64,000 nucleotides of DNA. Origin: Escherichia coli. Lineage in GTDB: Bacteria > Pseudomonadota > Gammaproteobacteria > Enterobacterales > Enterobacteriaceae. Shown piece after piece: positions 1 to 64,000 of this stretch. A program made the translations under genes and the position numbers. The notes under the pieces were generated by a model that saw only the letters and a list, made by a program, of their open reading frames with translations, did no database searches and was not told where the DNA came from. Within the stretch, counting starts at the first letter, position 1, and every line of letters begins with the position of its first letter. The stretch lies in NCBI RefSeq assembly GCF_003334405.1, contig NZ_QOWM01000003.1; one strand, given 5' to 3'.

Positions 1-258
1 ATGGAGCTGAAGGGGCTGATTTACAATGAAGTACATCTTCATGCACCTCATGCAGAACAACTGGAAGGTTTTACATTACAGCAGAGTGCGGAGTTGTGTT
101 ATCCGATGCGTCTTCGCGGTGATGAAGCCGTCGCATTATTGCAGATGACGCCGTTTGCCTGGCGTGCGAAGCCAGAAGTCTGGCAAACACTGGCAGCAAA
201 AGAAGTGTTCGACTGCCAGACGGACTTTAATATTCACCTCTGGCAGCGTTCTTATTAA
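1..258 (+). CDS. rlmA: 23S rRNA m1G745 methyltransferase RlmA, 3' fragment (N-terminus lies before window start)
   Basis: ORF track 85 aa running off the 5' edge, ending HLWQRSY; stop overlaps the convergent mntP stop; identity from sequence memory and synteny. Confidence 0.8.
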
Positions 259-821
259 CCGTGGAAGTGCGTCCAGAGGATCTGGACGCCGATGCCGATC
301 AGCACCAGCCCGCCGAGAATTTCCGCTTTTTTCCCAATAATTGAGCCGATAAAGCGACCAACCATCATCCCTAATGTTGACATAATCAAGGTTGCACAAC
401 CAATGGCCAATGCGGTCGCGATAATGTTGACCTGCAGGAAAGCAAGACCAACACCCACAGCCATGGCATCCAGGCTGGTGGCAATCGCGGTGGTTACCAG
501 TAGCCAGAAACCGTGTCGACGGCGCGGCTCTTCATCTTCATCATCTGCGCCACGAAAACCCTCAATAATCATTCGCCCGCCGAGGAATATCAGCAGCACA
601 AACGCAATCCAGTGGTTCCATTCAAGGACAAACCGGCTGGCTAACATGCCCATTCCCCAGCCGATCAGCGGCGTCAGGGTTTCGACGGCACCAAAAATAA
701 GGCCGGTTCGCAATGCTTCAGAAAATTTCGGTTTATGGAGGGTGGCACCTTTACCGATTGATGCAGCAAATGCATCCATCGACATACCAAACGCAAGAAG
801 AACAGTAGCAGTGATATTCAT
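255..821 (-). CDS. mntP: Mn2+ efflux pump MntP (188 aa)
   Basis: ORF track 255..875; start moved to internal ATG ([12 protein letters not shown]...) to give the 188 aa protein; hydrophobic multi-pass sequence; riboswitch-like leader upstream. Confidence 0.9.
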
Positions 822-879
822 GACAATGTCCTGACCGGGGTATCCATAAAACACATCATCGCCCCCAGCAAACATGCAT

Positions 880-1060
880 ACATGAACAACAAGCCGTGAT
901 GGTTTTCGCGTTCATGCAGGCATAGCGATTGATGTGCATATGGTCTCGCCTGACTGAAAGTATTCAGTCCGTACGTGCCACGTTTTGCAACGAGTATGTT
1001 GACACGTACATTTCCGGAATCTGGAAATCGGCTACTCCCCAAATGAGGGCGCAACCTTAA
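880..1060 (-). promoter_or_regulatory. yybP-ykoY-type Mn2+ riboswitch in the mntP 5' leader (boundaries approximate)
   Basis: Reverse complement of 1032..1042 reads TTGGGGAGTAG, the conserved riboswitch loop motif; long untranslated leader before mntP; known mntP regulation. Confidence 0.55.
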
Positions 1061-1183
1061 CATATTTTGAGAATATAAAACAACTGTTGGAATATATTAT
1101 TTCATTGCTTTATTGATAACGATTTTCATTTGGATTTATATATCAATGAAACGTTAAAATAAATAACAAATAAGGGAAGAGGT

Positions 1184-1243
1184 AATATAGCCTAAGCTAT
1201 GTCTGATTATTAAAAATACACTAAACATAGCTTTGGCTAAATT
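1184..1243 (-). promoter_or_regulatory. Candidate MntR operator palindromes in the mntP promoter region
   Basis: ATAGC-N4-GCTAT palindrome at 1187..1200 and CATAGC-N4-GCTAA at 1225..1240, resembling MntR boxes; AT-rich region upstream of the riboswitch. Confidence 0.4.
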
Positions 1244-1249
1244 CATAAC

Positions 1250-1708
1250 TTATTGAGTTGAAACGAGAAGCTTATAAATTTTTTCCAGATCGTCGATATT
1301 TCGAACGCGGATTAACAGCCGACGCTGTTCTAATTGCATCACCAACACGCCATCTTCCGACAAGTTCATCGCTTTGATTCGGCTATATTCAATCCAGACA
1401 TTGGCGAAGAAAAAACCTTTTTGTTTAAAGATGATCTTCGGAACGCGGATCCAGAATATATAAAAACCCATCAGAGCCAGTGCGCTTAATAACCATGTCG
1501 TTATTAACGCACCATGATTCGTGACGTTGTTATAGATAAGAATGACAATCAATCCGACGAAGATAACGCTATCGATGCGACCACGCCGGAGCAAAGGAAT
1601 TGCCAGCAGGGTGGGGCCGTTACGGCGGGGCATGATGAACTGATCGTAGATCGCGAAGGCCAGGAGTGCGGCGATGAAAAGAATCAGTACCAGGTCCGTG
1701 ATTGTCAT
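1250..1708 (-). CDS. yobD: UPF0266 inner membrane protein YobD
   Basis: ORF track 152 aa; hydrophobic; GGAGGA Shine-Dalgarno (rc of 1713..1718) before ATG. Confidence 0.9.
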
Positions 1709-1721
1709 TAATCCTCCAGAT

Positions 1722-1749
1722 AAAAAAACGGGGCCAAAAGGCCCCGGTA
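1722..1749 (-). terminator. Rho-independent terminator after manZ
   Basis: On minus strand: CCGGGGCC-TTTT-GGCCCCG hairpin followed by a run of seven T. Confidence 0.7.
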
Positions 1750-1762
1750 GTGTACAACAGTC

Positions 1763-2623
1763 TTACAGTCCCAGCAGGCCGCAAGCGTAACCAGCGATAC
1801 CGATGACGAAGAAGCCAACGATGATCCACAGCGGGTTAACTTTTTTGCGCAGTAGCCACATACAAGCAAAGGTCAGCAGCAGTGGTACCAGGCCTGGCAT
1901 TAACTGGTCCAGAATAGTCTGGACAGTAGTAACGTGTTCTTTGCCCGTCTGGTCAGTAATGCGAGAGACAACCAGCGGGATGTTGACATGTGTCCACTTG
2001 TTAACCAATGCCCCCATGACAAACAGGCCGAGGATAGACGCCCCTTCCGTCAGTTTTTGCAGGAAGCCACCACCCATATCTTTAACGATATCGATACCTT
2101 TGGAGTAACCATACGCTACGCCGTAGTAACGGGTTGCCAGACGCACCAGGTTAAACAGGATGAAGAACAGCAGCGGACCTAACAGGCTGCCGCTCATCGC
2201 GATACCGGCACCCAGTGCTGCAAATACCGGACGTACGGTTCCCCAGAAGATCGGGTCGCCTACACCAGCCAGTGGCCCCATCAAACCGACTTTGATACCG
2301 TTGATAGCACCGTCGTCGATCTCTGCGCCATTAGCACGCTGTTCTTCCAGCGCCAGGGTTACGCCGAGAATCGGCGCAGCCACGAACGGCTGGGTGTTAA
2401 AGAACTCCAGGTGACGGCGAATAGCTTGTTTACGAGCTTCGTTGTTCTCAGGGTAGAGGCGACGAATTGCCGGTACCATAGAGAAGCAGAAACCCAGTGC
2501 CTGCATACGTTCGAAGTTCCATGAACCCTGGAAGAGGTTAGAACGCAGGAAGACGCCACGAATATCACTTTGAGTGAGTTTTTTCTCGGTGGTAGTTTGA
2601 GTTGTATCAACCATTTCGCTCAC
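1763..2623 (-). CDS. manZ: Mannose PTS enzyme IID component
   Basis: ORF track 286 aa; last gene of manXYZ operon; membrane protein. Confidence 0.95.
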   Translation of the reverse strand: MSEMVDTTQTTTEKKLTQSDIRGVFLRSNLFQGSWNFERMQALGFCFSMVPAIRRLYPENNEARKQAIRRHLEFFNTQPFVAAPILGVTLALEEQRANGAEIDDGAINGIKVGLMGPLAGVGDPIFWGTVRPVFAALGAGIAMSGSLLGPLLFFILFNLVRLATRYYGVAYGYSKGIDIVKDMGGGFLQKLTEGASILGLFVMGALVNKWTHVNIPLVVSRITDQTGKEHVTTVQTILDQLMPGLVPLLLTFACMWLLRKKVNPLWIIVGFFVIGIAGYACGLLGL

Positions 2624-2626
2624 CTG

Positions 2627-3427
2627 TTAGTCCAGTTCGTTATCGAGATCGTTGTTACCAGCTGCCTGAGCAGGCGCACCGGCTACGCGGTTGTATTTCG
2701 GGCTAAGTTGGATGTAGAGCACTGCCATAACAGTACCAATCACACCCAGAGCAACCAGATTAAAGTTGGTGAATGCTGCGGTTACGAAGCCGAGGTAGAA
2801 GAACGGCATCAGGTAGCCAGCACGCATCATGTTGATAACCATCGCATAACCAACCACCACGATCATGCCACCGGCGATATTCAGACCATTGGTCACCACT
2901 TCCGGAATCGCATTCAGCATGTTCTGTACTTCGCTGGTACCAACAGACAGCGCAACGATGACGGCCGGAATAGCCACACGCATTGCTTGCAGGAACAGAG
3001 AAGAAACGTGGATCCAGGAAATCGCTGTCAGGTTGCCGTTATCAGCAGCCTTATCCGCAGCGTGCTGGAAAGCAACGGTAATAGTACGAACGATGATGGT
3101 CAGTACCTGGCCCGCAGCGGCCAGAGGGATTGCCAGTGCGATACCTGCACCAATGCTCTGATGACCTGCGATAACCAGAATGGTAGAAATGATAGAAGCC
3201 AGAGCGGCGTCAGGCGCAACTGCAGCACCGATGTTCATCCAGCCCAGCGCGATCATTTCCAGCGTACCACCGATAATAATACCGGTTTTCATATCCCCAA
3301 GAACGATACCCACCAGGGTACACGCGATTAGCGGACGGTGAAACTGAAATTCATCGAGGATTGATCCCATACCTGCGATACAGGCTACGATAAATACCAG
3401 CACAATTTGAAGAGTGGTAATCTCCAT
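2627..3427 (-). CDS. manY: Mannose PTS enzyme IIC component
   Basis: ORF track 266 aa; polytopic membrane protein; 3 bp from manZ. Confidence 0.95.
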   Translation of the reverse strand: MEITTLQIVLVFIVACIAGMGSILDEFQFHRPLIACTLVGIVLGDMKTGIIIGGTLEMIALGWMNIGAAVAPDAALASIISTILVIAGHQSIGAGIALAIPLAAAGQVLTIIVRTITVAFQHAADKAADNGNLTAISWIHVSSLFLQAMRVAIPAVIVALSVGTSEVQNMLNAIPEVVTNGLNIAGGMIVVVGYAMVINMMRAGYLMPFFYLGFVTAAFTNFNLVALGVIGTVMAVLYIQLSPKYNRVAGAPAQAAGNNDLDNELD

Positions 3428-3489
3428 TGTACTTCTCCTGTTTACGTAAGACTTAAGTGTGAAAACTGAGTGATAATCAACACAATACG

Positions 3490-4461
3490 TTACTTATCGA
3501 TTTTGCTGATCAGATCCATCATTTTCAGTTTCGGATCGGTGGAAACCTTACGGACTTCCAGCTCAATACCGCGCGCATTCAGTTTCTTGAACGCCTCGAT
3601 ATCTTTTTCATCAACCGAAACCGCGTTATTCACCTGGGTTTTACCCTGACGGAATGCCATACCACCGACGTTAACAGAGGTGATTTTCACGCCGCCTTCA
3701 ACGAGACGCTCTACATCTGTTGGGTTGGTAAATAACAGCATTACGCGTTCGCCAGCATATTTCGGGTTGTTGTAGACGCGAATCATTTTGGCAACATCAA
3801 CTACGTGTGCTGTTACGCCCGGAGGTGCAACCTGGGTGAGCAGTGTCTTACGAACGGTATCCGCAGCCACTTCATCACTAACAACAATAATACGGGAGAC
3901 ATTGGTTTCTTTGGTCCAGCGGGTGGCGACCTGACCGTGAATCAGACGGTCGTCGATACGCGCAAGGCCAATAACCATGTAGTCGTTTGGCCCCATTGGT
4001 TTTGCCGGAGTTGGAGCCGCTTTTGGTGCTGCGGCAGCGGGTGCTGGCGCGGCTTTTTCAACCGGTTTGGCTTTCAGTGCTTTCACGCCTTCACGGCCTG
4101 TTTCTACTGCCAGTGCCACCAGTTCATCAAAGCTTGGGTCATCATCACGGGCCATTAACGTTTCCACGAGCATTGGAATGTTAACGCCTGCAATGACTTC
4201 ATAATGCTCTTTGTCGACGACAATGCGGCTGGCAGCATTGAACGGGCTGCCTCCCCATGTATCAACGAGAAACAGCACGCCTTTAGTGGTGTCGAGTTTT
4301 GCCAACTGAGCGTTGTACTTTTCAATCAGCGTTTCGGCATTTTCACCTGGAACGAAATCGATCCAGCCGACGTTTTCCTGCTCGCCTAACAGCATTTCTG
4401 CCGTTTTAAGCAACTGCTCTGCAGCCCAACCATGTGTGCCTATAACAATAGCAATGGTCAC
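3490..4461 (-). CDS. manX: Mannose PTS enzyme IIAB component
   Basis: ORF track 323 aa starting MTIAIVIGTHGWAAEQ; Ala/Pro-rich linker between IIA and IIB domains visible (PAPAAAAPKAAPTPAKP). Confidence 0.95.
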   Translation of the reverse strand: MTIAIVIGTHGWAAEQLLKTAEMLLGEQENVGWIDFVPGENAETLIEKYNAQLAKLDTTKGVLFLVDTWGGSPFNAASRIVVDKEHYEVIAGVNIPMLVETLMARDDDPSFDELVALAVETGREGVKALKAKPVEKAAPAPAAAAPKAAPTPAKPMGPNDYMVIGLARIDDRLIHGQVATRWTKETNVSRIIVVSDEVAADTVRKTLLTQVAPPGVTAHVVDVAKMIRVYNNPKYAGERVMLLFTNPTDVERLVEGGVKITSVNVGGMAFRQGKTQVNNAVSVDEKDIEAFKKLNARGIELEVRKVSTDPKLKMMDLISKIDK

Positions 4462-4923
4462 TTGCTACCTCCTTTATTATCGTTAACACCTCAACGTGCC
4501 AGATGTATTTTTGAATCGTCGTCCACAATCGAATCGATTCAGATAAGGGCTACAACCAAAAACCCCTGCGTTTCGCGATTTATTTTAGATATCGAAAAAA
4601 TTATTTTATGTGATGAAGATCCGTAATTTAACTTTCGATTAGCAGAAATTTCGAAAGGTAAAATATCCTTGTCACATTCGTTTGCAAAGGAAGGTAAATC
4701 TTTGCCAAATCAGAGGCGTCTCTGATATGTTTAACTCCCGTTTAACAACCATGGAGTATAGGGCAGTAGCCCGCAGTATGGATCGTCACCGACGTCATTT
4801 CAGCATCAGGCCTTTTAACGCCTGCCTTTCTGGCACTCTATGCCGCACCTTTCGTTTGCATTTTGTCGTTACGCCTGCATTATTTCTGGCGTCGAATAGC
4901 TATTCCTTAAGCAGGAGCTTGTC

Positions 4924-6480
4924 ATGGAATTCTTAATGGACCCCTCAATTTGGGCGGGGCTACTCACGCTTGTTGTTCTCGAAATTGTGCTGGGTATCGA
5001 TAACCTGGTCTTCATCGCCATTCTTGCTGACAAACTGCCGCCAAAACAACGCGATAAAGCGCGTTTGCTGGGGTTATCACTGGCGCTGATTATGCGTCTG
5101 GGGCTGCTGTCGCTGATTTCATGGATGGTCACGCTGACCAAACCGCTATTTACCGTCATGGATTTCTCCTTCTCCGGACGCGACCTGATTATGTTGTTCG
5201 GGGGGATATTCTTGCTGTTCAAAGCAACAACCGAACTGCATGAACGGCTGGAAAACCGCGATCATGATTCCGGCCACGGTAAAGGCTACGCCAGTTTCTG
5301 GGTGGTCGTCACACAGATTGTCATCCTTGACGCCGTCTTCTCGTTGGATGCGGTAATTACTGCAGTAGGGATGGTTAACCATCTGCCGGTGATGATGGCG
5401 GCGGTAGTGATTGCGATGGCGGTTATGTTGCTGGCATCCAAACCGCTGACGCGATTCGTTAACCAGCACCCCACGGTGGTGGTGCTCTGTCTGAGCTTCC
5501 TGTTAATGATTGGTCTGAGTCTGGTGGCAGAAGGTTTCGGTTTCCACATTCCGAAAGGTTACCTGTATGCCGCGATTGGCTTCTCGATCATCATCGAAGT
5601 GTTTAACCAGATTGCGCGTCGCAACTTTATTCGCCACCAGTCGACTTTGCCGCTGCGAGCGCGTACTGCCGATGCCATCCTGCGTTTGATGGGCGGGAAA
5701 CGTCAGGCCAATGTTCAGCACGATGCCGATAACCCGATGCCGATGCCGATCCCGGAAGGTGCATTTGCCGAAGAAGAACGTTACATGATTAACGGCGTAC
5801 TGACGCTGGCGTCGCGTTCTCTGCGCGGGATCATGACGCCGCGCGGTGAAATAAGCTGGGTTGACGCTAATCTCGGGGTCGATGAAATCCGCGAGCAACT
5901 GCTCTCTTCACCGCACAGTCTGTTCCCGGTATGTCGCGGTGAACTGGATGAAATCATCGGTATTGTACGTGCTAAAGAACTGCTGGTGGCGCTGGAAGAG
6001 GGCGTTGATGTGGCGGCGATTGCTTCGGCGTCTCCGGCGATTATCGTCCCGGAAACCCTCGATCCGATCAACCTGTTGGGCGTGCTGCGTCGTGCTCGCG
6101 GGAGCTTTGTTATCGTGACCAACGAGTTTGGTGTGGTACAAGGTCTGGTCACGCCGCTGGATGTGCTGGAAGCCATTGCGGGTGAATTCCCGGACGCTGA
6201 CGAAACGCCGGAAATCATTACTGATGGTGACGGCTGGCTGGTAAAAGGCGGTACAGATTTGCATGCCTTGCAGCAGGCGCTTGATGTTGAGCACCTTGCC
6301 GATGACGATGATATCGCGACGGTCGCGGGCCTCGTGATCTCGGCAAATGGTCACATTCCCCGTGTGGGCGATGTGATTGATGTAGGGCCACTGCATATCA
6401 CCATCATTGAAGCCAATGATTATCGTGTTGATCTGGTTCGCATTGTTAAAGAGCAACCGGCGCACGATGAAGATGAGTAA
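4924..6480 (+). CDS. yoaE: TerC-family membrane protein with C-terminal CBS/CorC domains
   Basis: ORF track 518 aa; N-terminal hydrophobic TerC-like half, soluble C-terminal half; AGGAG Shine-Dalgarno before ATG. Confidence 0.9.
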
Positions 6481-6483
6481 GCG

Positions 6484-8082
6484 TTAACGTAACGGCATAA
6501 TGGGCGTGATATGTCCATTATGCCGGGCGGGCGGCGGTTGGCTGCCCGCCAGCCATTTGGGAAAATCACGTAGCGGCATCGGCTGTGCGTACAAATACCC
6601 TTGCAAAATATGCACGCCATGACGGCGCAAATACTTCGCCTGTTCTTGCGTTTCCACGCCCTCCGCCACCAGTTCAATATTCAGTCTTTGCCCCAGCGCG
6701 ATGATGATATCGGTCACCGTCGAGTTAACCGCGTCAGAACCTATAGCTGCGGTAAATGACTTATCAATTTTCAGCACGTCAGGACGTAATGTTTCAAGCC
6801 AGGAAAACGAGCTGTTGCCGGTGCCGAAGTCATCAATCGCCAGTTTGACGTTTTTACGATGCAGCTCGCGGGCAATCCGATAATCAACATCCAGTAAGGC
6901 ATCGCGTTCGGTGATTTCGAGGATCAGTTGCTGAATCGGGTGAGCGCTAAACCAGTACTGATTGAGATCTTTTATCAGCACACCACGGCGAAAATGGCTG
7001 GGTGCGACGTTAATGCCAACATGAAACTGACTACTCATCGGGAAAACATGGCGCTGACGAATGGTTTCTGCCATCACATAGCGGGTCAGTGGCACAATTA
7101 AATGATGTTCTTCCGCGATAGGAATAAACACATCCGGTGAAATCCAGCCCTGACGCGGATTGTTCCAGCGCAGCAAAATCTCTACACCAATACATTGCTG
7201 GCTGCGCGCATTAAGCAAAGGCTGACAGAACAATTCGAACTCATGTTGCGCCAGGCCCAGATTGATTTCGCGGGAAAAGCTCATTCGGTAAGCGGTCGCC
7301 AGCCAGGCGATGTAGCCCACCAGTAAACTTAGCAGCACCGCCAGCGGTAATTGTGTTGGAAGATAGTGCCATGCCAGCGCCGTAGCCCCCGGACCATTAA
7401 CGTTAATGGTAAAAGGAAAGCGTTGCGAAGAAACCTGATAGTTTTCATTGTCTTCAGGTTGCGGAAGGGAATCTACCAGCCCATTACCATAGAGCAAATG
7501 CCGTTTGTCCACCGTCAGGCTGGCGCTACTGATTTGCGGCAGTTGTGGCTCAAGCAGCATTGCCGTCAGTAAGTCGATGTTAATCATCTCCATGACCCCA
7601 GCATTGCTACTGCCCGCTGCAGGCGTCCATTGAATCAAAACCGGACTGCCTTTAATCAGGGCACGGTCGATCGTCAGGCGTAAAAGTGGTTGCGGTGCAG
7701 GAAGTTCAGCCAGAATGTCCACGACGGGCACATTGCGATAACCAAAAATGCTGGAGCAATAAAGTGTGCCGTCTTGCACCAGGCCAATGGATCGCACAGT
7801 TTGGAGTTTTGCCGCCTGTTTACGTAATGGCAAATGGGCGACAGAGCAGGGCAGACCAATCAGCGGAAGCAAGACTTCGCTACCTGCCTGTAGGGGAAGC
7901 AGTACTTTATCTAATTCCTCTACAGCGTGATTGGCGAATTGTACTACCCGTTGTTGATTTAAGTTACGCTGTGAAATAAATCGCACGCTCAGGGTCGAAG
8001 CGAGCGTAACGAGTGCGCAAATCGTACAAACAATCATTCGATTACGACGATAGGTTTTAATGATCCGTTGTGCTTTTTGCAT
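6484..8082 (-). CDS. pdeD: c-di-GMP phosphodiesterase PdeD (YoaD), CSS-domain plus EAL domain
   Basis: ORF track 542 aa; start moved to second ATG giving 532 aa; EAL-type signature EILLR present; N-terminal membrane-anchored region. Confidence 0.88.
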   Translation of the reverse strand: MQKAQRIIKTYRRNRMIVCTICALVTLASTLSVRFISQRNLNQQRVVQFANHAVEELDKVLLPLQAGSEVLLPLIGLPCSVAHLPLRKQAAKLQTVRSIGLVQDGTLYCSSIFGYRNVPVVDILAELPAPQPLLRLTIDRALIKGSPVLIQWTPAAGSSNAGVMEMINIDLLTAMLLEPQLPQISSASLTVDKRHLLYGNGLVDSLPQPEDNENYQVSSQRFPFTINVNGPGATALAWHYLPTQLPLAVLLSLLVGYIAWLATAYRMSFSREINLGLAQHEFELFCQPLLNARSQQCIGVEILLRWNNPRQGWISPDVFIPIAEEHHLIVPLTRYVMAETIRQRHVFPMSSQFHVGINVAPSHFRRGVLIKDLNQYWFSAHPIQQLILEITERDALLDVDYRIARELHRKNVKLAIDDFGTGNSSFSWLETLRPDVLKIDKSFTAAIGSDAVNSTVTDIIIALGQRLNIELVAEGVETQEQAKYLRRHGVHILQGYLYAQPMPLRDFPKWLAGSQPPPARHNGHITPIMPLR

Positions 8083-8212
8083 GCGGGCCACCCTGTAAGC
8101 GTATGGCGACAAACGCCTGACGCAACAGTGGAAGTGTAGTGGGGAATATTACAGCAGACGAGAAAGCGGGTATAAATTCGCCCATCCGTTGCAGATGGGC
8201 GAGTAAGAAGTA

Positions 8213-9577
8213 TTAGTCACACTGGACTTTGATTGCCAGACCACCGCGTGAGGTTTCGCGGTATTTGGCGTTCATGTCCTTACCGGTTTCGTACATCGTT
8301 TCGATGACCTTATCCAGCGAGACGCGCGGTGCACTGGTGCGGCGCAGAGCCATCCGCGCGGCGTTAATCGCCTTCACAGAGGCAATGGCATTACGCTCAA
8401 TGCACGGCACCTGAACCTGCCCTGCAACCGGGTCGCAGGTTAAACCAAGGTTGTGTTCCATGCCAATTTCCGCCGCCACGCAAACCTGTTCCGGGCTACC
8501 GCCCAGCAGTTCTGCAAGACCCGCAGCAGCCATTGAACAGGCAACACCCACTTCGCCCTGGCAACCAACTTCCGCACCGGAAATAGAGGCGTTCATTTTA
8601 TACAATGCACCAATCGCGCCCGCTGCCATAAAGTAACGGGTATAGATGTCCGGGCTGACCGATTCAATAAAGTGGTCATAGTAAGCCAGCACTGCCGGAA
8701 CGATACCGCAGGCACCGTTGGTTGGCGCAGTTACCACACGACCACCGGCGGCGTTTTCTTCGTTAACTGCCAGCGCAAACATGTTTACCCAGTCAATGAC
8801 ATTCATCGGATCGTTAGACAGTTTATCGCTGGAAACCAGCATCCGGCGCAGGGCAGACGCACGACGTGGCACGCGCAGCGGGCCTGGCAGTACACCTTCG
8901 GTGTTCATCCCGCGATCGATACATGCCTGCATGGTTTGCCAGACATGCGCGAAATACTCGTCGATCTCTTTCTTGCTGTGCAGCGCCAGTTCGTTCTGCA
9001 TAGCGAGACCAGACAGCGAATAGCCGGTTTCATTACAGTACGCGAGCAGTTCGGTGGCAGATTTGAACGGATACGGCACGCTTACTTCGTTGGCAGCATC
9101 CTGACCAAAGTGTTCTTCATCGACGATAAAACCGCCGCCGATGGAATAATAAGTTTTGCTGTAGACGACTTCATCGCCGTTATAGGCGTGGATTTGCATA
9201 CCGTTTTCATGCAGCGGCAGGTTGCCGTTATGAAAACGCATCCCGTTGTCGCGCGGGAAATCCACTTCATGCCGTCCCTGTGCCAGCAGCAGACGTTCGC
9301 GCTCTTCTACGTCGCGAATAAAACCGGGAATACTGTCGATATCCACGGTGGCAGGTTCGTTACCTGCAAGACCCATAATAATGGCGATATCGGTGTGGTG
9401 GCCTTTACCCGTCAGCGACAGTGAACCATAAACGTCCACGGCAACGCGAGTAACGCTATCCAGTAAGCCTTTTTCGACCAGATCATCGACGAACTGTTTA
9501 CCTGCCTTCATAGGCCCTACGGTATGGGAAGATGAGGGACCAATCCCCACCTTAAACATGTCGAATAGACTAATCAC
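8213..9577 (-). CDS. sdaA: L-serine dehydratase 1
   Basis: ORF track 454 aa starting [23 protein letters not shown]. Confidence 0.95.
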
Positions 9578-9760
9578 GATAATACTCCTGACAAGGTGAC
9601 TGGACTTCCAGTAACGAACTAATAACAGCGCATAGTGTAAGAGGGAACGCGGCGACTGGCTTAACTATTCACATGAATTAAACTAATCAAAAACCGCGAT
9701 TTAACTAATATTGCGATGATTGTCTCAAGTAGTGTTTTGTAGATGTAAAGATAAGTATAG

Positions 9761-10339
9761 TCAGGGTTTCACACCAATTTGCAGCGCCAGCTCACGAATT
9801 ATGCCTGCGGTCATTCCCCATACAAAATACTGTTCGTACCAGGACAGCCATACCCGATGTGAATCACCACGGCGGTAGATATCTAAAGGGTGATAACGAC
9901 CCAGATGTAATGCCTGGGCGAGCGGCATTTCAAACACCGCCGAGACTTCATCTTCACTGGCGCGATACGGCAGATCGGGCGGGATAATGCCGACCACTGG
10001 GGTTACCTGGTAGCCAGTGACGCTATCGACGGGCGGCAGCACGCCGATAACTTCAACGGCGGAAGGCGGTATAGCGACCTCTTCTTCAGCTTCGCGCAGC
10101 GCGGCGGCGATAGCTGATGCGTCCGTGTCATCGACTGCACCTCCAGGGAATGCCACTTGTCCAGCGTGTTTACGCAGATGAATCGAACGCTGAGTCAGCA
10201 ACAACCCCGGTTGCGGTCGACGGACGATGGGGATTAACACAGCAGCCTGACGATGATTTAGGGTTTCCCGGTTAATTTGCGGGCGCAAAAGTTGAAAGCG
10301 CGATAAAAAATCATCAAGCGTCAGGCTACGGTATTCCAC
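9761..10339 (-). CDS. nudL: Nudix CoA pyrophosphatase NudL (YeaB)
   Basis: ORF track 192 aa; Nudix box visible ([22 protein letters not shown]). Confidence 0.92.
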
Positions 10340-10342
10340 GTC

Positions 10343-11704
10343 TTACTTCTCCAGTTGCTTCAGGATACGATTAACTTTATCAAAAGTTTCCTGATATTCC
10401 GCTTCTTCCTGGCTATCGGCGACAATTCCACCGCCCGCAGAGCAGAAAATTTGTCCGTTAATGGCAGTCAGCGTGCGGATAGTAATACTGGTATCCATGT
10501 TGCCGCAAAAGCTCAAATAGCCAATGCTGCCGCACCAGGCATTGCGTCGCTGCGGTTCCAGTTCGTCGATAATTTCCATAGCCCGTACTTTCGGAGCCCC
10601 GGTTATTGAGCCACCAGGAAAAGCTGCGCGCAGCAGATCGCTGGCGTGTAACTGTTCTGGTAGTTGCGCCGTTATGGTGCTGACCAGATGATGCACGGCA
10701 GGGAAGGGTTCCACCACGAACAGCTCTGGTACTTTTACCGAACCTGCTACGGCAACACGACCGATATCATTACGCATTAAATCGACAATCATCAGATTTT
10801 CGGCACGATCTTTCGCTGAGTTCGCCAGTTTTACTGCTTGTTTGCTATCTTCCTGAGGATCGGGCAGGCGTGGTAGCGTGCCTTTAATCGGGCGGGTCTG
10901 GATTTCACTATTATCACAAAGAATAAACCGCTCTGGCGAAAGGCTTAAAATTGCACCCTGTTCAAGACGTAAAAAAGCGCTAAATGGCGCGCGGTTGGCC
11001 TGATTAAGCTGAAGGAATGCCTGCCATTCATCGCCAGAATAGGTCGCATGAAAACGTTGGGCGAGATTCACCTGATAGCAATCACCGCTGTGCAGATATT
11101 CCTGTACCTGGCGAAATTTTTCGCCGTACTGCTCGCGGGTCATATTGGATTGCCAGTCGGAAGTGAGCGTGAAATCTTCCTGCGGCGAGAATTGCTGGCT
11201 TTCCAGCCAGGCCCGACGGGCATTGACATCATTATGACTCAGCAAAGAAACTGTATGACGCTGGTGGTCGACAATGAGCGCCCAATCGTAGATACCCACT
11301 GCCATATCCGGCAGAACGATATCTTGTTCCGCAATTTCTGGCAGTGACTCAAAACGGCGGCCCAGATCGTAGCCAAACAACCCCAGTGCGCCGCCCTGAA
11401 ATGGCAAATCTTCGTTATGCGTTGGGCGAATGTCTGCGCGATCCAGCACCTGCTGGAGCACCTGTAGCGGGTCATCAGTTGTCGTTGTGCGTTTTTCGCT
11501 TTCACTAACAACGGTTTCTTTACCGAAAGTGGTTAAAGTGCAAATCGGCTCGGCGACCACAATATCAAAGCGGCTATACGGATGATCGGCATAGCCGGAG
11601 TGTAAAAGCATCGCCCACGGCAGGTGGCTTAAGCGGGAGAAATAAAATTCAGCGGCGTCCTGACGCCAGGGTAAAGTAATCACAGCGGGAGATAACGTCT
11701 TCAT
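10343..11704 (-). CDS. pabB: Aminodeoxychorismate synthase component I
   Basis: ORF track 453 aa; chorismate-binding enzyme family; 3 bp from nudL. Confidence 0.95.
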   Translation of the reverse strand: MKTLSPAVITLPWRQDAAEFYFSRLSHLPWAMLLHSGYADHPYSRFDIVVAEPICTLTTFGKETVVSESEKRTTTTDDPLQVLQQVLDRADIRPTHNEDLPFQGGALGLFGYDLGRRFESLPEIAEQDIVLPDMAVGIYDWALIVDHQRHTVSLLSHNDVNARRAWLESQQFSPQEDFTLTSDWQSNMTREQYGEKFRQVQEYLHSGDCYQVNLAQRFHATYSGDEWQAFLQLNQANRAPFSAFLRLEQGAILSLSPERFILCDNSEIQTRPIKGTLPRLPDPQEDSKQAVKLANSAKDRAENLMIVDLMRNDIGRVAVAGSVKVPELFVVEPFPAVHHLVSTITAQLPEQLHASDLLRAAFPGGSITGAPKVRAMEIIDELEPQRRNAWCGSIGYLSFCGNMDTSITIRTLTAINGQIFCSAGGGIVADSQEEAEYQETFDKVNRILKQLEK

Positions 11705-11777
11705 CAGTCCTGACTCTACTGGCTATGTGCCGGGTAGCATGAAATAATTAGCGCCAACAATTTAGCAGGAGTTAACA

Positions 11778-11957
11778 ATGTTTGCAGGTTTACCTTCACT
11801 CACCCATGAACAGCAGCAAAAAGCTGTCGAGCGGATCCAGGAACTGATGGCACAAGGGATGAGCAGCGGCCAGGCAATCGCGCTGGTGGCAGAAGAGCTG
11901 CGTGCCAACCACTCCGGCGAGCGAATCGTGGCGCGTTTTGAGGATGAAGACGAGTAA
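11778..11957 (+). CDS. yoaH: UPF0181 small protein YoaH (59 aa)
   Basis: Below ORF-track size cutoff; hand-translated [59 protein letters not shown]; GGAG Shine-Dalgarno 10 nt upstream. Confidence 0.85.
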
Positions 11958-12076
11958 CACACTAATCCGTATCGATTTCGTTATAGAAGCCGATGATCAT
12001 TTGATTGTGAGAAAAAGGACGCTTTTTATATGTGATTAAAAGCGTCCTGACCCATTTATGCTGATATAAATTTAAC

Positions 12077-12376
12077 TCAGACCAGTGCTTTTAGTTCTTC
12101 CTGCATATATGTTGAAAAGTATTCAGGATTTTTAATCACAGAACGTTCACCTGTCTCCATTTTTTTTGCCCATCCAACCATTTTTTCCGTGAACCCAGGG
12201 TTCCAGCCTTCCTGGTCAGCTCGCGCCGTAATATCAGCGGCACTCGCGGGTACTCCCAGTTCTTTTAAATATTTAAAGATTCCCTTCGCCGTGCTTTCAT
12301 TCATCGAACTTGGTGTTGGCGCTGATACATCCATGGCACCAATGAAATCCAGGGCTTTATCTATTACAGCAGGCAT
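12077..12376 (-). CDS. yoaC: DUF1889 protein YoaC (99 aa)
   Basis: ORF track 119 aa; start moved to internal ATG (MPAVIDKALDF...) to match the 99 aa protein. Confidence 0.85.
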   Translation of the reverse strand: MPAVIDKALDFIGAMDVSAPTPSSMNESTAKGIFKYLKELGVPASAADITARADQEGWNPGFTEKMVGWAKKMETGERSVIKNPEYFSTYMQEELKALV

Positions 12377-12797
12377 ATTCTTATCCTTAAAATTAACCAT
12401 GTTATCGATAAGGCTATATATGACCTTAATTTGCATCTAATATCAAAGGGATTATAACGATATGGCACGAGTTAACCTGTTGACATTCAGGTGTTTTAAA
12501 GGTAGCAGCTCATGGTGTGTTATCCAGTAAGATGGAGAAATTTAACGGTCAGTCCGCACGCTATAACCAGATTGTTCAGCTAAGAAAGAAAACCAGAGTT
12601 GCTAATCAAAGGGCGAACACAACGGCATGTTTATGTTTATTTATATAGTTAGTTTTATAGATAAAATTGAAATTATAAATATAAATAATGAATTAGCAGA
12701 AGCATCAACAGTAATATCTTATTCTCTGGTCGATTTATGTAAAACCGACCAGTATTATCGATAAATTATCGTCTGACTTATTTTGCTTCGATAAAGC

Positions 12798-13142
12798 TTA
12801 CACCGCAGCCACAATCTTAATTTCAACTTTATACTTCGGGTTCATCAAACCCGCTTGTACCGTGCAGCGCACCGGCGCATGACCCGCGACAACCCAGGCA
12901 TCCCACGCTTTATTCATCGCCGCGAAGTCGTTTTTATCGGCCAGGAAAATGGTGGCATCCAGAATGCTCGATTTATTGCTGCCCTGTTTTTCCAGCACGG
13001 CGTCAATCTGTGCCAGCGTGTTGGCGGTTTGCTCAAAGGCATCGGCGTCGAGGTTTTCCGGTACACCAGTGTAGTAGAGCGTGTTGTTGTGGATTACTAC
13101 ATCAGACCAGCGGGCTTCAGCATCGATACGAACGATAGTCAT
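12798..13142 (-). CDS. yoaB: RidA/YjgF-family protein YoaB (114 aa)
   Basis: ORF track 130 aa; start at MTIVRIDAEARW; two adjacent ATG codons so start is uncertain by one codon. Confidence 0.85.
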   Translation of the reverse strand: MTIVRIDAEARWSDVVIHNNTLYYTGVPENLDADAFEQTANTLAQIDAVLEKQGSNKSSILDATIFLADKNDFAAMNKAWDAWVVAGHAPVRCTVQAGLMNPKYKVEIKIVAAV

Positions 13143-13247
13143 CATTTTGTCCTCATTATACTTCCATTTTCGTGCTGCAAAGACTGCCACAATGTGAGGT
13201 CGCCGTCACCACTTCAACTGGCGAAAGCGCCCTCATCCTGACATAAT

Positions 13248-13267
13248 CCCTGTTCAAATCAACAGGG
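13248..13267 (+). promoter_or_regulatory. LexA (SOS) box candidate overlapping the yoaA ribosome binding site
   Basis: CCCTGTTCAAATCAACAGGG: CTGT-N8-ACAG core inside a 20 bp palindrome, 7 nt upstream of the yoaA GTG start. Confidence 0.5.
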
Positions 13268-13273
13268 GGTAGT

Positions 13274-15184
13274 GTGACGGACGATTTTGCACCAGACGGT
13301 CAGCTGGCGAAAGCGATACCAGGCTTTAAGCCGCGAGAACCACAGCGACAGATGGCGGTAGCCGTCACCCAGGCGATAGAAAAAGGCCAGCCGCTGGTGG
13401 TGGAAGCAGGAACCGGTACGGGCAAAACCTACGCTTACCTGGCTCCTGCGCTGCGGGCGAAAAAGAAAGTCATTATCTCGACCGGCTCAAAAGCGTTGCA
13501 GGATCAGCTCTACAGCCGCGATTTGCCAACAGTCTCAAAGGCATTGAAATATACGGGCAACGTGGCGCTGCTGAAAGGGCGCTCAAACTACCTCTGCCTC
13601 GAACGTCTCGAACAGCAGGCGCTGGCGGGGGGCGATCTGCCGGTACAAATCTTAAGCGATGTGATCCTGCTGCGCTCCTGGTCTAATCAAACAGTCGATG
13701 GTGATATCAGCACCTGCGTCAGCGTGGCGGAAGATTCACAGGCGTGGCCGCTGGTCACCAGCACCAACGACAACTGTCTTGGCAGCGACTGCCCGATGTA
13801 TAAAGATTGCTTTGTGGTCAAAGCACGTAAAAAAGCGATGGACGCCGATGTGGTGGTGGTAAACCATCATCTCTTTCTGGCGGATATGGTGGTTAAAGAG
13901 AGTGGATTTGGCGAACTGATCCCGGAAGCGGACGTCATGATCTTCGACGAAGCCCACCAGCTACCGGACATTGCCAGCCAGTATTTTGGTCAGTCACTCT
14001 CCAGTCGACAACTGCTCGACCTGGCAAAAGACATCACCATCGCCTACCGCACCGAATTAAAAGACACCCAGCAGTTACAAAAGTGCGCTGATCGTCTTGC
14101 CCAGAGTGCGCAGGATTTTCGTCTGCAACTCGGTGAGCCAGGTTATCGCGGTAACCTGCGTGAGCTGTTAGCTAATCCGCAAATTCAGCGGGCATTTTTA
14201 CTGCTCGATGACACCCTGGAACTTTGTTATGACGTGGCGAAACTGTCACTGGGGCGTTCCGCCTTGCTGGATGCGGCATTTGAGCGCGCCACGTTGTATC
14301 GCACACGGCTGAAGCGGCTAAAAGAGATCAATCAGCCGGGCTACAGCTACTGGTACGAATGCACTTCGCGCCATTTTACTCTGGCTCTCACGCCGCTCAG
14401 CGTGGCGGATAAATTCAAAGAGTTAATGGCGCAAAAACCCGGTAGCTGGATCTTCACCTCAGCAACGCTGTCGGTGAACGACGATCTGCATCATTTCACC
14501 TCGCGGCTTGGCATCGAACAGGCCGAGTCGTTGCTGTTGCCCAGCCCATTTGATTACAGCCGCCAGGCGTTACTCTGTGTGCCGCGCAATCTGCCGCAAA
14601 CCAACCAGCCAGGTTCTGCTCGCCAGTTAGCGGCAATGCTGCGACCGATCATCGAAGCTAACAACGGTCGTTGTTTTATGCTTTGTACCTCGCACGCCAT
14701 GATGCGCGATCTGGCCGAGCAGTTCCGCGCTACCATGACGCTTCCTGTATTGTTGCAGGGGGAAACCAGCAAAGGGCAACTGTTGCAGCAATTTGTCAGC
14801 GCCGGTAATGCGCTTCTTGTGGCAACCAGCAGTTTCTGGGAAGGGGTGGACGTGCGTGGCGATACATTGTCATTGGTAATTATCGACAAATTGCCGTTTA
14901 CCTCGCCGGATGATCCACTGTTAAAAGCGCGCATGGAAGATTGTCGTTTGCGCGGTGGCGACCCGTTCGATGAAGTGCAACTACCAGATGCCGTCATTAC
15001 TCTCAAACAGGGGGTAGGGCGACTGATTCGCGACGCCGACGATCGTGGCGTGCTGGTGATTTGTGACAATCGGCTGGTGATGCGTCCTTACGGCGCGACG
15101 TTTCTCGCCAGTCTGCCGCCCGCGCCACGCACCCGTGACATTGCCCGTGCGGTTCGTTTCCTTGCGATACCATCCTCCAGGTAA
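13274..15184 (+). CDS. yoaA: DinG-family ATP-dependent helicase YoaA
   Basis: ORF track 636 aa with GTG start; Walker A GTGTGKT, DEAH box (FDEAHQL), four-Cys Fe-S cluster motif (CLGSDCPMYKDC). Confidence 0.93.
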   Translation: MTDDFAPDGQLAKAIPGFKPREPQRQMAVAVTQAIEKGQPLVVEAGTGTGKTYAYLAPALRAKKKVIISTGSKALQDQLYSRDLPTVSKALKYTGNVALLKGRSNYLCLERLEQQALAGGDLPVQILSDVILLRSWSNQTVDGDISTCVSVAEDSQAWPLVTSTNDNCLGSDCPMYKDCFVVKARKKAMDADVVVVNHHLFLADMVVKESGFGELIPEADVMIFDEAHQLPDIASQYFGQSLSSRQLLDLAKDITIAYRTELKDTQQLQKCADRLAQSAQDFRLQLGEPGYRGNLRELLANPQIQRAFLLLDDTLELCYDVAKLSLGRSALLDAAFERATLYRTRLKRLKEINQPGYSYWYECTSRHFTLALTPLSVADKFKELMAQKPGSWIFTSATLSVNDDLHHFTSRLGIEQAESLLLPSPFDYSRQALLCVPRNLPQTNQPGSARQLAAMLRPIIEANNGRCFMLCTSHAMMRDLAEQFRATMTLPVLLQGETSKGQLLQQFVSAGNALLVATSSFWEGVDVRGDTLSLVIIDKLPFTSPDDPLLKARMEDCRLRGGDPFDEVQLPDAVITLKQGVGRLIRDADDRGVLVICDNRLVMRPYGATFLASLPPAPRTRDIARAVRFLAIPSSR

Positions 15185-15241
15185 TTTGTTACGGAGTATG
15201 GTATGATGCGCGCCTTTTTATTGATCTAAGCACGAAGACCC

Positions 15242-15937
15242 ATGCGAATTCTGGCTATCGATACCGCGACAGAGGCCTGCTCTGTCGCCCTGTGGAACGA
15301 CGGTACTGTCAACGCTCATTTTGAGCTTTGCCCTCGTGAACATACTCAACGAATCTTACCGATGGTGCAGGATATCCTGACCACCAGCGGAACTTCCCTG
15401 ACTGATATTAACGCTCTGGCTTACGGGCGCGGCCCCGGTAGCTTTACTGGCGTGCGCATTGGTATTGGCATCGCGCAAGGGCTGGCGCTTGGCGCGGAAT
15501 TACCGATGATTGGCGTCTCCACGCTAATGACGATGGCGCAAGGGGCGTGGCGCAAAAACGGCGCAACCCGCGTGCTGGCAGCCATTGACGCGCGAATGGG
15601 CGAAGTTTACTGGGCCGAATATCAGCGTGATGAAAACGGTATCTGGCACGGTGAAGAAACCGAAGCCGTACTCAAACCCGAAATCGTCCATGAACGAATG
15701 CAACAGCTTTCCGGCGAATGGGTGACGGTAGGGACGGGCTGGCAAGCTTGGCCGGATCTCGGTAAAGAGAGCGGGCTGGTTTTGCGCGATGGCGAAGTGT
15801 TACTGCCTGCTGCTGAAGATATGCTGCCGATTGCGTGTCAGATGTTTGCTGAGGGTAAAACGGTGGCGGTGGAACATGCCGAACCGGTTTATTTACGTAA
15901 CAACGTCGCATGGAAGAAACTTCCGGGCAAAGAATGA
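15242..15937 (+). CDS. tsaB: tRNA t6A37 biosynthesis protein TsaB (YeaZ)
   Basis: ORF track 231 aa starting [17 protein letters not shown]. Confidence 0.95.
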
Positions 15938-15976
15938 ATCTTAAGAGTATGCCCTGAGAAAAAAAGGAGTCGCACC

Positions 15977-16558
15977 ATGGCGGTTCAAAAGAATGTTATC
16001 AAAGGCATACTGGCAGGTACGTTTGCGCTAATGCTGAGCGGTTGTGTCACTGTGCCGGACGCCATTAAAGGCAGCAGTCCCACGCCGCAACAAGATTTAG
16101 TTCGGGTGATGAGTGCGCCGCAGCTGTACGTTGGTCAGGAGGCACGCTTTGGTGGCAAAGTGGTTGCGGTACAAAACCAGCAAGGGAAAACTCGCCTGGA
16201 AATTGCTACCGTACCGCTGGACAGCGGAGCCAGACCGACGCTGGGAGAACTTTCTCGCGGTCGCATTTATGCCGATGTGAACGGTTTTCTGGACCCGGTG
16301 GATTTCCGTGGACAACTGGTTACGGTAGTCGGGCCAATCACTGGTGCGGTTGACGGCAAAATCGGCAATACGCCCTATAAATTTATGGTGATGCAAGTAA
16401 CGGGTTACAAACGTTGGCATTTAACCCAGCAGGTGATTATGCCGCCTCAGCCGATTGATCCATGGTTTTATGGCGGTCGTGGCTGGCCCTATGGCTACGG
16501 CGGATGGGGCTGGTATAATCCCGGCCCCGCGAGAGTACAAACAGTTGTAACTGAATAA
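15977..16558 (+). CDS. yeaY: Slp-family outer membrane lipoprotein YeaY
   Basis: ORF track 193 aa; signal peptide with lipobox LSGC. Confidence 0.9.
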
Positions 16559-16673
16559 TTGCTTGTTTTTAAAGAAAAAGAAACAGCGGCTGGTCCGCTG
16601 TTTCTGCATTCTTACGGTAAAGATAAAAATAAATAGTGACGCGCTTCGCAACCTTTTCGTTGGGTAATTATCA

Positions 16674-16690
16674 AGCTGGTATGATGAGTT
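16674..16690 (+). promoter_or_regulatory. FadR operator candidate in the fadD promoter
   Basis: AGCTGGTATGATGAGTT matches the FadR consensus ANCTGGTCNGACCTGTT at the CTGGT, GA and GTT positions; about 70 bp upstream of fadD start. Confidence 0.55.
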
Positions 16691-16762
16691 AATATTATGT
16701 TAACGGCATGTATATCATTTGGGGTTGCGATGACGACGAACACGCATTTTAGAGGTGAAGAA

Positions 16763-18448
16763 TTGAAGAAGGTTTGGCTTAACCGTTATCCCGCGGACGT
16801 TCCGACGGAGATCAACCCTGACCGTTATCAATCTCTGGTAGATATGTTTGAGCAGTCGGTCGCGCGCTACGCCGATCAACCTGCGTTTGTGAATATGGGG
16901 GAGGTAATGACCTTCCGCAAGCTGGAAGAACGCAGTCGCGCGTTTGCCGCTTATTTGCAACAAGGGTTGGGGCTGAAGAAAGGCGATCGCGTTGCGTTGA
17001 TGATGCCTAATTTATTGCAATATCCGGTGGCGCTGTTTGGCATTTTGCGTGCCGGGATGATCGTCGTAAACGTTAACCCGTTGTATACCCCGCGTGAGCT
17101 TGAGCATCAGCTTAACGATAGCGGCGCATCGGCGATTGTTATCGTGTCTAACTTTGCTCACACACTGGAAAAAGTGGTTGATAAAACCGCCGTTCAGCAC
17201 GTAATTCTGACCCGTATGGGCGATCAGCTATCTACGGCAAAAGGCACGGTAGTCAATTTCGTTGTTAAATACATCAAGCGTTTGGTGCCGAAATACCATC
17301 TGCCAGATGCCATTTCATTTCGTAGCGCACTGCATAACGGCTACCGGATGCAGTACGTCAAACCCGAACTGGTGCCGGAAGATTTAGCTTTTCTGCAATA
17401 CACCGGCGGCACCACTGGTGTGGCGAAAGGCGCGATGCTGACTCACCGCAATATGCTGGCGAACCTGGAACAGGTTAACGCGACCTATGGTCCGCTGTTG
17501 CATCCGGGCAAAGAGCTGGTGGTGACGGCGCTGCCGCTGTATCACATTTTTGCCCTGACCATTAACTGCCTGCTGTTTATCGAACTGGGTGGGCAGAACC
17601 TGCTTATCACTAACCCGCGCGATATTCCAGGGTTGGTAAAAGAGTTAGCGAAATATCCGTTTACCGCTATCACGGGCGTTAACACCTTGTTCAATGCGTT
17701 GCTGAACAATAAAGAGTTCCAGCAGCTGGATTTCTCCAGTCTGCATCTTTCCGCAGGCGGTGGGATGCCAGTGCAGCAAGTGGTGGCAGAGCGTTGGGTG
17801 AAACTGACCGGACAGTATCTGCTGGAAGGCTATGGCCTTACCGAGTGTGCGCCGCTGGTCAGCGTTAACCCATATGATATTGATTATCATAGTGGTAGCA
17901 TCGGTTTGCCGGTGCCGTCGACGGAAGCCAAACTGGTGGATGATGATGATAATGAAGTACCACCAGGTCAACCGGGTGAGCTTTGTGTCAAAGGACCGCA
18001 GGTGATGCTGGGTTACTGGCAGCGTCCCGATGCTACCGATGAAATCATCAAAAATGGCTGGTTACACACCGGCGACATCGCGGTAATGGATGAAGAAGGA
18101 TTCCTGCGCATTGTCGATCGTAAAAAAGACATGATTCTGGTTTCCGGTTTTAACGTCTATCCCAACGAGATTGAAGATGTCGTCATGCAGCATCCTGGCG
18201 TACAGGAAGTCGCGGCTGTTGGCGTACCTTCCGGCTCCAGTGGTGAAGCGGTGAAAATCTTCGTAGTGAAAAAAGATCCATCGCTTACCGAAGAGTCACT
18301 GGTGACTTTTTGCCGCCGTCAGCTCACGGGATACAAAGTACCGAAGCTGGTGGAGTTTCGTGATGAGTTACCGAAATCTAACGTCGGAAAAATTTTGCGA
18401 CGAGAATTACGTGACGAAGCGCGCGGCAAAGTGGACAATAAAGCCTGA
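16763..18448 (+). CDS. fadD: Long-chain fatty acyl-CoA synthetase FadD (561 aa, TTG start)
   Basis: ORF track 16697..18448; start placed at TTG ([13 protein letters not shown]...) preceded by GAGG 7 nt upstream; AMP-binding signature [12 protein letters not shown] present. Confidence 0.9.
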
Positions 18449-18466
18449 GCGTTAAGTCAGTCGTCA

Positions 18467-18493
18467 GACGCCGGTTAATCCGGCGTTTTTTTT
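18467..18493 (+). terminator. Rho-independent terminator after fadD
   Basis: GACGCCGG-TTAAT-CCGGCGT hairpin followed by eight T. Confidence 0.8.
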
Positions 18494-18517
18494 GACGCCC
18501 ACTAAAGAGAAAACAAT

Positions 18518-19645
18518 TTGAATTACCAAATGATTACCACGGACGATGCGCTGGCTTCTTTGTGTGAAGCCGTCCGTGCCTTTCCGGCGATAGCCCTGGA
18601 TACTGAATTTGTTCGTACGCGCACTTATTACCCGCAGCTGGGGTTGATTCAACTTTTCGATGGCGAGCATCTGGCGCTAATCGATCCACTCGGGATCACC
18701 GACTGGTCACCGCTGAAAGCGATCCTGCGCGATCCGTCCATCACAAAATTTCTCCATGCAGGCAGTGAAGATCTGGAAGTGTTCCTCAATGTCTTTGGCG
18801 AATTACCACAACCCTTGATTGACACGCAAATCCTTGCTGCCTTCTGCGGACGCCCGATGTCATGGGGTTTCGCTTCCATGGTGGAAGAGTATTCCGGCGT
18901 TACGCTGGACAAGAGTGAATCGCGCACCGACTGGCTGGCCAGACCGCTGACCGAACGTCAGTGTGAATACGCAGCGGCGGATGTCTGGTATCTGTTACCG
19001 ATCACCGCCAAGCTTATGGTAGAAACGGAGGCCTCCGGCTGGCTACCTGCGGCGCTGGATGAATGCCGCCTGATGCAAATGCGTCGTCAGGAAGTCGTTG
19101 CGCCGGAAGATGCCTGGCGTGATATCACCAATGCCTGGCAATTACGCACACGCCAACTGGCCTGTCTGCAACTGTTAGCCGACTGGCGACTGCGCAAGGC
19201 GCGAGAGCGCGATCTGGCGGTGAACTTTGTCGTGCGTGAAGAGCATTTGTGGTCGGTAGCGCGTTATATGCCGGGAAGTTTAGGCGAACTGGACAGCCTG
19301 GGTTTATCCGGTAGCGAAATCCGCTTTCACGGTAAAACGCTGCTAGCGCTGGTGGAAAAAGCGCAGACATTGCCGGAAGATGCCTTACCGCAGCCGATGC
19401 TTAACCTGATGGACATGCCGGGTTATCGTAAAGCGTTTAAAGCGATTAAGTCGCTGATTACTGACGTGAGCGAAACGCATAAGATCAGCGCCGAATTGCT
19501 GGCATCGCGTCGGCAAATCAACCAACTGCTGAACTGGCACTGGAAACTGAAACCGCAGAACAATTTGCCGGAGCTGATTTCCGGCTGGCGTGGTGAGCTG
19601 ATGGCGGAAGCATTACACAATTTATTGCAGGAATATCCGCAGTAA
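18518..19645 (+). CDS. rnd: Ribonuclease D (375 aa, TTG start)
   Basis: ORF track 375 aa beginning at TTG 18518; DEDD exonuclease motif (IALDTEF); AAGAG Shine-Dalgarno upstream. Confidence 0.92.
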   Translation: MNYQMITTDDALASLCEAVRAFPAIALDTEFVRTRTYYPQLGLIQLFDGEHLALIDPLGITDWSPLKAILRDPSITKFLHAGSEDLEVFLNVFGELPQPLIDTQILAAFCGRPMSWGFASMVEEYSGVTLDKSESRTDWLARPLTERQCEYAAADVWYLLPITAKLMVETEASGWLPAALDECRLMQMRRQEVVAPEDAWRDITNAWQLRTRQLACLQLLADWRLRKARERDLAVNFVVREEHLWSVARYMPGSLGELDSLGLSGSEIRFHGKTLLALVEKAQTLPEDALPQPMLNLMDMPGYRKAFKAIKSLITDVSETHKISAELLASRRQINQLLNWHWKLKPQNNLPELISGWRGELMAEALHNLLQEYPQ

Positions 19646-19651
19646 AATCTT

Positions 19652-19694
19652 CCGAAGCCGGACTGGGCGCGCTCAGCGCCACATCCGGCTTCGG
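19652..19694. terminator. Bidirectional stem-loop between convergent rnd and yeaX (REP-like)
   Basis: CCGAAGCCGGA ... TCCGGCTTCGG inverted repeat with GC-rich interior; sits between two convergent stops. Confidence 0.6.
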
Positions 19695-19698
19695 CAAA

Positions 19699-20664
19699 CT
19701 ACAAATCCAACACCAGGCGTTTACCCTTCGCACGCGAACAACAGATCAACATACTTTGCTGGCTGGCACGCTCTTCATCGCTAAAATATTGATCCCGATG
19801 GTCAGCTTCACCTTCCAGTATTGCTGTTTCGCAGGTTCCGCATACCCCTTCACGACATAAACATTCCACTTTCGCGGCTTTATTATTTTCAATAACCTGC
19901 AAAATAGTCATCTCTTCCGGCACCACAAACTCTTTTCCGGAACGGGCAAGCACCAGGGTAAATGCATCGCCGGTTTTGTCTTCGATAGCAAATTGCTCAA
20001 AGTGCAGCGTATCGGCGGCGATGTCCAGACGCGCAGCTTCACTTCTTACCGCTTCAATTAGCGCCTCGGGGCCACAGGTATAAACGTGTGTGCCAGGTTC
20101 GATATCCGCCAATAATCGCGCTAATTCCAGTCGTGTTCCGGTTGATGAATGATGCAAATGGACTTTCTCAGCCTGCGGATGCTGGACTAGCTCATCACGA
20201 AATGCGCAACTTTCTGGATTTCGCGAGCAGTAATGTAGCTGCCAGTCGACGTCGCTGTGTTGCAGCTCTGCCATGTGCGACAGGAAAGGGGTGATACCAA
20301 TACCGCCCGCGATAAACAGATGCTTTCTGGCTGAGGGAATTAGCGCAAACAGGTTATTAGGCGTTGAAATCGTTAACCGATCGCCCACTTTTACCTGCTG
20401 ATGCAAAAAGCGGGAACCGCCGCGCGAGTTTTCCTCCAGCCGAACGGCAATCTGATAACAAGAGGTGTCATGCGGCGAACTCAGTAGTGAATACGCATTG
20501 CTGTACTGGTTATCACCATCGCTCATCTGCACAATGACGTGACTTCCTCCGGTAAACGCAGGTAATGGTTTGCCATCGGTTGCCACCAGCGTGAAGCGTT
20601 TCACCTGTTCGGTAAGGGGTTCAACCTGGCTCACCTGTACTTCAAACATTTGATAGTCTGACAT
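19699..20664 (-). CDS. yeaX: Carnitine monooxygenase reductase subunit YeaX
   Basis: ORF track 321 aa; C-terminal plant-type 2Fe-2S ferredoxin Cys cluster (CREGVCGTCE); flavin/NAD reductase-like N-terminal region. Confidence 0.9.
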   Translation of the reverse strand: MSDYQMFEVQVSQVEPLTEQVKRFTLVATDGKPLPAFTGGSHVIVQMSDGDNQYSNAYSLLSSPHDTSCYQIAVRLEENSRGGSRFLHQQVKVGDRLTISTPNNLFALIPSARKHLFIAGGIGITPFLSHMAELQHSDVDWQLHYCSRNPESCAFRDELVQHPQAEKVHLHHSSTGTRLELARLLADIEPGTHVYTCGPEALIEAVRSEAARLDIAADTLHFEQFAIEDKTGDAFTLVLARSGKEFVVPEEMTILQVIENNKAAKVECLCREGVCGTCETAILEGEADHRDQYFSDEERASQQSMLICCSRAKGKRLVLDL

Positions 20665-20719
20665 TGCTGTACTCCATCAAAAATCAGCCCAGCGGCGGAA
20701 AATACCGCCGCCGATGTCA

Positions 20720-64000: not shown

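Follow-up and report, generated by a model that had tools for sequence, protein, structure and literature searches.

The 428-bp intergenic region upstream of mntP, the gene for the manganese efflux pump of Escherichia coli, raises two connected questions: which regulatory elements it holds, and whether an 81-codon open reading frame (ORF) running through it is a gene. We are highly confident that this is the multi-level regulatory region of E. coli mntP, comprising MntR operators, a promoter, and a Mn riboswitch, and that the 81-codon ORF is spurious. The riboswitch and the MntR sites of mntP, and what they do in Mn detoxification, are already known from work published between 2011 and 2025. 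The biology reported here adds nothing new, and the value of the analysis is in annotation, in that an experimentally validated E. coli Mn riboswitch scores below the gathering score of its Rfam family.

Coordinates refer to the window, that is, the whole 64-kb stretch of DNA that was analyzed. The gene order on the minus strand is manZ, yobD (1250..1708), the 428-bp intergenic region, and mntP (255..821), with rlmA on the plus strand, convergent with mntP. The mntP coding sequence specifies a 188-aa protein (NCBIfam MntP equivalog, 414.6 bits), and its ATG start codon (821..819) is preceded by the Shine-Dalgarno (SD) sequence AGGA (832..829), the two together occupying 819..832 on the minus strand. 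The preliminary description had bounded the element at 880-1243; the functional unit extends from about 1242 to 819, and a boundary at 880 leaves out the conserved expression platform (868..829) as well as the start codon. The mntP control region is 100% identical to that of E. coli K-12 MG1655 and was found in 5423 of the 5426 complete E. coli genomes searched, with no match in the remaining 3. Among the 5426 matching places of the leader, one is in a record for a plasmid, not for a chromosome, and one genome has two places. In the RefSeq annotation of K-12, there is no feature between yobD and mntP. In NZ_CP032667.1, the locus tag D8B36_RS09725 is missing between those of yobD (RS09730) and mntP (RS09720), and this skipped tag suggests that a leader feature was called once and later withdrawn.

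The comparative set consisted of the mntP loci of 80 Enterobacteriaceae species. Two deposits are labelled as coming from other bacteria: on a contig assigned to Chryseobacterium sp. 18061 (CACSKA010000003.1), the mntP locus is typical of enterobacteria and agrees, in its leader and in MntP identity (82%), with that of Citrobacter sp. 18056, which belongs to the same project, and the leader ORF of E. coli is encoded on a 501-bp contig labelled “Acinetobacter nosocomialis.” Contamination or mislabelling seems to be behind both.

The suggestion that the mntP leader contains a Mn riboswitch of the yybP-ykoY type originated from a conserved loop motif, TTGGGGAGTAG, of which the 64-kb window holds a single copy (minus strand, 1042..1032), against an expectation of 0.03. 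A covariance-model search of the leader had been proposed as the check, and its outcome was divided. The Rfam scan of the whole window at gathering thresholds yielded the sRNA sroD as the sole match and no Mn riboswitch. A local scan by E-value (701-nt search) detected RF00080 at 952..1048 on the minus strand with E = 8.9e-10 and 41.6 bits, a significant match that nevertheless falls below 45 bits, the curated gathering score of the model in Rfam 15; this cutoff is an operational one and does not mark any feature of the biology. When 19 orthologous leaders were tested, RF00080 matched all of them at the same position and on the same strand, with scores of 35.5-51.1 bits, 8 of which pass the cutoff; the E. 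coli leader thus lies within a single score distribution that straddles the threshold. In the consensus structure line of RF00080 (Rfam 15), the 5' strand (P1.1/L1/P1.2) is unpaired and there is a long 3' insertion, and the E. coli match stops at 952, short of the 3' strand GGCGAGACC. The unpaired 5' strand of the model and the end of the match at 952 may contribute to the sub-threshold score. Elsewhere in the window, the sroD match (RF00370) is full length, at 18407..18492 on the plus strand (115.2 bits, E = 1.4e-22). In four orthologous loci, cspA-thermoregulator (RF01766) matches of 123-132 bits were found on the minus strand downstream of rlmA; these correspond to the cold-shock-protein gene beside rlmA (cspE in NZ_CP032667.1), which is located outside the 64-kb window.

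Given that the RF00080 match is borderline by the curated cutoff, independent evidence was sought. The aptamer (936..1046, minus strand) has the yybP-ykoY four-way junction with helices P1.1, P1.2, P2, P3, and P4; in this family, P1.1/P1.2/P2 and P3/P4 make up the two coaxial legs. Derived by hand, the helices are P1.1, CAUUUGG/CCAUAUG; P1.2, GCC/GGC; P2, AUUUCC/GGAAAU; P3, UACGUG/CACGUA plus UCGUU/AACG, with the L3 loop; and P4, GACUGAA/UUCAGUC. L1, GGAGUA (1038..1033), faces GAGA (947..944), and L3 is UCAACAUAC (1002..994). Across 72 distinct orthologous sequences, 95.7% of the cells of the four-way junction are paired (33 pairs in 6 helices), compared with 25-48% in controls with slid partners, and compensatory, double-sided changes are present in 19 of the 33 pairs, with at least one in each helix; none of 500 shuffles equalled the observed pairing and covariation. 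The loop sequences, GGGGAGUAG in L1 and GUCAACAUAC in L3, are invariant in the same 72 sequences, and both loops align to the RF00080 consensus at high posterior probability. An unconstrained minimum free energy (MFE) fold recovers P2, P3, and P4.

These observations bear on whether the leader merely resembles yybP-ykoY, being a degenerate RNA or one of different specificity, and is not a Mn riboswitch. Such a reading could draw on the score below the gathering level and the empty default scan, on the 11 of 19 orthologous leaders that are likewise below the cutoff, and on the lack of a riboswitch annotation by PGAP in the mntP leader. The low E-value and the continuity of the ortholog scores across the cutoff speak against it, as does the architecture, in which all six canonical helices of the four-way junction covary around invariant L1 and L3 loops. 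Furthermore, the Mn response of this exact RNA has been published, from reporters and isothermal titration calorimetry (ITC; PMC9603457), co-transcriptional probing (PMC12153347), and work on its interplay with Rho (PMC11647493), and the published T7A1-promoter fusions with the leader intact gave the opposite of lost Mn-dependent regulation. We consider mere resemblance exceedingly improbable, and the identification of the leader as a Mn riboswitch, as originally claimed, is borne out by the family match in all 19 leaders, the covariation, and the published function.

The aptamer also fixes the start of the transcript. The transcription start (+1) on the minus strand was placed at 1046, with a resulting 5' UTR of 225 nt, because this position alone satisfies the published numbering (PMC12153347), in which nt 11 is an A in L1 and nt 48 is an A in L3. 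Deletion of +1..+19 abolishes switching (PMC11647493), and a start at 1046 is consistent with that construct; the placement draws on secondary sources and internal consistency. Immediately upstream is a core promoter block (1047..1084, minus strand) that is near-invariant in 76 orthologs and in which the spurious ORF has its ATG (1063..1061). Within this block, we infer a -35-like hexamer, TTGTTT (1083..1078), and an extended -10 element, TGnTAAGGT (1062..1054). Another candidate, with a -10 element ending at 1091, came from a consensus promoter scan and was dropped as it misfits the start at 1046. The primary mapping of the transcription start and of the MntR and Fur footprints is reportedly due to Waters 2011 and Dambach 2015.

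Downstream of this start, conservation of the leader falls into blocks. The aptamer (1042 to approximately 932) is conserved, the linker that separates it from the platform (882..930, minus strand) is indel-rich and shows no conservation, and a further conserved block (878..826) ends at the SD. The 3' strand of P1.1 and the bases downstream of it form a switch strand (CCAUAUGCACAUCAAUCGC; 925..943, minus strand) that can pair either with the 5' strand of the aptamer, as P1.1, or with a platform strand, GCGAUGAUGUGUUUUAUGG (844..862, minus strand; nt 185-203). The alternative helix between 943..925 and 862..844 consists of 18 bp, with 95.2% pairing and compensatory changes in 9 of the 18 pairs across 68 sequences, and the MFE fold forms it unprompted. 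P1.1, which uses the same strand, covaries as well, and the present analysis thus finds two mutually exclusive, conserved pairings that share one strand, which identifies the mntP leader as a switch. The alternative partner UUUAUGG corresponds to nt 197-203, in agreement with the “riboswitching point” that published work puts near 205 nt (PMC12153347).

A local hairpin, CUGGGG (868..863)/CCCCGG (840..835), lies just upstream of the SD (835..868, minus strand) and is 99.3% paired, with one pair showing compensatory change in one clade. Constrained folding of the ON and OFF states revealed no difference in SD exposure, and in published probing the ribosome-binding site was “dynamic,” with no clear Mn-dependent change (PMC12153347); the gating of the SD given below is accordingly a proposed one. 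Three conserved G/C-rich strands are present in the leader, namely UUGGGG in the 5' strand of L1 (1042..1037), CUGGGG in the platform (868..863), and CCCCGG (840..835), the last of these 2 nt upstream of the SD; in principle, they could exchange partners. A three-strand exchange, in which the L1 strand released by platform capture without Mn would pair with CCCCGG beside the SD, is conceivable and, in our estimation, rather doubtful; the comparative evidence speaks neither for nor against it, and the published probing did not resolve such an exchange. A different pairing suggested by the MFE fold, between AGUAGC of the L1 strand and codons 5-6 of mntP (GCUACU), was rejected, given that GCTACT is present in just 14 of 80 orthologs and varies there as third positions ordinarily do. 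In published work, Rho ends transcription inside the leader, and the riboswitch, once bound to Mn, counteracts this in part (PMC11647493).

The mechanically predicted 81-codon ORF (818..1063, minus strand) runs across these RNA elements, and the preliminary description had dismissed it as a gene, a judgment with which the analysis agrees. Its ATG (1063..1061) lies 15-17 nt upstream of +1, within the invariant block of the putative core promoter, and its TGA stop is forced, because mntP begins with ATG-AAT (Met-Asn). The frame is open for at least 77 codons in just 7 of 76 orthologous loci, four from Escherichia and three from scattered genera; it amounts to 30 codons in E. albertii and 0-39 in most others. 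Comparison of the ORF by tblastn exposed in-frame stops and frameshifts, with similarity limited to the L1 and L3 blocks and slipping between frames. Even within E. coli, a 1-nt insertion in the linker (at about 895, AAAACC to AAAACCC) shifts the frame; it is carried by 6 of the 40 genomes in an evenly spaced E. coli sample, O55:H7 included, and there PGAP calls a different “hypothetical protein,” of 40 aa. The 81-aa sequence occurs in databases, from many genomes, solely as “hypothetical protein,” and an NCBIfam search with the 81-aa product returned no family match. Judged by these comparisons of sequence, the 81-codon ORF is not a gene.

The alternative would be that this ORF, or a shorter in-frame upstream ORF (uORF) ending at the same place, is translated as a leader peptide or small protein coupled to mntP. 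The frame is intact in Escherichia, its stop codon and the start codon of mntP share the sequence ATGA, the platform block that holds in-frame ATGs is conserved, and deposits as “hypothetical protein” exist from many genomes, along with the 40-aa PGAP variant in some strains. Translation from 1063 is, however, at odds with a transcript that starts at 1046, and the disruption of the frame in most genera, in E. albertii, and by a single nucleotide within E. coli, together with an unconserved middle of the ORF, a stop codon imposed by the Met-Asn start of MntP, and the lack of any protein family match, leaves this alternative with minimal credence. A short platform uORF of 13 residues with the ATGA overlap was considered separately and rejected: only 25 of 71 orthologs have a frame ending at the overlap, 9 of these using GTG as the start codon, and spacers differ in length by amounts that are not multiples of 3. 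The literature was also searched for a uORF or leader peptide of mntP, and nothing relevant came up.

The 64-kb window holds exactly two copies of the core TAGC-N4-GCTA, where 0.5 would be expected per 64 kb, and both lie upstream of the mntP promoter in a stretch of 52 bp, at 1188..1199 and 1228..1239. The earlier reading of two palindromes of the ATAGC-N4-GCTAT type thus stands for the cores; in full, there is one exact copy (1187..1200), and the second, TTAGCCAAAGCTAT on the minus strand (TTAGC-N4-GCTAT), has one mismatch, at the outermost base. As putative MntR operators, the distal site (operator 1) is an 18-bp inverted repeat at 1225..1242 centered at -187.5 from +1, and the proximal one (operator 2), with the exact palindrome, is located at 1185..1202 and centered at -147.5. 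The centers are 40 bp apart, and 22 bp separate the two 18-bp sites (1242..1225 and 1202..1185). Across orthologs, the core of box 2 is kept in 73 of 76 and that of box 1 in 41 of 76, the inter-box spacing ranges from 40 to 45 bp, and in both palindromes the half-sites are conserved and the 4-nt spacers are free to vary. The published account (PMC11275975, citing Waters 2011) places two MntR sites in front of mntP, separated by more than 20 bp and at a distance of about 170 bp from the promoter; the palindromes match it in number, separation, and distance. Their identification as MntR operators, as claimed at the outset, is supported by this agreement in spacing and distance, with the identity of the sites drawn from secondary sources and internal consistency. 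In addition, mntP induction was found to be MntR-dependent in a strain lacking the riboswitch (delta-RS; PMC11647493).

The position of these palindromes, which begin about 10 nt past the yobD stop codon, also invites the view that they form a long hairpin at the 3' end of yobD, which would terminate transcription or govern RNA stability, or that they are the sites of another factor. The two boxes are mutually complementary, giving rise to weak covariance matches to microRNA-precursor-like families on both strands (1173..1254), and yobD is followed by no predicted intrinsic terminator. Yet each box is palindromic by itself, with conserved half-sites around a free 4-nt spacer, the signature of a dimeric DNA-binding protein; a hairpin between the boxes would be broken in about half of the genera, in which box 1 is degenerate and box 2 intact, and the spacing between them varies. 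The hairpin would also lack a G+C-rich stem and a U-tract, and the geometry is that of the published MntR sites (PMC11275975). We regard this view as very unlikely and retain the MntR operators as the preferred interpretation. Prediction of intrinsic terminators from yobD to the mntP promoter returned none, so that the sequence leaves room for transcripts of yobD to continue into the leader of mntP.

Two further observations concern the same stretch. The microRNA-precursor matches at 1173..1254 (mir-282 at 25 bits, and others) are artefacts, because the mutually complementary MntR palindromes can be drawn as one long hairpin. A 30-codon ORF (MNLAKAMFSVFLIIRHSLGYITSSLICYLF) at 1154..1246 on the minus strand spans both MntR boxes within the AT-rich region, and is probably a chance ORF.

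The preliminary description counted two layers of control, the riboswitch and MntR. Both are supported, and the count is too low, since published work brings in Fur, H-NS, and termination by Rho as well. Fur regulation of mntP has been published (PMC8632737, PMC11647493), and a block that is strongly conserved across genera, AAATGAAAATCGTTATCAA (1111..1133, minus strand), is a candidate Fur box situated between the MntR palindromes and the promoter; its alignment to the Fur consensus GATAATGATAATCATTATC, at 1115..1133 on the minus strand, has 14 of 19 matches and is unremarkable as a score, with 43 sites in the window scoring at least 13. The upstream region (1047..1249, minus strand) is AT-rich, at 73% AT compared with 50.6% for the window. 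This tract is compatible with the published silencing of mntP by H-NS, which is relieved by MntR and Fur (PMC8632737).

Taken together, these elements suggest the following scheme. The far-upstream MntR operators (-187.5 and -147.5) and the Fur-like box within the AT-rich tract would control a sigma-70 promoter that starts transcription at 1046, with Mn-loaded MntR, and Fur, relieving silencing by H-NS, as the literature indicates. In the resulting transcript, binding of Mn2+ would dock L1 (GGAGUA) on L3 (CAACAUAC) and stabilize helix P1.1. Without Mn2+, the platform strand (862..844) would capture the 3' strand of P1.1 into the 18-bp alternative helix; with Mn2+, this capture would be blocked, the platform around the SD (832..829) may then allow more translation, and termination by Rho within the leader would be suppressed in part. 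The 81-codon ORF is a by-product of a frame left open across the RNA element.

The consequences for annotation follow from the score. RefSeq has no riboswitch at mntP because 41.6 bits is below the gathering score, and pipelines that apply gathering thresholds for this reason miss the leader in all E. coli genomes sampled. Into the resulting gap, ab initio gene callers place the spurious 81-aa “hypothetical protein,” or its 40-aa counterpart in frameshifted strains. Inclusion of enterobacterial mntP leaders in the RF00080 seed, or a lower cutoff, would fix both problems.

Comparison with known systems places the region among described regulators. The Mn2+ riboswitch of E. coli mntP was reportedly characterized by Dambach et al. 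in 2015. The RNA in the window is the same element as the published riboswitch in the 5' UTR of E. coli mntP (yebN; RF00080; PMC12153347), identical in sequence to that of K-12 and sharing the four-way junction, L1, L3, the P1.1 switch helix, the translational platform, and the downstream Mn exporter; there is no biological difference, and the sole discrepancy is the score, which at 41.6 bits falls short of the gathering level of 45. Riboswitches of this family sit in the 5' UTR of genes for Mn exporters, whether MntP, TerC, or P-type ATPases. In all 19 species, the riboswitch occupies the same position directly upstream of the Mn exporter gene mntP. The other yybP-ykoY member in E. coli, the alx (PRE) riboswitch, has the same L1 motif and is likewise a translational ON switch of a Mn exporter, but it differs from mntP in that its junction is three-way, its L3 is divergent, its platform includes an intrinsic-terminator helix, and it depends on pH (PMC12153347). 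The alx locus is outside the window. As for MntR, the operators of mntH and mntS presumably resemble those of mntP, with the inverted repeat (A)TAGC-N4-GCTA(T) within an 18-bp site. At mntS, the sites are paired, as they are at mntP. Whereas the mntH and mntS sites overlap the promoter and repress, the mntP sites are found about 150-190 bp upstream and serve in activation, which is reportedly achieved by counteracting H-NS (PMC11275975, PMC8632737). In Bacillus subtilis, MntR likewise activates the Mn exporter genes mneP and mneS through multiple upstream sites; there, however, the sites are closely spaced and bound cooperatively by four dimers beside the promoter, whereas those of mntP are 40 bp apart, center to center, and far from it (PMC11275975).

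Follow-up and report, generated by a model that had tools for sequence, protein, structure and literature searches.

Conservation and proposed control of the yoaL leader in the manX–yoaE divergent region of Escherichia coli

The spacer between manX and yoaE (mgpA) is an already characterized, densely packed and ordinary divergent control region, in which yoaL is a real leader peptide gene whose translation is needed for yoaE expression, as others have shown. Our comparative analysis suggests that selection acts only on the reading frame, on a few hairpins of local extent, and on the first six residues of YoaL (MDRHRR), leaving the remainder of the peptide unconstrained. We are confident, short of certainty, that a manX side, a yoaE promoter, and coupling of yoaL to yoaE together give the best explanation of the region.

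The locus is that of the published yoaL–yoaE work (b4751/b1816; the mgpA leader in Salmonella; VanOrsdel 2018, Weaver 2019, Iwadate 2025), with no difference; relative to that work, we add a conservation map, a promoter logic joined from separate papers, and a candidate mechanism. Cells require yoaE/mgpA to tolerate excess Mg2+ and to survive in egg white, and Salmonella requires it for virulence; a 2025 paper stated that its regulation 'remains unclear'. Joining the published data gives a simple logic that may help, with repression by PhoP when Mg2+ is low and activation by CpxR when the pH is alkaline or the envelope is stressed. The selection map (frame, stop position, six N-terminal residues, and three small hairpins) narrows the search for what, if anything, yoaL senses. 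The locus also serves as a calibration case, insofar as an ORF without an adjacent Shine-Dalgarno in a long leader proved to encode a real leader peptide with an important function.

Layout of the locus

The gene ends, taken from the sequence and the ORF list, leave a divergent spacer of 462 bp (4462–4923) in the window, which is the whole 64,000-nucleotide stretch of DNA analyzed here. The flanking features are:

manX, 3490..4461, minus strand: GTG start at 4461, with an AGGAGG Shine-Dalgarno just upstream (ORF list, sequence, and RefSeq annotation)
yoaE (mgpA), 4924..6480, plus strand: first ATG at 4924 (sequence and ORF list)
yoaE Shine-Dalgarno AGGAG, 4913..4917, plus strand: 6 nt before ATG 4924

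Many E. coli genomes match the window at 100% identity. Several features that the first-pass annotation had described from the sequence are where it placed them: the spacer itself with its length, the AT-rich string (4580–4622) with its TGTGA (4609–4613), the AGGAG of yoaE, and an 84-codon ORF with a TTG start (4682..4936) in the ORF list. The yoaE-side leader is likewise GC-richer, as described, with a GC fraction of 0.45–0.53 for 4720–4930 versus 0.25–0.28 for 4570–4659.

yoaL is a translated leader gene

The 84-codon ORF had been dismissed as spurious, a judgment that does not hold, since its last 52 codons are an annotated gene whose tagged protein has been detected and whose initiation has been profiled:

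yoaL, 4778..4936, plus strand: 52 codons plus TAA; b4751, PF22867; same coordinates in the RefSeq and K-12 annotations

Residues 1–52 of YoaL align to model positions 1–52 of 52 of Pfam PF22867 (hmmscan, E = 1e-40); NCBIfam holds no YoaL model. Tagged YoaL protein has been detected (PMC6001520), the yoaL start codon was revised by initiation-site ribosome profiling (10.1101/511675), and changing that start to a stop codon strongly lowers yoaE-lacZ expression (10.1101/511675), which bears out the earlier suggestion that the yoaE leader may be regulatory. The longer versions of 69 and 84 codons, with TTG 4682 and ATGs 4727 and 4751 as starts, were rejected, as these codons are not conserved and stops lie just upstream of MDRHRR in many genera; ATG 4727 is additionally disfavored by its position inside the predicted –10 element. 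The profiling paper puts the old yoaL start 13 codons upstream (10.1101/511675); here the distance from the 69-residue start to the conserved ATG is 17 codons. A text search of the literature for the operator and yoaL sequences returned irrelevant matches only.

Frame, stop position, and N-terminus are conserved

The comparative set comprised 77 distinct leaders, representing over 25 named genera of the Enterobacteriaceae and drawn from the best 80 loci, all with at least 85% YoaE identity. The yoaL frame is open in 76 of the 77, compared with 15 and 0 leaders for the two alternative frames and 25% of shuffled sequences, which lends indirect support to its translation; all length differences are multiples of three. 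In E. coli, yoaL and yoaE overlap by 13 nt on the same strand (4778–4936 versus 4924), and in 75/77 leaders the stop codon of yoaL is found 10 nt beyond the yoaE ATG. A second in-frame yoaE ATG (4936–4938) overlaps the yoaL TAA (4934–4936) as UAAUG and is present in every one of the 77, as is the arrangement of GGAG, 6 nt, and the first yoaE ATG (77/77).

The peptide itself is conserved only at its start. MDRHRR is invariant except for R3P in one clade (Raoultella), and the changes at the D2, H4, and R6 codons are synonymous only and restricted to sites outside the stem of a small hairpin (H2, below). In the body of YoaL the three codon positions are equally variable and the peptide is not conserved: amino-acid entropy is mostly 2–3.5 bits for residues 7–50, and the length ranges from 40 to 55 residues. 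The C-terminal residues that do appear conserved are so because they are forced by the yoaE Shine-Dalgarno and ATG.

Initiation region and local hairpins

The leader carries a distant Shine-Dalgarno for yoaL and a series of small hairpins:

GGAG, 4753..4756, plus strand: distant yoaL Shine-Dalgarno, 21 nt before the ATG
H1, 4761..4772, plus strand: GGGC-AGUA-GCCC, a 4-bp stem between the yoaL GGAG and ATG; –7.3 kcal/mol, z = –3.4
H2, 4784..4794, plus strand: CGUC-ACC-GACG, over yoaL codons 3–6; –2.3 kcal/mol
H3, 4807..4824, plus strand: CAGGC/GCCUG, beginning ~30 nt after the yoaL AUG; –7.0 kcal/mol, z = –3.2
H4, 4831..4845, plus strand: GGCA/UGCC, optional, missing from clades with a 12-nt deletion; –4.8 kcal/mol
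H5, 4871..4892, plus strand: ACGCC/GGCGU, ~35–50 nt before the yoaE ATG; mean z –0.66, with weaker statistics

The ORF had also been described as lacking a ribosome binding site, but the true start is ATG 4778 and the conserved GGAG lies 21 nt upstream of it. In the 16 seed sequences, G3, G4, and G6 of this element are invariant and A5 is kept in at least 90%, with the same pattern in a 52-sequence alignment. The order of GGAG, 4 nt, hairpin, 5 nt, and AUG is constant in 38/40 species; across 76 distinct sequences 100% of cells in the H1 stem are paired, with length variation confined to the loop (11 or 12 nt). It would therefore seem that yoaL initiation uses the GGAG 21 nt upstream, brought into range by H1. 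The same GGAG is mostly paired in the naked-RNA prediction (mean P(unpaired) 0.26).

Further downstream, the synonymous sites within the H2 stem (R3 CGU and R5 CGA) are invariant, and those outside the stem vary; H2 shows no covariation because its stem does not vary. H3 occurs at the same offset in 40/40 species and shows compensatory changes in all five pairs, with observed values that were reached by 0/500 shuffles in a covariance model. The H4 stem reads GGCA/UGCC here and GGCG/CGCC in other genera, and a hairpin with differing stem sequences is visible by eye at the position of H5 in most of the 40 species. No intrinsic terminator was found in the leader, H5 being followed by no U tract.

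A large riboswitch-like fold of the yoaE leader was considered and rejected. The complete leader is no more stably folded than shuffled controls (z = 0.01 in E. coli; the mean over 40 species is +0.44), and the RNAalifold consensus computed from a MAFFT alignment reached only –10 kcal/mol with 17 pairs. The Rfam scan of this leader that had been proposed returned no family match, whether at gathering score or at E ≤ 10. At gathering score, the 64 kb gave only sroD, which lies elsewhere, and nothing in the manX–yoaE region; at E ≤ 10, positions 4300–5100 gave only three chance-level snoRNA/SECIS matches and no yybP-ykoY, Mg_sensor/mgtA leader, or M-box.

Coupling of yoaL to yoaE

On the proposed mechanism, the mRNA encodes yoaL first, and ribosomes translating it would terminate at the UAA 10 nt inside yoaE, a stop codon positioned shortly after the first ATG with its Shine-Dalgarno and overlapping the second one. 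Coupling may then arise from termination–reinitiation at the overlap, together with shielding of the C-rich, G-poor leader from Rho. The stretch in question is:

Candidate Rho loading region, 4786..4863, plus strand: C-rich and G-poor, in the yoaL body (base composition)

Its C/G ratio of 2.0 falls at the 97.6th percentile of 78-nt windows in the 64 kb, and the 77 leaders have a mean C/G of 1.71 and a minimum of 1.18, versus 0.84 in the yoaE coding sequence. Base composition thus points to a possible role for Rho in the yoaL leader. A literature search for Rho, bicyclomycin, or 3′-end data on yoaE or yoaL gave nothing usable, and one Rho/3′-end supplement had no entry for them.

Unmasking of the yoaE Shine-Dalgarno was rejected as the main coupling mechanism. 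In predicted ensembles from 40 species, the mean P(unpaired) of this element is 0.48 with no common partner, and predicted structure around the yoaE start is slightly below that of shuffles. Coupling of the unmasking type is accordingly unsupported, as the Shine-Dalgarno is not consistently masked.

The yoaL–yoaE promoter and its inputs

A promoter scan and motif searches placed the following elements upstream of yoaL:

yoaL–yoaE promoter, 4702..4731, plus strand: –35 TTGCCA (4702–4707), 18-nt spacer, extended –10 TG-a-TATGTT (4723–4731)
CpxR box, 4684..4698, plus strand: GCAAA-GGAAG-GTAAA, centered at about –47 from the predicted yoaL transcription start; highly conserved
PhoP box, 4728..4744, plus strand: TGTTTA-ACTCC-CGTTTA, overlapping –10/+1, a repressor position (motif scan)

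The promoter and both boxes, which the first-pass annotation had overlooked, are conserved across the Enterobacteriaceae leaders, and the TG-n-TA...T of the extended –10 is retained even where the PhoP box is degenerate. The transcription start is predicted at about 4738. The CpxR box, upstream of the –35, has one mismatch to the direct repeat GTAAA-N5-GTAAA and corresponds to a CpxR-P footprint in Salmonella, GCAAAGAGATGT, which was located about –235 to –262 from the yoaE ATG and accompanied by cpxR dependence (PMC6952189). The PhoP box, TGTTTAACTCCCGTTTA, also has one mismatch, to (T/G)GTTTA-N5-(T/G)GTTTA, and is identical to the site footprinted by PhoP at yoaE in Shigella (PMC5775216).

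The direction of the PhoP effect follows from the Shigella expression data. Deletion of phoPQ raised yoaE 7.14-fold by array and 3.18-fold by qRT-PCR (PMC5775216), and in the same mutant/wild-type comparison slyB (0.41), pagP (0.48), and rstA (0.07) were all down versus 7.14 for yoaE (PMC5775216). These ratios indicate that PhoP represses yoaE in Shigella, with which the position of the box over the predicted –10/+1 agrees. A later paper describes the Shigella yoaE result as up-regulation by PhoP (PMC6952189), which contradicts the mutant/wild-type table of the original (PMC5775216).

Rightward transcription would thus proceed from a sigma-70 extended –10 promoter starting near 4738, activated by CpxR from about –47 and repressed by PhoP through a box covering –10/+1, with the repression data from Shigella and the CpxR activation data from Salmonella. 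Expression of an mgpA-lacZ fusion is induced by 10 mM Mg2+ when the pH is neutral or alkaline, by a mechanism that its authors call unclear. We infer that high Mg2+ and alkaline pH induce yoaE (mgpA) at least partly at the promoter level, through relief from PhoP combined with activation by CpxR.

Alternative readings of the leader

A further layer of control could lie in the 79-nt element 4751–4829 (GGAG, H1, AUG, H2/MDRHRR, and H3), which might be an undescribed cis sensor of cytoplasmic Mg2+ and/or polyamines; we consider this unlikely, and put it forward tentatively. The initiation region and first codons of yoaL would sense the cations (Mg2+ and/or polyamines) directly, itself a doubtful proposition at about the same level. 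High cation concentrations would stabilize H1 or ease codons 1–7, so that yoaL is translated and yoaE is on; at low concentrations yoaL translation would fail, and Rho or missing coupling would shut yoaE off. The element would in this way set the rate of yoaL translation, and hence the level of the cation exporter-like YoaE/MgpA through the stop–start overlap and protection from Rho, independently of what PhoP and CpxR do at the promoter.

The near-invariance of MDRHRR, with H2 frozen at its synonymous sites, is consistent with such a sensor, as is the constant geometry from GGAG through H1 to AUG, with indels in the loop only. The R3P tolerated by the Raoultella clade breaks one H2 pair and counts against it, and H1 is predicted to be so stable (–7.3 kcal/mol) that it may not respond to cations. 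H3, with its covariation support, would lie at the front of a ribosome positioned on codons 6–7, given the size of the ribosome footprint, and the leader has a rut-like composition. A Shine-Dalgarno far from the start is frequent among polyamine-stimulated E. coli mRNAs, which also speaks for sensing. Acidic or proline-rich nascent peptides are known to destabilize ribosomes at low Mg2+, but MDRHRR is basic and unlike that type. Physiology fits as well, in that yoaE/mgpA protects against excess Mg2+ and is induced by high Mg2+, and the authors of that work propose YoaL as the sensor; the PhoP box over –10/+1, however, already explains the high-Mg2+ induction.

It is considerably less probable that YoaL is a small protein with an independent function, such as modulating YoaE or another membrane protein, with the effect on yoaE incidental to the overlap. 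Several small E. coli proteins do modulate transporters, and the N-terminus of YoaL is conserved. The tagged protein accumulates to detectable levels (PMC6001520), but residues 7–50 are without peptide-level selection in a product of 40–55 residues, and it has no conserved hydrophobic segment. The C-terminal conservation is imposed by the Shine-Dalgarno and ATG of yoaE, and what is kept is the position of the stop relative to yoaE. We give hardly any weight to a chance ORF within a riboswitch-like leader RNA, comparable to the yybP-ykoY Mn2+ riboswitch on other TerC-family genes: the YoaE N-terminus resembles the riboswitch-associated TerC proteins YkoY and YjbE, below curated cutoffs, and conserved local hairpins are present, but Rfam gave no match even at E ≤ 10, the whole leader is no more stable than shuffles with a poor RNAalifold consensus (–10 kcal/mol, 17 pairs), frame and stop position are strongly conserved, and the experimentally shown translation of yoaL and its start-to-stop effect on yoaE already contradict it. 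The preferred reading remains that of a leader peptide gene coupled to yoaE under PhoP and CpxR control.

Comparison with known leaders

The yoaL–yoaE arrangement resembles mgtL–mgtA and corL–corA as a short ORF in the long C-rich leader of a cation-transport gene with links to PhoP and Mg2+. It differs from mgtL–mgtA in that failure to complete mgtL at low Mg2+ turns an importer on, whereas yoaL translation is needed for a putative exporter to be on; in addition, PhoP represses yoaE rather than activating it, as it does mgtA, and mgtL does not overlap the downstream start codon as yoaL does. Unlike the mgtL and corL leaders, the yoaL leader showed no proline/acidic motif, alternative stem-loops, or Rfam Mg_sensor match, and its Rho role is putative.

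With a short conserved motif and the rest free to vary, the YoaL sequences would fit the pattern of arrest or sensor peptides (SpeFL, TnaC, SecM, and MgtL). SpeFL–speF, with its ornithine-sensing arrest peptide, combines a conserved His/Arg-rich N-terminal motif, a polyamine/cation-linked gene, and an output through Rho-dependent polarity, and its likeness to YoaL is a lead only. SpeFL requires both a fixed length and a conserved arrest domain at its C-terminus, whereas the body and length (40–55 aa) of YoaL vary, and the HIRRxxH motif of SpeFL differs from DRHRR.

The initiation region recalls the hairpin-bridged, split sites of phage T4 genes 38 and 25, with the yoaL Shine-Dalgarno 21 nt away, a stable hairpin between, 4 + 5 unpaired nt, and length changes in the hairpin loop only. 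A point of difference is that ensemble predictions often pair the yoaL GGAG with other parts of the RNA. At its other end, yoaL is like UAAUG/AUGA overlaps and the upstream ORFs of Weaver 2019 (pssL–pssA, baxL, and argL), in which an upstream stop lies within a few nucleotides of the downstream start; as in those three cases, downstream expression depends on upstream translation. Unlike simple UAAUG overlaps, yoaE has two in-frame ATGs, one preceded by a good Shine-Dalgarno and lying 10 nt ahead of the yoaL stop, the other overlapping that stop.

The manX side

Leftward control of manXYZ, the mannose transporter operon, occupies the manX half of the spacer:

manX 5′ UTR, 4462..4576, minus strand: 115 nt, the published length mapped onto the window, giving a transcription start at 4576
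manX –10, 4587..4582, minus strand: TAAAAT, overlapped by the proximal operator-like box
CRP site, 4606..4627: TGTGA (4609–4613) and TCCGT (4620–4624), center 4616.5; from sequence, conserved in aligned genera
Candidate proximal Mlc/NagC operator-like box, 4579..4601: TTTATTTTAGATATCGAAAAAAT; palindrome I4, strongly conserved, overlapping the manX –10
Distal NagC operator ('man distal'), 4645..4667: center at about –80 from the manX start; reverse complement GATATTTTACCTTTCGAAATTTC, part of inverted repeat I1
Candidate Cra (FruR)-like palindrome, 4528..4541: CGAATCGATTCAGA; inside the manX leader DNA, overlapping inverted repeat I7

The CRP-like site has a perfect left half and a right half, TCCGT, matching at 2/5, for three mismatches to TGTGA-N6-TCACA. 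A scan of the 64-kb window for this consensus at two mismatches gave 32 matches versus 27.9 expected, which is chance level, and the manX site is not among them. The consensus match is weak; the site is credible because it is conserved across the family and centered at –40.5 from the manX start at 4576, near the –41.5 expected of a class II promoter. Plumbridge reportedly found in 1998 that manX depends on cAMP-CRP.

The manX 5′ UTR is 115 nt long (PMC3089445). The sequence at 4645–4667 is identical to the published 23-bp AT-rich palindromic 'man distal' NagC operator, GATATTTTACCTTTCGAAATTTC being given as the NagC operator for yoaE/manX (PMC3098098). By resemblance and conservation, the proximal box at 4579–4601 is similar to the nagB NagC operator (PMC3098098). 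Control of manXYZ by CRP and by Mlc/NagC-type repressors, previously proposed from the TGTGA element, is thus supported by the conserved CRP-like site at –40.5, the nagB-like box, and the published distal operator. We envisage that manXYZ transcription would run leftward from 4576 under a class II-type CRP site at –40.5; of the two Mlc/NagC operators, the candidate one lies at about –15 and the published one at about –80, and the 115-nt leader contains a Cra-like box. The 4528..4541 palindrome is one that we take to match the Cra (FruR) consensus. At this place, GAATCGAT has at least 95% column identity and is among the most conserved blocks of the spacer. In Salmonella, Cra binds the manXYZ promoter (PMC10100716).

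yoaL is a translated leader gene of yoaE

The locus is the known yoaL–yoaE pair, and its control region is already known. Gene coordinates bear out a 462-bp spacer (4462–4923) between the divergent genes manX and yoaE (mgpA, encoding MgpA), and the mechanical ORF list contains the 84-codon frame at 4682..4936 that the first-pass annotation had dismissed as spurious and without a ribosome binding site. Neither judgement holds for the tail of that frame, where 'yoaL: protein YoaL' is annotated under the match in every E. coli record listed, and where a near-invariant GGAG (4753–4756) lies 21 nt before the yoaL ATG, with a hairpin (H1) in between.

Genes at the locus (window positions)
3490..4461, minus strand: manX, GTG start (ORF list, sequence)
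4778–4936, plus strand: yoaL, 52 codons beginning MDRHRR (RefSeq genome and K-12 MG1655, b4751, 1901573..1901731)
4924..6480, plus strand: yoaE (ORF list, sequence)

Over its full length the peptide fits the Pfam family PF22867, 'YoaL' (E=1e-40). Tagged YoaL protein was detected when the annotation stood at 69 aa (VanOrsdel et al. 2018, PMC6001520), and initiation-site ribosome profiling later shifted the start downstream (Weaver et al. 2019, 10.1101/511675). These two studies show that yoaL is translated, and the Weaver study that a stop codon in place of its start strongly reduces yoaE-lacZ, so that translation of yoaL is needed for normal yoaE expression and the earlier suggestion of a regulatory yoaE leader was a sound hunch. 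The 2025 mBio paper on MgpA takes YoaL as a leader peptide and states that the regulation of yoaE (mgpA) 'remains unclear'. The Weaver preprint places the original start '13 codons upstream' of the likely one, whereas the 69-aa ATG (4727) and the conserved, RefSeq-annotated ATG (4778) are 17 codons apart.

Among 5,426 complete genomes of E. coli, 5,424 matched an 801-bp query spanning the spacer (window 4300–5100), almost always with ≥99% identity; one matching place is on a record labelled plasmid rather than chromosome. Downstream of yoaE and convergent with it lies the EAL-domain gene pdeD (6484–8112, minus), intact in K-12; in strain SWYHX138.261ft it carries a frameshift (pseudogene) flag.

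Conservation of the yoaL frame, its first six codons and its stop

Conservation was assessed in the 80 best-matching loci listed by one scan of a genome collection; they represent over 25 named genera of Enterobacteriaceae (YoaE identity 85–98%) and give 77 distinct leaders. From the MDRHRR ATG the yoaL frame is open in 76 of the 77 leaders, compared with 15 and none for the other two frames and 25% of composition-matched shuffles, and every length difference among leaders is a multiple of three. The yoaL stop (TAA in 72, TGA in 5) falls 10 nt beyond the first base of the yoaE start codon in 75/77, and all 77 retain both the GGAG-6 nt-ATG spacing of yoaE and a second in-frame yoaE ATG overlapping the yoaL stop as UAAUG. 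The AGGAG Shine-Dalgarno noted at first pass does lie 6 nt ahead of the yoaE ATG.

MDRHRR is invariant save for R3P in the Raoultella clade, and within these six codons the only nucleotides to change are the third bases of D2, H4 and R6. R3 (CGU) and R5 (CGA) have invariant third bases, which pair together in hairpin H2 (CGUC-ACC-GACG, –2.3 kcal/mol); this points to constraint on RNA structure as well as on the peptide (or its codons). Beyond codon 6 all three codon positions vary equally, amino-acid entropy is mostly 2–3.5 bits, and the peptides are 40 to 55 residues long; to judge from the alignment, the peptide body is without selection.

Two records in the set carry unexpected labels: one titled 'Chryseobacterium sp. 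18061' (L027) has a manX-yoaL-yoaE locus typical of Enterobacteriaceae (YoaE identity 88%), and in a MAG labelled 'uncultured Raoultella' (L014) the flank and yoaL-frame peptide are identical to those of a Citrobacter braakii locus (L015). The source assemblies are probably contaminated or mis-binned.

RNA features of the leader

H1 is a GGGC-loop-GCCC hairpin (–7.3 kcal/mol), and the arrangement GGAG-4 nt-H1-5 nt-AUG is kept in 38 of 40 species, with length change confined to the loop. Its sequence is thereby arranged like a hairpin-bridged Shine-Dalgarno, as known from phage T4 genes 38 and 25. A further hairpin, H3, begins ~30 nt past the yoaL AUG in 40/40 species with varied stem sequences. 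A 79-nt covariance model covering GGAG-H1-AUG-H2-H3 gave one match per locus and one in the 64-kb window (4751–4829, 94 bits). In the model-derived alignment, which is fitted to the model, H3 has compensatory changes at all five pairs, a level of covariation reached by 0/500 shuffles and by no slid control. Support is weaker for the additional local hairpins H4 and H5.

The leader as a whole has no extra stability (z 0.01 in E. coli; mean +0.44 across 40 species), and RNAalifold found little consensus structure in it. Membership of an Rfam riboswitch family was rejected, as a scan of the yoaE leader matched no family; the sole gathering-score Rfam match in the window is the sroD small RNA (18407–18492, plus, 115 bits, full length).

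The yoaE side of the spacer is GC-richer, as first described (0.45–0.53 versus 0.25–0.28 in the AT-rich part). All 77 leaders have a pyrimidine-rich yoaL body (C 33%, G 20%); its mean C/G is 1.71, and that of the yoaE coding sequence 0.84. In this leader the top 78-nt stretch (C/G = 2.0) stands at the 97.6th percentile of the window.

CpxR and PhoP boxes at the predicted yoaL–yoaE promoter

Elements upstream of yoaL (window positions)
4684–4698, just upstream of the promoter: CpxR box GCAAA-GGAAG-GTAAA, corresponding to the Salmonella CpxR-P footprint (PMC6952189)
4702–4731, plus strand: yoaL–yoaE promoter from a consensus scan, TTGCCA, 18-nt spacer, TATGTT with upstream TG
4728–4744: PhoP box TGTTTA-ACTCC-CGTTTA, letter for letter the Shigella yoaE box, listed and footprinted (PMC5775216)

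The promoter region is among the best conserved parts of 78 distinct upstream sequences, its TG-n-TA...T pattern being kept even in genera in which the neighbouring PhoP half-site has decayed, and transcription is predicted to start near 4738. In Salmonella, egg-white induction of yoaE is 5-fold lower without cpxR (PMC6952189). In Shigella, mutant/wild-type ratios for yoaE are 7.14 (array) and 3.18 (qRT-PCR), compared with 0.41, 0.48 and 0.07 for the PhoP-activated genes slyB, pagP and rstA (PMC5775216). Since yoaE rises while PhoP-activated genes fall, these data indicate that PhoP represses yoaE, in agreement with the position of the box over –10/+1. The later Salmonella paper (PMC6952189) nevertheless cites the Shigella work as 'directly upregulated by PhoP', against the ratio of 7.14. 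Elsewhere in the window, one-mismatch matches to the PhoP box occur at 1211–1227 (minus) and 40017–40033 (plus); the latter, TGTTTAAGGAATGATTA, is listed under mipA among the Shigella PhoP boxes.

The Cpx system responds to alkaline pH, and its activation under such conditions, together with PhoP derepression at high Mg2+, would account for the induction of mgpA-lacZ. That induction, by 10 mM Mg2+ at neutral or alkaline pH, is described in the 2025 MgpA paper, whose passages on the high-Mg2+ effect apparently do not invoke PhoP.

In one complete E. coli genome (NZ_CP042336.1, strain GZ04-0086; L083, 698–1465), a 768-bp IS1A is inserted in the spacer with a 9-bp target duplication equal to window 4688–4696. 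It separates the CpxR box from the promoter and may have altered regulation of yoaE and/or manX.

A possible coupling mechanism

Ribosomes ending yoaL at its UAA would be delivered onto the yoaE start, where reinitiation could occur at the stop-overlapping ATG or at the first ATG, which lies 10 nt upstream and is preceded by a good Shine-Dalgarno. Ribosomes translating yoaL would also cover the rut-like C-rich leader and so block Rho termination before yoaE. A mechanism in which a masked yoaE ribosome binding site is set free is unsupported: predicted pairing across 40 species gave its Shine-Dalgarno no consistent partner, and the start region has, if anything, less structure than shuffles. 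Under the coupling model the regulated step is most likely yoaL initiation or early elongation, because all sequence conservation falls there. It seems unlikely that this step acts as a sensor of Mg2+, polyamines or another signal, because the PhoP box already accounts for the Mg2+ response.

The pair works like translationally coupled overlapping genes, and resembles mgtL-mgtA and corL-corA as a leader-ORF system of a cation transporter. It differs from these two in sign, in that yoaL translation switches the downstream gene on, and in that PhoP represses yoaE instead of activating. The His/Arg-rich N-terminal motif of SpeFL resembles that of YoaL and is offered as a lead only.

The manX half of the spacer

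manX is reported to depend on cAMP-CRP and Mlc (Plumbridge 1998). Counting back the published 5′ UTR of 115 nt (PMC3089445) puts the minus-strand start of manX transcription at 4576.

Elements of the manX half (window positions)
4587..4582, minus strand: manX –10 TAAAAT (sequence)
4609–4613: TGTGA of a CRP-like site, TGTGA-N6-TCCGT, centred at –40.5 from the manX start (sequence, conservation)
4645–4667: NagC 'man distal' operator, the reverse complement equalling the published operator (PMC3098098)
4579–4601: candidate proximal Mlc/NagC box overlapping the manX –10 (resemblance, conservation)

The AT-rich string singled out at first pass maps to 4580–4622 and includes the TGTGA. With three mismatches the CRP site is weak by sequence, and two-mismatch matches occur in the window at chance frequency; it is almost invariant across 29 genomes of many genera. 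Together with the published NagC operator, this conserved though weak CRP-like site is consistent with the proposed CRP and Mlc-type control of manXYZ. The box at 4579–4601 is a candidate proximal Mlc/NagC site because it is similar to the listed nagB operator (PMC3098098) and is just as conserved. In the DNA encoding the manX 5′ UTR, the palindrome CGAATCGATTCAGA (4528–4541) ranks with the best-conserved stretches of the spacer in the genera compared and resembles a Cra (FruR) operator; in Salmonella, Cra has been reported bound at the manXYZ promoter (PMC10100716).

Follow-up and report, generated by a model that had tools for sequence, protein, structure and literature searches.

A probable LexA operator over the transcription start of yoaA in Escherichia coli

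A LexA box at yoaA is already known in Escherichia coli; it was predicted in about 2000-2001, it was subjected to mutagenesis in 2021, and a 2025 review already presents yoaA as a LexA-regulated gene. The box described by Sutera et al. (J Bacteriol 203:e00228-21, 2021; PMC8378479), CTG-TTCAAATCAA-CAG, 24 nt upstream of the ORF, is the identical object to the one discussed here. In that study the 132-bp intergenic region was fused to luxCDABE and the fusion was found to be AZT-inducible. Most of the AZT induction of yoaA::lux was blocked by lexA3, however, a part of it, seen in late-log, persisted in lexA3 (PMC8378479). Changing CTG(N10)CAG, where N10 is TTCAAATCAA, to CCC(N10)GGG resulted in constitutive high expression of yoaA::lux (PMC8378479). 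When the mutagenic primer is compared with the wild type, the published box mutant is seen to carry 8 substitutions between -6 and +14; these alter the discriminator and the initial transcribed sequence, so promoter strength could rise independently of LexA. Expression studies have given modest values. By RNA-seq yoaA was 4.0-fold up with AZT and its lexA dependence was only 1.6-fold (PMC11228462), and in a ciprofloxacin time course yoaA showed an early and modest rise, with a log2 value of up to 0.68, or about 1.6-fold (PMC11002266). The original prediction, made from the letters of the DNA, had described yoaA as DNA-damage inducible, and the lexA3 effect, the constitutive box mutant and the 4.0-fold AZT induction bear this out (PMC8378479, PMC11228462). 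Together with the clamp-loader subunit chi (HolC), YoaA helps to remove blocked 3' ends where replication forks have stalled, and YoaA in excess is toxic (PMC8378479), so the repression of yoaA matters physiologically.

Several other LexA operators of E. coli offer points of comparison. The dinG operator, TATTGGCTGTTTATACAGTA (Lewis and Mount 1992), belongs to a paralogous DinG-family helicase gene and is, like that of yoaA, weak or asymmetric. Its left half-site is ATTGG, without the canonical CTG, whereas the yoaA box has both triplets but poorer flanks and a poorer spacer; the published heterology indices are 8.6 for dinG and 13 for yoaA (PMC11228462). LexA has been reported to bind the dinG operator directly (Lewis and Mount 1992, as cited in PMC8378479). 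No counterpart was found for yoaA, and a literature search for direct LexA binding assays at the yoaA box (EMSA, footprint or ChIP), which did not take in Courcelle 2001 or the LexA ChIP-chip study of Wade 2005, returned none. The operators of sulA and umuDC are near-consensus, with indices of 5.4 and 2.1 and 20- to 56-fold induction, as against 13 and about 4-fold for yoaA (PMC11228462). The polB operator, GACTGTATAAAACCACAGCC, falls in the same weak class as that of yoaA, with the same published index of 13 (PMC11228462) and similarly modest induction. However, relative to its start site at 65803 the polB box occupies -31 to -50, over the -35 region, while the yoaA box lies over +1. The recA box, at -11 to -30, is also placed unlike that of yoaA, which covers -6 to +14. 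The present analysis goes further in three ways: it places the yoaA box relative to a mapped transcription start and to the extended -10 element, it follows the footprint through 80 species, and it argues that the target is yoaA and not yoaB.

The window analysed here is a stretch of 64,000 nucleotides that corresponds to K-12 in reverse orientation. In a comparison of 50 kb, each of 49 sampled 60-mers agreed exactly with K-12 MG1655, with a single offset throughout, so that a window position equals 1906509 minus the NC_000913.3 coordinate. The 131-bp intergenic region between yoaA and yoaB is identical to that of K-12. The roughly 1-kb stretch around the palindrome was matched in 5425 of 5426 complete E. 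coli genomes, where the annotation reads yoaB / yoaA, and a 44-bp core is identical in 5270 of the 5426. At 13248-13267 (1893242-1893261 in K-12 coordinates) the sequence reads CCCTGTTCAAATCAACAGGG, a 20-mer for which no strand is assigned. A repeat finder run on CCCTGTTCAAATCAACAGGG returned perfect inverted arms, CCCTGTT and AACAGGG, of 7 nt each around a 6-nt centre. The core CTG-N10-CAG occupies 13250-13265 as CTGTTCAAATCAACAG, with both triplets intact and 10 bp apart, and this is also the single occurrence of CTGT-N8-ACAG in the window. The spacer TTCAAATCAA is A/T at 8 of 10 positions and is thus AT-rich, as the spacer of a LexA box should be. The original prediction had placed a CTGT-N8-ACAG motif within a 20-bp palindrome at exactly these positions. 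It had also put the palindrome 7 nt before the GTG start codon of yoaA at 13274, which is right as an offset from last base to first base but not as a gap, since 6 nt intervene; from the CAG to the start codon there are 8 nt. The downstream gene is indeed the DinG-family helicase that had been named. The yoaA reading frame (13274-15184, + strand, b1808) starts with GTG and encodes a DinG/XPD-family DNA repair helicase of 636 aa, and RefSeq annotation and the NCBIfam equivalog NF053712.1 'DNA repair helicase YoaA' (922.5 bits against a cut-off of 680, residues 3-630) agree on its identity.

The motif by itself does not single this site out. Chance alone would supply 0.77 copies of CTGT-N8-ACAG per window, and at least one copy was present in 56 of 100 dinucleotide shuffles. 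A Lewis-type heterology index was calculated with a matrix of 17 published K-12 LexA operators (recA, lexA x2, uvrA/ssb, uvrB, umuDC, recN x3, dinB, polB, uvrD, dinG, sulA, dinI, yebG and ruvAB), each verified by an exact match in its K-12 promoter region. The index measures departure from the consensus TACTG(TA)5CAGTA. The yoaA box has an index of 13.12, marginally below the usual cut-off of about 15, and polB has a leave-one-out index of 12.5 with the same 17 operators. Index scoring had been proposed together with the original prediction, and the value obtained agrees with the 13 published for yoaA (from Courcelle et al. 2001, by way of the table in PMC11228462). A LexA-type box is thus present as predicted, with the invariant CTG and CAG, an AT-rich spacer and an index of 13.1. 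By index the box comes no higher than 7th-9th when every 20-mer of the window is ranked, and equal or better sites numbered 4.25 on average in 64-kb sequences simulated with a first-order Markov model. The window has 32 sites in which CTG-N10-CAG is intact; of these the yoaA box has the lowest index, and it is the sole intergenic site among the six of the top 8 that were placeable on the K-12 annotation. By motif alone, therefore, the yoaA box is statistically unremarkable and belongs to the weakest class of accepted operators. Since the match is no better than chance, the significance of the box comes from its position, its conservation and the published experiments. The other low-index 20-mers of the window (59-78, 12510-12529, 12631-12650, 36210-36229 and others) were rejected, as each either misses one invariant triplet or is intragenic. 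Two of them, TCATGG...CCAGTA at 12510-12529 and TTATGT...ATAGTT at 12631-12650, are AT-rich and lie in the yoaB-yoaC intergenic region with an index of 11.2 (asymmetric matrix); each is minus one invariant triplet, and neither is a likely LexA site. Another CTG-N10-CAG with both triplets intact, CACTGGCGTTTTTTCCAGGG, has a T-rich spacer and an index of 14.6 and stands at 21912-21931; it lies within the yeaV coding sequence and is probably there by chance.

The position of the box relative to the promoter is more informative. Directly abutting the operator is an extended -10 element, TGaCATAAT (13239-13247, + strand), with the TG at 13239-13240 and the hexamer CATAAT at 13242-13247. A weak -35-like hexamer, TGGCGA, lies 17 bp upstream of the -10 hexamer at 13219-13224 (+ strand). 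Its role may be assumed from its setting in a conserved island; among 73 distinct sequences the cTGGc core at 13218-13222 has high column conservation, with variable sequence on both sides. A promoter and terminator scan of 12900-13500 with a 9-of-12 consensus rule found nothing, because TGGCGA has only 3 of 6 matches to TTGACA. On the basis of the extended -10 element in the sequence, a start near 13254-13257 was predicted, and long reads of 5'-capped transcripts bear this out. SMRT-Cappable-seq data (Supplementary Data 2 of PMC6131387) list an operon b1808|b1807|b1806 with a start at 1893255 on the reverse strand of NC_000913.3. This converts to 13254 (+ strand) in the window for the yoaA-tsaB-yeaY transcript, with an uncertainty of about 1 nt because forward-strand values in the PMC6131387 table are 1 lower than in other sources. 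The start is a pyrimidine, lies inside the box and follows CATAAT by 7 nt, which places this hexamer at -12 to -7. The yoaA promoter is of the sigma-70 extended -10 type, as the placement of the TGn and the hexamer relative to the start fits this class. A start at 13254 gives a leader of 20 nt and places the operator at -6 to +14. The suggestion in the original prediction that the box sits at or very near the start of transcription or translation is borne out for transcription, since the mapped start falls within it.

The Cappable-seq supplement (PMC4782308) has no entry for the yoaA locus, the motif-discovery paper PMC3542263 makes no mention of yoaA or yoaB, and the data files of Kim 2012 that were examined contain no K. 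pneumoniae start site for yoaA. For undamaged E. coli, Kim 2012 (PMC3415461) gives only a weak distal start for yoaA and no proximal one; we take this as consistent with repression of the proximal start in undamaged cells and not as counter-evidence. The distal start assigned to yoaA lies at 12765 (+ strand; NC_000913.2 1891768, - strand), 509 nt upstream, and has 12 reads (PMC3415461). It is just past the 3' end of yoaB, and a transcript from it would be antisense to yoaB over the whole length of the gene. The distal promoter has a -10 hexamer TATTAT and contains an inverted repeat, CTGGTCG...CGACCAG.

Of the promoters compared, that of dinG comes closest to yoaA in its layout. In both promoters a -10-like hexamer stands directly before the box (CACAAT in dinG, CATAAT in yoaA), and in both the start falls at position 7-8 of the 20-mer and is followed by a short leader. 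The mapped start of dinG is at 833042/3 (the dinG promoter being K-12 833031-833055, or 732-756 of our locus L091), so the register is nearly that of yoaA. The two regulatory regions could share this register through common descent, or it could be due to convergence. The starts of sulA and umuDC also lie inside their LexA boxes in the PMC6131387 data, with the box over +1 as in yoaA, which makes promoter occlusion the mode of repression at these classical operators. As the starts of dinG, umuDC and sulA are all within their boxes, the yoaA layout is a standard one.

The conservation of the region was followed in Enterobacteriaceae by taking one genome per species, which gave 80 yoaA loci; the genera sampled include Escherichia, Citrobacter, Salmonella, Enterobacter, Klebsiella/Raoultella, Kosakonia, Kluyvera, Atlantibacter and Siccibacter. 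The 80 aligned sequences are the window and 79 loci with enough upstream sequence, and the 73 distinct sequences among them were used for column conservation. The extended -10 element is unchanged in all 80 loci. In every sequence TGACATAAT is followed by CTG-N10-CAG, with a gap of 2 nt in 78 and of 3 nt in the other two. The spacer N10 exists in 21 versions, each with 6-9 A/T among its 10 positions. The information content is 2.0 bits at the columns of CTG, CAG and TGACATAAT; it falls to 0.97 in N10 and to 0.78 in the spacer upstream. Several clades have a mismatch at the fourth position of the stem, as in CTGT...CCAG, and within the palindrome only CTG and CAG are invariant. The indices of the orthologous boxes range from 6.5 to 14.1, with the E. 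coli version among the weaker.

The distance to the start codon behaves differently. Read from the aligned sequences, the gap between CAG and the start codon is 8 nt in E. coli and 12-13 nt in the Enterobacter clade, with a maximum of 15 nt. The box keeps its spacing to the -10 element, whereas its spacing to the start codon varies; its place is thus set by the -10 element rather than by the ribosome binding site. The original prediction had described the box as sitting on the yoaA ribosome binding site, and its right arm does overlap the Shine-Dalgarno sequence AGGGGG (13264-13269, + strand). The G-run of this sequence is kept in most orthologues, however, in the Enterobacter clade a GAGAGAG downstream of the box takes its place, so that the Shine-Dalgarno sequence there is outside the box. 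The overlap is incidental, lacks conservation and follows from the shortness of the leader. LexA recognizes duplex DNA. For this reason, and because the -10 register is fixed and the start-codon distance variable in the 80 species, the stretch shared with the ribosome binding site is not what matters. Part of the value of the analysis lies in setting the record straight: the motif alone is insufficient for the call, and the key overlap is with the transcription start.

We propose that the palindrome serves the yoaA promoter as its LexA operator and acts by promoter occlusion, a reading to which we give a probability of roughly 0.93. The anatomy of the sequence, its conservation, the mapped start, the LexA-dependent induction and the constitutive box mutant are observations, and from these we infer LexA binding and the steric exclusion of RNA polymerase. 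A LexA dimer on -6 to +14 would occupy DNA that RNA polymerase must both melt and enter, and initiation would be blocked. No open complex could then form at this promoter, for which the extended -10 element is essential. DNA damage would lead to RecA-stimulated self-cleavage of LexA and free the site, and the free site would give an mRNA with a 20-nt leader for yoaA that continues into tsaB and yeaY. As the operator is weak (index of about 13, the polB class), repression would be leaky and induction modest, in line with about 4-fold for AZT and about 1.6-fold for ciprofloxacin. Against the proposal stand the weak and unremarkable sequence of the site, the 8 substitutions of the published mutant, a lexA dependence of only 1.6-fold, the induction left in lexA3, and a mapped start that is a pyrimidine and uncertain by about 1 nt.

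The box lies within the 131-bp region shared by yoaA and the divergent yoaB, and it has been read as an operator of the latter. A review table drawn from Fernandez de Henestrosa 2000 and Courcelle 2001 (PMC6590174) has yoaB, not yoaA, under 'potential SOS box', and PMC11002266 likewise assigns the box to yoaB. The gene belongs to the RidA/RutC family; its coding sequence is 12798-13142 and its transcription starts at 13173, so that the unit spans 12798-13173 on the - strand. The start has been reported at NC_000913.2 1891360(+) with a 31-nt leader (PMC3415461) and at 1893335 in the SMRT-Cappable-seq data (PMC6131387). The box is 75-94 bp upstream of this start and outside the core promoter, and the start already had 448 reads in undamaged cells (PMC3415461). 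With ciprofloxacin yoaB was not induced, its log2 value going from 0.03 down to -1.01, whereas yoaA rose early (PMC11002266). The fixed register of the box with the yoaA -10 element across 80 species also argues against yoaB as the target. The older assignment to yoaB is probably wrong, and it is very unlikely that the box is the LexA operator of yoaB or of both genes.

The palindrome might also work mainly as an RNA hairpin that masks the Shine-Dalgarno sequence and controls translation, rather than as a protein-binding DNA site. If it were transcribed whole it would form an 8-bp stem that includes part of AGGGGG, and the weak distal start at 12765 (12 reads, PMC3415461) would yield such a transcript. 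However, transcription from the main start at 13254 begins within the palindrome and leaves the left arm out of the mRNA, and the leader that remains is unstructured (-4.1 kcal/mol, z +1.9). Even the fold of the full palindrome is no better than those of shuffled sequences (z -1.1, with 31 of 200 shuffles as good). Conservation does not follow the stem either, since the fourth pair is mismatched in several clades and nothing in the palindrome beyond CTG and CAG is invariant, and the published effects came from a transcriptional lux fusion (PMC8378479). A search of 12700-13500 against Rfam gave only a meaningless sub-threshold snoRNA match. A hairpin could matter only for rare read-through from the distal start at 12765, and as the main function of the palindrome we regard it as highly improbable. 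That the palindrome is a chance one with no regulatory role is scarcely credible. The frequencies expected by chance, 0.77 motifs per window and about 4 sites per 64 kb at the index of the yoaA box, do allow for it, but all 80 species keep CTG-N10-CAG although the spacer differs among them in 21 ways, mutation of the box makes expression constitutive and most of the induction is blocked by lexA3 (PMC8378479). The published mutagenesis already refutes chance, unless the mutant phenotype were wholly an artefact of altered promoter strength.

With the palindrome read as the LexA operator of yoaA, the late-log AZT induction that persists in lexA3 (PMC8378479) calls for a comment. A weak operator that directly abuts an invariant extended -10 element makes displacement of uncleaved LexA conceivable. 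A mechanism that responds to starvation could displace it from the yoaA operator, either through a change in the competitiveness of RNA polymerase or through a second factor that recognizes the palindrome. We consider this unlikely; if it were true, one SOS gene could be switched on by a route that bypasses RecA.

The transcript that starts within the operator extends beyond yoaA. Downstream on the + strand are tsaB (b1807, 15242-15937) and yeaY (b1806, 15977-16558), both identified from their reading frames, the K-12 annotation and full-length reads. TsaB is an essential subunit of tRNA t6A synthesis. Full-length reads from the start at 1893255 cover b1808|b1807|b1806, and the two downstream genes also have start sites of their own, at 1891294 for tsaB and 1890560 for yeaY (PMC6131387). 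Because tsaB and yeaY are co-transcribed from a LexA-controlled start, part of their expression may be SOS-responsive.

Some further features were observed on the yoaB side of the intergenic region. No convincing -10/-35 pair was found for the yoaB start at 13173. A perfect TATAAT is present at about 13155-13160 on the - strand, downstream of the yoaB start and about 13 nt before the ATG. In 'Escherichia coli strain SCPM-O-B-8794' (our locus L005, about 1440-1475) the -10 element and the box are unchanged, however, the sequence further upstream is AACCGTGGCATAAAGCCTACGACC and not TCAACTGGCGAAAGCGCCCTCATC, unlike other Escherichia loci. This suggests that the yoaB side of the intergenic region may have been replaced or rearranged in that strain. 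In E. coli O2:H16 strain BA92 (NZ_CP176406.1, 2188300-2190076, corresponding to about 12700-13700 of the window) the region was matched as two pieces, and an IS1A transposase lies between two 'RidA family protein' fragments, which is an IS1 insertion in yoaB adjoining the yoaA promoter.

Follow-up and report, generated by a model that had tools for sequence, protein, structure and literature searches.

The fadD-rnd region

The window analysed here is a stretch of 64,000 nt from Escherichia coli (assembly GCF_003334405.1, contig NZ_QOWM01000003.1). Its sequence is a 100% match to that of E. coli K-12 MG1655, and the RefSeq annotation was taken from the MG1655 record. It includes the adjacent genes fadD and rnd, both on the + strand, and a sequence-only reading of the window had proposed that each requires initiation at a TTG codon. 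All the coordinates and statements about sequence in that reading were found to be correct on re-checking.

The start regions of both genes were aligned for 80 species of Enterobacterales, and 5,426 E. coli genomes were searched for the exact start-region sequence and for its ATG variant (the remainder being the K-12 allele). The strength of a Shine-Dalgarno (SD) sequence is given as the energy of its duplex with the 3' end of 16S rRNA, for which the median of the genes in the window is -6.9 kcal/mol and the background -3.4 kcal/mol. The TTG starts of fadD and rnd are both real, and both were documented before this analysis; what is new is the conservation of the two TTG codons across the order, the RefSeq start of rnd lying four codons late, and a possible second start of fadD at an ATG further upstream.

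The start codon of rnd

Two features define the alternatives for the start of rnd.

18518 to 19645, + strand: rnd coding sequence with TTG start, 375 aa (conservation; UniProt RND_ECOLI; PDB 1YT3)
18530 to 18532, + strand: ATG at codon 5 of rnd, used as the start (371 aa) by PGAP/RefSeq, not the true start (PGAP coordinates; variability)

The TTG start codon occupies positions 18518-18520, and the first in-frame ATG (18530) is codon 5, i.e. four codons downstream as the sequence-only reading had it. Codon 1 is TTG in 76 of the 80 species, GTG in three and CTA in one; ATG is found in none. The changes at positions 1/2/3 number 0/1/9, 0/0/9 and 2/2/7 for codons 2, 3 and 4 respectively, while the leader on the 5' side of the TTG varies at all positions, and the switch from a non-coding to a coding pattern of substitution in the 80 species falls exactly at the TTG. 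Of the 5,426 E. coli genomes, 5,413 have the TTG, and none has the ATG version of the K-12 allele that was searched for. Both UniProt RND_ECOLI and PDB 1YT3 contain the 375-aa form beginning MNYQM. A stop codon lies five codons upstream of the TTG and there is no viable alternative start, the downstream ATG being variable and lacking an SD sequence. In Edwardsiella there is an ATG one codon 5' to the position of the rnd TTG.

Initiation at ATG 18530 would give a protein of 371 aa. This is the PGAP annotation and the form is abundant in databases, but we consider it extremely improbable that rnd begins there. Codon 5 is ATG in 56 of the 80 species and is otherwise TTG, CTG, ATA, TTT, TAC or TTA, with seven independent changes; among the 24 species lacking ATG, eight have a non-canonical codon (CTG, ATA, TTT, TAC or TTA). 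The calculated SD energy is -0.9 kcal/mol (i.e. no SD), codons 2 to 4 on its 5' side exhibit clean coding-type conservation, and the protein is 375 aa in both PDB and UniProt. The comparative data already refute the shorter form. Codon 5 is an ordinary variable hydrophobic position, occupied here by an internal Met. Since ATG 18530 is an internal Met codon, the RefSeq/PGAP start of rnd is four codons short. It had also been stated that UUG initiation of rnd is documented; the literature bears this out, and the comparative data confirm it decisively.

The leader of rnd

The region between the two coding sequences contains the following elements.

18407 to 18492, + strand: sroD small RNA, comprising the fadD 3' end and terminator (Rfam RF00370)
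18466 to 18493, + strand: GC-rich hairpin followed by T8, i.e. the fadD/SroD intrinsic terminator and also the U-rich element of the rnd leader (terminator scan match)
18505 to 18511, + strand: weak SD-like AAGAGAA of rnd, the sole conserved block of the rnd leader

AAGAGAA has undergone 4-7 changes per site, compared with 10-24 in its neighbours, yet its duplex energy is only -2.9 kcal/mol. The hairpin (18466-18488) and the T8 run (18486-18493) lie 25-50 nt 5' to the UUG, so that a run of U follows a GC hairpin on the 5' side of the SD, which is the layout of a U-rich enhancer. The segment 18440-18560 has a folding z of -3.0, and 63 of the 80 species have a run of at least five T in the 70 nt preceding rnd. 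The U-rich region of rnd mRNA has been described as a translational enhancer (Zhang & Deutscher 1988, 1989, 1992), the U-tract reportedly being needed for translation and 30S binding and not for the level of mRNA (Zhang & Deutscher 1992, as cited in later work). Theirs is the same locus: the start is UUG 18518, the SD is weak, eight U follow a GC hairpin, and nothing differs. Reviews cite rnd as an example of a U-rich enhancer acting on a UUG-initiated mRNA.

The match to RF00370 scores 115.2 bits against a gathering score of 50 and covers model positions 1-86 of 86; SroD has been described as a small RNA encoded in the 3' end of fadD (PMC5874903). Rfam matches to snoR9 and sR30 (E ~0.7-0.9) fall far under their gathering scores and were dismissed as chance. 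A scan of the fadD 3' end for consensus promoters found no rnd promoter. For rnd three things are new: the UUG is conserved throughout the order, the PGAP ATG is shown to be incorrect, and the U-rich element overlaps sroD.

The start codon of fadD

fadD begins with TTG at 16763-16765, preceded by an extended SD sequence.

16763 to 18448, + strand: fadD coding sequence with TTG start, 561 aa (RefSeq; UniProt LCFA_ECOLI length; EcoGene verified set)
16752 to 16758, + strand: fadD SD sequence GAGGTGA (seven consecutive base pairs to the 3' end of 16S rRNA)

The GAGG core (16752-16755) is separated from the TTG by a spacer of 7 nt. Complementarity to 16S rRNA extends to GAGGTGA, the 3' end of which is 4 nt short of the TTG and so at a functional spacing. 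The duplex energy of -11.7 kcal/mol (species median -12.4 kcal/mol) places this SD among the top three of the 57 genes of the window, equalled by just two of the other 56, and its core is invariant in the 80 species. The leader is less folded than all 200 of 200 shuffled sequences, and codons 2 and 3 are A-rich.

Codon 1 of fadD is TTG in 75 of the 80 species and GTG in five; neither ATG nor a synonymous Leu codon is ever found. It has changed three times on the tree, each time at the first base, compared with 19 changes at the Leu codon 6 of the same gene. The fadD TTG therefore evolves as a start codon, unlike a sense Leu codon. Within E. coli the exact 35-mer containing the TTG occurs in 5,415 of 5,426 genomes and the tested ATG variant in none. 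Black et al. (1992) reportedly found methionine at residue 1 of FadD, the native N-terminus being Met-Lys-Lys-Val-Trp. A search of the PDB for E. coli FadD returned no structure that could show the N-terminus of a construct. The EcoGene set of N-terminally sequenced proteins includes fadD and gives the TTG as its 'true' site. The assignment of TTG 16763, with GAGG 7 nt upstream, as the start of fadD thus agrees with the re-checked sequence, RefSeq, the verified set and conservation.

The fadD promoter and the first upstream ATG

In-frame ATG codons had been noted upstream of the TTG at 16697 (-22 codons) and 16730 (-11 codons). Both are present, and the open reading frame 16697..18448 has no stop before the TTG. 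The first of these falls in the promoter.

16674 to 16690, + strand: FadR operator AGCTGGTATGATGAGTT, promoter-proximal, -29 to -13 relative to the transcription start of the literature
16687 to 16701, + strand: ArcA-box-like GTTAATATTATGTTA over the -10 region, containing the in-frame ATG 16697-16699 (TTAATATTATGTTAAC is conserved across the 80 aligned species)
16703, + strand: fadD transcription start, base A (60 bp 5' to the translation start in the literature, i.e. 16763 - 60)

The FadR operator coincides with a block AACTGGTAcGcTGAGTT that is >90% conserved in the alignment of 80 species; its identity as a FadR site is established knowledge and is given in PMC3460868. The ArcA site is probably as assigned here, from its resemblance to the consensus and from the placing of an ArcA site against a FadR site in PMC3460868. 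ATG 16697 is upstream of the mapped transcription start and is excluded as a start of fadD for that reason; in addition it lies within the conserved promoter/ArcA-like block and lacks an SD sequence, with an energy of only -2.3 kcal/mol. A scan of the fadD leader for consensus promoters gave one alternative promoter-like site, TTAATA-18-TATCAT (16689-16718), at chance level.

A candidate second start in the fadD leader

The second ATG is located within the leader.

16721 to 16724, + strand: GGGG, SD-like, 5 nt 5' to the leader ATG (GGGG in Enterobacteriaceae, GAGG in Pantoea/Erwinia)
16730 to 16732, + strand: leader ATG, in frame, 11 codons 5' to the TTG; candidate start of a 572-aa protein (conservation, SD, TetRP)

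ATG 16730 is inside the mRNA, 27 nt from the mapped transcription start, and no stop codon separates it from the TTG. The fadD transcript therefore contains a candidate competing in-frame start, and the UUG may not be exclusive; this touches the exclusivity of the UUG, not its authenticity. With the conserved GGGG or GAGG the SD energy for ATG 16730 is -5.9 kcal/mol, near the median of the window genes and compared with the background of -3.4 kcal/mol, and thus one transcript carries two in-frame start codons each with an SD sequence. The ATG is present in 70 of the 80 species, where it is among the most conserved triplets of the leader, and its spacing to the TTG is always exactly 33 nt. The codons following it show a mild third-position excess, with 16/17/44 (p = 5e-5) and 40/33/65 (p = 0.002) changes at positions 1/2/3, a periodicity carried by three to five codons. 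In the coding sequence the changes are 13/7/105, so that non-synonymous change is far higher in the extension (40/33/65).

These observations raise the possibility that fadD is a dual-start gene, in which the UUG (561 aa) and the leader AUG 16730 (572 aa, with an 11-residue extension) are used on the same mRNA. This would complement the UUG start and not replace it. We regard dual initiation as a serious candidate that falls somewhat short of an even chance. Table S5 of the tetracycline ribosome profiling (TetRP) study of 2016 has a row 'alt-N'(new) fadD -33', which corresponds to ATG 16730, with a signal of 4.04 compared with 0 for CmRP; this signal is near the threshold, was obtained in cells where fadD is repressed, and fadD is missing from the main re-annotation table of the paper. 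The TetRP tables searched give no value for the UUG. Hon-yaku (2007) flagged fadD as a candidate for multiple translation initiation sites (TIS), counting the upstream ATG as a 'false positive' of gene finders, and a 572-aa FadD is called by many genome annotations. On the other hand ~10 species, among them Yersinia, Rahnella, Rouxiella and Edwardsiella, have lost the ATG, and in Chimaeribacter it is frameshifted to give a short uORF. The supplements of N-terminomics and riboproteogenomics studies (TRAINSPOTTER 2026; mBio 2024) list neither fadD nor rnd, and contain no peptide from the extension. A literature search for fadD with retapamulin returned nothing relevant.

Could AUG 16730 be the sole or main start, the TTG being an internal Leu codon and the reported N-terminus a product of processing? 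The Hon-yaku score is 0.663 for the ATG against 0.013, the TetRP signal is at this codon, and maturation is a general caveat raised by the Hon-yaku authors. Yet in the 80 species the TTG varies to GTG alone and never to CTN or TTA, in contrast to Leu codon 6, and the strongest SD (-11.7 kcal/mol) is placed for the TTG and not for the ATG. Moreover, the TTG with its SD is kept in the ~10 species that lack the ATG or have it in another frame. The methionine said to occupy residue 1 is also at odds with an internal Leu codon, as is the listing of the TTG start as verified in EcoGene. We consider initiation solely or mainly at the AUG very improbable.

Authentic initiation at the UUG, possibly with some use of the AUG, is the reading that we prefer. 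Of the proposal that fadD requires TTG, the authenticity of the TTG and the exclusion of ATG 16697 (5' to the transcription start) therefore stand. Exclusivity is doubtful, given a leader ATG with an ordinary SD, conserved in 70 of 80 species and with a TetRP signal, and 'requires' may be too strong a word for this gene. More tentatively, the region might be a conserved two-start arrangement, in which an AUG with a modest SD precedes the strong-SD UUG by 33 nt (approximately one ribosome footprint), retained in Enterobacteriaceae and Erwiniaceae. The UUG might then be held weak since the balance of the starts matters, either for the 572/561-aa ratio or through AUG-loaded ribosomes occluding or feeding the UUG, for example under FadR derepression.

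Probable selection on the two UUG codons

We conclude that fadD and rnd very probably have authentic, anciently conserved UUG starts, each maintained in its particular setting by purifying selection, and that they are neighbors only through inherited gene order. In rnd the UUG is accompanied by a weak SD (AAGAG). The U-tract of the hairpin-U8, i.e. the fadD/SroD terminator when it is read through into rnd, would serve as a ribosome-binding enhancer, and the predicted outcome is low expression by the mechanism of Zhang and Deutscher. In fadD the UUG is accompanied by the very strong GAGGUGA, A-rich codons 2 and 3, an unstructured 60-nt leader and a promoter controlled by FadR, ArcA and CRP. This initiation region is strong, and the weak UUG would therefore be offset; such a logic of compensation is likely to apply to the fadD UUG.

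Genome-wide, switches from UUG to AUG are favored. The start codons of fadD and rnd have together changed 5-6 times, and all the changes are to G or C (crude p ~0.01-0.02, for very few events). The lack of an AUG switch in either gene despite the genome-wide trend suggests that the weak codon is selected for. The suggestion that weak start codons tune low expression holds for rnd, where UUG is associated with a weak SD, but is a poor fit for fadD with its very strong SD and unusually unstructured leader.

Relation to known systems

The fadD TTG and the FadR/ArcA/CRP promoter correspond to the locus described previously (Black et al. 1992; Feng & Cronan 2012). The classical description does not include the leader AUG at -33, which is known from the 'false positive' of 2007 and a single supplement row of 2016. 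The paradigms of dual initiation given by Hon-yaku are infB (IF2-alpha/beta) and lysC of B. subtilis. Like these, fadD carries on a single mRNA two in-frame start codons, both preceded by an SD; it differs in that the starts are 33 nt apart (approximately one footprint), the additional 11 residues are poorly constrained, and the long proteoform is a candidate only. A UUG with an SD of 7-8 bp fits the compensation of GUG and UUG by a stronger SD (Belinky, Rogozin & Koonin 2017). By contrast, the UUG and weak SD of rnd run opposite to that trend.

The main value of these results is for annotation, where the RefSeq start of rnd is four codons short. FadD proteins of 561, 572 and 583 aa, and RNase D of 375 and 371 aa, are found in public databases, with no fewer than 1,000 contigs for every length. 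The two genes also provide a clean case of a weak start codon actively retained against drift to AUG, in contexts of both strong and weak SD. If the leader AUG is in use, fadD would be one of the few bacterial genes with dual starts, and engineered fadD starting at the TTG, or with the TTG converted to ATG, would differ from the native gene.

Adjacency, and other non-ATG starts in the window

The adjacency of the two TTG starts is not statistically notable and has no demonstrated meaning. With a TTG frequency of 1.9-4.4%, between 1.6 and 8 adjacent TTG-TTG pairs are expected by chance per genome. A functional link, in which the two UUGs are jointly controlled by IF3 level, cold or growth phase and their adjacency is selected, might be suggested by the conservation of both codons together with the gene order in the 80 species, and by the physical connection that sroD and its terminator make between the 3' end of fadD and the rnd leader. 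However, besides the expectation from chance, the initiation regions are opposite in character (very strong SD in fadD, very weak in rnd), the functions of the genes are unrelated, and a search of the literature found no link between them, so that joint control is highly unlikely.

GTG starts had also been assigned to five other genes, and all five are in the RefSeq annotation.

13274 to 13276, + strand: yoaA GTG start (RefSeq); no upstream alternative, next ATG 26 codons downstream
25750 to 25752, + strand: leuE GTG start (RefSeq); next ATG 39 codons downstream
28792 to 28794, - strand: dgcP GTG start (RefSeq); next ATG 28 codons downstream, TTG 43 codons upstream
40037 to 40039, + strand: mipA GTG start (RefSeq); stop 3 codons upstream, no ATG within 40 codons
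51655 to 51657, + strand: ydjF GTG start (RefSeq); next ATG 12 codons downstream

RefSeq has further GTG starts, absent from the earlier list, for manX, sdaA and nudL. Among 62 starts in the window there are thus eight GTG and one or two TTG, counts that are normal for E. coli, and enrichment of the window in non-ATG starts was rejected.

Start codons of fadD and rnd

The window represents E. coli K-12 MG1655; its region 16400-19700 has 100% identity to NZ_CP032667.1 and is present in 5,426 of 5,426 complete E. coli genomes. In one of these assemblies it maps to a plasmid-labelled record, which could be a misassembly or a plasmid-borne chromosomal segment. The coordinates of the sequence-only reading are all correct on the + strand. 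fadD begins at TTG 16763, preceded by GAGG (16752-16755) with a spacer of 7 nt, and has in-frame ATG codons upstream at 16697 and 16730 with no stop between. The gene for RNase D, rnd, begins at TTG 18518, and its first in-frame ATG is at 18530.

Both UUG starts, the hairpin/U-tract enhancer of rnd, the promoter architecture of fadD and the RNA sroD have already been described, and therefore the finding of TTG starts in these genes is already known. The new elements are the order-wide conservation figures, evidence of a wrong PGAP start for rnd and an assembled case for an AUG in the fadD leader, previously just a gene-finder "error" and one row of a supplementary table. The three forms of FadD and both forms of RNase D are widespread in databases (RNase D of 375 and 371 aa each on at least 1,000 contigs), so that the annotation of these starts has practical value.

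The fadD TTG is the start in RefSeq and UniProt, and the gene belongs to the EcoGene set verified by N-terminal sequencing. We compared 80 orthologous loci, one per species, ranging from Escherichia to Pectobacterium, Yersinia, Serratia, Pantoea and Edwardsiella. Codon 1 of fadD is TTG in 75 species and GTG in five, and in none of the 80 is it ATG or another leucine codon. It has changed three times, in each case from T to G at position 1, against 19 changes at leucine codon 6 on the same tree; the TTG thus evolves as an initiator and not as a sense codon. The exact 35-mer around it occurs in 5,415 of 5,426 E. coli genomes, and an ATG variant in 0 of 5,426.

The Shine-Dalgarno (SD) sequence of fadD, GAGGUGA, forms a 7-nt duplex with the 3′ end of 16S rRNA (-11.7 kcal/mol; species median -12.4), a strength matched by just two of 56 other window genes. 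The leader and start region (16703-16800, 98 nt) has a minimum free energy of -13.8 compared with a shuffle mean of -21.7 (z = +2.7), and is less structured than 200 of 200 dinucleotide shuffles. The strong SD and unstructured leader would offset the weak start codon.

Initiation of rnd at UUG is documented, as had been claimed: the literature describes a UUG-initiated mRNA. Codon 1 is TTG in 76 of the 80 species, GTG in three and CTA in one, Edwardsiella ictaluri, where ATG lies directly upstream. PGAP and RefSeq place the start at ATG 18530 (371 aa, WP_001307844.1), at odds with TTG 18518 (375 aa); UniProt RND_ECOLI and PDB 1YT3 have the 375-residue MNYQM form. The ATG at 18530 is codon 5, which is ATG in just 56 of 80 species (otherwise TTG, CTG, ATA, TTT, TAC or TTA), with seven independent changes on the tree. 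By parsimony, codons 2-4 (N-Y-Q) have 0/1/9, 0/0/9 and 2/2/7 changes at positions 1/2/3, while the leader is variable throughout apart from a short AAGAGA, and the switch from non-coding to coding substitution falls exactly at the TTG. The SD energy is weak at the TTG (-2.9 kcal/mol), and ATG 18530 has no SD (-0.9). We therefore reject ATG 18530, a variable codon lacking an SD, as the start, since coding conservation begins at the TTG; on this comparative evidence the 371-aa PGAP call is judged to be four codons short.

The exact context of the rnd TTG is found in 5,413 of 5,426 E. coli genomes. It comes in two alleles, distinguished by A18512T in the spacer between SD and start (A, the K-12 allele, in 3,263 and T in 2,150). 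With ATG substituted in the K-12 allele, the context occurs in 0 of 5,426. Among the 80 species, only the Edwardsiella lineage carries an ATG in the rnd start region, one codon 5′ of the usual TTG; E. ictaluri and E. hoshinae (loci L076 and L081) have ATG-CTA and ATG-TTG there. Here a codon seems to have been added, giving a rare switch to AUG that did not involve mutation of the UUG.

Switches from UUG to AUG are favoured genome-wide relative to neutral expectation, according to published work. The absence of AUG among the five to six start-codon changes in fadD and rnd is mildly significant (crude p ~0.01-0.02), and this pattern of substitution suggests that the weak start codon is retained on purpose in both genes. 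The proposal that weak starts tune low expression suits rnd, with its weak SD, but has no obvious fit to fadD, with its strong SD and unstructured leader. Conversion of the rnd UUG to AUG reportedly raises expression of RNase D, an excess of which is said to be harmful.

Upstream ATG codons of fadD

ATG 16697 is rejected as a start, because it lies upstream of the mapped transcription start and has no SD (-2.3). This ATG is promoter DNA: the block around it, TTAATATTATGTTAAC, shows strong conservation, includes the -10 region along with an ArcA-box-like repeat, and adjoins a conserved FadR operator. Further upstream, after yeaY, a hairpin with an 11-bp stem (16579-16605) resembles a terminator when read on the minus strand, on which it is followed by a T-run. 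Within the hairpin is GGCTGGTCCGCTGTTTC, which matches fadD's distal FadR operator; terminator and operator therefore share sequence.

ATG 16730 is 27 nt into the fadD mRNA. It is kept in 70 of 80 species, invariably 33 nt from the TTG, ranking among the most conserved triplets of the leader. Five nt before it is GGGG in Enterobacteriaceae and GAGG in Pantoea and Erwinia, and its SD energy is moderate at -5.9 (median of annotated window genes -6.9, background -3.4 ± 2.7). The codons that follow, M-T-T-N (ATG-ACN-ACN-AAY), show third-position wobble. Changes on the tree at positions 1/2/3 number 16/17/44 for codons -10 to -8 (p = 5e-5) and 40/33/65 for codons -10 to -6 (p = 0.002), and the same counts give no third-position phase in the stretch 5′ of the ATG. 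Substitution here is weakly codon-like. Table S5 of Nakahigashi et al. (2016) lists "alt-N'(new) fadD -33, 572 aa", with ribosome-profiling signals of TetRP 4.04 vs CmRP 0, and the gene finder Hon-yaku (2007) predicted this ATG over the verified TTG, fadD being proposed as a multi-TIS candidate.

However, the TetRP signal was obtained in fadD-repressed cells and lies close to threshold, many non-synonymous changes are tolerated in the 11-codon extension, and the ATG has been lost in ~10 species. In Chimaeribacter (L072, L074) a 1-nt deletion puts it out of frame, and no peptide for the extension was found in N-terminomics or riboproteogenomics supplements. We regard a genuine second start at ATG 16730, used alongside the TTG, as a tentative proposal that is rather more doubtful than probable, and a conserved AUG/UUG dual start in fadD as rather unlikely, although of moderate interest if true. 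The leader AUG would give a possible 572-aa FadD proteoform. That it is the sole or main start is highly improbable. The earlier statement that both genes require TTG initiation thus identified the starts rightly, but "required" is too strong for fadD given the support for ATG 16730. The Chimaeribacter frameshift creates a 16-codon uORF overlapping the fadD TTG start.

The rnd leader and sroD

Two features lie at the junction of the genes:
18407-18492, sroD sRNA (Rfam RF00370, 115 bits, full-length)
18466-18493, hairpin and T8 element

According to published studies, the U-rich leader of the rnd mRNA is a translational enhancer that binds 30S subunits, and the fadD 3′ end yields the RNA sroD. 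sroD covers the final 42 nt of fadD plus the hairpin/U-tract, and therefore one element serves as fadD/SroD terminator and as rnd leader enhancer. SroD may be either a fragment of the fadD 3′ end or an rnd leader transcript that terminated early.

Other non-ATG start codons

TTG starts make up a few per cent genome-wide. The share in the N-terminally verified EcoGene set is 1.9%. At these rates chance alone gives 1.6-8 adjacent TTG-TTG pairs per genome; the adjacency of fadD and rnd therefore needs no explanation, and the sequence-only reading was mistaken in treating it as notable.

The GTG starts that it assigned to yoaA, leuE, mipA, ydjF and dgcP agree with the RefSeq annotation of the identical record, which adds three that it did not list:
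4461, minus strand, manX GTG start
9577, minus strand, sdaA GTG start
10339, minus strand, nudL GTG start

RefSeq start codons in the window comprise 53 ATG, eight GTG and one TTG, and non-ATG usage is ordinary. Of the eight GTG starts, that of sdaA is the least secure, because there is an in-frame ATG only six codons downstream.
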